The notes below the pieces were generated by a model that was not told the DNA's origin, made no database searches, and worked only from the letters and a program-made list of their open reading frames with translations. A DNA stretch of 64,000 bases. It comes from Octopus vulgaris. Lineage: Eukaryota. Position 1 is the stretch's first letter. Each line of letters opens with the position of its first letter. Position numbers and translations under genes: made by a program. This document shows positions 1-64,000 of this stretch, one piece after another. The stretch covers positions 150,226,001 to 150,290,000 of the forward strand of contig OX597814.1 in NCBI GenBank assembly GCA_951406725.2, written 5' to 3'.

Positions 1-800
1 TCCTGGGGGAGACGTTGGGCTTCGATGGATATCAGTTGATCAACCCGTTCAGGAGAACTTTCAGGCCGGGGCTATCTGGATAATTACCAGAAATCCCTGG
101 CTTGGCAGTGATACCGTTCGGCTTTGCCTATTCAAGAGGTGCGGGCGGGACAGAGAAACTGTCTTGCACGCCTTCATGGAGTGTCCGGAATTATTGGGAC
201 TGATAGCTTTTGTCGATCAACTGCTGTCAACGATGGGAAGAGTACAGCTATCGGCTGAGTTTATTATCAAGTTTGTGTCACCCGCTTCCCGTAACGGGGA
301 AAGGAAGGCTTGTTTTTTGTGCATAGTAGCCATACTGAAAGAAACAGTATGGAAGACGCGTGTTAATGGTATAGTGACAGGTACCTTCGTCTCCGGCCAG
401 GGGTTGGTTAACTTCATTTGTTACCACCTCGGCAGCAAGATCAGACTAGAGAAGAGATACCTGTCACAGGATGTGTTCGCGAAAAGAGGGAAGCAAGTAG
501 TGAACAAGCTGTGAGTGACTGGAAGCAGGTAAGTGGAGCCAGAAGGAAAAGTAAAGGTTCGAACCTGGCGGTTGAATGCCTTTCCTTCAGTCACACGTTG
601 CAAAATTTGCAATGATCAAGCTTATATTGAAATTTTTAAAAGGAAAAAAAAAAAAAAGATATAATTTTTAACAGCATGACATTTGTATTTTATCATTCGA
701 AACTTTTTCCTTCGTAATAAGCAAATTCTTCCCCTCTACATTTGTCTGTCCTTGTTTGTCCCATCTATGTACGGTTTCCATAGCCAAATTACGAAATAAT
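1..800 (+). mobile_element. 3' end of a degraded Tx1/L1-clade non-LTR retrotransposon (C-terminal zinc-knuckle region plus 3' UTR)
   Basis: Frameshifted translation gives QKSLAWQ*YRSALP and RCGRDRETVLHAFMECP, matching the L1/Tx1 ORF2 C-terminal C..C-ET..H.F..C motif. ORF stops at 514, A-run at 643-657, tail tttgtctgtccttgtttgtccc at about 741-762. Confidence 0.65.
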
Positions 801-949
801 GAAGCTCCTTTCCTAACCATATGGTTGTGGGCACCTTGGGCAAGCGTCTTCCACTATAGCTTCGGACCAGATCCTTTTGAGTGGATTTGCTAGACGGAAA
901 CTGAAAAAAGCCCGTCGTACAATATATATGTATGTATATATATATATAT

Positions 950-1352
950 ACTCTTTTACTCTTTTACTTGTTTCAGTCATTTGACTGCGGCTATGCTGGA
1001 GCACCGCCTTTAGTCGAGCAAATCGACCCCGGGACTTATTCTTTGTAAGCCCAGTACTTATTCTATCAGTCTCTTTTGCCGAACCGCTAAGTTACGGGGA
1101 CGTAAACACACCAGCATCAGTTGTCAAGCAATGCTAGGGGGACAAACACAGACACACAAACACACACACATACATATATATATATACATATATACGACAG
1201 GTTTCTTTCAGTTTCCGTCTACCAAATCCACTTACAAGGCATTGGTCGGCCCGGGGCTATAGCAGAAGACACTTGCCTAAGATGCCACGCAGTGGGACTG
1301 AACCCGGAACCATGTGGTTGTTTAGCAAGCTACTTACCACACAGCCACTCCT
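950..1352 (-). mobile_element. tRNA-derived SINE family A, full-length copy
   Basis: Minus-strand head with A-box tggctgtgtgg and B-box ggttcagtcc, internal (TA)/(CA) microsatellite, tail ...gactgaaacaagtaaaagagtaaaagag. Flanked by partial + copies at about 815-950 and 1385-1596. More than 10 copies in the window. Confidence 0.9.
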
Positions 1353-2574
1353 ACATAAATATATATACATATATATATTGGGTGTTTTTGTGTCTGTGCT
1401 TGCTCCTCCACCACCGCTTGACAACTGGGTGTTAGTGTGTTTACGTCCCCGTAAACTAGCAATTTGGTAAAAGATACCGCTAGAAGAAGTGCTGGGTTCA
1501 AAAGGTGTGTACTGGGGTCTATTCGTTCGACCAAACAATTCTTCAAGGCGGTGCTCCAGCATGGCTTCAGTCTAACGGTTGAAACAAGTAAAAGATATAT
1601 GAATGTGCGTGTGTGTGTGTGTGTGTGTGTATGTGTTATATAATGTTAAAATATGTTAGTTAAACGCAAACGCACATCAATAACTGTGTGTACGTGTGTC
1701 TGTCTGTAAAAGTTAAAAACATACATTTATTTGTCTTGTAATCACTCAGATGCACGCGCGCACACACATGTTTGCAAAAAAAAAAAAAACGTTGATAGTG
1801 ACTTCTAAGAACGATGTTAAGATGTTGTTAAATCTAAAACACACACACAAAAAAAAAAGCCCTCTCTCTTCTCTCTCTGTATGCGTGTGCGCATTTACTT
1901 AATGTTAGATAAACTCATACGCAAACATGTACAATCACATCGTGCTGCTTGCGTTTAACAATCGCATCTTCACATGATTTTTATCATGCGTATGGGTATA
2001 TAGAAACATACACAATTGATGTCTATGAAGCGCATGCGCGTGTGTGTGGATGTTTTGGTGCTACAACAATAAAGACGCACATTTACAAATCGACAGATAA
2101 GCGGTGTCTTTCTGTCTATATCTCTCTGCTTGTTTCTCATCCATACAGTGAGACTTGTACATTACACACACGTACGCTGTTTGCTTTCAACAATCGTCTC
2201 ATTGCATTGTCCGACTCTCCATTTTTCCCAATTTTCCAATCGACACAATCATTCGTACAACTCATACAAAACTACTCTAAACTATTTCTCAGTGTTAAGT
2301 CAAATAAAAAAAGCCATATAAAAGCAGGAAAATGTTTCATCTAGCGTTTAGTTTACATGGCTTCCATCAGAGGAATATACTTGTACATATGACATCTTTT
2401 GGATACACCTACTTATAGATATAAATATATGCAGCCATATTATATGCACACGCATACATATATATATACACACAGTAACATATGTATAAATGTGTGTGCG
2501 TATGTGTGTATCTCAGTGATTGCGTCTGACATTACTCAATTTCCAAATACAACATATATGTATGGGGATTATAT

Positions 2575-2625
<51 letters not shown>

Positions 2626-2631
<6 letters not shown>

Positions 2632-2828
2632 TTATCCAAACAAGAAAGCACAAAAGAACACAACAACGCGAGGACGTGGAACAAATATAGTATTATTGGA
2701 CGCTCGGGAAAGAAGGAAAGAAGGAGGGTATAACGTTTCGAGCGGAGCTCTTCGTCGGAAACACAGGAGAAGGAAAGATCCAGCGAAGGGAAGACAGGAA
2801 AAAAAATCGCGAGTCACATTTTGAAAGT
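2626..2828 (-). mobile_element. Solo PLE-type terminal fragment in a (TA)n tract, with HHR-like motif
   Basis: Homologous to 62224-62310 and 39575-39700. Minus strand reads ccgacga-a-gagc-tcc-gctc-gaaa-cg-tt at 2728-2762. Bounded by (TA)n on both sides. Confidence 0.6.
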
Positions 2829-2867
2829 TATATATATATATATATATATACACACGCACACACACAC

Positions 2868-2918
<51 letters not shown>

Positions 2919-3842
2919 TCGTGAGAGAGAGATGAAAATTCTTGAACTACAGATCAAGGAGACCAAAAATCCAAAGAGGTCTCTGTTAGAGTGAACTATA
3001 ACTGCAGAGCAAATATTTTCATTTTAAAGATTTAATGTTTCAGCAAAGACATTCCGCTTTCGCTAATTCATCGATAGCTTCCCGCCTCTCTGTCTCTCTC
3101 CCTCCCCGTCTCTCTCTCTCCCAATCTCCCCCTTCTCTCTCTCACACACATATTCAGTTGCTCTTTTAGAATATGGCCAGATGTTTCATCTCTCGTCTCG
3201 TCAGTAAAGACTAGTTACATTTGGATGTTAGGTATGTATCGTTAAAAAAAAAAGTGAGAAGCAGGAATTGGATGGGAGCTTGAATGAGGCAAAAAGAGAA
3301 AGAGGCTGGAAAGGCGAATAAGATATGAAGGAAGTGAGAAGGTAGGGGACTGAAAAGTGTAGAAAGCAATGTTTAAAATAATGTGAAGGAGAAGGGGATA
3401 GAAAGTTAACATGAATACTGTTAGAAGTATTAGTAAGTATTCTTGGAGTTATACAAACAATTTAAAAAGATAACAGGATAAAGCAATGGAAGAATGCTAA
3501 TAATATAAATACCGCCTATGCTAATTCAGAAAATAAGAATATTTATTTGGCTCAAAAAGAATACAATTTCTAGGAGCATGCGTTGGTTACTTTATATAAA
3601 TTAGGTATAACACTTCAGATAAATGGTATAATAATGTACTAGAAGAAGCTCGAAATGTATTTGGTAAGCTGAAGATTGTATGGGACTTTGTCATCCAGAC
3701 AGCTTGAATAAATGAATACCTTTTGCCAATATCCTTATACAAGCTATGGTAAAATGGGAGTGCCTTATAACAAATATTTCAATATCTTCCGACAATTTTA
3801 TCTACAAATAAACACGACCTTATGAGCCAGTGAAAAATATTG

Positions 3843-4053
3843 CTTTCAAAGTTTTGCACAATGTCAGCAAGTTCCGGGAAAGAGATAAATCAATTACATC
3901 GAGCGCAATGAGGAACTGGTACTTGCTTTGTGATGCCGAAAGGATGAAAAGCAAAGTCGACTTCAGCGGAATTTGAACTCAGAACATAAAGACGGACAAA
4001 ACGCTGCTAAGCATTCTGCCCGGTGTGCTAACGATTCTGTTAGCTCACCATCC
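3843..4053 (-). mobile_element. tRNA-derived SINE family B with ~20-bp target-site duplication
   Basis: Family-B body (gttctgagttcaaattccgc..gtcgactttgc..ttcatcctttcgg). Flanked by tgagccagtg(a/g)aaaatattg at 3823-3842 and 4054-4073. Confidence 0.85.
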
Positions 4054-4399
4054 TGAGCCAGTGGAAAATATTGATCATATTATTATATGTTTTAAAGGGC
4101 GGCAAGTGGAAGAATCGTTTGAGCATCAGAATAATTGATTTCCGTATTTCTCTCGACTCTTTACTTTCTGAGTTCAAATTTTATCGAAGTCAATTTTATT
4201 TTTCCTTCTTTCGGGATCCGTTAAAATAAATAGCCAGTCAAATATAGGTGTCGAAAATAGTGACTTACTCCTTCCACAACATAACTGTTGGCTTTGTGCA
4301 TAAATCAGACACCATATTGCTACAAGTTATAAAATATTAATTAAAAACAGTAAAATCAATAGTATAAGGTCTGACTTGATATTTAGTGGTCACTTTGTA

Positions 4400-4720
4400 C
4401 GAAAAACACGTCAGGATATTTCATCACAAATGAGTGTTCAGTTATGCATTAAAAAAGAATAATAGAACCTGGTAAATTAAAGATTCTACAGAACTTTGAT
4501 ACCCAGACCGACTACAGACAGAATAATTGAACACCGGAGACCAGATGTGATAGCATGTGTCATAGCAATAAGAATCTTTCACAATAGACGTTGCCATTCC
4601 TAAAGACAAAAGATATTGCAGACTAGGCAATAGAAAAGATTATAACATATGCTGAATTAAAACTAGAAATATCAAGAATATAGAGATATGGCAGTAATAA
4701 AAGATGTATCACCAGAGCAT
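4400..4720 (+). mobile_element. Degraded R4/Dong-like LINE fragment (restriction-like endonuclease region)
   Basis: Frameshifted translation IIEHRRPDVIA...FTIDVAIPKD matches the RPD..(n)..IDV.IP.D RLE motif. Confidence 0.65.
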
Positions 4721-4735
4721 TAGACTCAATCCTGT

Positions 4736-4774
<39 letters not shown>

Positions 4775-4775
4775 T

Positions 4776-5332
4776 TTGGGTTGTCCGGAAAGTTTGTGCC
4801 GATTTTTAAAGGAAAGGAAAAGGTCAATAAATACTTGTCATTACATTTTTAATCAACCAAATATGAACCAGTTTGTTGCACAATGCGTCTCCATCTTTCC
4901 TTTAACTTGAAAATACCCTCTTTCCAGAATTGAGGTGGTTTCATGGTAAAGAATCCATCAAGGTATCTTTTTACGTCATCCAAGGAATTGAAATTTTTAC
5001 CATTAAGACTATTCTGCAGAGACCTGAATAAGTGGAAATCGGAAGGAGCAATATCTGGTCAATATGGAGGGTGGAGGTAATACATCCCAACCGAGCTGCA
5101 GCAATTAATGTGTGGTTCCCAAAGCATCAAGTGCCGAAAATGAACTTTCTTATTTTCCATTTTAAAGGGTTACAGAATTAACACAGGTTATAGGAACATA
5201 AATCTTCTGCCACGGAAAGATAGCTTAAACTGTCCTCTAAATGGAGTCAAATCCTATTTTATGGATTCAACCATGTTCTAAAATGAGTCGAATGGTAAGC
5301 TACTATAAATCGGCACGAACTTTTCGGACAAC

Positions 5333-5336
<4 letters not shown>
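4776..5336 (-). mobile_element. Internally deleted mariner (DD34D-type) element with both TIRs
   Basis: TIRs ttgggttgtccggaaagtttgtgccgattt and aaatcggcacgaacttttcggacaacccaa within TA runs. Minus strand encodes HPPY*PDIAPSDFHLFRSLQNSLNGKNFNSLDDVK, the mariner YSPDLAPSD region. Confidence 0.9.
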
Positions 5337-5377
<41 letters not shown>

Positions 5378-5382
<5 letters not shown>

Positions 5383-5985
5383 GCTCGGGTTAAATGACGA
5401 TTTTTATGTCTCCTTTTTTTCAAGGACAGCTTGATGTATTGGTGAACAGCGTTGGAGAGCATAAAGGTTAAAGTTGGCGTTGAGAAAAAGTTAGTTGATA
5501 TGGAGGACTGGAAGCCGTTTGAATATTGGAAAATAATGATTCGCATTGGGTATAAAACTGCCGATATGAGTACAGCTCAATGCTCTGTGAACATTGTAAA
5601 ATCTGTAAGTCGTGACGTGGACGGCTGCAACGGAGACTACGAAAACATAGCCAACAGGAAGGGACACAACAAATGTTCTGATTGCGTGTGCACGCCTGGA
5701 TTCATCACAAATCCTCGAACAGGGTCTTAGGTTCAATTCAGACGGTTTTGTAAAGCTGCTGGAGACTAGTAAGGAATGCGACACAGTGAGGAATGCATTC
5801 ACCAGATTCCGGAACCGTCTTGAGGCCGTTGTGGAAGCTGACGGTGGCTACTTTGAGAAAACTGTTATCTCCCAGCCATAATCTAGCTATTATTTTTTAA
5901 GTTTAAAAAATGCTTTTATCTTTATACCGGATAGTGTGTTTTCTTGTCTATAGCTTTGCTATTATGTTAAACTGTCGTTGTTTGA
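5378..5985 (+). mobile_element. Internally deleted Tc1/mariner-superfamily element (maT/DD37D-like)
   Basis: Starts ta|gggtgctcgggttaaatgacg. Encodes N-terminal RKGHNKCSDCVCTPGFI and C-terminal VRNAFTRFRNRLEAVVEADGGYFE. The subfamily call is tentative. Confidence 0.65.
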
Positions 5986-6201
5986 AACTTGACCAAATGC
6001 GTTTTTTTTTCAATATTTATTTTTTCTTGCAATAGCCGGTTCTTTTTGTCAAACTATCGTATCTCCAGTTGCTTCAGGCGTCAAGATATCAAAACCTGTC
6101 AAAGTGTAGTAAAACGGTTTTGCTATGGAATGGTGAAACTATTTTTCGTTTTCTGAAAAAGCAGCGGTTTGGACTTACGACACATTTGCATAATAGCAAC
6201 G

Positions 6202-6577
<376 letters not shown>

Positions 6578-6654
6578 GGAATTTATAAAAAAAAAAAAGA
6601 GGAAGACAAGTGATAAACAACAGACAGGTGTATTTGTTTAACGCTCGGGAAGGT

Positions 6655-6861
6655 GCTTTGAATTTTGGCACAAAGCCAGCAATTTCGGGGAAAGTCTAAG
6701 TCGATTACATCGACCCCAGTGCTCGGCTGATGCTTATTTTATCGAATCCGAAAGGATGAATGATAAAGTGAAGCTCGACAGAATTTTAACTCAGAACGTA
6801 AAGCCGGACAAAATACTGCCAATCATTTTACCGTTTGCTAACGATTCTGCTAGCTCGCCTT
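6655..6861 (-). mobile_element. SINE family B copy
   Basis: Matches the family-B head, core and tail. Further copies at about 10737-10884, 17176-17388, 34863-35070, 38207-38421 and 42562-42748. Confidence 0.85.
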
Positions 6862-6864
6862 ATA

Positions 6865-7010
6865 TAAGGAAAATAAGACAAGGTAGAGAATGTCAAAGTA
6901 ATTTTATTATGAAGAACATTTTAGTACCGGTTTCAATCTTTGCGACTTTTTCAACTTAGAGTAAAATATGAAAAACAATTTAATTGTCGAAAAATTAAAT
7001 GAAATGGTTT
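6865..7010 (-). mobile_element. PLE pLTR fragment with U3-A8 HHR motif (same family as 59110-59250)
   Basis: Minus strand: ag-ttgaaaa-agtc-gcaaa-gatt-gaaa-ccgg-ta-ct at about 6917-6962. Downstream sequence is homologous to 59183-59240. Confidence 0.6.
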
Positions 7011-7364
7011 TTAAAAAATATTTCCATAGTTTTCAAATGCAAGGGACATTTTCCTTTTTTCTGTCTATCTCTCTTTTTTACTTTTGTGAGAGCTTGGTAG
7101 CAGGTTGCAGGTAGAAACATTCATAATATTTGATATAAGTTCTTGGTTTTGATTCGTTAAGCAGCAGTAGTAGCTGAGGAAGGAGGCAGCGAAGAAGAAA
7201 AAAGGAAGAAGAGGAAGAGGAAGTAGAGGGTGTTGGAAAAGAAGAGAAAGAATAATAAAAATGCAGGAGTGGTATGGCAGTAGCAGGATGTTGGTGGAAT
7301 CCTCTTAAATGGTCAAGTGACCTAAAAGTGACTTATGGTTGTAATAGCAGTGATTGGAATTGTA

Positions 7365-7752
7365 CTGTTTCGGCCGGTTGCAGATTCGGCCGGTTACACT
7401 CGAAACTGCTCAAATCTAGCCGGCCCCAAGAAAATCACAAATACACGCATAATACTCCTTGTACATTGCTATATGTTTTGACACCGAAAACATTAAAATT
7501 TGCAACATACATTAGTAGTAAATCCAAATATTGCCCGAAAATGACCTAAAAATTGTACGACCTGACTTCGTTTGCGAGGTAATTTTTGTAGTAAAAAGAG
7601 ATTTTGTGCAAAAAAACATACTTCGTTTGGTAGCCAAAAGATTACTGAATCTTTTCATACACCATACGTCAAAATCGGCAGCTCCATTTTCGAATCCATA
7701 AGGAACATATGCACCACACACAGACACACAAACTCTCTTTTATAGATATAGA
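7365..7752 (-). mobile_element. Probable non-autonomous Helitron-like fragment (5' part)
   Basis: Minus strand begins a|TCtatatctataaaagagag...tgtgtgtctgtg, the same layout as the Helitron at 37903-38182. No CTAG 3' end found. Confidence 0.4.
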
Positions 7753-8516
7753 TCTGTGTGTGTATGTGTGTGTGTGATTTGTTGTGTATTTCACGAGACA
7801 TTACAGGTGATAATTGTCCTGATTAGGCCCGGGTCAGTTCTAGTTGAGTTAACCTATGATCAAAATCTTTTCAGTCGTTATCATCTAGTCTTTTATTGTA
7901 CGTGCAAGAAACCTAGGATCACGTCGTAATAATAATTTTATTGGTATATATATATCAAGTAACATTTTTATTACCTACTAGGAATCAGATTAATCTTGGT
8001 GATCTTAATAATTTAGAAGAAACAATTCAAAGCTAACTATTTTGATGAAAGAAATGTTTTATGACATTTTCACCGCCACTAATATACTAATCTATTATCC
8101 TTTATAATTTTCTCTCGACATTTATTCTCTGTTTTGCAATTCGTTAATGATCTTTCAAAAGCAAATATCTATCATTCAAATAGTTTCCAATGATTAGAAA
8201 CAAATAATGAACAAATTTCTCTAATTCTGTAATCATTTGAGTAACTCTTATTTCTCGACATTCTGGCTTGTTTTCGTACATTATAGATACGTAATTTTAG
8301 AAAGAAATTTTACTATCTAATTCTTTCAAATCCTCGTAAAAGCAAAGGAAAACGTGCCTTGTGATCGGTTAAATTGGTAGAATAGATATGTGATATGTGT
8401 TTATTACGAATAACTCAGACATTCAGTTATTACTAGGCCGTTATAAAAGACACCAATCAGAAACTGGCCCACTGTTAAACTGTATGAAACATTGATGCAA
8501 ATAATAATAATAATAA

Positions 8517-9054
8517 TCCTTTCTACTATAGGCACAACACCTGAAATTTTGGGGGCGAGGCCTAGTCGATTACATCGACCCCAGTGTTTCACAGGTACTT
8601 AATTTATCGACTCCGAAAGGATGAAATGCATAGTCGACCTCGGCAGAATTTGAAGTCAGACAAAATACCTATTTCTTTACTACCCACAAGGGGCTAAACA
8701 CAGAGAGGATAAACAAGGACAGACAAACGGATTAAGTCGATTATATCGACCTCAGTGCGTAACTGGTACTTATTTAATCGACCCCGAAAGGATGAAAGGC
8801 AAAGTCGACCTCGGCGGAATTTGAACTCAGAACGTAGTGGCAGACGAAATACCTATTTCTTTACTACCCACAAGGGGCTAAACATAGAGTGGACAAACAA
8901 GGATAGACAAACGGATTAAGTCGATTACATCGACCCCAGTGCGTAACTGGTACTTAATTTACCGACCTCGGAATTTGAACTCAGAACGTAGCGGCAGACG
9001 AAATACTGCTAAGCATTTCGCCGGCGTGCTAACCTTTCTACCAGCTCACCGCCT
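8517..9054 (-). mobile_element. Tandem/nested array of three SINE-B units
   Basis: Two units carry the ...gccccttgtgggtagtaaagaaata tail, each joined to ggtattt(c/t)gtc of the next unit. The last unit has a different tail (...gtgcctatagtagaaagg) ending in (ATT)n. Confidence 0.85.
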
Positions 9055-9065
9055 AAATAACAATG

Positions 9066-9121
<56 letters not shown>

Positions 9122-12100
9122 GTGTTGTTTATATTTTTAAATGTTTAGAAAATAGTATATATATATGTATATATATAAATAAAACACAAAATCTTGAAAA
9201 CAAAAACAAATACGAGAATCTCGATCATCTTGACATTGTGCCAAGACATACGTCTAAATTGAAGACTTCAAGAAACGGTTTACGTCAACTCTTTTACGGT
9301 TGCATGTTGCTTTATTGTTACACCATTGTAGTGGGGAGTCATCTTTCTATGAGCGAAGCAAGATGCTTTGTTAAGTTATATCTATCGTATAACTTAATTT
9401 CTGAACACACTTTTATGTCCCTCAGACAAAGAAGTTCTGTCTGAACAAAGTCAGATTTTTGCTGCTGCAGGGTCTAGCATTGCGATGCTTCATACATAGA
9501 GAAATGATTCTTTCCCCCTTCTTTCTGACAATGCGAATTTGGAATCTATAATGATTCAATTGTATTCTTTTACAGTGTCGATAAAAGTAAAACGAAAATA
9601 AAAAAAACATGTGAAGAAAAAGTTTTTCTCTCTCTACACACACAAACACACGTACACGCGTGCGCACTCACATATACATATGTATTTATTTGTGCGTGGG
9701 CGGATGTGCATTAGCATAATTATGGTCAAGGAAAATTGAATTCATCTAACATTCGTCCTATTATGGCAGTTAATAGCCAAGGCTAGAATGAAAGCGATTA
9801 GAGAAAATTATGAACGGGAAGTCGAATAAAGATTGCTATCTGCCTCCAGACAAAATTTCTCATTCATAAATATAAAGTCGGCTGAATATTACCTACAACG
9901 ATTATATTTGTCTGTCGTATATTGCTATAGAAATCATACGAGTTTAGAAATATATTTCAGTGAATAGCTTTATAAATTTTGTGTTTCCATTATCTTTATT
10001 TCGCACGTATGTTATATGTAATCACCTAATTTTAAATATACGTACTGTGTGATAAGTGTTTCGGAAACTTAATAATTATCGTGACTACATATGTGCGACA
10101 TCTATGCTTCTAATTGAAGTTATGATGTTATATATTTACAAATAAAACGAAGAACAATTTATGTTATCCGATAAGTAAAATACGTTGTCTATTTTAATGT
10201 GTGTATTGATCTACCTTTTGCCGCTCTCAGAATGAACACCAAGCAGTGAAACTACATCTGTTGGGCTAAATATATCATATTAAAGAACACAAACTATATT
10301 ATTATCGAAATGCAAGACTAAAATCTGTAGAGGTTACGTAACTAAAAACATTGGCATTCTAAAATGCAAACGCATTAACATGTTTTATAGGTTTAAAATA
10401 AAATAATTCTGTATTTCAAATTGTATAGAGGTAAACTGGATTATTTTCTCAAAGTTATAAATGTTTTAAAGTGATACATGAAAGCTGTTCAGACTTTCTG
10501 AGTGCGGATAATTATTGGCAAATGGACGAAACCCTTTAGTTACGAGGAAACAATTCGGTTTAAGCCCCACCCCTTATATAAATATATCGGCGTAGGTATA
10601 GCCCTGTGATTAAGAGGTTTCTTTCGAAATTATCTGGTTTCGTGTTCAATCCTACGGTACGGCACCCGGTATTTTAGCCCAAACCGACCACTACTTTGTG
10701 ACTGAATCTAGTAACGGACACTATACAGAAACTTATCGTGCGTAACTGGTACTTATTTAATCGACCCCGAAAGGATGAAAGGCAAAGTCGACCTCGGCGG
10801 AATTTGAACTCAGAACGTAGCAGCAGACGAAATACGGCTAAGCATTTCGCCCGACGCGCTAACGTTTCTGCCAGCTCGCCGCCTTTAAATACCTTAAAGT
10901 CTATTAGATCATTAATGCTAATCTGAAATTTTACATTCGTTAGTGATTAATAACTACATGTATACACATGCGTACACATATAGTGGATCGAAGATAAATA
11001 AAAATAAAATGACGCGAAGAGTTATAGGAAGAGAATAAATGTCATTTTTATCCCCTTAAGTTAGTCTGCTATATCGACCGCATCGCATTTTACTTCTTTC
11101 ATCCAGTTTACTCCCTTCACATTTGAATATGCAACCTTTTGCCAAATTGGATAGTCAAATAGCAGATGTCGATAGAAGGGATAGTGATAGAGTATATAAA
11201 TGGGTACATAAACGATTACAACTCTATCCTAGCTCTCACATTTTACCGTGAGTAGAAAGAATAGGAGGAATTTGTTTGAATTCTGAGTTATTTGTACCAG
11301 TTTGTACCCAAATCTTTTCGCAAGTCTGTAAGATACACACATGCACCAAATACCCTCGACCACGTCCAAAGCCAAACACCTAACTTTAATATCTTTATAC
11401 ATTCTGGATCGTCTGACAGAGATATACTATATCTAATGGAGGGAACAAACATCATATGATCCTGTCGCATATTATTCAGCTGCATAACACATTCAATTGA
11501 ATCTTCTTATTTTTCAAGGTTGTTGATTGACAAATATTAAGCTTACTGCTATTCGTACAAAATGTATTTAACCCTGTTCATTTGAGACCACTAAGCAGGG
11601 GAACGAAGCCACCTCAAATATATATATCTCTTTGCGTTCCTCACATGTATAAAGCTCATAGTACCATAACATCAAAGTGGTTACTCCAAGAGTACGGGTA
11701 AAACATAATGGACTTTTGATGTACAGTTGTATATCTAAGAAATACTTTCGTTGATTTGCTTTTAACTGTTTCAGGTGAAGTTTGGATAAAGTACATTTAC
11801 TACAAAATCTTATCCCGCAATACAATTTGTGATAAAACTGCAATGCAATGAGTATGAGTTCTCTCTAGAGCTAAAACTTCTCTGATTCGGTTTTTAACCC
11901 TCTACAAAGCTCAAGATTCACATAGGAAAACAGCTCACGTCTACTGAATAATGCTACTTTCAAACAGGCTCCAGATACTATTCACCAACAGTCACACGTT
12001 TTCTTCTGTTTGTTTCTTGTATGGTCTCTGCTACTCCGAACCGCTACTATGTATACTTTCCACCTAAATCCTCACTTCATTCTCCTCCCTCAAACATCCT

Positions 12101-12588
12101 TAGTGTGTTTCACTCTCAATTCAGAATCCGCTTTCAACATTTAGCCCTCTCCTTCTGTCCTAGAAGATGAGAATTCTCCCCTGGCCATGTTTTCCTCTTA
12201 AAAATTAATCGCAGATATTCAGTCGGTTTGGAAAGCGTCCATAATGATCACGGGCACTATCCTCCATTTCTTGACAATCTGTATATATATATATATATAT
12301 ATATATACATACACGTGTGTGTGTGTGTGCGTGTGTGTCTGCGTGAGTGTGTGTAACGCATCCAAGAAAACTATTCCTGTTGAAAATATGATATATGCTA
12401 GAGACTCCTTTAATTTTTACTATTTTATTGTTACTTCAGCTTAAAAAATATAGAAATATTATGAAATTTTATTTCTGATATCTGATACTGAGGACGAGAA
12501 ATTAATTTGAATTGATTCATAGATGATGTGGAAAATGAAGTTTAGATCTATATCATTTAATTATTTCCTGAATTCACTGTTATAATTG

Positions 12589-12968
12589 CAGGAAGGTGTT
12601 TATAAGCCATTTAAGAAACACACAAAAACCGTTAGATTCACTTCAACATTTAAATTTAATTTGCAAAAATATTTTCGTCGCTTTGAGACCGCGACCTGTG
12701 CACTGACAAAATTCCATGCTCGGCTGACATTATATTTATGATGAGAAATTTTGTCTGGAGGTGATGCAGCACGGAATTTTGTCAGTGAACAGGTCACGGT
12801 CTCAAAGCGACGAAAATATTTTGGCAAATTAAATTTAAATGTTGAAGTGAATCTAACGGTTTTTGTGTGTTTCTTAAATGGCTTATAAACACCTTCCACG
12901 CAACAATTGTTTTCGTTCCAGCACGGGATCTCAGATCAGATCACTTGCTATGCAAGTACATCTCCGTA
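12589..12968 (+). mobile_element. Short PLE-type insertion: pLTR with inverted 5' copy and 13-bp TSD
   Basis: Inverted arms 12591-12720 and 12768-12897 (130 bp, few mismatches). TSD actgttataattg at 12576-12588 and 12969-12981. HHR-like motif in each arm. Confidence 0.85.
12778..12828 (+). ncRNA. Minimal type I hammerhead ribozyme motif with G3-C8 core (GUGAACA)
   Basis: Stem I tttgtca/tggcaaa; core gtgaaca+g; stem II gtc(a/g)c/gcgac; GAAA; palindromic stem III aatatt; UUU triplet. Mirror copy at 12660-12710 on the minus strand. Confidence 0.65.
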
Positions 12969-13324
12969 ACTGTTATAATTGTTAATGTATATTATACACC
13001 GTGTTATGCATATACATTTTGATAATATGTTTGTATATGATACGAACTAACAGAGGAGAACATGATCGCTCGGCATGCTAGAAACAAGAGTCAAACCTCC
13101 TCCAAATGACATGTTGAAATTACACTGTAGATAATCTGATTCTAGATACCCTTAAAAAGACGGATAATCTCAGTTAAAATAACTTTTCCAGTAAGTCTGT
13201 TTATAGTTAATCTGTCGCTGCTCAACTTCAGCAATAACATTGTCAATGATATTACAGATAATATAAATTTCAATTCCAGATAGGAAAGAGTAACATACTC
13301 ATTGATAAAATATTAACCACATAT

Positions 13325-13650
13325 AGGCGCAGGCGTGGTTGTCTGGGAAGAAGCTTGCTTCCTAGCCACATGGTACCGGGTTCAGTCCCACTGCGTAGCA
13401 CCTTGGGCAGGTGTCTTCTACTATAGCCTCGGGCCGACCAAAGCTTTGTGAGTGGATTTGATAGACGGAAACTGAAAGAAGCCTGTCGTATATAAATGTG
13501 CGTCTGTGTTTGTCATGTTTGTCTATGTTTGTGTGTTTACATCCAGTCGGGGTCGATAAAATAAGTACCAGTTGAGCACTGTGTTGATGTAATCGACCTA
13601 ACCCCTCCTCCGAACTTGCTAGCCGTGTGGCAAATTTTAAACCAAAATTA
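13325..13650 (+). mobile_element. SINE A head/body joined to a SINE B core and tail
   Basis: ggcgcaggcgtggttg...ggaaactgaaagaagcc, then ggggtcgataaaataagtaccagttgagcactg... Confidence 0.75.
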
Positions 13651-14920
13651 GAACGATTAGGATGTCTATAAAGTACGATTATGAGTTAGGCGATTTTAGG
13701 AAAATCGTACAATGGATTCTGTATTAAATAAATTTGGAAACCCTAATTGTATCTATTTGTGTTTTTTTATGCTCCGAGTTCAACTTTACCTTTTATACCC
13801 TGCTTTATTTGGTGGGGAGATGAGAAATAAAACACCTATCCAAAACCGGGGTAGTTTCTCCTCTTCTTCATTTCTCTTGTTATAAGATACGTCAAAAGAG
13901 TCAAGAAATGAGCCCCACGAATATTCTCCTTATTACTCAGTGAACTCCCGAATAAAAAAAAAGTGAGAAAACCTGTTGCTTTTTACTGTATTAAGTTATG
14001 GTTTATAATATGTAATGTCGTTAGCCACCGTACACTGTAAGTGTTAATGCATATAACGGAATTCAAAACTTGAAATTCATCCCCTAGGAAGATATCACTT
14101 TAAACATCGAATATAAAATTTGAACCATAACATTCTGTAGTTCAAAGTGTCACCAATTGCGTTGGGGGAATAGCTTAAAACCCCGCATAACTACTGTAGT
14201 TCTTCTGCGCAAAATTTTCACCTGCAACTTAAGAGAATTATTTGGGAAAGTGGAATAAGAGTAAGATTATATTGAAATAATAAAACTATTGATCATAAAC
14301 AAATACGTGAAATGACATACGTTCAGAATGTATTTATATTGTATTCATAATTTATTTATCTTAACTCCGCTATCTAAAAACAGTTATCAAATTATAAATC
14401 ATTTTACAGAACAATCTGAGAAAATACAAGTTGCCATAGCACTGATCAGGAGTAAGTGTTTCATCGTAGAAGGTAGCTATATTAAAAACAAGTATAGATA
14501 ATATAAGAAGGTTACTGTAGTGTCATATTTATTACAGAACTTAAATGAGTGCAGCTGACATTGAATATTTACATTGCACTAGCCAAGGTATAAAACCAAA
14601 AATGTTTTTCATAAAAATAACCAGATTTGCTTCATATACGATCATATTTATCTTCTTTCACGTACGTGAATATATATTGAAGAAAATCAAGATATTGGAA
14701 TGCACAAATAAAAGAATTACGTTTTATCTAGAAAGAAAAAAAAGAAAGAAAATGTATGCGGTCTTTTGATGACCTACATAATATCAATGAAGAATATTAA
14801 GAAAAAGATAATCTGGACAGGAATAATTTAGCATATAAAATATTTGTGTATCCGCATACTGTCGACGATATAATCCTGTATAATCCACACGGTCGTCAAT
14901 ATAATCCTGTAAAGGCTATT

Positions 14921-16625
14921 TCTTTATTACCCATAAAAAGGCTATACAAAGATGCTTGATGATATAAGACAACACAACATAAGGACAGTACAAAACATAA
15001 ACTCGAGGAACTAAAATGATAAAAAGTGGGGAACGAGTAAGAAGAAAAAGAAAAGAAAACGAATGATATGAAAGAATGACAAGATGAGGCACAGTGCGCA
15101 CTCGACCCCCGAAATCAAGTGGTTACATTAATACATGATTTTTACAGTCTTCTTTTTCTTTTCATTTTTAACATCAAAAGTTCACATTAAAACATGATTT
15201 TACAGTCTTTTCTTTTTTTATTTTTAAAATTAAATGTCCACCTGTTCAATTTTCCTTCTTATAGCCTCATACTCCACCACAGACGGCGGAATGTCACGCA
15301 ACCATATCAGGTCGATCATTTTTGCAACTTCTCCGAATGTATCCAAAAATCTCTCATGCCTGTCGTCCTGTACCAAAACACCCCTGTCATGTACGTCAAA
15401 TTCTTCTCTGGGCAGCTTCACCCTCGCCACTCCCTTCCACTTTCCTATTCTTTTCTCCACCTCTGCACTTTTTTTCGTAGATTATCAGCATACCCTTATA
15501 ATTACATTCTACTTCAGTTGCTTCTATTTCCACCATTTGCGTACTTTTAGGTTTAAGTTGCTACTTACATTTTTGTGGCTTCTTGGTTTCTGTTGAATGT
15601 CTCTTGCCTTTGTTGTTTTTCTTCTTTTTGGGTTGATAAAGTCATCACTCCCCTCTTTCACTTCGATCCTTTCCTTCTCCTTTACATCGTTGGCGCGCTC
15701 AGCATCACCTCTATTCTCTCTCGTTTCTATTTTCTTTTCCATCTCCTTTTCTTTTCCCTGTTCCTCCTCATTTACACTCAGCGTAAATTCAAACAAGGGA
15801 CACTGAAACTTCAGCCTTCCTCCTTCCTCAGTCTCAATCTTTTAGGGGATTCGGTCAATGTCTTCGAAAGTGGCAAAAAAGCCACATTTCGACTACGAAT
15901 CTCCACCAGTTTCGCCTCTTCGTCTCTCCACACTGGTCCTAATTCAGGGTTGTTTTCTGTTGTCGCCAAAATGGCTGCAACCAACCACTCGGCTTTAATT
16001 TCGAGTGGCATACTTGGTATTCTAATCCTCACGCTAGGCCTTCCCATGTAAGAGGGTAACAGCGTCACCTTTTCTGTTCCGAGGATGTTGATGGAATCCT
16101 AGGCTGCTTCTTCCTTGGTGGCAAACCTGACCGCCACCGTACCGAATTTTCTACCTCTACCAATTTATTCTGCTTCTTTAACTATGTCACCCAAACACTC
16201 CTCTATGTCTTCTTCCAACAGTCTTTCAACTTACTGGTGGCGACCGCCTGTGTGAGGTACACCACCGTCATTTCTTCCTTTTCCTTCATCGTCTCCTGCG
16301 GAGGCATCAGCTTGATGGTATCTCCTTTCTTCTTCACCAACTGTTCATTCTTCAAAACCTTCTCCATATCTATCACTACCGGCGTTACTTCCATTGGCGC
16401 AACTGCTTTCGCCGCAGTGGCTTTTACATAGCTCGCCATAATACGGCTACGTTTCTCCTTTCACCTAAAATGGTGGTGGTGGTGGGAGAACAATGAAAAC
16501 ACAACAACCGCAACAAACAACACGCTCGCGCGGTAACAATAATTTCAACAAATTCAACAAAATTTCTCTACAAGTCTCAAAAGCACAACCTTTCTCCTCG
16601 AAGACTCCGGTCAGAATGACTCATC
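14921..16625 (-). mobile_element. Complete ~1.7-kb non-autonomous retroelement encoding only a decayed ORF1-like protein (HAL1-like)
   Basis: Collinear minus-strand ORF pieces at 16439-15230 (MASYVKATA..., LLPSYMGRPSVRIRIPSMPLEIKAEWLVAAIL, K/E-rich linker). No RT motifs. Tail ...tgggtaataaagaaata. 17/20 TSD ataat(c/t)ctgtaaag(gc/ct)tatt at 14901-14920 and 16626-16645. Confidence 0.65.
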
Positions 16626-17439
16626 ATAATTCTGTAAAGCTTATTATAGAAATAGCCGGAAAAACATTTAAATCTTTATTTCCGAATGGAAATAAGTTTG
16701 CAGTAACGAACGGTTTCAACATTGGATAATATTTCCAAAGAAACATAAGATATTTTCGTTTTATTCTACAATTTTAGGAATAATCTTCAAGACTGAGAAT
16801 ACGGCGAGGAAACAAGTCTTTACGTGATTACTAGAAATGCTATAAGCAGTGATCAGATCGCCTTCAAATTACATCGCATCGCCTTAAAGAAGGAAGGACT
16901 CACTGGGGAGTTCGAGTTATACAATATCTGAAAAACATAAACGAGATAATCTGTAAATATTGGCACTTCGAGAAGATGCGAAACACATCATTTTAGGAAA
17001 TGAGTCTCGAAGTAGATACAGCTATAAACTATAGCATACAATATATTGTGTTAAAATCCTATGGCTGCTATAGACGACGAAAGCTACCGGTAGGATACCA
17101 ACTTAATCTTTTGTAGGTAACCGTTGACAGCTTTTTCCATCTAAAAGGTATTTTTTAAATCCAAAAATAATATTGGCTTCGAATTTTGGCACAAGGCTAG
17201 CAATTTCGGGGTGAAGAGATAAGTCAATTACATCGATCACTGTGATCAACTGGTACTTATTTTAACGATTCGGAGAGGATTAAAGGCAAAGTCGACCTCG
17301 GCAGAATTTGAACTCAAAACGTCAAGACAGACGAAATGCCGCGAAGCATTTTGCCCGGTGTGCTAACGATTCTGCCAGCTCGCCGCCTTCTTAATAATAA
17401 TAATAATGATAATAATGATAATGATGATGATGATGATGA

Positions 17440-18017
17440 TGACTCAATTAGAATTGTCTTACAAAACCATCACTGTAGGATTAAATACATATCTTGAGCT
17501 ATCAAAAGATCCTCTAACGAAACTTGTGCACCAGCATGTTAAAGTAAAGAAGCTATACTCGGTATACAAAGAATCTGTACAGTTTAAGAAACAACTGATG
17601 ACGGAGGAACCTAGGATGAAGGCGAGTGAGAAAGTAATCCAGTTTGCTAAAAGAGTTAAGGAAGAGATGAAAAAACAAGCCCAGAAGAAGAGCTAAGAAG
17701 AATGGCTAGAAAAACCGATGCATGACCGATACCCATGTAGAGTGAACAAACCAGATGTAGAAAAACGAGACACGCATGTATGGATGAAGAGCTCAGGACT
17801 GAAGGCTGAAACGGAAGGTTTTATCATAGCAGCACAAGATCAAAGCTTGGCAACCGGGGCTTACCACAGCAAAATAATGAACGATGGCACTGACCCGAAA
17901 TGCAGAATGTGTCATGAGCAGGATGAAACAGTGGATGCACAGCGCTTGCAAAAACCGAATATATTCATAGAAACGATAGAGTAGCGCAATATATCGTTGG
18001 AAGATATGTAAACACAA
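17440..18017 (+). mobile_element. R4/Dong-like LINE fragment (post-RT region and CCHC knuckle)
   Basis: WMKSSGLKAETEGFIIAAQDQSLAT...DPKCRMCHEQDETVD is typical of R4-clade elements. Preceded by (TAA)/(TGA) repeats. Confidence 0.85.
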
Positions 18018-19087
18018 GGCCTGAAATTTTGGAGCAGAGGGGAAGTCGATTACATTGACCCCAGTACTTAACTGGTATTTATTTCATCGATCCTGAAAGG
18101 ATGAAAGGCAAAGTCGGAATTTGAAATATAAGTAATAATAATTTCAGATTTTGATAAAAGGTCGATGAATTTAAAGGAGAGTGTTAGTCGATTACAATGA
18201 CCCCAATGCTCAAGTGATACTTATTTATTTTAAAGACCCGAATGGAATAATAGCGCCAGCGGAATTTGAATTCAGGACATAAAAAGATCGAAGAAATACT
18301 GCTAAGCATTTTCTCGGTATGCGAGCAATTTTACCAGCTCGCCTTCTTTAAATAAGTAATAATAACGAGAAAATATGTAGTTAGCTTCAATGATTTATGT
18401 AATGTGTCCTTTACATAAGTGATTTGTAATGAAATAGGCAATCAATGTTAATAAGACACAGCTAGTTACATAATTATTCATTCGGTAACATCAAATAAAA
18501 TCATTCACTACAGAGGTGCGCGGCAAGATGATTATGTTGACAGTGCTTAGAGGTCGATAAAATAAATACCGGTTGAACACTGAAGTTGATGTAATGGACT
18601 ACCCCTCTCCTCCAAAATTACAGAATTTGCGCGTATAGTAGAAAGTATTTCGTATATCTCACCTCACGAGAATGTATAACCTTCAATGTTCAGGCTGAAA
18701 TAGTAATCGAAAAATCACTATGTACGTGTTCAAGGTAGCAAGAGTAATTTAGAATTTGGGGATGCCATCTGCAGGAAACACTAGTTTCTTTCGTATTTTT
18801 CCCATCGGATAAGTTCTCATCGGATAATTTATCTGGTTAGCTTCATAATGTTCCCTTTATTAAATACGTGGACAACAACTTCACTTTTTCTTGTGCTAGA
18901 TGATGTTTCTGAAATATTCTCTAATACTAATTTATACTGAATAGTATTCCGGTACTTTACAGCTGCTTTATTTTATCGACCCGGAGAGTCGAAATGAAAA
19001 GTTGACTTCGGCAGAATTTGAAATCAGAACATAAAGAGCCAAGAGGAATGCTGTCAAGCATTTTGACAAAATGCTGATGACTATACC

Positions 19088-20355
19088 TTGTTTTTTTATT
19101 GCCCACAAAGGGGCCAACGAAAAGGGGACAAAAAAGGACATGTGGGGACATAGAACAAACAAAACAAAGTAAAAAACAACAACACAAAAACGTATATTAC
19201 AAGATGAATGATAAATGAAATGAAGTTCCACAACCCCACCTCTGAGTCGCTTCATTTATACCTTATAGTCACTTTTTATACTTCGTACCTGCCAGTATAT
19301 CGAACTTGTACTCCTCCAACAACCGTACTTACGTCAATTGCCACGGCAATTTGTCTATGTCCAAGTCCATATCCCAAATTTTGTATCCGCTTTTAAACTG
19401 ATTTTTTTCCTTTTGTTCTTCGCTCAATAAGAGACCGCAATGCCATCCTTGAGCGTTATCATATTTATTTGTTTCAACTGCTCTGATATCTTTCCATGTT
19501 TTTATCTCTTCGGACAGATTTCTGTTTGAATTTTCATACATTAGTGCGTAATGATCCCTTTTCATTTTTCCGGAGGTGGGGAAGTTTGAGGGCTTGTTTC
19601 TGTATGCGATTTTTTGTGTCAGAGAATGGGGTAGGTTCAGCGTCTGTAAGGGGAGGTTGGGAGGAAAAGGGTGTGGTGGATGTTGGGTGGTTGTGGGATG
19701 GGTTTCTGTATCTGTTTTGCTTGGCTTTTTTCCATATTTTTTTCCATAATTTTTTTCTCGCACGATGTGGGCCTCGTGTTTCTTTATGCACCAAAATACT
19801 TTTGCATTTGAACTTCACTCGCATTTTCTGCCCGACTCGATTTTGTTCCGATACAGCTATATATTACTGTGTATCATTGCATGCTTTCTATTACACCAGA
19901 TGGTGGTTTTAGAGTTATTTGTCGTCCATTCTCTTTTTACAGTTTGTCTAGTTAGTTCTAAGTCAAAGTGGTTTAGATAGAATTTTTCTATATCTCTTCA
20001 GGCGCTTGCAAAGGAGCTTACCTTTCGCAGTTGCCTCGCTGTACACGTTGTTGTTAGCGCTTACGTAACATATAGAAATGTGTGCCTTTGTGTTTCTGTT
20101 GGAGGTTGCGGTGATGTTGTTTCTTTTTACTCGTAGAGAAATCCCGCTTGTTGAGGTAGTGTTAGTGACGACATTGACGTTGAGAGAGATTGCATTTCCT
20201 TCAAAATTGTCTTTTTCGTTTTTTGTCTCACTTGTAGTTGTTGTTATTCACTTGTCTTTGTTGATGTTTCGATCGGCATTTGTAGAGGCAACGTTGGTGG
20301 TTGTAGTGTTCTATTTTAAGAGTGAGAATGCGGCATCTAAAACGCTCTCCCCGTT
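19088..20355 (-). mobile_element. Second short retroelement with decayed ORF and Tx1/SINE-B-like tail
   Basis: Minus-strand 3' end tgtccttttttgtccccttttcgttggcccctttgtgggcaataaaaaaa. Broken ORFs at 19329-19824. No RT motif and no TSD found. Confidence 0.5.
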
Positions 20356-21391
20356 TAACAACAACAACAAAAACAACAACAACAACAATAATGATAATAA
20401 TAATAATGAAATGTTATTTGTAAAGTCAACCAAAGTGAAGAGAATACCGTAAGCGAATATTAGCTCTGTGGGAGTAAGAACTGAAGAAATGAATATTTGA
20501 CAAACAATGTCAAATATTCGGAGTGAAATCCACCGAAGCAAAGGACAAGATATAAAAGTGAAGAACAGAAAGATGTTGAAGTTGCTGAGTCAACCGAGGT
20601 AGAAGATAACGGTGTTGAAAGTGGTGTCGGTATAAACAAAAACAGAGATTCAAGCGAACATACAAAGTTAAATGAGGAATCCGACATATTAGAATAAACA
20701 AAGGAAGTAATGGAAAGGCAACCTTCGCTACAACTACAAAAATCTACGAAACTTTGATTGGAATAGAAAGTGTAATATCGGAAATAAACATAATATATAA
20801 ACATAGCCAAAAGGAGCTGATTAAAACAGGAGAAATTGTGGTGGAAATAAATGTTAGGTGAAAAGAAAAGCACAAACGGGAAAAAATGGAGGAAGATATA
20901 TTCTGGAAGCAAAGGACAGAAGGAAATAGACCAATTATGAAAAGACACAGGACTTCTTGAAAGGTAGGAAAATGGTAAATAAAAGTAAAACAGAAAAACC
21001 GACTGAGCCAGCTCTACAAATGAAGAAGTTTCAAGACAGTTACCGAAGAATTGAGAGAACGCATACACGCAAAAGCTGCTGTAGTAATACGAGACACTGA
21101 ATAAAACAATTCATAGAAAATAGGTTGTTCCGATGCAATCAAGTTTTACAAAGAATTGGACAAGCAAGAGGCACGCGAGAAATCGAGAAAATTCTGGGCT
21201 AATATTTGGGAAAGGGAATAAGTTCACATTGAGAAAGTAGATTAGATTGAGGAATTTGCAGCAAAAATGCATAATGAAAAGCAACGAAATATTTACTTCA
21301 AGAAAACAATGGTCGAAAATAAGATAAACATGATGGCCAATTGGAAAGCTTCTGGACTGGACTCCAAGGATTTTGGATAAAATCTTTCAAG

Positions 21392-21690
21392 TACAGGTTG
21401 GAGCAGGGAGGAAAGATGTTTTTGAAAATTTCGCGAAATCATTAATTTTAGCTGCACACAAATTTTATTGACATCAATGTGTTCGTATTGAATTAGCATT
21501 TGTCAAAATCAAGTGTAGAAAACGACATCCATCATGTGGTGTCCGTCCTCATTGATGCATTTCTGAAGGCGTTACTGGAAGTTGTTCTCCACTCTCTCCA
21601 GCATTGATCTGTCGATTTGGGCGACGTCCACGCGAATAGCTTCCTTCAAAGCATCCAATGTACGGGGCTTATGCGCATACACACGTGTAT
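21392..21690 (-). mobile_element. Tc1/mariner-superfamily 3' fragment inserted in the LINE
   Basis: Minus strand encodes RVYAHKPRTLDALKEAIRVDVAQIDRSMLERVENNFQ*RLQKCINEDGHHM. Terminus ta|caggttgg. Confidence 0.7.
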
Positions 21691-21888
21691 TACTCTGCAG
21701 GAGTTCAAGTCATCTTAATGAATGCATCGAAAATAGAAGTGTTCCTGAATGGATAACATCCGGTGTTATACATTTATTGGTGACAAATATTGATAAAGCT
21801 AATGAGGTCGGCAATAACAGATCTATCACATGTCTCTCTCTAATGTGGAGATATTTGATTGGAGTTATTGCAGAAGAATTATACATAT

Positions 21889-22335
21889 AGGTGCAAGCGT
21901 GTCTGTGTGGTAGGAAGCTTGCAGAGTTCAGCCTTACGGCGTGGCATCTTGGGTAGGTGTGTTTTACTATAGCTTCGTGCCGATCAAAGCTTTGTGGGTT
22001 GATTTGGTAGATGGAAATTAAAAGAAGCTTATTATACATATATGTGTGTATAAGTGTGAGCGTGTGTGTGTGTGTGTGCGTGTGAGTGTGTGTGTGTGTG
22101 TGTGCGCGCGTGCGTCTTTATGTCTGTGTTTGTCCCGGCCACCAATTTGCAACCGGTTTTGGTGTCTTTATGTCTCTGTAATTTAGCGGTTCGGCAAAAA
22201 ACATCGATAGAATAAGCACTATGTTTAAAAAGAAGTACTGGGAGTCAATTCATTCGAGTAAAGATTCCTTCAAGGCGGTGCCCCAGCATGGCCATAGTCT
22301 AATGCCTGAAACAAGTAAAAGATAAATGATAAAAG
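21889..22335 (+). mobile_element. SINE family A copy
   Basis: Head, (TG)n core and tail ...gaaacaagtaaaagataaatgataaaag. Confidence 0.85.
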
Positions 22336-24099
22336 AACCATCTTGAAAGAAGGAATCTTTTAAATGAAGAACAAAAGTTGTGTAGAAGAGGGACAAAAAT
22401 TTCGAACGATCAACTACTGATTGGGAAGACTGTAATGAGAAATCATAAGAAGCACCGGGTTCGGCTACGTACGGTGGGAATAGATTATCATAAAACTTTT
22501 AACATGAAGCCTCATTCTTGGGTAAAACACTCTACGTATGTCTGAAATAGCAGATGATAATTTCAGCTTAGTCAAGAGAGCATGAAACACTGAAAAAAGA
22601 GCAAATAGCAAGGACTGAAAATCTTAGAGAAGTTAAACTAGAAAGAGGGGCTTTTCACCGCCATTATTCCTAATTGTTTGTAATTTCTAAGAAATGAAAA
22701 TGCTAGGTACTGTTTGGAAACAGGATAGAAAAGAAGATAAATTATCTTCTTTTAATGATGATTTTAAATTCCATAGAAGTAATTAAAAATAGGATGTTAG
22801 AAAGACTGGCAAATACAGTAATATTATTTCCTTCGAAGTGTGGCCATTTAACACTGAAACGTGGAAAGGTAGTAAAGAAAAGGTGAATGGACTTAAGTTC
22901 TAAAGAAGTTATAAAGGAGATTGACATGAACAAATGATATAAATCTCTTGGTATCTTGAAAGCAGATGAATCACTTTATATCGATATGGAATATATCATC
23001 TGATAAGAATACTACAGGTGCATTAGAAAAGTGGCCTCACCAAAACCCAATAAAGGCAGCAACATAGCAGCTATAAATTCATGGGCGGTGTCACTTGTAA
23101 GGTACAGAGCAGATATAGTAGACTGGGAGAAAGAAGTGTTGTAAAACAAGACAGAAAATGCGAAAAAAATTAACAATTAACAGGTTGTGCCACACTCAGA
23201 GTGATGTAGAGCTAATATGCATCTCCGCAAAAGGAGGCAGAGATTGAGGCCTGTTACATAACATTGAATCTCTTGAGAGTCAGGAAGAGAACCTGGCCAA
23301 GTATATTAGAACATCCAGCGAGAGACGAATTCGTGCAGTCATGCAAGAAGACCTACTGTGGAAACCACAAGTGATTATATGAAGGAAATCAGAAAATTAT
23401 GGGAAAACAAAATTTCATGAAAACATTATAAGGGATACAGTAGAAATAAGAACAATTGAATCTTTGAAGTGGCTAAAAAATGTTTTTGAGAAACTGATAG
23501 ATAGTTGTTCGCTCTTCAGGATCAAGCTCTTCGTACAAGTTGAATGAAGAAATGTATCGACAAGCAAGATATAACAGTAAAATGCACAGTGTGCACTGTA
23601 AAATACGGATAAATCTTCCATGTGATATCGGAATGCCCCAAAATTGCACAGACTGTATTGAGATGATAATGCAACCAGAAAAATAACCTTAACCTTATTA
23701 GTGATGTCAAATGGTATAGCCACAAATCACAAAAATCATGGAGAATACCAACGATAAAATTATCTGGGACTTTAACATAGAAACTGATCATGTAATAGAA
23801 CACAGAGGGCCAGATATTTTAGTCTTGTATAAGGAAGATAGAAAATGTGACGTTATTGACATAGCAATCTTTAGGAACGAGAGTATAAAAGTAAAGAGGA
23901 AGAGAAAGTGACCAAATACAGTAGACTGAGATGAGGACTGAAAAAGACATGGAACTTAAAGGAAGCAAGTGTAACTCCAAACGTAGTTGGCTCGCTCAGA
24001 ATATTAAGTACCAATCTCAAGTTTGGATAATTTATAACTTAGGAGTAGCATAGAGCTGTAGCAAAAGATACGCTGTTTGGAATAGCAAAGATCATAAAT

Positions 24100-24465
24100 C
24101 GAAAAAATGTTGCATCTCAAGACGGTACCAGTGATTGTAGGAGCACTAAGAATGATAAAAAAAGGAATTGAAAATGATCTGAGAATGATCCTTGGCTTTC
24201 CATTCCTGCATGAAGCGCAAAAGATTGTTTTAATTGGTGCCTCAAAAGTATTGAGAAAGCATTGTTGATGTGAGAATGATTTCCATCAGCCATGTAAGTA
24301 ATTTTTCTACATAACTTTATTTGATTTTGTAAATGAGCAGTCTGGTGTGTTTATCTTAATGGTGTATCAATGTATACAGCAAGTTGCTTTGCGCTAGGTG
24401 TCGAAAAGGCACTCAGCAAGAAATGGAAACAAAATTGAAAGAAGAACTCGTAGTAAAAATAATAA
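24100..24465 (+). mobile_element. 3' end of another R4/Dong-like LINE
   Basis: VPVIVGAL.MIKKG...QKIVLIGASKVLRK. The 3' UTR cactc.gca.gaaatggaaacaaaattgaaagaa recurs at 30656-30750, followed by (TAA)n. Confidence 0.75.
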
Positions 24466-25598
24466 TTGTTTTACTTAATAAAAGTTAGTTGTTTTAGTAA
24501 TATAAAGTTGCACCTTACAAATCCTCATTAACTTATGAAATCTGGCATTTATAAAACAGGATATCTGATGACAAATAAAACAAATTGCATTGATATGAAG
24601 GTAATGTGGTAATATCAGAATTCAAAATTGCTTTCACTTGTGACAAATTGTTTAAATGTATAAAAATCCAAAACAATTTATGATGTGATTACAGAAAAAA
24701 AAAACGGCTTTTTCAAAAGAGAATGTCATGTGCTGAAATAAAATGAAAATATTTACTGAAGCTGTTTCCTGAGCTACTGATATAAAGTATGTGTATTTAT
24801 TGTATATTTATGATATATTCATGGTATATAACGATATTATAAAGCATGTGCATTTTGAAGATTAAATTTCCCATTAACATCTTATATTGGTTGACTACTA
24901 TCCTTTAGGAATTTGCTTCTAAGTCGATCACTTAGCAAATATCACTCAAATAACGACTAAACAACAGTCATAAATAAGAACAGAATAGATAATTTAGTCC
25001 TTAATATTTTCTCTCTCCCCCTTCTCTCTGTCTCTCTCTGTCTCTCTGTCTCTCTCTGTCTGTCTCTCTCTCTCTGCTTTTTCAGCAGCATATCCTCTTT
25101 GATATGATGCTACCAGATGTCATGCGCGTGTGCACTGGAGTAGTTTTCAGTTGTCTCTTCCGAAAAGGTCTTCGGCCCCCAAATTTCTGTAAATGAAGAA
25201 ATGGAATCTGCAATTTTCATACTTTTCATCGGTGTTAGTGACGATATTTGACAGGCGATGAAGTGCCTAACGTGGAAAAAGAAACTGGATTCGTGGAGTC
25301 AATTTGCTGATTGTGAGTGACTAACTCGTCTATTTTAATCAATGTAATGGTTTGAGCCTATTATACAACATTGATCTGGTTACTTAATACTTACTTGAAC
25401 TGAGTATTAAGTGTAACATGTTTTCATTCTCTAGGAATATGAATTAATGAACACTGTGTTAGCGGTATACCACTTTAATAACTCGTCTTTGTGCAAAAGA
25501 AAAGCAAAAAATACAAAATTATCTTCGACAGTATGTTATATTTTCGTTTCTTTTAATAGAATATTTTGTTCACTGTCAATGAATATACATTAAAAAAA

Positions 25599-25923
25599 TG
25601 GTTAAACTCCAGTGTTTGACCCGAGCCCCCCAAAAATAGTTGCAATAGGTGTAAAACAATATGTAGTAAACGAATATGATTTAAGAAAAATGCGCACTGG
25701 CGAAAGGGAGGGGTGGAGACGACTCGGAAAATTCACGTCGGGAATGTTCCGAGTCCTCTCACCACTTCCCCGTTGTCGGCGAAATTGTTTTCTTTATATT
25801 CGTTTACTACACATTATTTTACACCTAGTACACTTGTTTTTTTTTTTTTATTTTTGTAATCGGGTGTCGAAGTAGGGTTACTGGATCGTGTGAAACATCC
25901 GATATCGCACTGGAGTTTAACCA
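25599..25923. mobile_element. Putative MITE with perfect 16-bp terminal inverted repeats
   Basis: tggttaaactccagtg at 25599-25614 and cactggagtttaacca at 25908-25923. Interior is more GC-rich and non-coding. Confidence 0.55.
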
Positions 25924-27377
25924 AAAAACTTGGTTGGTAACATAACTTCAGTGACGAAATAAATTACCTTGACAAATCCCCGAAGTCCTCAAAACTAAGT
26001 ATGTTCGAATAACGGTTATAAACCTCAATCTCACTCAAGGTAGTATAAATCAAAAGAAAATTGATCATTTGGTTCTTTACGACTGTTTCATTCCTAAACA
26101 TATTCATATCACTACGTCAACAGTCAGTTTTCTTAATTATGGGGAAGAAATCCTAAACATGTAAAAGACAAATATTTTTTTAAATGTCTAAATGATATCG
26201 TTACTAGGTATAGGAATATATTCATTGCGTAATACTCTTATTTAATTCTATTTACAAAGAACATGTGCAGTGATAGCAGTTTCTCTTATGAACGGCATCT
26301 CTGAAATATTTATTTTCCAATATAAATTTCTTTGGTAAAATTTTATAATACAAAAACATAAGTATAGCAAAGTGAAGAACTTAAGATACTTTTTCGCCTT
26401 GAATCTTGTCTTTTGCAGTTAACTTCACTGAGAACAGTTGTTCCCTGCTTTCTACTTCTGTATATTGCTTGAAATAAACTTGCGCAAACATATAAAACAC
26501 TTTCTTCCGAGACAAAAACATCTACATTGAGATATGATCTCGTAGCCTTGTAATCTCGCACCATTTCTATTCGTACAATACCTTTCTCAGTAAAGTATGT
26601 AATCAGACTTAGAAGCAACATATGTATGTACACACTAACTTAGTTCAACAATACTTTTATGTTAGCATTGAATTACTAACATAAAAGAAATCCTCTGTGA
26701 TTGAATTTGACCATATATACGGCTTGTTTATTTTAGTTCGCATTTAGTAGCTAGAGACTAACAGGGAAGTGACAAAGGCAAAACAATACACAATGTAAAT
26801 AATAAAGGCGTTGTAACTAAATGAAATAGAAAATAGATTCTGCCACATTTTTTTTTACAGATTAGAGTACTTTGTTTTGCATTGAATGAAAGAAAATTAA
26901 TAGTCGGAATAATCAAATCAAATCTTTCATCAATACTTACTAATTAAATAAAGTCACTAAAACGCCTCTTGTGAAATACACAAGAATCGAACTATATCTT
27001 GAAACATTAGTAAAACAAATAGTTTACCTAACGAATTTTCTTGTTTACTTCATTATTTCTACTTTACAATTATCAATAACCCAGTTTGTCCACAATCAGT
27101 TATTGACCACACCCACTCGAATTTCAAATAGGATTTATATTAAAGCGGTGCTCATGCGTATCAAAAACAGTTCAACTGCTTCAAACGCAATCATCTTTCA
27201 CTGCGCAGAAAAATAAACACCTCCTGCTTGAGTAGCAAAGATTGACACGTGTTCTCAACATCTACAACATATTGCAACAGTTTTTTTTGCCCTTATATGC
27301 TGACAAGAAGTAAGCAGTTACATCTGTTTGAAGCCGGTTCAATGCAAACATCTTTATTCTTCTCGTCATTTCTCTCT

Positions 27378-27768
27378 CTTTACTCTTTTACTCTTTTACT
27401 TGTTTCAGTCATTTGACTGTGGCCACGCTGGAGCACCGCCTTTAGTCGAGCAAATCGACCTCAGGACTTATTCTTTGTAAAGCTAGTACATATTCTATCA
27501 GTCTCTTTTGGCGAACTGCTAAGTTACGGGGACGTAAACACAGGCACACAAACACAGGCACACAAACATATACACACACATACATATGTATATATACATA
27601 TATACGACGGGCTTCTTTCAGTTTCCATCTACCAAATTCACTCACAAGGCTTTGGTCGGCCCGAAGTTATAGTAGAAGACACTTGCCCAAGATGCCACGC
27701 AGTGAGACTGAACCCGGAACCATGTGGTTCGTAAGCAAGCTACTTACTACACAGCCACTCCTACGCCT
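27378..27768 (-). mobile_element. SINE family A, full-length
   Basis: Complete head to (agtaaaag)n tail. Similar copies at 31557-31988 and 41470-42088. Confidence 0.9.
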
Positions 27769-27902
27769 ATTTTTCATTTCCATATCCTTATATAAACCAT
27801 CTTAACTAACTCACTTACCAAAAAATTTGTTAATTCGTCTCCAGCATTTGCAAGAATTTGGGATTTGTTCATTATTTACAGCACTATGTGAAGATTTTAT
27901 AT

Positions 27903-27953
<51 letters not shown>

Positions 27954-28128
27954 AATATAAGACACTGGGGCAGTCGTGACTGCGTGGTAAGAAGCATGTT
28001 TCTCAACCACATGATTCCGGATTCAGTCCCACCGCGTGGCACCTGGGGAAAGTGTCTTCTACTATAGCTTAGAACCGACCAAAGCCTTGTGAGTAGATTT
28101 GGTAGATGGAAACTGAAAGAAGCTCATC

Positions 28129-28171
<43 letters not shown>

Positions 28172-28174
<3 letters not shown>

Positions 28175-29114
28175 CCGGCCAGAATGCTAGAAAAAGATCA
28201 TCAACGATCAAACTACAAGGGAAATTCTCTAGAGGAAGAATTCAGCGAACACCAGAACCAACTTTGGCGGGCAGGACATATGAAAAATTAAATAAATAAC
28301 AGACTTAAATGCATACCTCGGTTTCGGTCTTAACAAAAGAATTACTTGCATAATTCAAGTGTCCGTGACTTCATCAGTACATTCGGTCCTCGAGATGCAA
28401 ACCGCAAGACTAACCCCAGCTCTCTGTGTCAAGACAGACACGTGCTTAGTCTTACTGATTACATCGGGAATAAAATTTCAAATGTCTTGGTTCTGGCGCA
28501 CTGAGAGACTCCTGAAGCGAAGGGCTGCAGTGAATAATTCACTGCGGGTAGTGCTTAATTTTTTAAATATTTAAATAAATACGTTCCCTAGTTGTAAGCA
28601 CTACCCGCAGTGAATTATTCACTGCAGCCCTTCGCCTCAGGAGTCTCTCAGCGCGCCAGAACCAAGTCATTTGAAATTTTATTCCCGATGTAATCAGTAA
28701 GACTAAGCACGTGTCTGTCTTGACACAGAGAGCTGGGGTTAGTCTTGTGGTTTGCATCTCGAGGACCGAATGTACTGATGAAGTCACGGACACTTGAATT
28801 ATGCAAGTAATTCTTTTGTTAAGACCGAAACCGAGGTATGCATTTAAGTCTGTTATTTATTTAATTTTTCATATGTCCTGCCCGCCAAAGTTGGTTCTGG
28901 TGTTCGCTGAATTCTTCCTCTAGAGAATTTCCCTTGTAGTTTGATCGTTGATGATCTTTTTCTAGCATTCTGGCCGGCTACCTAGCAGGCCAGCCCTGCC
29001 AATATACACATATATTTGAATTTTCTCTGACTCCTCAGATTTTTTGAATGCTGGACTACTGGTTTTAAATTGATATTAAAATTAATATTAATTTATCTCC
29101 CTCAATTTTTTAAA

Positions 29115-29120
<6 letters not shown>
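28172..29120 (+). mobile_element. Non-coding PLE/retrozyme-like insertion with 386-bp inverted duplication
   Basis: Arms 28172-28557 and 28595-28980 are about 99% identical (four differences visible in the twin ORFs), with a 37-bp spacer. Unique tail runs to about 29120. (TA)n on both sides. Confidence 0.85.
28769..28844 (+). ncRNA. Type I hammerhead ribozyme motif with extended stem II loop
   Basis: Stem I aatgta/tgcatt; CUGAUGA; (a)gtc...gac(c); GAAA-CCGAGG-UA. Mirror copy at 28308-28383 on the minus strand. Confidence 0.7.
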
Positions 29121-29178
<58 letters not shown>

Positions 29179-29479
29179 TATATGGGGAAGGCGTGTCTTT
29201 TTACCTGTGCTTGTCCCCAATCACCGCTCGTCAACCGATGCTGGCGTGTTTACGTCCCTGTAACTTAGCGGTTCGGTAAAAGATCAGATAGAATAAGTAC
29301 TAAGCTTTAAAAAAATAAGTCCTGGGGTCGATTTCTTCGACTAAAACCCTTCAAGGCTGTGCTCTAGTACGACCGCAGCTAAATGAGTCAAACAAGTAAA
29401 AGAATAAAAGAATATATATATAGTCCACAGATAAGACCTAAAGATTCTTCGTATAGAAGACACTTAATGTTCAAAAGAT

Positions 29480-29845
29480 ACAAACTAAGAACCCAATGTC
29501 CTTACGGGGGATCATTCCACAAGGTAGAGAAAGGCTATAAGGAGGTTTTCTGTCTGCGTAAGAATGTAGTCTATAAGTGCCGTGTTATAATACTATGCTC
29601 CCACCAAGCAAGAGTCTATATTGGCGGTGCTGTTAATTTCAAGCACTGCTACCGTGCACACATAAACTCTTTCTCCAATCCAAACTCTAAATTATCTACT
29701 TCCTTAGTAACTTATATGCATAACCTTAAATCTCAAAATGTTCCCTTTATCATAACCTGGTCCATCGTAAGTGAGGCTCTCTCCGTACAACGCAAACATC
29801 GCTATGTGTAAATTATGTTTAAGAGAATCGCTAATCATCCTTCAC
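29480..29845 (+). pseudogene. Decayed PLE GIY-YIG endonuclease (Naiad-like, tentative)
   Basis: CPYGG...CLRKNVVYKCRV...VYIG...FKHCYRAHINSF...STSLVTYMHNLK...ITWSIV, then frameshifted YNANIAMCKLCLRESLII. Confidence 0.8.
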
Positions 29846-30825
29846 CACCACAACCTCTCATTACATATTTCACACACACACACACACTCAGACATATGTT
29901 GTTCAGTAGTATATTCCTGCATATGGCATAAAACGAGTCATAAAGTTACCGATATTTTACTTCCGGTTATATAAGGAATATATTGCCTGAGAATATAAAA
30001 GTATAATCGTTCAATTTCTCGTTTAGCTCGTGCTATTTTATAACTTGTGGACTTCTAACTTATAGCACAAATAAAGGAAAGAAACTTATTTAAGGACTTC
30101 TTTTATCATTTCCCTTGAGCTGGCGTTGTTTTTGTTTTTGTATATGTTTTTGTATATAAAAATTAATTTCATTATACGAGAACATTTACTCATGCACATA
30201 CATAAATTTGCAAATATATACTAATGTATATATGTGACAGAGGCCCGCATTTTGTGGTTGTAGGTACATTTTAACATCTATGAGACTTCCACAGGTTTTG
30301 GACATACTGTAAGTTCATAAAATACATTTTACAAATAGTGTGATGGTTTATATATTTTTATGTATACGTTATACATATCTGCACAGGTTAGAATTCCAGC
30401 TTGAGTTCCTGGGGTTAAATATATATTATGCATATTATGCGTATAATCAATATTAGCATTATATCGTAAAATTATTCTGGTTGGATATTTAGTAAGATGG
30501 ACGAGGTGACGTGCGTGAAACTTCGCATTTTAAATTGTTTTTGTCCATGCATGGGGAGAAGAGTTCTTCCCTAGTGTTCAAAGTCTTCAATATTCTAGTC
30601 GTGACGTTTAATTTCACTCTAATACAGATGTTTCTTTACCCAAGTGTTGGGAAGACACTCGGCATGAAATGGAAACAAAATTGAAAGAACACGATAATAA
30701 TAATAATAATAATAATAATGATAATAATAATAATAATAATAATGATAATAATTCACTGCGATATATACTTTTTTAACATTACAAGATTTCTTTCTTTGTC
30801 TTCTCTTTCTCTTCCTCTATATAAA

Positions 30826-30868
<43 letters not shown>

Positions 30869-31778
30869 ACCATACATTTCATTAAGCTTCTTTCTACCGA
30901 CACATCAATAAAAACATTTCTCCAGATTTTAACTTTAACCCGCATCAGCCTAATTATATCGATTCTAGTATCTTTTCATATTCGTTATGTATTTTTGAAT
31001 AAACAGAAAACTGAAGAAGAAGAAAGTGGTTTTAATTTACTTACGTCAATGGTACCAAATATATAAGCTTGTTTATATAATTGACCTCATAAGGAAGGAA
31101 AACAATGTCTACTCCAGCAGTAGAATTCTGAAAGTAAAAGACTGCGATTAGATAACAACACAAAGTTTTCTCCCCAGTCTACCGTTTCTATCATCCTCAA
31201 CTTCATTATCTTCTATAATAAAGTAAGTAGAACAGCATCAATGAACGAGCTCGTCAATGTAATTAGTGTATAAAAGCTGCTTTTATGGGTGCATAAAACC
31301 TAAAATATTGGTTGCTACTTTTAGATTTTAAGAATTTATAGAAGGAAATTTTGACTACTAATTGATTGGATAACCTCAGTCAATAGAAGTTTTTAACTCA
31401 CTAAATCATAACTCTCTATATCTTATCGTATTAGCTGTCAGTGTCCAGCAAGTTTCACCTTATTTTCCCTCCAGCAAGTTTCACCTTATTATCCCTGTTG
31501 ATATTTACAGAAAGCATCACTAATCGCCCTCTATTCCTATATATGCTGATCATACCCTTTTTACTCTTTTACTTGTTTCAGTCATTTGACTGCGGCCATG
31601 TTGGAGCACCGCCCTTAGTCGAGCAAATCGACCCCAGGACTTATTCTTTGTAAGCCTAGTACTTATTCTATCGGTCTCTTTTGCCGAACCGCTAAGTTAC
31701 GGGGACGTATGCACACCAACATAGGTTGTTAAGCGATGTTGGGGGGACAAACACAGACATACAAACATATACACACAT

Positions 31779-31838
<60 letters not shown>

Positions 31839-32503
31839 GACAGGCTTCTTTCAGTTTCCGTCTATCAAATCCACTCACAAGGAAGCTATAGTAGAAGACA
31901 CTTGCCCAAGGTGCCACGCAGTGGGACTGAACCCAGAACAATGAGGTTCGTAAGCAAGCTACTTACCACACAGCCACTCCTACGCCTATCTTAACAAGTA
32001 AAAATATTATACTCTTTGAGACGAACTGAAAAGACTGAAACATGATCTTTCTTTTCACCAATAAGTTTGTTTTGAAAACAGGTGTATTTCATTTTCATTT
32101 TACAAAAGATTCGATTGACTAATGTTATCTGAGTTGTCTCCTTTTGTTGTTGTTTTTAGATATTAAGCATGCCTTTCTGGAGGCTTTTCCCAATTAACTG
32201 CATTATTAATTTTGTTTAAATGAAGTATTTCTCAAGTCGCTTTATTAAATATTCATCACCCTACGACCGAATGCGTAAAAATTATGAAGATTATGGTGCA
32301 ACTGATAAACATTTTGTAGGAGTTTTTTAATCGTATTTTCAAGTCACTGTTCTGTAGCTTGGGCTTGTGTAACGCTTTGAAAGCGTTAGACGATTAAATG
32401 CCCCCCACCTCACTACCATCCTAGTAGTTATTTTCAGTCTGGTACTTATTCTAACGGCTCTTTTTGCAGGATCGCTTAATTCCGGGGATGTAAACAAAAC
32501 AAA

Positions 32504-32699
32504 ACATTATTTACATTATTTACATTCGACGGATATTTATCCTCATCTTCTTTGTTGTTAACACAACGTTTCAGCTGATATACCCACCAGCCTTCTTCAG
32601 GTGTTGTGTTAACAACAAACAAGATGAGGCCAAATATCCGTCGAACATAAATAACGTAAATAATGTACATAATTCCTCATCTCTTAAATATAGAACTGT
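32504..32699. mobile_element. Miniature PLE insertion: 64-bp inverted arms around an HHR, with 12-bp TSD, inside a decayed SINE A
   Basis: Arms 32504-32567 and 32603-32666. TSD aaaac(a/g)aaacat at 32496-32507 and 32700-32711. Confidence 0.75.
32560..32605 (-). ncRNA. Minimal hammerhead ribozyme motif (canonical CUGAAGA core)
   Basis: aacac-ctgaaga-a-ggctggt-gggtat-atcagct-gaaa-cg-tt-gtgtt. Confidence 0.75.
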
Positions 32700-32761
32700 A
32701 AAACGAAACATGTAGTCAAGTGGTGTGAGACAAACACAAACATGTACACGCATACACTTAT

Positions 32762-32838
<77 letters not shown>

Positions 32839-33218
32839 TGCACACACACATCCACGACTGAGTCCCCCATAGTTTTCTGTCTACTGAAAACTATGCTCAC
32901 TTAGCTTTTGCCTGCTCAGGCCTGCTACGCAGTGAAACTGAACCCCAAACCACATATATATACGAAACGAACTTCTTAATCACATAACGATATCTACGCC
33001 TAACATTATAGAATCTAACCTGGTTATTGCAAACCAAATTTATGGGCTTCTGACAATACACTGACTGATCTCGATTTCTCATTATAGCAATATTATTTTC
33101 CATAACCGTGTCTCATATATGGTCTATAAATATCGAATATTTCAATGGTGTAATGGGAATTCACCATTTAAAAGGAACTAATATGAAAAGAAAATCATAA
33201 CTACTATCATCAGCATCA

Positions 33219-33219
<1 letters not shown>

Positions 33220-33264
<45 letters not shown>

Positions 33265-33339
33265 TATTATTATTATTAGTATTATTACTATTATTATTAT
33301 TATTATTATTAATATTATTATTAATATTATTATTATTAA

Positions 33340-33392
<53 letters not shown>

Positions 33393-33411
33393 TATATTAC
33401 TATTACTATTA

Positions 33412-33471
<60 letters not shown>

Positions 33472-33476
33472 CATCA

Positions 33477-33541
<65 letters not shown>
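33220..33541. repeat. (ATT)n microsatellite of about 320 bp at the 3' end of an R4/Dong-like LINE
   Basis: Directly visible. Confidence 0.95.
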
Positions 33542-34800
33542 TCACATACGCACAGCAAATTAGACTGTTAGAAAAGAAAATTTGCTAACATCGGGAAACA
33601 ACAAGTAACTTTAGATGCCACAAATTCTCCTAAGTATCCTAGCTTTCCCTAATAACACTGTTTTCCTAATGCCCCTATAAATACAGGAATATATTTTAAC
33701 CGCACTTTCCATAGTCTCTGTAACTCAATGACTAGGTCCTGATATTTTCTCTGTACCTGTCATATCAATTTTCTCATCATTTGGGACTGGAAAGTCAATT
33801 ATCTGGCACTTTCTATTCTCTTTGCCTACAACTACTAAATCAAGCCTTCTAGCTTCTATTACTCAGTCTATCTGAATGTTAAAATCCCACAACATCATAT
33901 ATTTCTTACTTTCTAGTACTTTACTAGGTTTATATTCATACCATTTATCTGTAAGGTCAAATCCCAGCTTTCTACATAACTCCCAGTGGATTTTCCCCCC
34001 TAGGTTGTCATGCTTTCTTCTGTATCATCTCTGTGCCAACATGCTACATTCACTTACTAAATTAGTAACACCCTTCTTTTGATTTACAGAGCCTACATGG
34101 GGAATCAACCTGGTTTTTATTTATCTTAGCTTTTATCCAGTTAGACATCCATGCTTGATCTTGTGCTGCTACTAACAAACTTTCTGTCTTCCTTTCCAGC
34201 CATCCTTTCTGCAACCATAACCATGTCTCACTACTACTATGTCCTGCAATTATCTTTGGGAATCTAATATACAAAGCCTTCTCTTGCCTATCAGATAACC
34301 TCTCTTCTTTTTTCTGGATTTCAACTTCGTTTGACTTATTGGTTTACCTATGCCCTACTGTTACTCTAGCAGCTCTTAATAAATTTTCTTCACTATTACC
34401 TACAAAGAAGGCTATATCTGCTCTAGTTAACTCCACGCAGCAGTCGACTGATATGAACCCTCTTCCACCTTCCTTCCTTAGTAAGTATAATCATGCTACT
34501 CATCCTCTTGGGTGAAGTCCTCCATTCATATTGAATTCCTTCCTAGTTCTTCTGTCTAGCTTTGCTAATTCAGAATTTGTCCAATCTACAAAAGCTTCTG
34601 AGTATCTAAGTAATGACACTGCCCAAATATTTGTAGCCTTCACTAGATTCGGAACATTTAGCTTTGACTTCATTAGCTTCTTCCCACTTCTGATATACTC
34701 CTCCTCAATTTTCGTCTTCATTTCTATAGTTAGTACTCTGTCAAATTCTAATACGCCTAAATACTTATAACTTCCTCCTTCTTTAAGTTATTTAAATGTC
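33542..34800 (-). mobile_element. 5'-truncated, decayed R4/Dong-like LINE
   Basis: YKYLGVLE, NIWAVSLLRYS...LDRRTRK..GGLHP, WLQKGWLERKTESLLVAAQDQA...PCRLC and EARRLDLVV..CQIIDFPVP. Confidence 0.9.
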
Positions 34801-34821
34801 TGGTGGTGGTGGTAGTAGTAA

Positions 34822-34862
<41 letters not shown>

Positions 34863-35314
34863 AAAGGCGGTAATCTGGCAGACTCGTTAATGCGTCGTAC
34901 AAAATGCATTGCGGTATTTCTTCCGGTTGTTTACGTTCTGAGTTCAATTTCCCTTGAGGTCGACTTTCATCCTTTTGGAGTCGTTAAAGTAAGTACCAGT
35001 TAAACATTGGAATCAATGTAATCAACTTTCCCCAACCTCAAAATTTCAGGCCTCTTGCTTATAGTAGAAAGAGTAAAAGGAGGCTAACAGGCATATTCTC
35101 TTGCACGTCGGAATAAAATTGCATTTTTTCCTTTACGTTCAGGTCTTGTGCCTATAATAGAAAAAATATTGCTTTTATTAAAAAGAGAAATTCTAATAAG
35201 TATTATATGGAAATGTGGTATGTGACAAAGTCAATTCATGTTGACAGTACAAAAAGACGCAGAATAAACTTACATGCTGGCAGGCCAAATCAATGGTATT
35301 TAGCTGGAATCAGG

Positions 35315-35530
35315 ACAAATTTACTTACTTAGGTTGAATAATCAACGAAAAAGGAACATGTGAAACTGAAATACAGAGGCAAGTTACACAATCAATAATG
35401 ATGAATAACATCTGGAGGAACAGCTCTGCAACGAGTGACACATTGACTAAAAAAAGAATGGAGATGAAACTGGAAGCATTTGAAATGAAGTATTTCTGCA
35501 ACGTTTTGAACAATACATTGAAGGGCTGGA
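35315..35530 (+). mobile_element. RTE-clade LINE fragment
   Basis: FTYLG*IINEKGTCETEIQR...NIWRN...TLTKKRMEMKLEAFEMKY resembles the RTE RT thumb/C-terminal region. Confidence 0.65.
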
Positions 35531-37296
35531 GCAGTAGTAGTTTTGTTAAACGTCAAAAAATTGTCCTGCAGCATTTATTCCATTTCTTTACTTCTGAATT
35601 CAAATCCCGATATGGTCGTTTTACTTTCATTTTCTCGGCGTCGAGAAAATAAAGTACCAGTCAAGTTACTGTGTGTTAAAGCTATCAGCAATATCTCTCC
35701 TTAAAATTGTTTGTTATTGATTTTAAATCAGGAACTACAGTTAACATGTTCTTGTTGAGAAGAACAGGAAACTCATTGAAACCGTAGAATGATTAGGTAA
35801 CTTGCAAATACAATCATATCTGGAAAACTAGAAAGTAAAACTAGAAGCTGCCAACCGAAAAGAAACTCATTCCGATTCCTAATCGAAACCACAACACCTT
35901 ATTTGCAGTATAAATATAATCCCGGAAGATGGTGAAATTCTCATGTTGCATTTCGACTCCTTTTATCTTAGAGGTTTTGTTCCAATAAAAAGTAAAGGCA
36001 ATGTATTTGGATGTATAAGATATATTTCTCTAATATTCCATGTGCTTTATTATCAGTCAATTTTCATCATAAGGCAGCTGTTGTTATTGCTGAAAGTTTG
36101 AGTGCCTACGGTTAAATACCGACAAGATAAAAAATGCCCACTGCTTAATTGTTGACATTATAAACGCCAGCAGGTGCTTTAGCAGAAAAATTTTTCCAAA
36201 ACCTAACTGCATACTTTTCTAAAATCGTTTTTAAACTAAAGCAGTTTATTAAACTGAAAGTTGACATGACTAAAAAAGAAAACTGAAATAATTGAAATAG
36301 TTAAAAATACATTATGCAATATACTAAAAGAACAATGGTGCCAGTAATAACTTCAAGAATTATAGCAATTCATTCAAACAAAACGATAAATTGTGAGACG
36401 TTGACCTGAAGGAAAATAGGAAGCGAGTCGGAGTGTAAGTTGCGAAGACTTTTTTAATATTGTCCTTAACCATTACTTATAAATATATTTGGCCACAAAA
36501 TGACGGCAATATGACTGTCGGCATTTATTCTGAGTAGCACAACTTTAGTGTAATTTCTTTGTTTATATAAAAAAATTATTAATTTGGTTAGTATTTGGCA
36601 CGCGCACAAAATGCCGGAAGTCAAAATGCATATAAAACAAAACAAGCTAGATTAAGTTGCACACAAACGCTCACACAGGTACGCATACATATACCTAAAT
36701 ATATACACACATATACAAAAATACATGCACACACACATATTCAAATACACATATGCACACACACACATATGCAAATATTTGTATGGGTGAAAGCAATCTT
36801 TTCAAGATTTCTTTTTGTGTACAAAGTGTTTATTGAATTACAATGCATCATTTAAACGCTGACATATGCTGTTCGCTAAAGACTTTTTTCATGCTGCTAC
36901 TACAAGCTATTTCGAGATATTTCTTTCACACATTCCCATAGAGTGTTTCATTTGCAGAAATAATTAATAATCATTTGTCTTATTTAACAAGAAAATATAT
37001 AATTAGCTACAACATAAATTATTTAATTAACTCCTCGTTTTTATTGCGTTTCTTTTAATTTTATGATAAACTTGGGACAAAATCTCTCTCCAAGAATTCT
37101 TTTGGTACATTAAAAGTCTATTAATATTAATAAAAGTTAATTCGCGTTAAGTTATGTGTTAGCATTCTTTAAAATCCCAACATCATACATATATGCCTTC
37201 ATTCTTTCACCCAGTGTTGCATCCAAAACAAACTTTCATAGATTTTATATCACATTTATTCACAACACATCACTTTCCCAATATGTATATAATATA

Positions 37297-37878
37297 AGGT
37301 GGCGAGCTAGCAGAATCGTTAGCGCGCCGGGCGAAATGCGTAGCCGTATTTCGTCAGCCGTTACGTTCTGAGTTCAAATTTCGCCGAGGTCGACTTTCCC
37401 GTTCATCCTTTCGGGGGTCGATTAAATAAGTACCAATTACGCACTGGGGTCGATATAATCGACTTAATCCGTTTGTCTGTCTTTGTTTGTCCTCTCTGTG
37501 TTTAGCCCCTTGTGGGTAGTAAAGAAATAGGTATTTCGTCTGCCGCTACGTTCTGAGTTCAAATTCCGCCGAGGTCGACTTTGCCTTTCACCCTTTCGAT
37601 ATAATCAACTCAATCTGTTTGTTTGTCCTTGTTTGTCCCCTCTGTGTATAGCCCCTTGTGGGTAAGAAAGAAATAAGAAACGTTTGCACGCTGAGCGAAA
37701 TGCTTAGCGGTGTTTCGTCTGTCTTTACGTTCTGAGTTCAAATTCCGCAGAGGTCGACTTTGCCTTTCATCCTTACGTGGTCGATAAATTAAGTACCAGT
37801 TGCGTATTGAGGTCGATGTAATCGACTGTCCCTCTCCCTACAAAATTTCGGACCTTGAGCCTAGAGTAGAAAAGAATA
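37297..37878 (+). mobile_element. Tandem/nested array of three SINE-B units
   Basis: Unit 1 has a full head and tail A. Unit 2 starts at ggtatttcgtc (37530) with tail A. Unit 3 starts at agaaacgtt (about 37677) with tail B. Confidence 0.9.
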
Positions 37879-37902
37879 TGTATAACAGAATATATTATAA
37901 TA

Positions 37903-38182
37903 CTAGCATTAAAGACCCGGCGTTGCCGGGTCATAGTGCTAGTGCATGTATATATGTGTATATATATGTGTACATATTACATGTACATCTATATATATAT
38001 ACATCTACACATAAAATACAAAATACAAAGTTATATCTTGATATTTTTTGCCCATGAAACTACATGGACCCTAAGTAAGGCATGTGTAAAATTTGAATGA
38101 AATCGGTTGTGAAGTTCTCAAGTTTTAGGGAAACACACAGACAGACATACAGACACACATTCTCAGTTTTATATATATAAAG
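37903..38182 (-). mobile_element. Non-autonomous Helitron
   Basis: Minus strand has 5' a|TC, a 3' hairpin gacccggc-aac-gccgggtc 7 nt before CTAG|t, an A|T insertion site and no TSD. Confidence 0.85.
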
Positions 38183-38507
38183 ATAATACAATATGATATA
38201 ATATAATGGTTTCAAATTTTGCCACAAGGATAGCAATTTTTGAGGAGGGGGATGAGTCGATTACATCGACTCCAGTGTTCAACTGATACTTATTTTATCG
38301 GTACCGAAAAGATGATAGGCAAAGTTGACCCCGGCAGAATTAGAACTCAGAACGTAGCAACGGGCGATAAACTGCTAAGCATTTCGTTCAGCGCGCTAAC
38401 GATTCTACCAGCTCTTCGCCTTATATAATATAATACAATTTGATATAATTTAAAATTATATAACATGTGTGTATATGTAAGTATATGTGCTGTGTATGTA
38501 TAGATAT

Positions 38508-38586
<79 letters not shown>

Positions 38587-39240
38587 TATATGTACGCTAA
38601 TATTGAACAGTGAGAATGGGTGCTCTACACAGCATTGGTGGATAAATTTTCTTTCTTTGTGGGTTAATAGCCAATGTTTTCATGTGAAAAGATCTTCACA
38701 ATTGTTCAAGCATACCACATGGAAGTGTTACTAGTCGTCTTCACATGAAACCTTTAGTTGCCTTGTTAACCCACAAATAATGAATGAGTATTTGTATGAA
38801 TATATTACGCACACATACACACACATATAAGCACACACATATACAGAGGTTAAGGATCGGGACAAAGGTCTACGAAATGTATGAAGTCGAGTAGGCCTTC
38901 ATTATGAGAGAAATCAATGTATAGGAATTTGATGTCGAGTGTGAACGTTAGTGTCGAGAAGATCCTGGAGGAAAAGAGGGAGAATTAAAGAGACCAAGAG
39001 CGTGATTGGTGTCATGAATGTAAGAGGAGAGGAAAACCACTAGGAGTGCGAGGACAAGGTCGAGATATTGGGAAATTTATTCAGAGACAAAGCGGTGGCC
39101 TGGTTGTTGGGCTTACGAATCTTAATAATGAGGAGTGAAATCGGAGGGTAGAGGATGGTAGAAAAGTTTGTTTTGAAGTTGGAACTTAGTTGCCAACCTT
39201 ATATATATCCTTCTTTTTACTTCTCTCTCTCTCTCAAATA

Positions 39241-39317
<77 letters not shown>

Positions 39318-39320
<3 letters not shown>

Positions 39321-39500
39321 TTACCGCTAGCTACTAAAACTTTTTTATTCCCTCTCTCTCTCTTTATTTTCTCTTGTTCATTTTTGTTGAAGAGTGTAGG
39401 CTCGAAATGTAAAAGACTTTCTCACCTTCCCGAGCGTTAAACTAATACACCTGTTTGTTGTTTACACATCTGCCTTCGTCTTTTGTTTTTTGTAAATTCC

Positions 39501-39505
<5 letters not shown>
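39318..39505 (+). mobile_element. Solo 3' pLTR of the 43.5-47.2 kb PLE family in (TA)n
   Basis: Homologous to 47040-47234, with (t)tgttga-agagtgtaggctc-gaaatgta at 39379-39416. Confidence 0.8.
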
Positions 39506-39583
<78 letters not shown>

Positions 39584-40799
39584 TGGGCTGTTTTTTCCTT
39601 ATTTTTCTTTCTTTCTCATTGGACTTCCCTGTTTTCGACGAAGAGCTGCTCGAAACGTTAACAACAACTCTCTTCTTTCCCCGAAATTAATAAATTAATA
39701 AATCGGATGTGCACTTCCTCACACACACACACACACACATGTATGCATGTATGTACACATACTTACACAAACATTTATACCTTCAGCATCACGTGCGTAC
39801 GGACATAACTCACACATATACACACATGCATGTATGCGTGTGTAAACTGCGGGGTTTGAATTAATCATTCGATTTCTAATGGAGGTGCAAGCAACATATA
39901 TTACAGTTACATTTACATGCGACAAGTGTTTGTGTATGCGCATGTATGTCGAGGGTTTATGTGTACGAAAGTGTGAGTGTCAGTGTGTGTAAAAATTTAA
40001 ATGTGTAGCCTCCAGTTCGACGATGAGTATTGTAGATACTTGACTTAATCTCTCTAACATCAATCTGTTATAAGCATTCGGGTAGGTCACCGATTGAGAA
40101 TATCAGCCTTTCTCCCACTCATTAGCTTTTGAAGGCCTCCCGCCTAAAATTTCATGGTCACTGCCTTCCCATCTAGTTGTAATTAAATGAGCTACTTGCT
40201 CTTGCATTAGCATGTAACTGACTGAGTATTCCACAGATACATACACACTTAATTCACAGACAAAAATCAACGTCACCCTGTTTGTGTCAAGTCTAGGCCT
40301 TTGGTCCATTGATGCACTCTTTCGAACAGGCTTACGTCCTCGCATTTTCCGCCTACATAGTTTTATTTATATGACTTGAGTCGACTATTCGTTCGAAGCA
40401 ATAGTCTAACACACTTGCTCAACATGCCATAGGTGGGATGAAACCCAGGATTTAATGATTGCGAAGTGAGCTACTCCCCCAATCGTTCATATCATCGCCT
40501 TTGCGTGTAAATAAATGCAATCATACACATAACTAATAAATTTCTATTTCTATTCTATTTGAATAAGTGTTTTCCAATCCCAATCCCAGAATAAACGAAT
40601 AAATGATAGAATAATCTTGTCTATTAATTCTAACTAAAAATAGCAAATGTTCCAATATTTTATTTCTTTACAAACACATCATATGACCTTTTTTCCCCTA
40701 AACGTTTTATGAGAAACAAAGTAATTTGACTCTTGACAAAAGCTATTGAGCGAAAAGCTTCACAAGTCTACTTTAGCTTGAACTTCTTATGAACCTCTG

Positions 40800-41410
40800 C
40801 CGCATCTTATACTAACATCATAAGAGTACAAGTTCTTATACCACATCATGTACAGAATTATACAGCAGCTAGTTACGCAGCGTTAAAACAGTGCAAGATT
40901 TTGTACCATCATGCACAGCGCCACATCACGCCCTTCAAGAATTTGGACCTGGAGATCTCCATTTCCAGCGACTTCGAGGGCCACCTCCCAGTGGTGTCGG
41001 GCGTCAACGAAGAGCCCTCGACTACAACAAGACGACCAAAGTTTTTTTCTTTCCAAGGTCTGGGGTCATCCGCCCCTAAGCCCTAGACCATCAACTAATC
41101 ACTCTTACCCGTCTTGTTGCTGAACAACAACAACAACAACAGCAGCAGCACCACATCCCGCAGTGCTATAAGAATACGAAATTTTATACCATACCTTAAG
41201 CATTTCTACACAGTAGTACATCAGGCAGTGCTACAACTACGAGAAGTTTTATAACGCACCTTCTACATACCAATACAATACCACATCACGCGAAGTTATA
41301 ACAGTGCAAAATTTTATGCTACACCGGGCATAGCGACATCGTGCATAGCACAATGCAGAGCGACAGAAGTGCAAGATCTTATAACCACATTAAGCACAGT
41401 TCCACGTAAC
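40800..41410. repeat. Degenerate minisatellite (agtgcaagattttataccac...) interrupted by an insertion
   Basis: Motif variants at about 40824, 40890, 41173, 41238, 41303 and 41368. Confidence 0.55.
40932..41150 (+). mobile_element. 5'-truncated retroelement 3' end with (CAA)n tail
   Basis: GC-rich insert ending in (caa)n(cag)n, flanked by ccacatcacgc (40921) and ccacatcccgc (41151). The flanks could be a TSD or minisatellite units. Confidence 0.5.
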
Positions 41411-41692
41411 ACAGCAACATAAAACAAAATAAACATTAACAATAAACTGAAAGATCATTTAAAAAAAATTCTTTTATTCTTCTACTTGTTTCAGTCATTT
41501 GACTGCAGCCATGCTGGAGCACCACCTTTAGTCGAAAACATCGACCGCAGGACTTATTCTTTGTAAGCCTTGTACTTATTCTATCGGTCCCTTTTGCCGA
41601 ACTGCTATGTTACAGGGAAGTGAACACGCCAACATCGGTTGTCAAGTGATGGTGGGGAAACACAGACACACAATGACATTCATATAAATATG

Positions 41693-41759
<67 letters not shown>

Positions 41760-41769
41760 TCATATATAA

Positions 41770-41899
41770 AATAATTGAGATTCAGTTGAATTAGGTACCT
41801 AAGTTGAAGCACCAGATCAGTTTGGTATTATTCGTACAACTCAAAGTGAGTAAAATCAAAATAAGCAACAGGATATCCTGTTGCTTATTTTGATTTTAC
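41770..41899 (-). mobile_element. Very short PLE terminus with perfect 50-bp palindrome, inside a SINE A microsatellite
   Basis: Related to 58040-58180. gtaaaatcaaaataagcaacaggat|atcctgttgcttattttgattttac at 41850-41899. Confidence 0.7.
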
Positions 41900-42261
41900 A
41901 CACACACATATATATATATATATACGACGGGTTTCTTTCAGTTTCCGTCTACCAAATCCATTCACAAGGCTTTGGTTGGCCTGAGGCTATAGGAGAAGAC
42001 ATTTGTCCAAGATGCCATGCAATGGGACTGAACCCGGAACTATGTGGTTGGGAAGCAAGCTTCTTACCATGCAGCCACTCCTGCACCTATCATTCAATAC
42101 TTTTTAGTTAGGTACACACATTTTACATGGAAAAGGTCGGTAGTGACTTTGAAGTCAGCCATCTTTCTATATACATAACATATGTATACATATATATGTA
42201 TACATATAAATGTATACATATATGTATGTATATATATATATGTATACATATATGCGTGTGA

Positions 42262-42293
<32 letters not shown>

Positions 42294-42403
42294 GTATATA
42301 TGTGTGTATGTGTGTATCTATATATATATATGTGTGCGTATATATATATACACATAGATATGTGTGTTTATTATATGTATGGATGTATAGATATATGTAT
42401 ATG

Positions 42404-42434
<31 letters not shown>

Positions 42435-43363
42435 ATACATATACATATACATACATATACATGATCAGACTATCATTCTCTTTTTGATGGATTGTCACGG
42501 CTAGAACGTCTTAAGATCGAGGTTTGGTTCATCAACGCCAAACTGGAGCTAAGCAGCAATAATGATTTCAAATTTTTGCTGAGGGCTAGCAATTTCAGGG
42601 GAGGGGTAATAGCCAATTACATCGAGCCAAGTGCTCAACTGGTACTTATTGTATCGACCCGAAAGAATGAAAAGCAAAGGTCGACCTTGGCGGAATTTGA
42701 ACCCAGGACATCAATCCGTAAGAAATGCCTCTAAGCATTTTGCCTGACATTTTGCCTTGAGCTAAGCAGTTATATAAGAACAATAGTACAACTAAACTAT
42801 ACAAGACGTCACTTCAAATCACCGTGCATAACATAATGTGTCCAACTGAACATTACATAGGCATTAATGTCATATAAAACCATTTCGTGCTTGAACTACA
42901 AGGACACAACAGCAGAACGTGCACCTATACATGTAGATAATACTATAGCACATAAAATTTGATTAAACTAGACTACACCATATCTGCGCTATAACGTATC
43001 ATCACGCACTGCACTTACACTATGTCATATCATACCCTTAACGCAGTACATCACAGCAAGCCACATCACGTTGTAACACACCCATCTTTCTATATACATA
43101 CCATAAACTGATGTAATTGATGCTGTACGTGTATTAGGTATGTTTAATACGTTTGTATCTGTGTGTATTTTTGAGTGAATAGAAATAGGTGTGTGAGCGC
43201 GTGTGTCTGTGTGTGTGTGCGCGCGCCCGTGTATGTGTGTGTATATATTAGTTCATGTAGAGATATCTGCGTGTAAAATAGTGTTTGTATTTATGCAAGT
43301 GTGTATTAGTATGTTTAAAGATGTGAGTTTAATTAAATCATATGTATACATATATGTGTGTGA

Positions 43364-43396
<33 letters not shown>

Positions 43397-43432
43397 TGTG
43401 TGTGTGTGTGTGTATGTGTGTATGTGTATATA

Positions 43433-43474
<42 letters not shown>

Positions 43475-43972
43475 GATATGTGTGTATGTGTGTTTCTCTA
43501 GCCATGTCTCTTTCCTAAGCCGCTGCCTACATCACCGACTCATCCCTAAAGGTTTCCGCCTCCACTTCCACCCTGCTCTCCACTCGGATTCTTCCATCTT
43601 ACCCATACTCCGCACCACATCTTACCGCCTTATGCGGGCCACCATTCGCTCCAATCTCTCCAAACTACAAGCCATCAACCGCCTTCTTCCTCCTGCTTTC
43701 TCCACCTTCTTCTCCTCTCTGCCGCCTCTCTATGCTCCAAACACGCTACGCTTCATTATCCATTTGAATCAACTCTTCCATCAATTTCTTTCTGATACCA
43801 AACTTCGTAAACTCCAATCACTCTTCCATTCCACCCTACCCGACGCCACTACCCCAACTCCTCCACCACCCTTCTCCCCTCCCGATAGGCTCCATCCACC
43901 CACACCTAACCCCACTGCCCCTCCCTACAACCCCTTCTCCCCTCCCGTTAGGCTCCATCCACCTACACCTAA

Positions 43973-46630
43973 CCCTACTGCCCCGCCCAACCACCCCCAC
44001 ACACCTCCCCAATCCCTCCCCCTCAGACCTCCACGAGACCTACCACCCCTCCTACTTCTATTCCACCCACCCCTTCTCCACTTCCGTCTGTTGTTACCAT
44101 TCCCCCCGATCTTCCCCTCTCTGCGGCTGAACGCTCCGTCCTTGGTAGGGGTCTGCGTTTCATCCCCCTCACTCCATCCTGTAAGGAATTCCAGACGCGA
44201 GTTGATGTCCACAGCTTTGTGCGCCGTGTCCGGTTGGGTGCGCATTACCACGACTCGCCACCCACACCCAACGAAGAGGACGACTGCTTCACTGGCCTGG
44301 GCCGCCGACCATCCCCGTGGACGCCTGCCCCTGGCCAGATCCTAGCAGTGGATCTTTTCGCGGGCGCTTGTCAGCGTGCGTTGGAGCGGTTCAACTTCTC
44401 CAGGCGCCAACGCCGCCTCAACATCTCCCCGGCTGAGCTCTTGGCTCTTCGTTCCCTCCAACGGCGCGCTGACATTATCATCAAACCGGCTGACAAGGGT
44501 GGAGCTGTAGTGGTGTGGCGCGCGGACCTCTATAGGGCCGAGGCTTTCCGCCAACTCAATGACACCTCCTTCTATTCCCCTCTGCCCTCTAACCCCACAC
44601 GTAGCTACCAACAGACGGTATCCTCTACTGTCCAAGACCTCATCTCGTCCTCCCGTCTCCCCCGCACCGCATCCAACCTAATTGTGCGAACCCCACGTAC
44701 CCCCACCATTTACTTCCTCCCCAAAATCCACAAACCCAACAACCCTGGCCGCCCCATCGTCTCCGCCTGTAACTGCCCCACGGAGCTCATCTCTAAATAC
44801 CTCGACCGTGTCCTTGCCCCCCTAGTGGCATCTCTTCCCTCCCACATCCACGATACCAACCATGCTCTCCGGCTTTTCAACTCTTTCTCCTTTCCTCCCG
44901 GCTCCTCCAAAATCCTTTTTACTATGGACATCCAAAGCCTCTATACTGTTATCCCTCACCACGAAGGACTGCAGGCCCTTCGACACTTTCTTGACCTCCG
45001 CTCTAACCCTGTACCTGACACCTCCACACTCATTCGTCTGGCCGAACTTGTCCTTACTCTGAACTGCTTCTCGTTCGCGGGCGAGTTCTACCATCAGGTC
45101 TCGGGAGTGGCCATGGGAACGCGAATGGGCCCCAACTATGCGAACCTGTTCGTTGGCTATGTTGAGGCCCAAATATTCTCTACTTTCACTGGTCCCACTC
45201 CTGAACTATATGGTCGTTATATTGACGACATTATCGGTGCCACCTCACTCTCCCGCGAACATCTAGATTCCTTCCTCTCTTTCGTCCAATCTTTCTATCC
45301 AGCCCTCCACTTCACTTCCACTATCTCCAACACCTCTGTCTCCTTCCTCGACATTTCGGTTAGCATTCTTGACTCCACTCTTACCACCTCCATTCACTAC
45401 AAACACACAGACTCACACTCATACCTCAACTTCTCTTCCTCCCACCCAGAACACACCAAGCTTTCCATCCCCTATTCCCAATTCCTCCGTCTACGTAGGC
45501 TCTGTAGTGACGACCATGACTTTGAGACTCAGTCTCAACGTATGGCTCACCACTTCACCCTACGTGGATACCCCCTCACCACTATCCACACCGCCCTTGC
45601 CAGAGCACGGTCCGTGGACCGTGTATCTGCTCTCTCTCCCCGAACCCGCCCTGTAGTCTCCCGCCTCCCTTTTCCCCTCACTTACCACCCCACGACCCTA
45701 CGTCTCCAACGCACCATTCTTCGAGCTTTCCGTCGTCTCCAGTCCGACCCGTCCACTTCACACCTCTTCCCTAACCGACCCCTCCCCTCTTTCAAACGAG
45801 CCCACAACCTTCGAGACCTTTTGGTCCATAGCTCCTTCCCTGACCCTACCTCCCAACCCGGCTCGTTCCCCTGCTCCCGCCCACGTTGCCGCACTTGCCC
45901 TTACCTCTCCAACACCACCCGCCTCACTAGCACCCACCATCGACCCTATCCCATCATCCACTCCTTCACCTGCACCTCCAGCAATATTATCTATTGCATC
46001 TCTTGCTCTCTCTGCAATTCCTTGTACATCGGACAAACGGGACGCCGCTTGGCTGACCGGTTCGCGGAACACCTTCGTGACATCCACCTTGCGAACGACA
46101 CACCGGTCTCACGCCATTTCCGCTCCACCGGTCACTCCTTGCAACACCTATCTGTGTTCGGTTTGTCCTTACACAGAGGCCATCCGGATTCCCGTTTGCG
46201 CCGTGAACAGGAATTAATCTTCTCTCTTCGCTCTTATACGCCATTTGGTCTCAACTCTCCCCCCTCCTCATCTAACCCCCCTCTCCCCCTCCTCACCTAT
46301 CCTTTCTCCCCCCGACCCCCACTTCTTCAGTCCTTCATCCTTTCACCCCTACTCCCCTTCCCTTCTTCCCTCTTTCTCCCTCCCTCTTCCCCTTCCCTCT
46401 GCTCCCTCACTCCCTCTCTCCCCTTCTCTCTCCCCCTCTCCCTCTTTCCTCCTTCATCCCTCTCCTCCCCTTCCTTCTCCCCATCCTCTCCACTTCACCC
46501 TCCCCTCCCCCTCTTCTTCCCCTCCCCTTCTCCCCCCTCTTCTCCCCTCCCCCTCTTCTCCTCACTACACCACATGACTTTACACATCACATCACATATG
46601 ATGTGCCATACTAATACACACACCAACTAA
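43973..46630 (+). CDS. PLE reverse transcriptase / GIY-YIG endonuclease (main frame; N-terminal part lies in ORF 43482-44345, one frameshift away)
   Basis: IKPADKGGAVVVW, YFLPKIHK..PGRPIVS, MDIQSLYT.IPH, GVAMGTRMGPNYANLF, RYIDDI, FLDI, SIPYSQFLRLRRLCS, CSRPRCRTC, NIIYCISC..C..LYIGQTGR.L..RF.EH. The frame is open from 43973 (LSAAERSVLGRGLRF). The tail after GLNS is probably run-on. Confidence 0.93.
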   Translation, partial: PYCPAQPPPHTSPIPPPQTSTRPTTPPTSIPPTPSPLPSVVTIPPDLPLSAAERSVLGRGLRFIPLTPSCKEFQTRVDVHSFVRRVRLGAHYHDSPPTPNEEDDCFTGLGRRPSPWTPAPGQILAVDLFAGACQRALERFNFSRRQRRLNISPAELLALRSLQRRADIIIKPADKGGAVVVWRADLYRAEAFRQLNDTSFYSPLPSNPTRSYQQTVSSTVQDLISSSRLPRTASNLIVRTPRTPTIYFLPKIHKPNNPGRPIVSACNCPTELISKYLDRVLAPLVASLPSHIHDTNHALRLFNSFSFPPGSSKILFTMDIQSLYTVIPHHEGLQALRHFLDLRSNPVPDTSTLIRLAELVLTLNCFSFAGEFYHQVSGVAMGTRMGPNYANLFVGYVEAQIFSTFTGPTPELYGRYIDDIIGATSLSREHLDSFLSFVQSFYPALHFTSTISNTSVSFLDISVSILDSTLTTSIHYKHTDSHSYLNFSSSHPEHTKLSIPYSQFLRLRRLCSDDHDFETQSQRMAHHFTLRGYPLTTIHTALARARSVDRVSALSPRTRPVVSRLPFPLTYHPTTLRLQRTILRAFRRLQSDPSTSHLFPNRPLPSFKRAHNLRDLLVHSSFPDPTSQPGSFPCSRPRCRTCPYLSNTTRLTSTHHRPYPIIHSFTCTSSNIIYCISCSLCNSLYIGQTGRRLADRFAEHLRDIHLANDTPVSRHFRSTGHSLQHLSVFGLSLHRGHPDSRLRREQELIFSLRSYTPFGLNSPPSSSNPPLPLLTYPFSPRPPLLQSFILSPLLPFPSSLFLPPSSPSLCSLTPSLPFSLPLSLFPPSSLSSPSFSPSSPLHPPLPLFFPSPSPPSSPLPLFSSLHHMTLHITSHMMCHTNTHTN

Positions 46631-47098
46631 TACATACTAATACGTACTAATACATACTAGTACATACTAATACTTACACCAACCCTATACATACACACGT
46701 CCAGACCCCGCATACGCACTTATACTCTCTCACACACACACACACACACCTATACATACCAATACGTACTAATACATACTAATACATACTAATACATACA
46801 CCAACCCCATACATACGCACGTCCAGACCAATCCCACGCACTGATACTCTCTCATACACACACACACACACACACACACCCTTATACATACTAATACATA
46901 CACCAACCCTATACATACACATCCAGACCCCTCCCACGCACTTTTAGCTGGTCCCTCAACCCTATTATCTCCCCTTATTTCGCTCTCGCGTCTCATGTTT
47001 GATCTTTGACCTCTGGCCGAAATCAGATCGCCATGTTGATTCGTTAGCTACTGCACGCATTTTTTCTCTCCTTCTTTCTGTGTTTTTCTCTCTGTGTA

Positions 47099-47136
47099 TC
47101 TTTCTGTTGAAGAGCGTAGGCTCGAAACGTTAAAGA
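47099..47136 (+). ncRNA. Minimal hammerhead-like motif with variant core CUGUUGA in the PLE pLTR
   Basis: tcttt-ctgttga-a-gagc-gtag-gctc-gaaa-cg-tt-aaaga. Confidence 0.6.
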
Positions 47137-47233
47137 CTTGTTTTATTTATATTTCCTGAGCGCCATACTAATACAATTGTTCGTTTGTTTTCCACCTGCC
47201 TTCGTCTTTTGTTTATTTTCATAAAGCTTCCCG

Positions 47234-47317
<84 letters not shown>

Positions 47318-47917
47318 ATTTGTGCTTAGAAATAGGCATGCATTCAATACATTCAAATTCACATACATACATGCAAACACCAACCCATACATGCATGCAT
47401 ATGTACACATATATGTATACACGTATGCATGTGTTATCTCCTGCTTTCTGACAGAGAGAGAGAGAGAAAGAGAGAGAGACAGACAGGCAGACAGACAGAG
47501 AAACTAGATACACGCGAACATGCGTACATGCATGTGTGACTATCTGTGAGGTTGACTGTGTACGTCCACGCGCGTGAGTATGTGTGTGTGTGTGTGTTTG
47601 TATGGGTGTCTGTTTGCGTGCACGTATGTATGTGCGTGTCAATGTTGTGTATTTTAATGCATGTCTATTTCTAAGTATACAAGATCACATTTAGAATTCT
47701 GAGCATGTTTGTTCTTGTGATTTTTATTTATAAAATTTCCCAACGAGAATAGTGGGGAGAGAATGAGACAGAAAGAGTGGTTTTAGCTCCATACGAAAGT
47801 TCTTCCTTTGGAATTTAAATTTCAAGGAGGTTGTTATGTACGCATGTCTCGGCACACATATTTTTTTTTGTGTGTATATATATATATATATTCATATATT
47901 TAATTTATATTCATATA

Positions 47918-47995
<78 letters not shown>

Positions 47996-48181
47996 ATATA
48001 GATAGATAGATAGATAGATAGATAGATGCGCAGGAATGGCTGTGTGATAAGTAGCTTGCTTGCCAACAATATGGTTCTGGGTTCAGTCCCACTGCGTGAT
48101 ACCTTGGGCAAGTTTCTTCTATTATAGCCTCGGGTTGACAAGACCCTTGTGAGTGGATTCGATAGACAGAAACTGAATGAA

Positions 48182-48260
<79 letters not shown>

Positions 48261-48294
48261 AAAGTAAAGTTGGCCGTTACCGCACGATTAAAAA

Positions 48295-49325
48295 TATAAG
48301 GAAAACTATTTGAAAATGCCGAAGTCTTTTAAAATTATTTATTAACTAATCTGGTTTCACTTATTTGAAAAGATTTTCAAAAGTATAGTGTGAGGCTTTG
48401 TGTATATTCTGTAGTGTCAAAAATTAGTTTACGTATATGTACATACACACATACCCATGTGCATGACATGTGCACGCACACGCCGCCTAGACCAGAAAAA
48501 AACACACATATGCACACACACATACACTTACACGCAAATGCACACATATAAACCCCAAAATGCCAATCAAAACTACTGAACCATAACAGAACCAGCTCAC
48601 CAAACAAGCCTTTCTTGGCTCCACAGCTATTGGAACGTTTTGATCATGTGATTGCCATCAACCAGCCACACTGATTTTAGAGGGAAATCAATTCTATGCT
48701 ACCTTTTTCCAAAACACAGAACTATCTTTTGATCACGTGACTGTCATCAACCAACCACATTGGTTTTAAAAAAGAAGGCGATTTTGAACCACCATCTCTA
48801 TATAAAACAGTGGTAAGTGTTAAATTCCATCCAGATGGGAGGCCCTACAACCAGATCCGAAAACTATATATGGTCTGTTATTTCTCTACTCACCGTTTTT
48901 CACTTTAATCTGCTGCAAACAATTATGGTTTCTGATCACAGTGAGACTAAACACTTTAGCACCCACTGATTAACAAACCAGACACGTTTTATCTTCTTGT
49001 CGAAAATTTCTATTACTTGATTTGGATATGTTTATGTAAACTAATTTTTATCTTCTTATCAGTGTAAAAAGTTTTATTACCTCATCTGAATGTTTTTATA
49101 TAAACTATCTTTTGACTGATCACAGAGGATACACAAAGCCCTAAACTTTTCCTCATCACAGTCAAAGACTCTATCACTTGAATACATTTATGTAAACTAA
49201 TTCTGGACACCACAGAGGATACACAATGCATCAAACTTTATTTTTGAAAATCTTTTTAAATAAGTGAAACCGGTTAAGTTAATAAATACTTTTAAAAGGC
49301 TCCTGCATTTTCAGATTAGCCTTAT
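48295..49325. mobile_element. Old non-coding PLE-derived element with ~100-bp inverted termini carrying U3-A8 HHR motifs
   Basis: 48295-48397 is the diverged reverse complement of 49226-49325. Motif ttgaaaa-tctt..aagt-gaaa-ccgg-tt-aagt at 49240-49279. Confidence 0.65.
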
Positions 49326-49399
49326 CTGTTCCAGTTTCTTACAATAAATGCTGAAGTAGTGAGTTATATAATCAAGTTTCCTCAATAATTACAGATTGT

Positions 49400-51200
49400 C
49401 GTATCTGTGAATTTCTTATTAGGTCGACATAGACGTTTGTTTCTTTGCGTCAACGTTTGCCGTGCAACTGATTGCTGCTTTTTTCACTCTTTCTCGGTTT
49501 CAGATAGTTGTGGTTGCCCGTTTTGCTTAGATATTACAGAGGTTTTGACAGAAACATATTACCAGTGTTCTTTCGTATTATGGGCGAGTATGCCCATGAC
49601 ATCACTGTAACATCTTATTTTATTATCATCATAAATCATTTCTTTACGGATTGTCTTGTTTAATAATTTGGTTACTACATCATGACTCATAGGTAAATTG
49701 TATTGCAATTACAGCTTAAGCTGTGAGTGCTTTTATTTTTTTTATTGCACAACTATTCCTTCTGTACATCAGGTATTTCTTGTTTCTGAATTGGAAAAGA
49801 AATAAATCTTATTCTTCAAAGTTAGAGAGCTAATATTACGGTTGTTATTTCGAGATGGCCTAGTCTTGTTATTTACACTTCATATGAAAATGTTCAAGCA
49901 ACAAAGCCATATATGATAACGAAAAATACCTCAAAATACCATCGTGTGATGGTCTGTTGCAATGGAATTCTGAAACTTCCCTCAATACGTACCATTGATA
50001 ATCAGAATGCTTTCTCAATATATAACCTTTTCAAAACTCATCTTATCTGTATTATGCGTGCAAATTTGAAAAATGGGTGCACTTCCACAACAGATGCCTA
50101 AATTTCGTCGATCAGATAGGGTGTGGCATTGAAAAGCAATGTGAATCAATCGTTGTTTTCTTTCCCCGCTTACTTTCAGGTAGAGGCTGTCATTATCATT
50201 AATGTTATAGTAATTTCTAGTAGCGACTACTTGTGTTCGGGTTTTAAAATCAATGACAGGAATCCCACCTATTATGCTATCAAGTAGCCTAAATGGTAGT
50301 ATGAAAATTTATGATTCACCTTGTGATTCACCTTTGTTGTATGAAGAAACTTTAAGAGGCACTCATCAGAGTGTAATGAGTTGTCGTTATGCGTTTTCAT
50401 TACAAGTTTACACCATAGGAAATATCTTCATCCACTCGTTTGCCCCTGTTGTAGAATTCCTTGTAGTATACTGAAACAAAATAGTCAGGTCAAAGAAAGA
50501 GAGGTTGCATGAGTAGAGTTTCTCCGCCTGGTTACAATCAAGTTGAAGCATCAATCAAGACAAACTTCATTCATATACCACTTGCAGGTTATTGTAACTA
50601 AGTACAGATTTTTCTACAAAAAATCGTATTTTTTTGCCAAATACTTTCAGGTCATTCAACGAGTGAATTTGGAGTTTCTGTCTTCTTCCTATGAGCTAAT
50701 TACATGCATTAAGACTTCCTCAAGGAAAACGGATAATGAGGATCACCGAAATTGTAAACAGCATCACATAAAGACACTGCTTTCTTGAAATATAACCTTG
50801 TGATGTTTTATGCAACTGGTGCAGTACAATTCTTTCTTCTATTTAAGTTTAATGCAGTAGCCCAGGAGGAAGCTAAGTTATCTACGGTTTTGGTTATAGT
50901 CACTTGGACGTTAACAAATAGAAAAGCCTTGAATGCATTCTCATAATTCAACCAGACTGCAACAGAATTGCCTCAGACATCACAAAGTTATTTTTTTATT
51001 TAGAATTACTCAGTACATTCTTAAACTTGTTTCGTCAAGCTGTCATCTCCTTGACCTTGAGAAAATAGATTGAAACAGGTTGTATACATTATATTCTTGC
51101 ATACAATTCACTTGGAGATCTTTGCCATATGAATGGATTTGTCTGGCCTCAAACTTATTTCTGTCAATGCCAGCCAGTTTGGTATAAAACATCTTTACTG
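49400..51200 (-). mobile_element. Possible very old LINE RT relic
   Basis: Only faint motif remnants, such as WLNYENAF resembling WLDY.KAFDS near 50930-50960 and QGES near 50320. Confidence 0.35.
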
Positions 51201-51605
51201 AGGAATAAGTAATAAAGGTCGACGAGATACGAGCAATGAAAGCGTTGCATGTTTTTCTTTATTTTTTTCTTTTCTTTTTATTTTGTAAAACTAGTCGGCA
51301 ATCATGTCTCATGGTGCCTTCCTAGCCTAACGTTTGTCTATCAATAATATTATCATTGACGTTAAATGCATTTGTTTTAATATAGGATCATTACTTTTTT
51401 CGGATTACTTCTAGTTACCATAAGCTGTGTCCTACCTAGTGACACTTTCTTCCAGAATTAATCCATTTCTTTCTGAGGCGATACCTCAATGCACATATGT
51501 ATGTATGCATGTAATATATGCATACATTGATGTATGTATGTATGTATGTATGTATGTATGTATGTATGTATGTATGTATGTATGTATGTATGTATGAATG
51601 AATGT

Positions 51606-51977
51606 TTATGGCCCAGTGGTTAGGGCAGCGGACTCGCAGTCGTAGGATCGCGGTTTCGATTCCCAGACCGAGCGTTGTGAGTGTTTATCGAGTGAAAACG
51701 TCTAAAGCTCCACGAAGCTCCGGCAGTGGGTGGTGGCGAACCCTGCTGTACTCTTTCACCACTGCTTTCTCTCACTCTTTCTTCCTGTTTCTGTTGTACC
51801 TGTATTTCAAAGGCCAGCCTTGTCACACTCTGTATCACGCTGAATATCATCGAGAACTACGTTAAGGGTACACGTGTCTGTGGAGTGCTCAGCCACTCTC
51901 ACGTTAATTTCACAAACAGGCTGTTCCGTTGATCAGATTAACTGGAGCCCTCGTTGTCGTAACCAACGGAGTGCTAC
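51606..51977 (+). mobile_element. tRNA-derived SINE family C inserted in (TGTA)n
   Basis: A-box tggcccagtgg and B-box ggtttcgattcc, then about 290 bp of non-tRNA body. (TGTA)n on both sides. Confidence 0.8.
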
Positions 51978-52853
51978 GATGTATGTATGTATGTATGTAT
52001 GTATGTATGTATGTATGTATGTATGTATGTATGTATGTATGCATGTTTTGTTTTATGTATGTCTTCTAATGCATATATTTACATATACATGCTCCTATAT
52101 ACTTAAATGATAAACTGGAAAGTTTTACAGATTTTACACTACCAGCGATGACTTGGATCTATAGTCTTCGAATTAGCTTTCTCCTTTCTGGTTTTGAGAA
52201 GCCTAATTCCTCAAGATTGCTATTCAAGCAGTGTGTTACACACCTCAGTGTCCTCATAATTACAGGTATAAACCTGAACTTGTAATCTGGATTGAGTCAC
52301 TGCAGATTTCTCAATAGTTCAGCGAAAGTTTTCTCTTTTCCACTGATCTTATATTCACAATATCTTAACATATGTATGTATGAATGTATGTATGTATGTA
52401 TGAATGTATGTAAATATGTATGTATGTATGAATGTACGTATGTAGGTACGCACACACGTAGTACATACGTACACACACACGTAGTAGTACGTTTGTACGT
52501 AAGTACCCATGTACGTATGATTGTATGTAGGTACATATGTACGTATGTATGTATATATGTATGAATTCATGCATATGTATATGTATGTGTAACTAAGTGC
52601 TTGAAAAATGTGTGAATATGGGTGTATGTGATAGTAATGATGCAGAGACAAAACACACTCATACATGTGTTTATAAGTTTGTGCATATATACATATCTGC
52701 GTGTTTATATACATGTGTAAAGAGGTAGTGGCATGTGAGTGTAAAAGTGCGAATGAAACTGAACATCTGTTTTAGATATAATAGACAGTACGCGCAAGTT
52801 TGAATAGGTGTTTGCTACTGTCTGTCTGTCTGTCTGTTTGTCTCTCTCTCTCT

Positions 52854-52907
<54 letters not shown>

Positions 52908-53089
52908 GTATGTGTTTGTGTGCGCGTGAGACAGAGAGAGAGAGAGTGTGTGTGTGTGTGGTGTATGTATACATTAGTGCGTAAACAAACAGACATTATC
53001 CATTATCCTATGTATTTTTCTTTACATTACACGCACATACACACATGTATATATATGTGTGTGTGAGTGCATATACATATGTATATATG

Positions 53090-53120
<31 letters not shown>

Positions 53121-53235
53121 GCATATACACTTGTACATATGTATATACATATATATATATATATGCATGTATTTAACTTTATAAATATATATATATATAA
53201 TTTACATGCACACACACATATATCCATATATATAT

Positions 53236-53306
<71 letters not shown>

Positions 53307-53700
53307 AGGGGGGGGGGGTGTTTCGACGCAGGAAAAATTTGTTGTTGAAAATGCACCTAAGTTTGGAAAACTTGTAATTGTTTAAAATGCATTTATTTAC
53401 ATATATACCAAACTAGTTTCAACAATACATTTTGTTTATCAATAGTAAAAGTATAAAATTATGAACTAGAAAAACATATTTAAAAGTTTCAATGAGTGAC
53501 ATATTTAAATGTTCATAACTGACAAATTCAGAATTATGAATTAGGAGGACAGGTGCAGGAATTTCAATATTGATAAGTTTAAATGTTCATAGCAGTCAAT
53601 AATATTAAAACTGTGCATTAATTTAATTTGAATGTACAAAGCTCATTAATGTTAGTAGTGATCGACAAGAAATGAATATCATCAAAGTTTCAGTCATACT
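53307..53700 (-). mobile_element. PLE-type terminus abutting (TA)n, with U3-A8 HHR-like motif
   Basis: Minus strand 53406-53447: tacta-ttgataa-acaa-aatgta-ttgt(t)-gaaa-ctag-tt-tggta. Confidence 0.55.
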
Positions 53701-54189
53701 GAGTTAAGAGGGAAAAAACAAGGGAGAAATGAAGATAGCTAAAGAAGGGAATTTGGTTTACAGTTTCTCTGATCCACTTTCCGTGGGCGCTTTCGCTTGG
53801 AGCGGTATGTTTTGGAATCAGGTGTATTTATATTTTTTCCGGGAACGAATCTGATTTTTGATTCATTAAAGTACTGGTGACATCTAGTTTTTCCGGCGGT
53901 CAAGTTTGTCGTTCTGCCTGGTTAGCTTCCTTGTGGAAAACGGTCATCAGTCGTTCCGGTTGGTTGATTCTCTTAAAGGGTCATTTCGTTGTATTTACTG
54001 AAGTTCGGTTTTGATTTGGTTTAGAGTTAGGTAACATCGGCCACTGGTGTTTATAAAATTTCATTGGTCTAGAGAAAGATGACGTCGGCAACTGGTGTTT
54101 GTATGGTGATTTGGAGTTGCGGTTTATTTTTATTTTTGTTTTTTGATTTATTATTAGTATTGCTTAATATGTTTTCCTAAAACTGCTGT

Positions 54190-55175
54190 TTCTTTTCAGA
54201 TATAATCAGAAAAAGGTAATAAAAATTCATTAAAATGACAGAACTATCGAACTTTCAAAGGGGCCAAATTGTTGGTGTTCGTATGGCAGGCGCTAGCGTA
54301 ACGAAAACAGCCGAAATGTTCGGTGTATCATGAAGTACTGTCACAAAAGTAATGACAGACTTTGAGAAAGAGGGAAAACCCTCCTCATCGAAACCAAAAC
54401 TTTCAGATAGGGACTGTCAGATTCTTATGCGAATTGTTAGAAAGGATCACAAAAGTACAGCTCCCAAAATTACTGCAGGACTTAATGGCCACCTCGAGAA
54501 TCCAGTTTCCCTAAAACCTGTTCAACAGGAGCTGCACGACGTTGGATTTCACGAGAGGGCTGCAATCAGAAAACCACTACTTTCCGACCACCGGCCGAGT
54601 ATACGTGTGGAGACAGCCAAAAGAAGCATCTGACCCAGACTGTTAAACATGGAGGAGGATCTGTGATGATCCGGTGGGGGCTATATCTTGGAAATCCTAT
54701 GGCCCAATGGTTTCTCCTCATGGCAGAATTAATAGTCAAGACTATTTAAGCATTTTATCTGATCAAATTCATCCTGTGGTTGCTGAACTGTTTCCAGAGG
54801 GAAATGTAATCTTTCATGATGTTAATGCACTAATTCACACAGCTAAAGTTGTTATTGAATGGCACGAGGATCATTCTAGTGAAGTTGAACATCTTATCTG
54901 GCCACCGCAGTCCCCAGATCCCAATATTATTGAACATTTAAGGTACATTTTAGAAAAACAAATAAGGAGTCGATATCCTCCACTATCATCACTACAAGAA
55001 CTGGAGACTGCTTTAGTTGAAGAATGGACAAAAGTTCCTTTGGAAATAATTCAAACTTTGTACGAGTCCATAACTTGTCGAATTCAAGCTGTAATTACTG
55101 CCAAAGGCAGTCCTACCCCATGTTAACATAAATTTGTCTGAAATTTTAAGGCGTTTCAATTATTTTGTCCATACC

Positions 55176-55178
<3 letters not shown>
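54190..55178 (+). mobile_element. Decayed Tc1 (DD34E) transposon
   Basis: From ATG 54235: MTELSNFQRGQIVG..AGASVTKTAEMFGVS*; TVKHGGGSVM; WPPQSPDPNIIEHL. 3' terminus ...gtccataccctg|TA. Has a stop, a deletion and frameshifts. Confidence 0.92.
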
Positions 55179-55225
<47 letters not shown>

Positions 55226-55856
55226 ACATACCTGTATACATATATATATATATATATGTATATATATGTATGTATTTATATATATATATATATGCATGTA
55301 TGTATGCATGTATGAATGTACGTATGTAGTATATGTATGTATGTAAGTATGTATGTATGTATGTATGTATGTATGTATGTATGTATCTGTGAATGATAGC
55401 GGGCTTGGTAAATGGAAGACTTCTACATGGTAAAAAGGATGTAAGAATGTTTTTTCTAGATTTTCTGCCTAGTCTTATCACAGGTTACGACGGCAGGAAC
55501 ATGTTGAAAGCCAAAAGTCATATTGTTTAGAACAATTCCACTCTGAATTCGATATTTATACGTTACTGCAGCTTGTTTCAATCATTCATCGTTTACCACG
55601 TGTTTCACTCAACACACACACACACACACACACTTAGACAAACACAAACACACGCACATACACTCACACAAGCACATACATACACACATACATACACTCA
55701 CACTTGATGCAGTATATGCGCTCACAAATCGCTTTCCAGCTGTTTTATATATGTGTGAGTATTTGTGTATTTGTGTGAGTGTGTGTGAGTGAGTGTTAGT
55801 GAGTGAGTATGTGTGTGTGCGTGTGTGTGTGCATCCCTCTCTCTCTCTCTCCCCCC

Positions 55857-55895
<39 letters not shown>

Positions 55896-56246
55896 CTTCG
55901 ATATCTTTGGAGTCTAAGTCTGAATCTTTTGAGCACTACTAAGTGTCTTCTATATTAAGAATCTCTGAATCTCATCAATCGGCTATATATATATATATAT
56001 ATATATAATATATGTATATATACATGTATATATAATATATGCATATATATATACATTATATATATGTATATATATATACATGTATATATTTGTATATATA
56101 TATATATGAATATATATAATATATGTATATATATATATGCATTTATATATATATATATACATGTATATATATATATGTATTTATATATATACATGTCTAC
56201 GTATAATATATTTATGTCTATATATATATGTATATATATGCATATA

Positions 56247-56333
<87 letters not shown>

Positions 56334-56361
56334 CGTGTGTTCGTGTGTGTATGTATAACTA

Positions 56362-56780
56362 TATATTGACAAATTACAAATATACAAAAGACGAAGACGG
56401 GTTTCTAAACAACAAACAGATGTATTAGTTTAACGCTCGGGAAGCGAGAAAATCATTTACGTTTCGAGCCTACGCTCTTCAACAGAAAGGAACACAGAAA
56501 TAGAGAAAGTTAACAAAACTGGATTTAGCGGTGAGCGATCTATCATAGCGAATGCCGGAGAGAGGTGTGAGGCAGGAGAGCAAGGAAGAAGGGGAGATAA
56601 TAAAGTAGTGGTGATCCGAAAATGAAGGTGCGTGTGCGTGTGTATGTGAGAGCGTGTATGTGGTGTAAACGGGGGATGGTGACCTTGACATGTGCGTGTG
56701 TGCATGTGTAGGTGTGTGGATGATGGTGTGGGAACTAGGAAGTGGTCACTGTTAGTGTGTGAAGTGTGGTGTGGTGTATA
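56362..56780 (-). mobile_element. 3' fragment of the 43.5-47.2 kb PLE family
   Basis: Minus strand ccttt-ctgttga-a-gagcgtaggctc-gaaa-cg-ta-aatga at 56453-56490, with downstream homology to 47137-47234. Confidence 0.8.
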
Positions 56781-56853
56781 TAAATATATACATGAATATA
56801 TAATATATGTAGATATATATATATATATATATATACATATATATAAATCTATG

Positions 56854-56885
<32 letters not shown>

Positions 56886-57983
56886 CGTATACATATCTAT
56901 ATATATATGTATATATATAAGCTTGTATATATATAAGATATGTATTTATATATCTTATATTTTTTTAAATGTTATGTCTCATGTATCTTATTTATGTATG
57001 CTAAACACTGGTAATTTACTATTTATTAAATTTATTTCTATATAAAAGAACCTGAAAAAGTCACTGACCCCCAAAACAACACTGAAAATGAATCGGCGAA
57101 TACCACTGGCCCCGAAAACAATATTGACAGCAGCAACTGCTGCAATAAGAATAGTCAAAGCTGGACTAGGGTGATATATAGCAGAAAAGAAAAAACTGAC
57201 ACAGCCAGAGAAACTGATGCCCTGATGTCCGAAGGTAAAAGAAGGACAAGAAAAAAGACAAAACCCCAAAACGCCAGAAGGAAAAACTAAGACGCATAAG
57301 GATAGTAGCTGACAGATCATAGGCTGTATGTAAATTTTATTTAAATGACACATGCTGGCATGTAGAAATAGAAGAGGGCTGCAGCTTTACCCATCCCAAA
57401 ACTTATCGGAACAACAAGCAGGGAAACCTGAAACAAAACTAGCAAAAACAGAGGGAAATCCCCAAGAATGGATCTGCAGGCTAATAGTGAACCAATTGAA
57501 AGAAACACGTCTCAAAGGAGCAGAAAAAGAGATCAACTCATGCATTCTGCACCCCTCAAAAGGCAATATGCAGAGGCTGTACACTCTGCAGCTATCGAAC
57601 AATACTTCAGTTCTTGAATTTAGACCATCTGTGCAACATCTATATTCCTTCCCATGCCTGTCATCACTTATGTCCCTGCCGTAAGACTTCACTTCCACAC
57701 ACGCCAGCTCAATTTAATCCGTCTTTAGTCAAAACACACCTGTTGTTAATGTCCTGTTGTTTGTATTTGTGTACCAATTCTCCGTTTCTTTTTCAGTCCT
57801 TGTTTTCGTAGACTTTCCTTGGGGCTGGCCAGATTGGAGCAGTCTTGAGTATAACCAGACGAAACTGCAAAGATGATCTGGAACTCGACTGAGGAAAGAA
57901 AACTCCGAATGACCCGTGCTTATTTTTCTTGTCCCTTTTTGTATCATCTGTCTGGATGTATTGTCACCTGTTGCGTCCTTGTT

Positions 57984-58026
<43 letters not shown>

Positions 58027-58034
58027 TATATACG

Positions 58035-58330
58035 GTTTAAGTAATTGAGATTCAAGTGAGTTCTAATGAATTCACATGAATATGGTCCTTAACTAGGATG
58101 CACCAGAAATCTATATGGTGTTAACCATACGACAAAGTGGGGTGATTACAAATAGGAAAAAAGCAACAAGAATGGATCAATATATCGGTACAATTGTTTC
58201 GTACGAGGACATCTTTAATAAAGCTACAAACATTGCAGTAAATATAGGTGGCTCGTACTCATCAGCCGAAAAAACATCAGAGATTCCCAAACATCAAAGG
58301 GGGTAATGTTACACTTATAAAACATCATGG
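58035..58330 (-). mobile_element. PLE pLTR fragment abutting (TA)n
   Basis: Contains a canonical HHR. Terminus is related to 41770-41870. Confidence 0.75.
58185..58269 (-). ncRNA. Canonical type I hammerhead ribozyme motif
   Basis: tcgg-ctgatga-gtacgag-(long loop)-ctcgtac-gaaa-caattg-ta-ccga. All stems pair, stem III is palindromic and the triplet is GUA. Confidence 0.85.
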
Positions 58331-59153
58331 AAAATTCTATAAAAATGAGAATTTAGATAACATATTGGTTTCTAAGAGTTCAATTAGTATTACACAGTCA
58401 TATATCAGGTTATTAAAAAAAATTTTTTTAAAACATCCTAGTTTTCCACAGAGTGAAGATAAAAATGAGGGTATATACACCCGTGTGACTCTCTCTCACT
58501 TGCTTTCATTCCTTCCCCTTTTATTTCTGTCACCCTGTCTCTCCCTCTTGTATTCCTAGCCTTTCTCCTTCCTCTTCATCCACTTCCCCCTCCTTTTCTC
58601 TGTCGCTCCTTCTCCCTAGTGTCTTTCTCTTCTGCTTGCTGCTATCACATGACCAGTGGTCAGTTCCAATTTTCTTCCTTTCTTAGACTAGTCCCTTATC
58701 TGACTAGTCGCAAATTCTGTCTCTCCATCCTTCAAAACATTTTCGAAGTGTTACCCACTATTCTCGTCTCCTTGACCCCCAAGGCCGTATTTTGTTCGAC
58801 CTTGTGTCGTTTTACTTGTTTTATTTCGTTTTGTTTGCTTTCGTCCCTAATTCCCCGCAAGAAAACTTATTTTGCGGGCACCGCTAATTGGGAAGCACTC
58901 AGTTTTATCGTTAAAGGTGCAAAACTGAACAGTACCATTGGTCGATAACTGATGAAAAATTATGGACTTTCTGTTTGTCTCCCGTTCGTTTTTACATTCA
59001 GTATATGTTACGTCGTTTGTTTATTCATTTTTTCATTTATCAGGTAATGGAACGCAACACACACCGCATTTGTATTAACAAGTAAGTTATATATATATAT
59101 ATAAACTTTTAAAAAAAGTTTTCTTTTAATTTTTCTAAATTTAATTATTTAAT

Positions 59154-59200
59154 CATTACAGTTGAAAAGGTCTCAAATGACCGAAACCGGTACTGAAATG
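59154..59200 (+). ncRNA. Minimal hammerhead ribozyme motif with U3-A8 core (UUGAAAA)
   Basis: cattacag-ttgaaaa-ggtc-tcaaat-gacc-gaaa-ccgg-ta-ctgaaatg. Stem I pairs at 7 of 8 positions. Lies about 50 bp upstream of a (TA)n junction. Confidence 0.75.
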
Positions 59201-59246
59201 TCTTAATAAAATTATTTTAGCATTTTCTATCTTGACTTGTTTTTTC

Positions 59247-59325
<79 letters not shown>

Positions 59326-60000
59326 CTCGTGTGTGTGTATGTGTGCACGCACGTGCGCGAAAAGAAGCTGTCTTTTACCAAATACGTCTGAAGAGTTGAA
59401 TAATGTAGATGTCCGCGAGGATACGCATAGGTGACTATTCAATGTTTTCTTTATGTTATTGTAGACGAAGTTCAATTTTTTTTTCCTTGTTTATTTCACA
59501 TTAGCAATTGTCATAGCATTGATTAACTCTGTCACCATTGCGTACTTTAGTGCATAAATATTTCATCCGGTTTAAGTAAAATATACTGGCTACTGTTCAC
59601 TTTTGTCTCAATTAATCATGTACGCACACGCTGGCGACTTTTGTTTTCACAAATACTTTTATTAAATCACTCTTTCGTGATATGTCAACGTGAGATTTGA
59701 AAAATTTGAATCGTACGAGATGTAGCAGTTTCAAACTTTGTGACTAACATTCAAGAATCTGTATGTATGCTCTATACACACGAGCGCACGCGCAAACGTG
59801 TATTACAAATGTATGCATGTATATTGATATGCGTATGTACACATACACGCACACACACAAGCATACATGTATTACAAATGTATATATATTTATATACGTA
59901 TGTGCACACACACAGATGTATGTATGCATATATATATATATAAAAGGAACAATGACAGACCACATATATATATATTTTTATATAATATTAGAGAAGAGTA

Positions 60001-60161
60001 TTTCGTCTGTCTTTCCGCTCTGAGTTCGAATTCCGCCGAGGTCGACTTTGCCTTTCATCCTTTCGGGGTCGATAAATTAATTACCAGTTGCGTACTGAGG
60101 TCGATCTAATCGACTGGCCCCCTCCTCCAAAATTTCGGGCTTTGTTCCTAGAGCAGCAAAG
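60001..60161 (+). mobile_element. 5'-truncated SINE B with 17-bp TSD
   Basis: aatattagagaagagta at 59984-60000 and 60162-60178. Confidence 0.9.
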
Positions 60162-62153
60162 AATATTAGAGAAGAGTAACAGAGTTGACAAATTTAATTA
60201 GAGTATTTATACAAGGTACAGAGTTTTCTTGTGAATTCCATAATAGACAATTTATCCAGTCAAGTTTATAATTAGTTGAACTATGGATTCTCTAACTCAT
60301 TCCAGTTCTTGCTTTTCATTCTAACATTTTTTCTGTCACTTTTTCCTCTTATATAATTCCTCTCTCCTTCATTTCTGTTTTCCCGTGTATTTAATCATTT
60401 CTTTATTTCTTTTTCTTATCTTTTTCTTTCCTTCTTTCCTTCTTTCTATTACGGTTCCTTTCTTTATATTTCATTTCCCGCCATACTGTTTCTTTTTTTC
60501 GTTTGGCATTCTCTTGTTCTCTTTTTTTTATTTATTTATTTGTCTTTCCCCTACCTTCTTACGCGTTTTTATACAGTTCTACTTGCTTTTTTTTTCACAC
60601 TTGGTCTTATATTTCAGCTTCTTCTCTTTCCCCTTGTTCCCATCTTTCGTTAAACCGTTCCCCCTCTTTATTATCCCTTCTTTTTTTTTCCACTTTATTT
60701 CATCTCAATTCATTTCAATTTATATCATGCAATCCTAGCCATTCTCAACGTGCAGTATTCAGACCACTCAACTCCATTAACTTCATTTTGGGTATTTGGA
60801 AATAATGGCTTTTATGCATATTTCATGAAGGGTATCGAAATCCTAATCTCATGTTTGCAATAAACCGAACATTATTTTTTTTCATTGCGTTAAACATTGG
60901 CTTCAAAATTTCTTGAGATTTGCATTGGCATGAGTCCATTCAGAAAATAGATAAGTGTGCCGCTATGATGGCGTGCTGAAAGATGAAAAACTAGTTTCGT
61001 TCTTTTACCCTTCAAAGCACACTAATATATTCAATATTGTGTGTATATATTCGGTATTTTATTATTACATTGATTTGCTAATTGAACCTCCTTAGCAGAA
61101 AAGCTTTGTTAACCGTTCTAAGTAGTTTCCCAATTGCCAATACACGTGTATACATTAATGTCTTACTTCCCATCACAGCAGTTCAGTATGTGTTCTTATT
61201 TTTTAATTACGAAATAGGTCAATTCTATTGGCTGTAGGCAAATATCACGTGATATTAATGATAACAGCTTTAAACGATTTGTTAAGAAAATCTCTATCAA
61301 CTGATTTTGTTTAATCTTGCAGAAAGTTTACGTTGCTGAGCTGATAAAAGTATTTAAACGCAAGTAAAACCATTGAGACGGCTGCGCCAAAGAAAAAGTA
61401 CGTCTGATTTATATCGTTGTTGTTTAGCCCCAGGTCAGCTATCATCAAGCAGTTTAATGTATTTAAAACTACAACATGCAGTAAATCTTGCAGTTTTTTA
61501 GACGCTCGTTGCATGAAGTAAAATATGAACTCCATCAAGGAGTAACTAAGCAGTTACTCACATTGTTAGAACTATCGAAAACTAACTGTAGACTCTAAAA
61601 AAAAATGACTGAACGAATTGGATACAATATATATATATAAAATTAGGATCTTTTGTTTCTAACATAGGTACAAGGCCAGAAATTTTGAGGGAGGGGACAA
61701 GCGGTGAATACGACGATTAGTGTTTCATTGATCTCGGCAGGAATTGAAGTCAGAAAGTGAAGAAACGGAAATTATTAACAACAGCAACAGCAACAACAAA
61801 ACCAGCAAGAACAACATATAGTCCAGGTCTTCCGTGTTTCTTTCAAATCATTTGGAGTTGAATCATTGGGGTAACCATGATTTTCTGATGATCTGATGAA
61901 CTAGCTTTCTTTATTTGCATTGATTTGTAAATATATGATCGCATTCTATAATACTGAGCATGTAAGCATATTTCCTTCCACACTGAAATTAATACAACAT
62001 AAAGTAGATTGCAGAACAGCTACAATCCTAAGGTTATCACGTGGTTATATAAGTATATATTCACCTTTCTTGCCTCCTATATATGGTTCATAGATTCCTC
62101 TTGAAATAATTTCATCGATCGGATTCGGATCTTGTGGACTTTAGCTGCATGTA

Positions 62154-62228
<75 letters not shown>

Positions 62229-62320
62229 TAATCCAAACAAGAAAACACAGAAAAAAACACAGCAACACGAGGACGTGGAACAATTAAAGTATTATTTGAC
62301 GCTCAGGGAAGAAGATGCAT

Positions 62321-62369
<49 letters not shown>

Positions 62370-64000
62370 GATCAATAAATGGTGGGGTTGTGTTGACCGC
62401 ACGTGGAGAAATGATAAGTAAGGAAAAATTTTTTTAAAAATGCAGAATGCTCAAATGAAAGAAAATTTTAATAAAATGAGAAATTGATAAAATATATAAA
62501 TATATATTTATTCAACCGGTTTTCGTCATTGTACGACTTGTCAAGAATATTTATGTTTTAAAAAGTTTTTTTTTAAATTAGAAAGGGGAAAAAAAGAAAA
62601 TTGCATTGTTTTTTGTAAAAGAATAATGATAAAAATGTACAAAAATTAAAAATAAGTTCTCCGATACATTGTGAGTTCGTTGTGTATCTTGAGTTTTATG
62701 GTTGTTTACGAAAAAATTACCTTGAGGTGTTAAGATCCAAAGGGATTAAGAGCATGTGTTGTGTTGTTAAATTCAGCATGTTTGCAGGACAGGAAGTAGT
62801 AGTAATTGTGGTCCTGGTTCTTCAGTTCCTGTGTTGTGAGTAAGGGGAGACAACTCTTTTGAGTTCTTCAATAAAACCCAAATTATAAAATTATCATTTT
62901 AGCTTCATTTGCGTTATCTTTTTTATATAATTGCTTGTTAACTTAACTTTCAGATTTTAACACTTTATTTATATTATTTTCTAATTATATAAATCTGCAT
63001 AGACAATTGCATTTCAAATTGTCATATCATTTATAATAAAAATGATAGTAATAACAACAATAGTAAAAATGATACTTAAAGAATATAAGTTTTAGCTTGA
63101 AGTGATGAATGCATGGTATCTTTAAATATTTGTGTTAGTCCATCCATGAAGAGTGAGGTAGAGAAAGGAAGTTTGATCAACGAGGAGTTTGCATATTAAG
63201 TTGTGTTTGGAATTTTTCAATAAAGAGATTCTCCTTGTTAATTCTCTCCTGTGTGGTGATCCCGTCTTTACATTGGTAGAAGGGGAATATATAGAATTTG
63301 GGGTTTAAGTCTTTAGCACATGAGTCTAAGTGGTCACTCAGTGGAATTTGTCGGTATTCCGGGAGATTTATTTGTTCTTTATGCACCGTTACTCGTTTAC
63401 GTAACGGGAGACTCGTTTGTCCAACATAATTATGTTGGCAACCAGCGCATGTGAGAACGTAGATAAGGTTCTCGGAGGAACAGGAGAAGTTAGTCTTGAT
63501 TTTAAACTTCGTACCTTGTTTGAAGGTAAATTCAGAGCCTTCAAGTAGAAAGGGGCAGGTACCACAGTTTGAGCGTGCACATTTTTTTACTGTTGGGGGT
63601 GGATGTGGTGTGTGAAGTTTGGCAGGCATTTGTCAAGAGTTTTTTTAAAGATTTGTGTTGCCTTTTGCATTTGAGGATTTTGTGTGTATTTATAATGTTT
63701 TTCATTTTTGGGTCTGTTGACAGTAAACTGAGGTTTTGTATGATTGTGGTGTATGCTTCGATATTTTTGGGGTTGTGGGTGGAAATGTATGGAAGTATTT
63801 TGAGGTTGTGTGTGGTGTTAGGTTGGGTGGTTTTCAGTGTAGTGTTGTCTAGTTCTTTGGCGCGTTTTATTCCATACTCTATAAGGGTGGAGGGATATTG
63901 ACGTTGTAATAGTGTTTTTTTGAGGTCTTGAAGGCGTATTTCTCGTGTTTTTGGATCCGAGACAATGGTGCATACCCTTTTAGCTAAATTGAAAGGGATA
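62370..64000 (-). mobile_element. Penelope-like element (Neptune-like), running off the window edge
   Basis: Minus strand: IPFNLAKRVCTIVSD...LLQRQYP (RT thumb), then after a frameshift CARSNCGTCP..FSCSSENLIYVLTCAGCQHNYVGQT..LRKRVTVH (GIY-YIG; stop at 63177). The 3' UTR/pLTR ends at (TA)n. Confidence 0.92.
62509..62549 (-). ncRNA. Minimal hammerhead-like motif with U3-A8 core (UUGACAA)
   Basis: tattc-ttgacaa-gtcgt-aca-atgac-gaaa(a)-ccgg-tt-gaata. One extra A in the GAAA segment. Confidence 0.6.

Follow-up and report, generated by a model that had tools for sequence, protein, structure and literature searches.

The window, by which we mean the whole stretch of 64,000 nucleotides of Octopus vulgaris DNA that was analysed, holds on its plus strand a copy of a Penelope-like element (PLE) whose 3' end carries a hammerhead motif with a changed core base. 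The N-terminal part of the element's open reading frame (ORF), truncated at its 5' end, lies in an upstream frame at 43494..44345 (+), and an 885-aa frame at 43973..46630 (+) holds the reverse transcriptase (RT), a Cx4CxxC linker and a GIY-YIG endonuclease; RVT_1 scores above cut-off in this frame and GIY-YIG below it (E 0.005). The 3' UTR at 46631..47098 (+) has internal repeats; in partial-tandem copies it occurs again ahead of the 5' motif, as pLTR. Beyond the motif, a tail at 47137..47240 (+) runs to the 3' end of the element, which falls in a short internal TA run joining the genomic (TA)n target, and reverse transcription would start there, about 104 nt after motif position 17 (H17). Farther downstream, at about 48025-48185, lies a short interspersed repeat which we take to resemble a cephalopod SINE. 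The sequence-only reading had called this PLE near-intact and the most intact one, which overstates its condition: the copy has no 5' pLTR or 5' UTR, its first 45 or so codons are missing, and the frame is shifted because a C run near 43,994 is one base short, which is either real or an assembly error.

The window copy is 95.9-99.8% identical to 20 long loci of its family, and it matches long copies whose frames are open at 99.7% identity. In the long loci a unit of about 4.5 kb stands in partial tandem, with motifs about 4.4-4.6 kb apart, one per pLTR, and the ORF starts about 750 nt past the 5' motif; from 5 of 21 such ORF starts the frame exceeds 1,000 codons. At one locus (L128, G000:C6:117391100-117401099) we observed a head-to-tail array of three motifs about 4.47 kb apart, with a further RT match at C6:117402562. 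Since all 144 of the 144 RT matches scored are 98-100% identical, the family is young. Among proteins, the best relatives share 40-58% identity with it; those few that carry names come from sharks, snails, echinoderms and cnidarians. The features expected of the Neptune clade are found here: a single ORF, an RT with a DKG motif, a C-terminal GIY-YIG domain with CCHH, a Cx2-5CxxC linker (in this case Cx4CxxC), partial tandem pLTR structure and microsatellite targeting. Judging by these features, the linker being common to Nematis as well, the element is a young, (TA)n-inserting Neptune-type Penelope-like retroelement. The anatomy of RT, linker and GIY-YIG is given for Neptune and Nematis PLEs in PMC8557442, and the Neptune elements described there (Craig 2021) share with ours the RT, the Cx2-5CxxC linker, the C-terminal GIY-YIG with CCHH, the partial tandems and the microsatellite targeting, a comparison made by description only.

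At 47099-47136 (+), within the 3' pLTR of this element, the sequence forms a minimal type I hammerhead motif whose position 6 is U. All parts of the hammerhead geometry that the sequence-only reading had proposed can be located. The 5' arm of stem I (47099..47103) forms five of five pairs with its 3' arm (47132..47136); core positions 3-9 read CTGTTGA (47104..47110), with U6 at 47107 and the free N7 at 47108; the motif alignment places an extra A (47111) between positions 9 and 10.1. Stem II, GAGC/GCTC, has 4 bp, a 4-nt loop and the G10.1-C11.1 pair (47112-47123), and is followed by G12-A13-A14 (GAA, 47124-47126), the loop-less palindromic stem III ACGT (47127-47130) and H17, here a U (47131), which puts the predicted cut at 47131/47132. 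A long pyrimidine tract lies ahead of the core. Thus the extra base after A9, the G10.1-C11.1 pair and stems I and II, all features of PLE minimal hammerheads, are present. The absence of a loop on stem III had been singled out as requiring dimerisation; the loop-less ACGU is indeed there and the need for a dimer follows from the known model, but the feature is not special, being usual in the metazoan PLE hammerheads of PMC4209133 (Fig. S3, in the rows compared). The 15.2-16.2 palindrome that would allow a dimer stem III is present here, and departures from it in other copies are mostly CpG decay.

Two further copies in the window share the U6, as had been claimed: one at 56453..56490 (-), with H17 = A, in a short insertion of an older subfamily, and a decayed one at 39379..39416 (+), in which C3 has become T by CpG decay. 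A relaxed motif pattern finds two matches in the window and none in each of 100 shuffles, and an Rfam scan of the window gave no hammerhead among the 150 of 225 matches listed, most of those being microsatellite artefacts. Other hammerhead-like sequences also occur here: a canonical CUGAAGA minimal hammerhead at 32560-32605 (-), in a different repeat family and with a long extended stem I, and two whose core is the known U3-A8 variant and whose stem III contains CCGG, at 59157-59197 (+) and 62509-62549 (-), in AT-rich repeats adjoining TA runs.

How general is the changed base? In the 2.8 Gb genome (227 contigs), an exact 25-base pattern finds 17,610 matches with U6 and 226 with A6, so that CUGANGA copies, which as a majority would have refuted the fixed variant, are a small minority. 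With the other core positions left free, at most 1,062 matches have a non-U at position 6 genome-wide, which set against the 17,610 gives U6 a share of at least about 94%. When the core is left entirely free there are 24,731 matches, and among the first 100 listed, counted by eye, position 6 is U in 91, C in 6 and A in 3, and position 17 is G in 2. All 41 motifs from the 20 long loci have U6. The other two variable positions behave differently: in 30 loci chosen with the core left free, position 7 is A in 10, T in 9, G in 6 and C in 5, and position 17 is A in 22, U in 6, C in 2 and never G, whereas each of the fixed positions (C3, U4, G5, G8, A9, G12-A14, A15.1-U16.1) is kept in 26-30 of the 30. 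The A6-bearing CUGANGA core, otherwise a mark of PLE minimal hammerheads, is therefore not the core of this family. The family-fixed form is CUGUNGA, with any base at N7 and A, U or C at H17. The earlier proposal of a fixed CUGUUGA thus holds for U6 and fails for U7, and its view that U6 is not copy-specific decay is strongly supported by the genome-wide counts, by the long loci and by the conservation of the motif between diverged flanks.

The exceptions do not form a clear rival lineage. On a flank tree of 82 rows the A6 copies are scattered among the U6 subfamilies (25 changes for 34 rows, against a shuffled mean of 26.5), and such scattered A6 copies in every subfamily would be the pattern expected of later point mutation. 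One group of four A6 rows has support of 92/75, and among 100 listed copies of the old subfamily position 6 is A in 6, C in 16, G in 1 and U in 77 (by eye); an old A6 sub-lineage within the family is hinted at by these sequences, in a form not separable from decay. U6 itself persists across the C17, A17 and U17 layers and across four organism labels. In the C17 layer, where the search covered position-4 mutants only, the 13 in-register rows out of 55 comprise 12 with U6 and one with C6 (by eye). In contigs of four runs, labelled organisms A to D, no other letter reaches 1% at position 6, and positions 7 and 17 vary in all four. A second CTGTTGA repeat, present in 38 exact copies, was set aside as a different motif, having G at position 17 and no stem I. 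Another repeat family (L231-L260, G000) carries several hammerhead-like pieces in a row, with three core-like heptamers and several GAAA blocks; its last piece has a U6-type core with G at position 17.

The motif has been held constant while its surroundings have changed. Comparing the window copy with the majority of 30 old-subfamily copies, which were chosen by a tail anchor outside the motif and with the 19 anchor columns excluded, we find that 1 of 28 motif columns differs, namely H17, as against 55 of 125 flank columns, a flank divergence that may be inflated by low-complexity alignment (Fisher p 1.8e-5). Between subfamilies the core changes at N7, where all four bases occur, and at H17, where A, U and C occur and G is sporadic. 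N7 and H17 are the positions that hammerhead chemistry leaves free. The core consensus itself is given in PMC7151607. Loop II is unchanged too between the old subfamily and the window copy, which catalysis alone would not require. Inside the family the stems are nearly invariant; two U6 copies (L225 and L333) have compensatory changes in stem II, though these may be double transitions that arose by chance. Unrelated sequences (L380, L267, L270, L271 and L275) also have U6 motifs, whose stems pair but differ from those of the family.

Relatives of the family indicate the direction of the change. Searching for the frame of the motif combined with a differing stem II gave 121 matches; by eye, about 20 of the 100 listed are U6 or C6 double mutants of the window family, and roughly 77 are other motifs, nearly all A6, with a few G6. 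The older motifs of this genome, whose different stem II is paired, thus mostly have A6. When the tails of 30 fetched motifs were scored against the family profile, two non-U6 motifs, L313 (A6, 15.7 bits) and L328 (G6, 7.6), beat all 600 shuffles, whose maximum was 4.4; two were borderline, and the other non-family motifs gave no score. Among 37 loci with protein relatives of the element, 14 of 17 motif matches are A6, including that of L367, the closest protein relative with a motif match (53%). The remaining three are U6 and lie in a tandem array of about 930 bp units at L380, beside a distant endonuclease-less PLE; their paired stems are quite different from ours, and because they are about 99% alike we count them as one event. 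Since both the older relatives in the same genome and the protein relatives elsewhere have A6, we take U6 to be the derived state.

The L380 locus has a structure of its own: at 3103-5800 an endonuclease-less PLE-like ORF and then an A6 hammerhead precede three tandem units, each some 930 bp long and containing a U6 hammerhead, with a common 3' sequence. The PLE RT genes at L367-L403, up to 59% identical, lie inside bacterial genome bins and are most likely eukaryotic contamination of those bins. On metagenome contigs, L267, L271, L275 and L270 carry U6 minimal hammerhead-like motifs with stems I and II paired, three of them sharing upstream flanks. The metagenome scan that required U6 gave 16 matches, four with convincing stems, about the chance level overall, and because U6 was demanded it cannot show fixation elsewhere. 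A search of viral contigs found no relatives.

The ends of the insertions bear on how the motif is used. A TA or AC run lies 92-110 nt after H17 in 31 of 53 copies, at other distances in 11 and nowhere in 11, and long copies carry internally the short TA run at which insertions end. We infer that reverse transcription starts at this downstream TA run, about 100 nt after H17. At 47233-47240 in the window and in the 5' pLTRs of L121-L140 the 3' end falls within the short internal TA run matching the (TA)n target, which suggests microhomology-primed reverse transcription and insertion into the element's own pLTR. On the 5' side, none of 30 long copies begins at the predicted cut and 22 of the 30 run through a second intact motif; among short copies chosen by their tail at most 1 of 30 starts there. 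Because uncut templates and re-ligated circles would give the same picture, these 5' ends are uninformative on cleavage, and the intact motifs in genomic copies neither show nor exclude it.

The kind of hammerhead is a known one. The metazoan PLE pLTR hammerheads of Cervera and de la Pena 2014 (PMC4209133) resemble the window motif in being minimal type I motifs with a short stem I, an extra base between 9 and 10.1, the G10.1-C11.1 pair and a palindromic loop-less stem III, with one motif per pLTR and very many solo copies. Their consensus, however, is CUGANGAH, with A6 in all the alignment rows compared and core variants there only at positions 3 and 8, whereas in the window family U6 is fixed in an amplifying lineage. 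A precedent for a pyrimidine at position 6 in an otherwise unchanged core is the natural A6C hammerhead of phage Bcep176 (Perreault 2011, PMC3088659; Naghdi 2020, PMC7151607). That, however, is a single phage sequence with C, cleaving slowly and preferring Mn2+, while the candidate ribozyme of the window family has U, in more than 17,000 copies on a dimer-type minimal scaffold. In the Anolis Poseidon element PAc (Frangieh 2024, PMC11167929) the motif likewise sits ahead of an internal start of reverse transcription, which by the published coordinates falls about 85-92 nt past the cut as compared with about 100 nt here, and the targets of both are AT-rich; but PAc's motif overlaps the ORF start and initiation occurs at a site non-homologous to the target, whereas our ORF lies about 750 nt downstream and the TA run matches the (TA)n target. 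In the literature searched and in the rows of PMC4209133 compared we found no report of an A6U hammerhead, and in PMC6257768 no passage on A6. The U6 variant is real and family-fixed, and within the literature searched its fixed core is new to a known kind, the PLE minimal hammerhead. Small dimer-cleaving PLE hammerhead variants with a diminished stem III have reportedly been described by Lunse, Weinberg and Breaker in 2017.

What, then, could a fixed U6 do? The reading we put first, and to which we would give an even chance, is that the motif is a slowed but still self-cleaving hammerhead, whose cutting would depend on dimerisation or on assistance from the element's protein. Our reason is that reverse transcription, if it begins some 100 nt downstream as the insertion ends suggest, has to pass through the motif. 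An RNA cut at the motif would yield only a stub when copied from that start, while a slow ribozyme would protect the template and still allow occasional processing of tandem transcripts to unit-length or circular RNA; the predicted U6-A15.1 pair would meanwhile hold the monomer in an off hairpin. From the lack of long copies starting at the cut and the frequent passage through a second motif we infer selection against fast cutting. Published values make a slow ribozyme plausible: the natural A6C hammerhead proceeds at 0.0041 per min in 1 mM Mg2+ and 0.31 per min in Mn2+ (PMC7151607), and the anole PLE hammerhead needs protein, its main template being unprocessed RNA (PMC11167929). Deep mutagenesis of a type III hammerhead gave low activity for all single changes in CUGA (PMC9901934), and since in published mutagenesis changes at A6 reduce activity sharply, "slow" fits better than "fully active". 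On the other hand, even with A6 the minimal hammerheads of PLEs are weak (PMC4209133), so that U6 might abolish cutting altogether. The freedom at N7 and the avoidance of G at H17 tip the balance somewhat towards catalysis, the H17 argument resting on only two or three lineage changes.

Folding predictions suggest one way in which U6 might act. Across all N7 classes a U6-A15.1 pair is predicted which, together with G5-C15.2 and U4-G16.2, would form a short helix covering half of stem III; the probability of the pair is 0.41-0.98 in all six U6 classes as against 0.0 in nine non-U classes (first member per class). In the monomer fold predicted for the window copy, stem I, the U6-A15.1 helix, a tandem G-A loop and stem II form one long hairpin. 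In a 200-nt context the pair probability is 0.77 for stem II and 0.31-0.37 for stem I; the dimer of lowest energy (-26.8 kcal/mol) differs from the catalytic one (-13.7), the motif fold is no more stable than shuffles (z -0.48), and non-U6 copies also fold into other off pairings. Because the U6-A15.1 pair follows automatically from U6, its prediction is no evidence of selection. One can nevertheless imagine a stronger version, which we think rather unlikely and which leans on these models, in which U6 is a selected latch that locks the monomer through A15.1, so that cutting occurs only in the dimer, with the element protein or in Mn2+. Such a latch would have arisen more than once in PLEs, in the window family and in the L380 array, and CUGUNGA would then be a recurrent conditional class missed by CUGANGA searches.

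The main competitor to a slowed ribozyme, less probable in our estimate, is that catalysis has been lost and the fold survives because it serves the element protein as an RNA signal, some 100 nt ahead of the point where reverse transcription would begin. The long hairpin is just what is predicted for the monomer, its U6-A15.1 pair appears only in the U6 classes, and the conservation of loop II, which catalysis leaves free, would also be accounted for. Moreover, cleavage is dispensable for insertion of the anole PLE in vitro (PMC11167929), and Naiads amplify without canonical hammerheads (PMC8557442). Yet a U7 would lengthen the hairpin and a G17 would close with C3, and for all that N7 is free and G17 only sporadic, few events though these are; and the anole minimal template needs no pLTR upstream of +20, omitting the first half of its hammerhead core (PMC11167929).

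Two further accounts carry less weight. U6 could serve an overlapping role at the level of DNA or transcript processing, such as an internal promoter, an endonuclease site or a splice acceptor after a pyrimidine tract, for which the motif would be kept. The tract ahead of the core would suit this, as would the Drosophila virilis intron that ends at helix I (PMC4209133), but a free N7 and H17 within an otherwise fixed block match hammerhead rules, and we regard the idea as improbable. For its splicing variant in particular, four of four presumed RNA runs showed no joints over 1,481 nt, judged from contigs only, which are short near the motif, and two contigs continue unspliced from the 5' UTR into the ORF. 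Neither a promoter nor a splicing role finds support in these contigs. Least probable of all, and largely refuted by the near-constancy of the motif beside its diverged flanks, is that the change to U6 inactivated the ribozyme in a single master copy and was carried along by hitchhiking, leaving a motif now without a role. Retroelement families do expand from few masters, and fixation at a single site needs no selection, but the persistence of U6 through successive layers of H17 and in all four organism labels speaks against this as well.

Hammerheads are widespread in PLEs, weak in vitro and, in one reconstituted system, dispensable. With more than 24,000 motif copies, near-identical open frames, and one core base changed while the rest is conserved, the present family amounts to a natural experiment on what they are for. 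Should the U6 form prove able to cut, the hammerhead consensus would have to be broadened, and large families are being overlooked by descriptor searches; should it prove unable to, PLEs are keeping the fold for a purpose other than cleavage.

What the first reader, a model, noticed from the sequence alone, without database searches (positions are those of the whole stretch)
59154..59200. U3-A8 hammerhead cores recur in at least four unrelated PLE termini
Seen: UUGAAAA (59162, about 6948-6954, 49244 and its mirror near 48375), UUGAUAA (53436-53442) and UUGACAA (62538-62544). Each is followed by a stem II, GAAA and a palindromic stem III (ACCGGU or ACUAGU), with different flanking sequences. 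Position 7 varies while U3 and A8 stay paired. Established: U3:A8 is a known but uncommon natural variant. Inference: it is a major HHR type in this genome. With the C3-G8 and G3-C8 cases, three of the four Watson-Crick 3-8 pairs occur within 64 kb.
Basis: partly seen in the sequence, partly recalled or inferred. Interest (0 to 1): 0.78.

Follow-up and report, generated by a model that had tools for sequence, protein, structure and literature searches.

The report
Hammerheads swap all four core pairs
The flagged motifs are hammerhead-ribozyme-shaped sequences at the ends of Penelope-like retrotransposons, and across this animal genome related transposon families carry all four Watson-Crick versions of one catalytic-core base pair, which likely means these untested RNAs are selected to keep the self-cleaving fold.

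Summary
The motifs are real. 59159-59195 is a minimal type I hammerhead (HHR) with a U3-A8 core. Its pattern has 9,064 exact matches genome-wide against 77 for the reversed control. Two claims fail. The elements are not unrelated: 59162 and 6954 are 75% identical, and the families' RT-endonuclease proteins (52-61% identical) fall in one group. U3-A8 is also a minority type, 8 of 41 Watson-Crick hits in a 0.99-Mb systematic sample against 27 C3-G8. U3-A8 in Penelope HHRs is already published (PMC4209133, ~1,300 hits in Schistosoma). The stronger result lies beyond the finding. G3-C8 has 11,047 matches against 156 plus a second, ORF-linked family. A3-U8, the fourth pair, has roughly 890 ORF-linked copies with a covarying stem I. 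A U3·G8 wobble subfamily exists, and retrozyme sister subfamilies 90% identical differ as U3-A8 versus C3-G8. 21 of 22 multi-copy clusters are Watson-Crick at 3/8. I found no natural G3-C8 or A3-U8 family in the papers I could read, but three key papers were unavailable. Cleavage is untested.

The parts
59159..59195 (+). Minimal type I HHR, family A: stem I 59159-61/59193-95, core U3 59162 to A9 59168 (A8 59167), stem II 59169-82, palindrome 59186-91, predicted cleavage after A17 59192
59088..59250 (+). Solo 3' end (pLTR-like) of PLE family A between (TA)n tracts; full-length relatives carry an RT-GIY-YIG ORF about 700 nt upstream of the HHR
6923..6956 (-). Older family-A-related HHR, U3-A8, stem I reduced to 2 bp
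49240..49279 (+). Family-B-type HHR, U3-A8 with U10.1-U11.1 mismatch
48345..48384 (-). Inverted partner of 49244, U3-A8, palindrome broken
53406..53447 (-). Family E HHR, U3-A8, palindrome ACTAGT, one extra U before GAAA; relatives lie downstream of PLE thumb/endonuclease sequence
62509..62549 (-). Family D HHR, U3-A8, one extra A in the GAAA box, about 640 nt downstream of a PLE ORF
63177..64000 (-). 3' part of the family D PLE ORF (thumb, GIY-YIG), continuing beyond the window into L068
12778..12828 (+). G3-C8 HHR of a ~200-nt element with about 11,000 exact copies; inverted partial partner near 12705
58185..58269 (-). Canonical C3-G8 HHR with long stem II
32560..32605 (-). Canonical C3-G8 HHR with 4-nt palindrome

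Best explanation
These are minimal type I hammerhead motifs in the 3' terminal repeats of Penelope-like retrotransposons and their non-autonomous derivatives, predicted to self-cleave as dimers through the palindromic helix III, and likely kept under selection for the base pair between core positions 3 and 8 rather than for its letters. Shown: the anatomy, the copy numbers, the link to RT-GIY-YIG ORFs, and multi-copy families with C3-G8, U3-A8, G3-C8, A3-U8 and U3·G8. Inferred: one PLE lineage switched C3-G8 to U3-A8 early, and A3-U8, G3-C8 and U3·G8 arose later inside it; a retrozyme lineage made the U3-A8/C3-G8 switch separately. The 3-8 pair belongs to the active conformation (recalled from the full-length crystal structure), so its repeated restoration points to selection on cleavage, probably to process element RNA ends. 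Most genomic copies, including four of the five window sites, are truncated and decaying.
For: Counts versus reversed control: U3-A8 9,064/77; G3-C8 11,047/156; C3-G8 6,113/1,098 and 14,898/242; short-stem-II pattern with 3 and 8 left free 3,069/0, and of its first 100 listed 60 U3-A8, 29 A3-U8, 7 U3·G8, 4 other single mismatches (my count). With 3 and 8 free, 98 of 100 listed retrozyme matches are U3-A8; a C3-G8 sister subfamily is 89-91% identical to the closest U3-A8 units. A3-U8 stem I keeps pairing while its letters change (9 of 12 distinct A3-U8 copies have 3-6 bp, 3 have 1). The two G3-C8 families show a compensatory stem I swap. Clusters: 21 of 22 Watson-Crick, permutation mean 8.3, 0 of 20,000 as high. 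ORF links. Tree of 18 proteins needs 4 label changes, the minimum; A3-U8 is sister to U3-A8 family D at 99/99. The predicted 59162 homodimer contains stems I, II and the intermolecular palindrome helix, -29.1 versus -21.6 kcal/mol for two monomers.
Against: No cleavage data. Cores expected to be impaired are also high-copy here: 20 of 23 sampled copies of one C3-G8 family have U at position 6, and 11 of 23 of a sister family have C at position 4, so amplification alone does not prove catalysis. Families are not independent (about four double changes in all) and many loci were picked by patterns that fixed the pair, so the permutation value overstates the evidence. The branch separating the non-C3-G8 group from the nearest C3-G8 family is only 85/89, 89/92 and 42/72, from two C3-G8 families only. 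Folding predicts U3 pairing with A17 in family A and G3 with U17 in the large G3-C8 family, which would compete with the active core; A3-U8 copies (2-bp stem II) and sites 6954, 49244 and 53442 do not fold as hammerheads at minimum energy. The large G3-C8 family had no RT upstream in 12 of 12 loci.
Confidence: 0.78

Rival explanations
1. The fold is selected, but as a non-cleaving signal (for example for RT binding, template choice or RNA dimerisation); the 3-8 pair is kept for shape, not chemistry.
For: Published PLE minimal HHRs cleave poorly in vitro and the authors do not exclude other functions (PMC4209133). High-copy U6 and C4 core variants, extra nucleotides, U-U at 10.1/11.1 and 2-bp stem II occur here.
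Against: G5, G12-A13-A14, A15.1-U16.1 and a non-G position 17 are retained in the families inspected (these were partly fixed by the search patterns). The 3-8 pair is a feature of the active state (recalled).
Confidence: 0.16
2. U3-A8 is a product of AT-biased or CpG decay of C3-G8 that was amplified by chance with active masters; no selection on the pair.
For: C-to-T and G-to-A are the commonest decay changes, the genome is AT-rich, and G8 follows C7 in some families. A U3·G8 subfamily amplified (7 of 100 listed).
Against: A3-U8 and G3-C8 need double transversions and G3-C8 gains GC. Neutral change would leave mostly single-change, unpaired families; only the wobble was seen. One of 22 clusters was non-paired, and it looks like a secondary match inside family E loci.
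Confidence: 0.05
3. The motifs are chance matches in AT-rich repeats.
For: Loose patterns are mostly background: ATGANTA with a long spacer 2,764 versus 2,199; GTGANCA with C..G tail 1,641 versus 1,449.
Against: 70- to 120-fold excess over controls for the specific patterns, position downstream of PLE ORFs, covarying stems.
Confidence: 0.01

Closest known systems
Minimal type I HHRs of Penelope-like elements (Cervera and de la Pena 2014, PMC4209133; read parts 1-2 of 4 and supplement file 2 parts 1-2 of 3)
   Same: Type I topology, short helix I, palindromic helix III, location in PLE terminal repeats, mostly solo copies, inverted pairs; U3-A8 reported there with about 1,300 hits in S. mansoni beside about 2,000 C3-G8 hits.
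   Different: Their alignment of 56 representatives shows U3-A8 twice and U3·G8 once, no G3-C8 and no A3-U8. Here all four pairs occur in multi-copy families of one genome, several with a 2-bp stem II.
Natural core variants of Perreault et al. 2011 (PMC3088659; passages and part 3 of 8 read)
   Same: Natural C3-G8 to U3-A8 covariation, U10.1-U11.1 mismatch, 2-bp stem II and weak stem III are described.
   Different: No G3-C8 or A3-U8 in the passages read; rare examples rather than families of thousands.
Non-LTR retrozymes (PMC7229834, passages; bioRxiv 10.64898/2026.07.22.740005, part 1 of 5)
   Same: Tandem ~358-nt non-coding units with one type I HHR each (L198, L199, L216-L234, L103).
   Different: Here sister subfamilies differ by a U3-A8/C3-G8 double change; circular RNA not tested.
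Small HHR variants of PLEs that cleave as dimers (Lunse, Weinberg, Breaker; seen only as a reference entry in PMC6765202, text not held)
   Same: Diminished stem III, PLE association, dimer cleavage (title and review passage).
   Different: Cannot tell whether their alignments include G3-C8 or A3-U8.

Membership tests
Minimal type I hammerhead of PLEs | Core CUGANGA, or a 3/8 covariant of it | tested here: met
   U3-A8 at all cited sites; literal C3-G8 absent, covariant published
Minimal type I hammerhead of PLEs | Helix I closing the motif and helix II before GAAA | tested here: met
   59162: 3 and 4 bp; the other sites are weaker or carry a mismatch or an extra base
Minimal type I hammerhead of PLEs | Palindromic helix III and a non-G position 17 | tested here: met
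   Met at 5 of 6 sites; palindrome broken at 48380
Minimal type I hammerhead of PLEs | Located in the terminal repeat of an RT-GIY-YIG element | tested here: met
   Directly for 62544; through other copies for families A and E; only indirectly for 49244, whose nearest relatives link by clustering to the ORF-bearing L195 type
Minimal type I hammerhead of PLEs | Site-specific self-cleavage, as a dimer | not testable with these tools
   Only folding predictions
Rfam hammerhead families | Match to a curated covariance model | tested here: inconclusive
   None among the 150 listed of 263 matches; 113 weaker ones not shown
EN+ Penelope-like elements | Single ORF with RT and C-terminal GIY-YIG; inverted 5' copies | tested here: met
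   Atlas best clusters carry GIY-YIG and HTH_animal at score 0.98
Neptune/Nematis PLE clades | CX2-5CxxC linker before the endonuclease | tested here: met
   Seen in 5 of 6 aligned rows, the sixth is frameshifted there; definition from PMC8557442
Neptune/Nematis PLE clades | Placement among reference PLE RTs | not tested
   No named reference RTs were in the trees
Non-LTR retrozymes (L198/L216 type, not in the window) | Short non-coding tandem units with one HHR each | tested here: met
   Period 353-362 nt
Non-LTR retrozymes (L198/L216 type, not in the window) | Expressed as circular RNA | not tested
   No reads were laid on these units

The most novel reading that the evidence does not exclude
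One clade of Penelope-like retrotransposons has walked the hammerhead's 3-8 core pair through every Watson-Crick state (C-G to U-A, then to A-U and to G-C, with a living U·G wobble subfamily), giving the first natural multi-copy G3-C8 and A3-U8 ribozymes and evolutionary evidence that these slow minimal hammerheads are selected for the catalytically active fold.
Probability: 0.45. Interest if true: 0.68.

Novelty: new variant of a known kind. Interest (0 to 1): 0.55.

Why it matters
Whether the minimal hammerheads of Penelope-like elements do anything is open: they cleave poorly in vitro (PMC4209133) and whole PLE clades thrive without them (PMC8557442). Complete covariation of a pair that belongs to the active core is a direct evolutionary signature of function, and it supplies natural matched variants for a rescue experiment. 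In practice, descriptors fixed on CUGANGA would miss over 20,000 exact-match motifs in this genome. The U3-A8 observation on its own is already known.

Tried and rejected
A first A3-U8 candidate (ATGACTAC pattern, 205 versus 32) was rejected: no stem I in the 30 loci inspected, and it is the decayed tail of a short repeat seen with a different core in L192. A family with a C3/U8 core sits beside long RT-like ORFs and lacks stems. My early patterns required at least 11 nt between the boxes and so missed the true A3-U8 family. The pattern was one base too long for the C3-G8 sister subfamily, so its 98 of 100 covers the U3-A8 subfamilies only. No PLE ORF was found upstream of 20 of 20 C3-G8 loci or 12 of 12 large-family G3-C8 loci. 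RNA: no RNA holder listed; contigs of 4 runs guessed to be RNA cover the family A end but show no joint at the AG before U3, which is no evidence either way; cross-species variation of the G3-C8 unit remains unexamined. A3-U8 plus G3-C8 as one clade: not rejected, not shown (p-AU 0.22). Reversed and complemented controls are the same set. Literature: nine completed searches and a tenth gave no natural G3-C8 or A3-U8 report; the one G3-C8 mention read (PMC3884650) is an engineered variant. Lunse 2017, Przybilski and Hammann 2007 and Seehafer 2011 were not held; supplement file 1 of PMC4209133 and bioRxiv supplements could not be seen and may bear on novelty. Three look-ups of earlier scan findings were empty.

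Full report
Observation. The window lies in a 2.8-Gb animal genome of 227 contigs. All cited cores are present. At 59162 the anatomy is that of a minimal type I hammerhead: a 3-bp stem I, core TTGAAAA (U3 59162, A8 59167), a 4-bp stem II, GAAA, the palindrome ACCGGT and A17 at 59192. The other sites are less clean: a 2-bp stem I at 6954, a U-U mismatch opening stem II at 49244, a broken palindrome in its mirror at 48380, an extra U at 53442 and an extra A at 62544. A structural descriptor gave 5 hits in the window against 8 in 50 shuffles together. Genome-wide the U3-A8 pattern with this palindrome has 9,064 matches against 77 for the reversed pattern. Of 30 loci picked by DNA similarity to the 59162 element, 28 displayed TTGAAAA; two lacked the exact anchor and were not displayed.

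What the elements are. Copies are mostly short 3' ends beside (TA)n tracts, often as inverted pairs. Longer copies carry an RT-GIY-YIG ORF upstream of the motif: L192 for family A (HHR about 700 nt after the stop), L195 for a B-type subfamily, L068 and window 63177-64000 for family D (62544), and L262, L263, L264, L273, L276 for family E (53442). The linker has the CX4CxxC motif used to define Neptune and Nematis PLEs. So 'PLE termini' holds, directly for 62544 and through relatives for the rest; the link for 49244 is indirect.

They are not unrelated. 59162 and 6954 are 75% identical over 150 nt. Proteins of families A, B and D are 57% identical, family E pieces 52-61% to A or B, the nearest C3-G8 family (L110) 42-46%, and the window's intact ORF at 43973 about 28%. 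In trees the U3-A8 families group apart from the two C3-G8 families with moderate support: 85/98, 89/92, 85/89, but 42/72. One origin of U3-A8 is likely but not shown. Rows were chosen by hand from loci with enough coding sequence; broken frames were read with X; one 76-residue row was dropped.

How common. Exact counts against control: C3-G8 6,113/1,098 and 14,898/242 for two tails, long-stem families not counted; G3-C8 11,047/156; U3-A8 9,064/77 plus about 1,840 short-stem copies estimated. The patterns differ in breadth, so these are rough. In 99 systematically spaced 10-kb stretches the descriptor gave 54 hits, 41 Watson-Crick (27 C-G, 8 U-A, 6 G-C, 0 A-U), against 7 in the reversed control; a stricter version gave 29 hits (16, 5, 3, 0) against 2. 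Homology probes assigned 70 copies to C3-G8 lineages, 9 to U3-A8 and 6 to G3-C8, with 3 more U3-A8 and 3 A3-U8-family matches from short-stem probes. U3-A8 is thus a substantial minority. It is published for PLE hammerheads: about 1,300 hits in S. mansoni (PMC4209133); natural U3-A8 and U10.1-U11.1 are in PMC3088659.

The larger result. With positions 3 and 8 left free, a pattern for motifs with a 2-bp stem II matched 3,069 places against 0; of the first 100 listed, 60 are U3-A8, 29 A3-U8, 7 U3·G8 and 4 other mismatches (my count; listed matches come from the start of one contig). A3-U8 copies keep stem I through changed letters (9 of 12 distinct copies have 3-6 bp) and lie downstream of PLE ORFs in L313, L321, L324 and L075. 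G3-C8 occurs in a ~200-nt element without a nearby ORF (30 of 30 distinct aligned copies G/C, many selected by pattern) and in a second family that is ORF-linked in L334, L339 and L341; their stem I arms differ by a compensatory swap. In a tandem ~358-nt retrozyme-like family, C3-G8 units are 89-91% identical to the closest U3-A8 units and sit among them in the tree. Clustering 251 distinct hits from all loci gave 22 multi-copy clusters: 10 C-G, 8 U-A, 2 A-U, 1 G-C and 1 unpaired. On the longest protein alignment A3-U8 is sister to U3-A8 family D (99/99), G3-C8 nests in the same group (93/96), U3·G8 nests in U3-A8 family I, and four label changes suffice.

Mechanism. Following the published model (PMC4209133; PMC6765202 passages), helix III is too short in a monomer, so two copies pair through the palindrome and each cleaves after position 17, trimming element RNA. 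The predicted homodimer of 59162 has this arrangement and is 7.5 kcal/mol below two monomers. The 3-8 pair is part of the active core (recalled); engineered swaps were reported active (passage in PMC3088659). About four independent double changes all ended paired, and the only single-change family seen is a wobble. I read this as selection on the active fold.

Against. No cleavage or RNA-end data exist here. High-copy families with U6 (20 of 23 sampled) or C4 (11 of 23) show that odd cores amplify. Folding predicts position 3 pairing with position 17 in family A and in the large G3-C8 family, by analogy with the inactive C3-G17 state discussed in PMC3884650. Short-stem variants do not adopt the hammerhead fold at minimum energy. 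Sampling was biased by patterns, and families share ancestry.

Novelty and verdict. The finding as written is a real but known variant, with its independence and dominance overstated. Natural multi-copy G3-C8 and A3-U8 families were not found in ten searches or in the 56-motif alignment of PMC4209133, but three key papers could not be read. New variant of a known kind; interest 0.55.

Noticed in passing
window 47104-47135 (+) and 56485 (-): HHR-like motif of the intact PLE at 43973-46630 has core CTGTTGA (U at position 6); 20 of 23 family copies in the 0.99-Mb sample keep U6 while position 7 varies.
   Followed up: partly
sample loci L061-L160: A sister C3-G8 family has C at position 4 in 11 of 23 sampled copies.
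   Followed up: partly
window 59154-59161: The sequence just before U3 in family A (pyrimidine tract, then TTACAG) resembles a 3' splice site; in D. virilis Penelope an intron ends at helix I (PMC4209133). No spliced joint was seen in 4 contig sets.
   Followed up: partly
window 43973-46630 (+): Open 885-aa PLE frame (RVT_1, weak GIY-YIG), with a 95% identical partial copy in L146.
   Followed up: partly
window 63177-64000 with L068:6-4644: Inverted two-copy PLE structure with an HHR at each outer end (62544 minus; L068:5287 plus), both with the extra A.
   Followed up: yes
L198, L199, L216-L234, L103, L098: Tandem ~358-nt retrozyme-like repeats with U3-A8 and C3-G8 subfamilies.
   Followed up: yes
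L016, L017: The G3-C8 element is fused to a family A end at an inverted junction.
   Followed up: no
window 54647-55126 (+): DDE_3 transposase fragment.
   Followed up: no
window 28172-28980: An 800-nt near-perfect palindrome, 96.6%.
   Followed up: no
L342:2575: A further G3-C8 motif with a 6-bp stem II and a different helix III segment, similar to the large G3-C8 family.
   Followed up: partly
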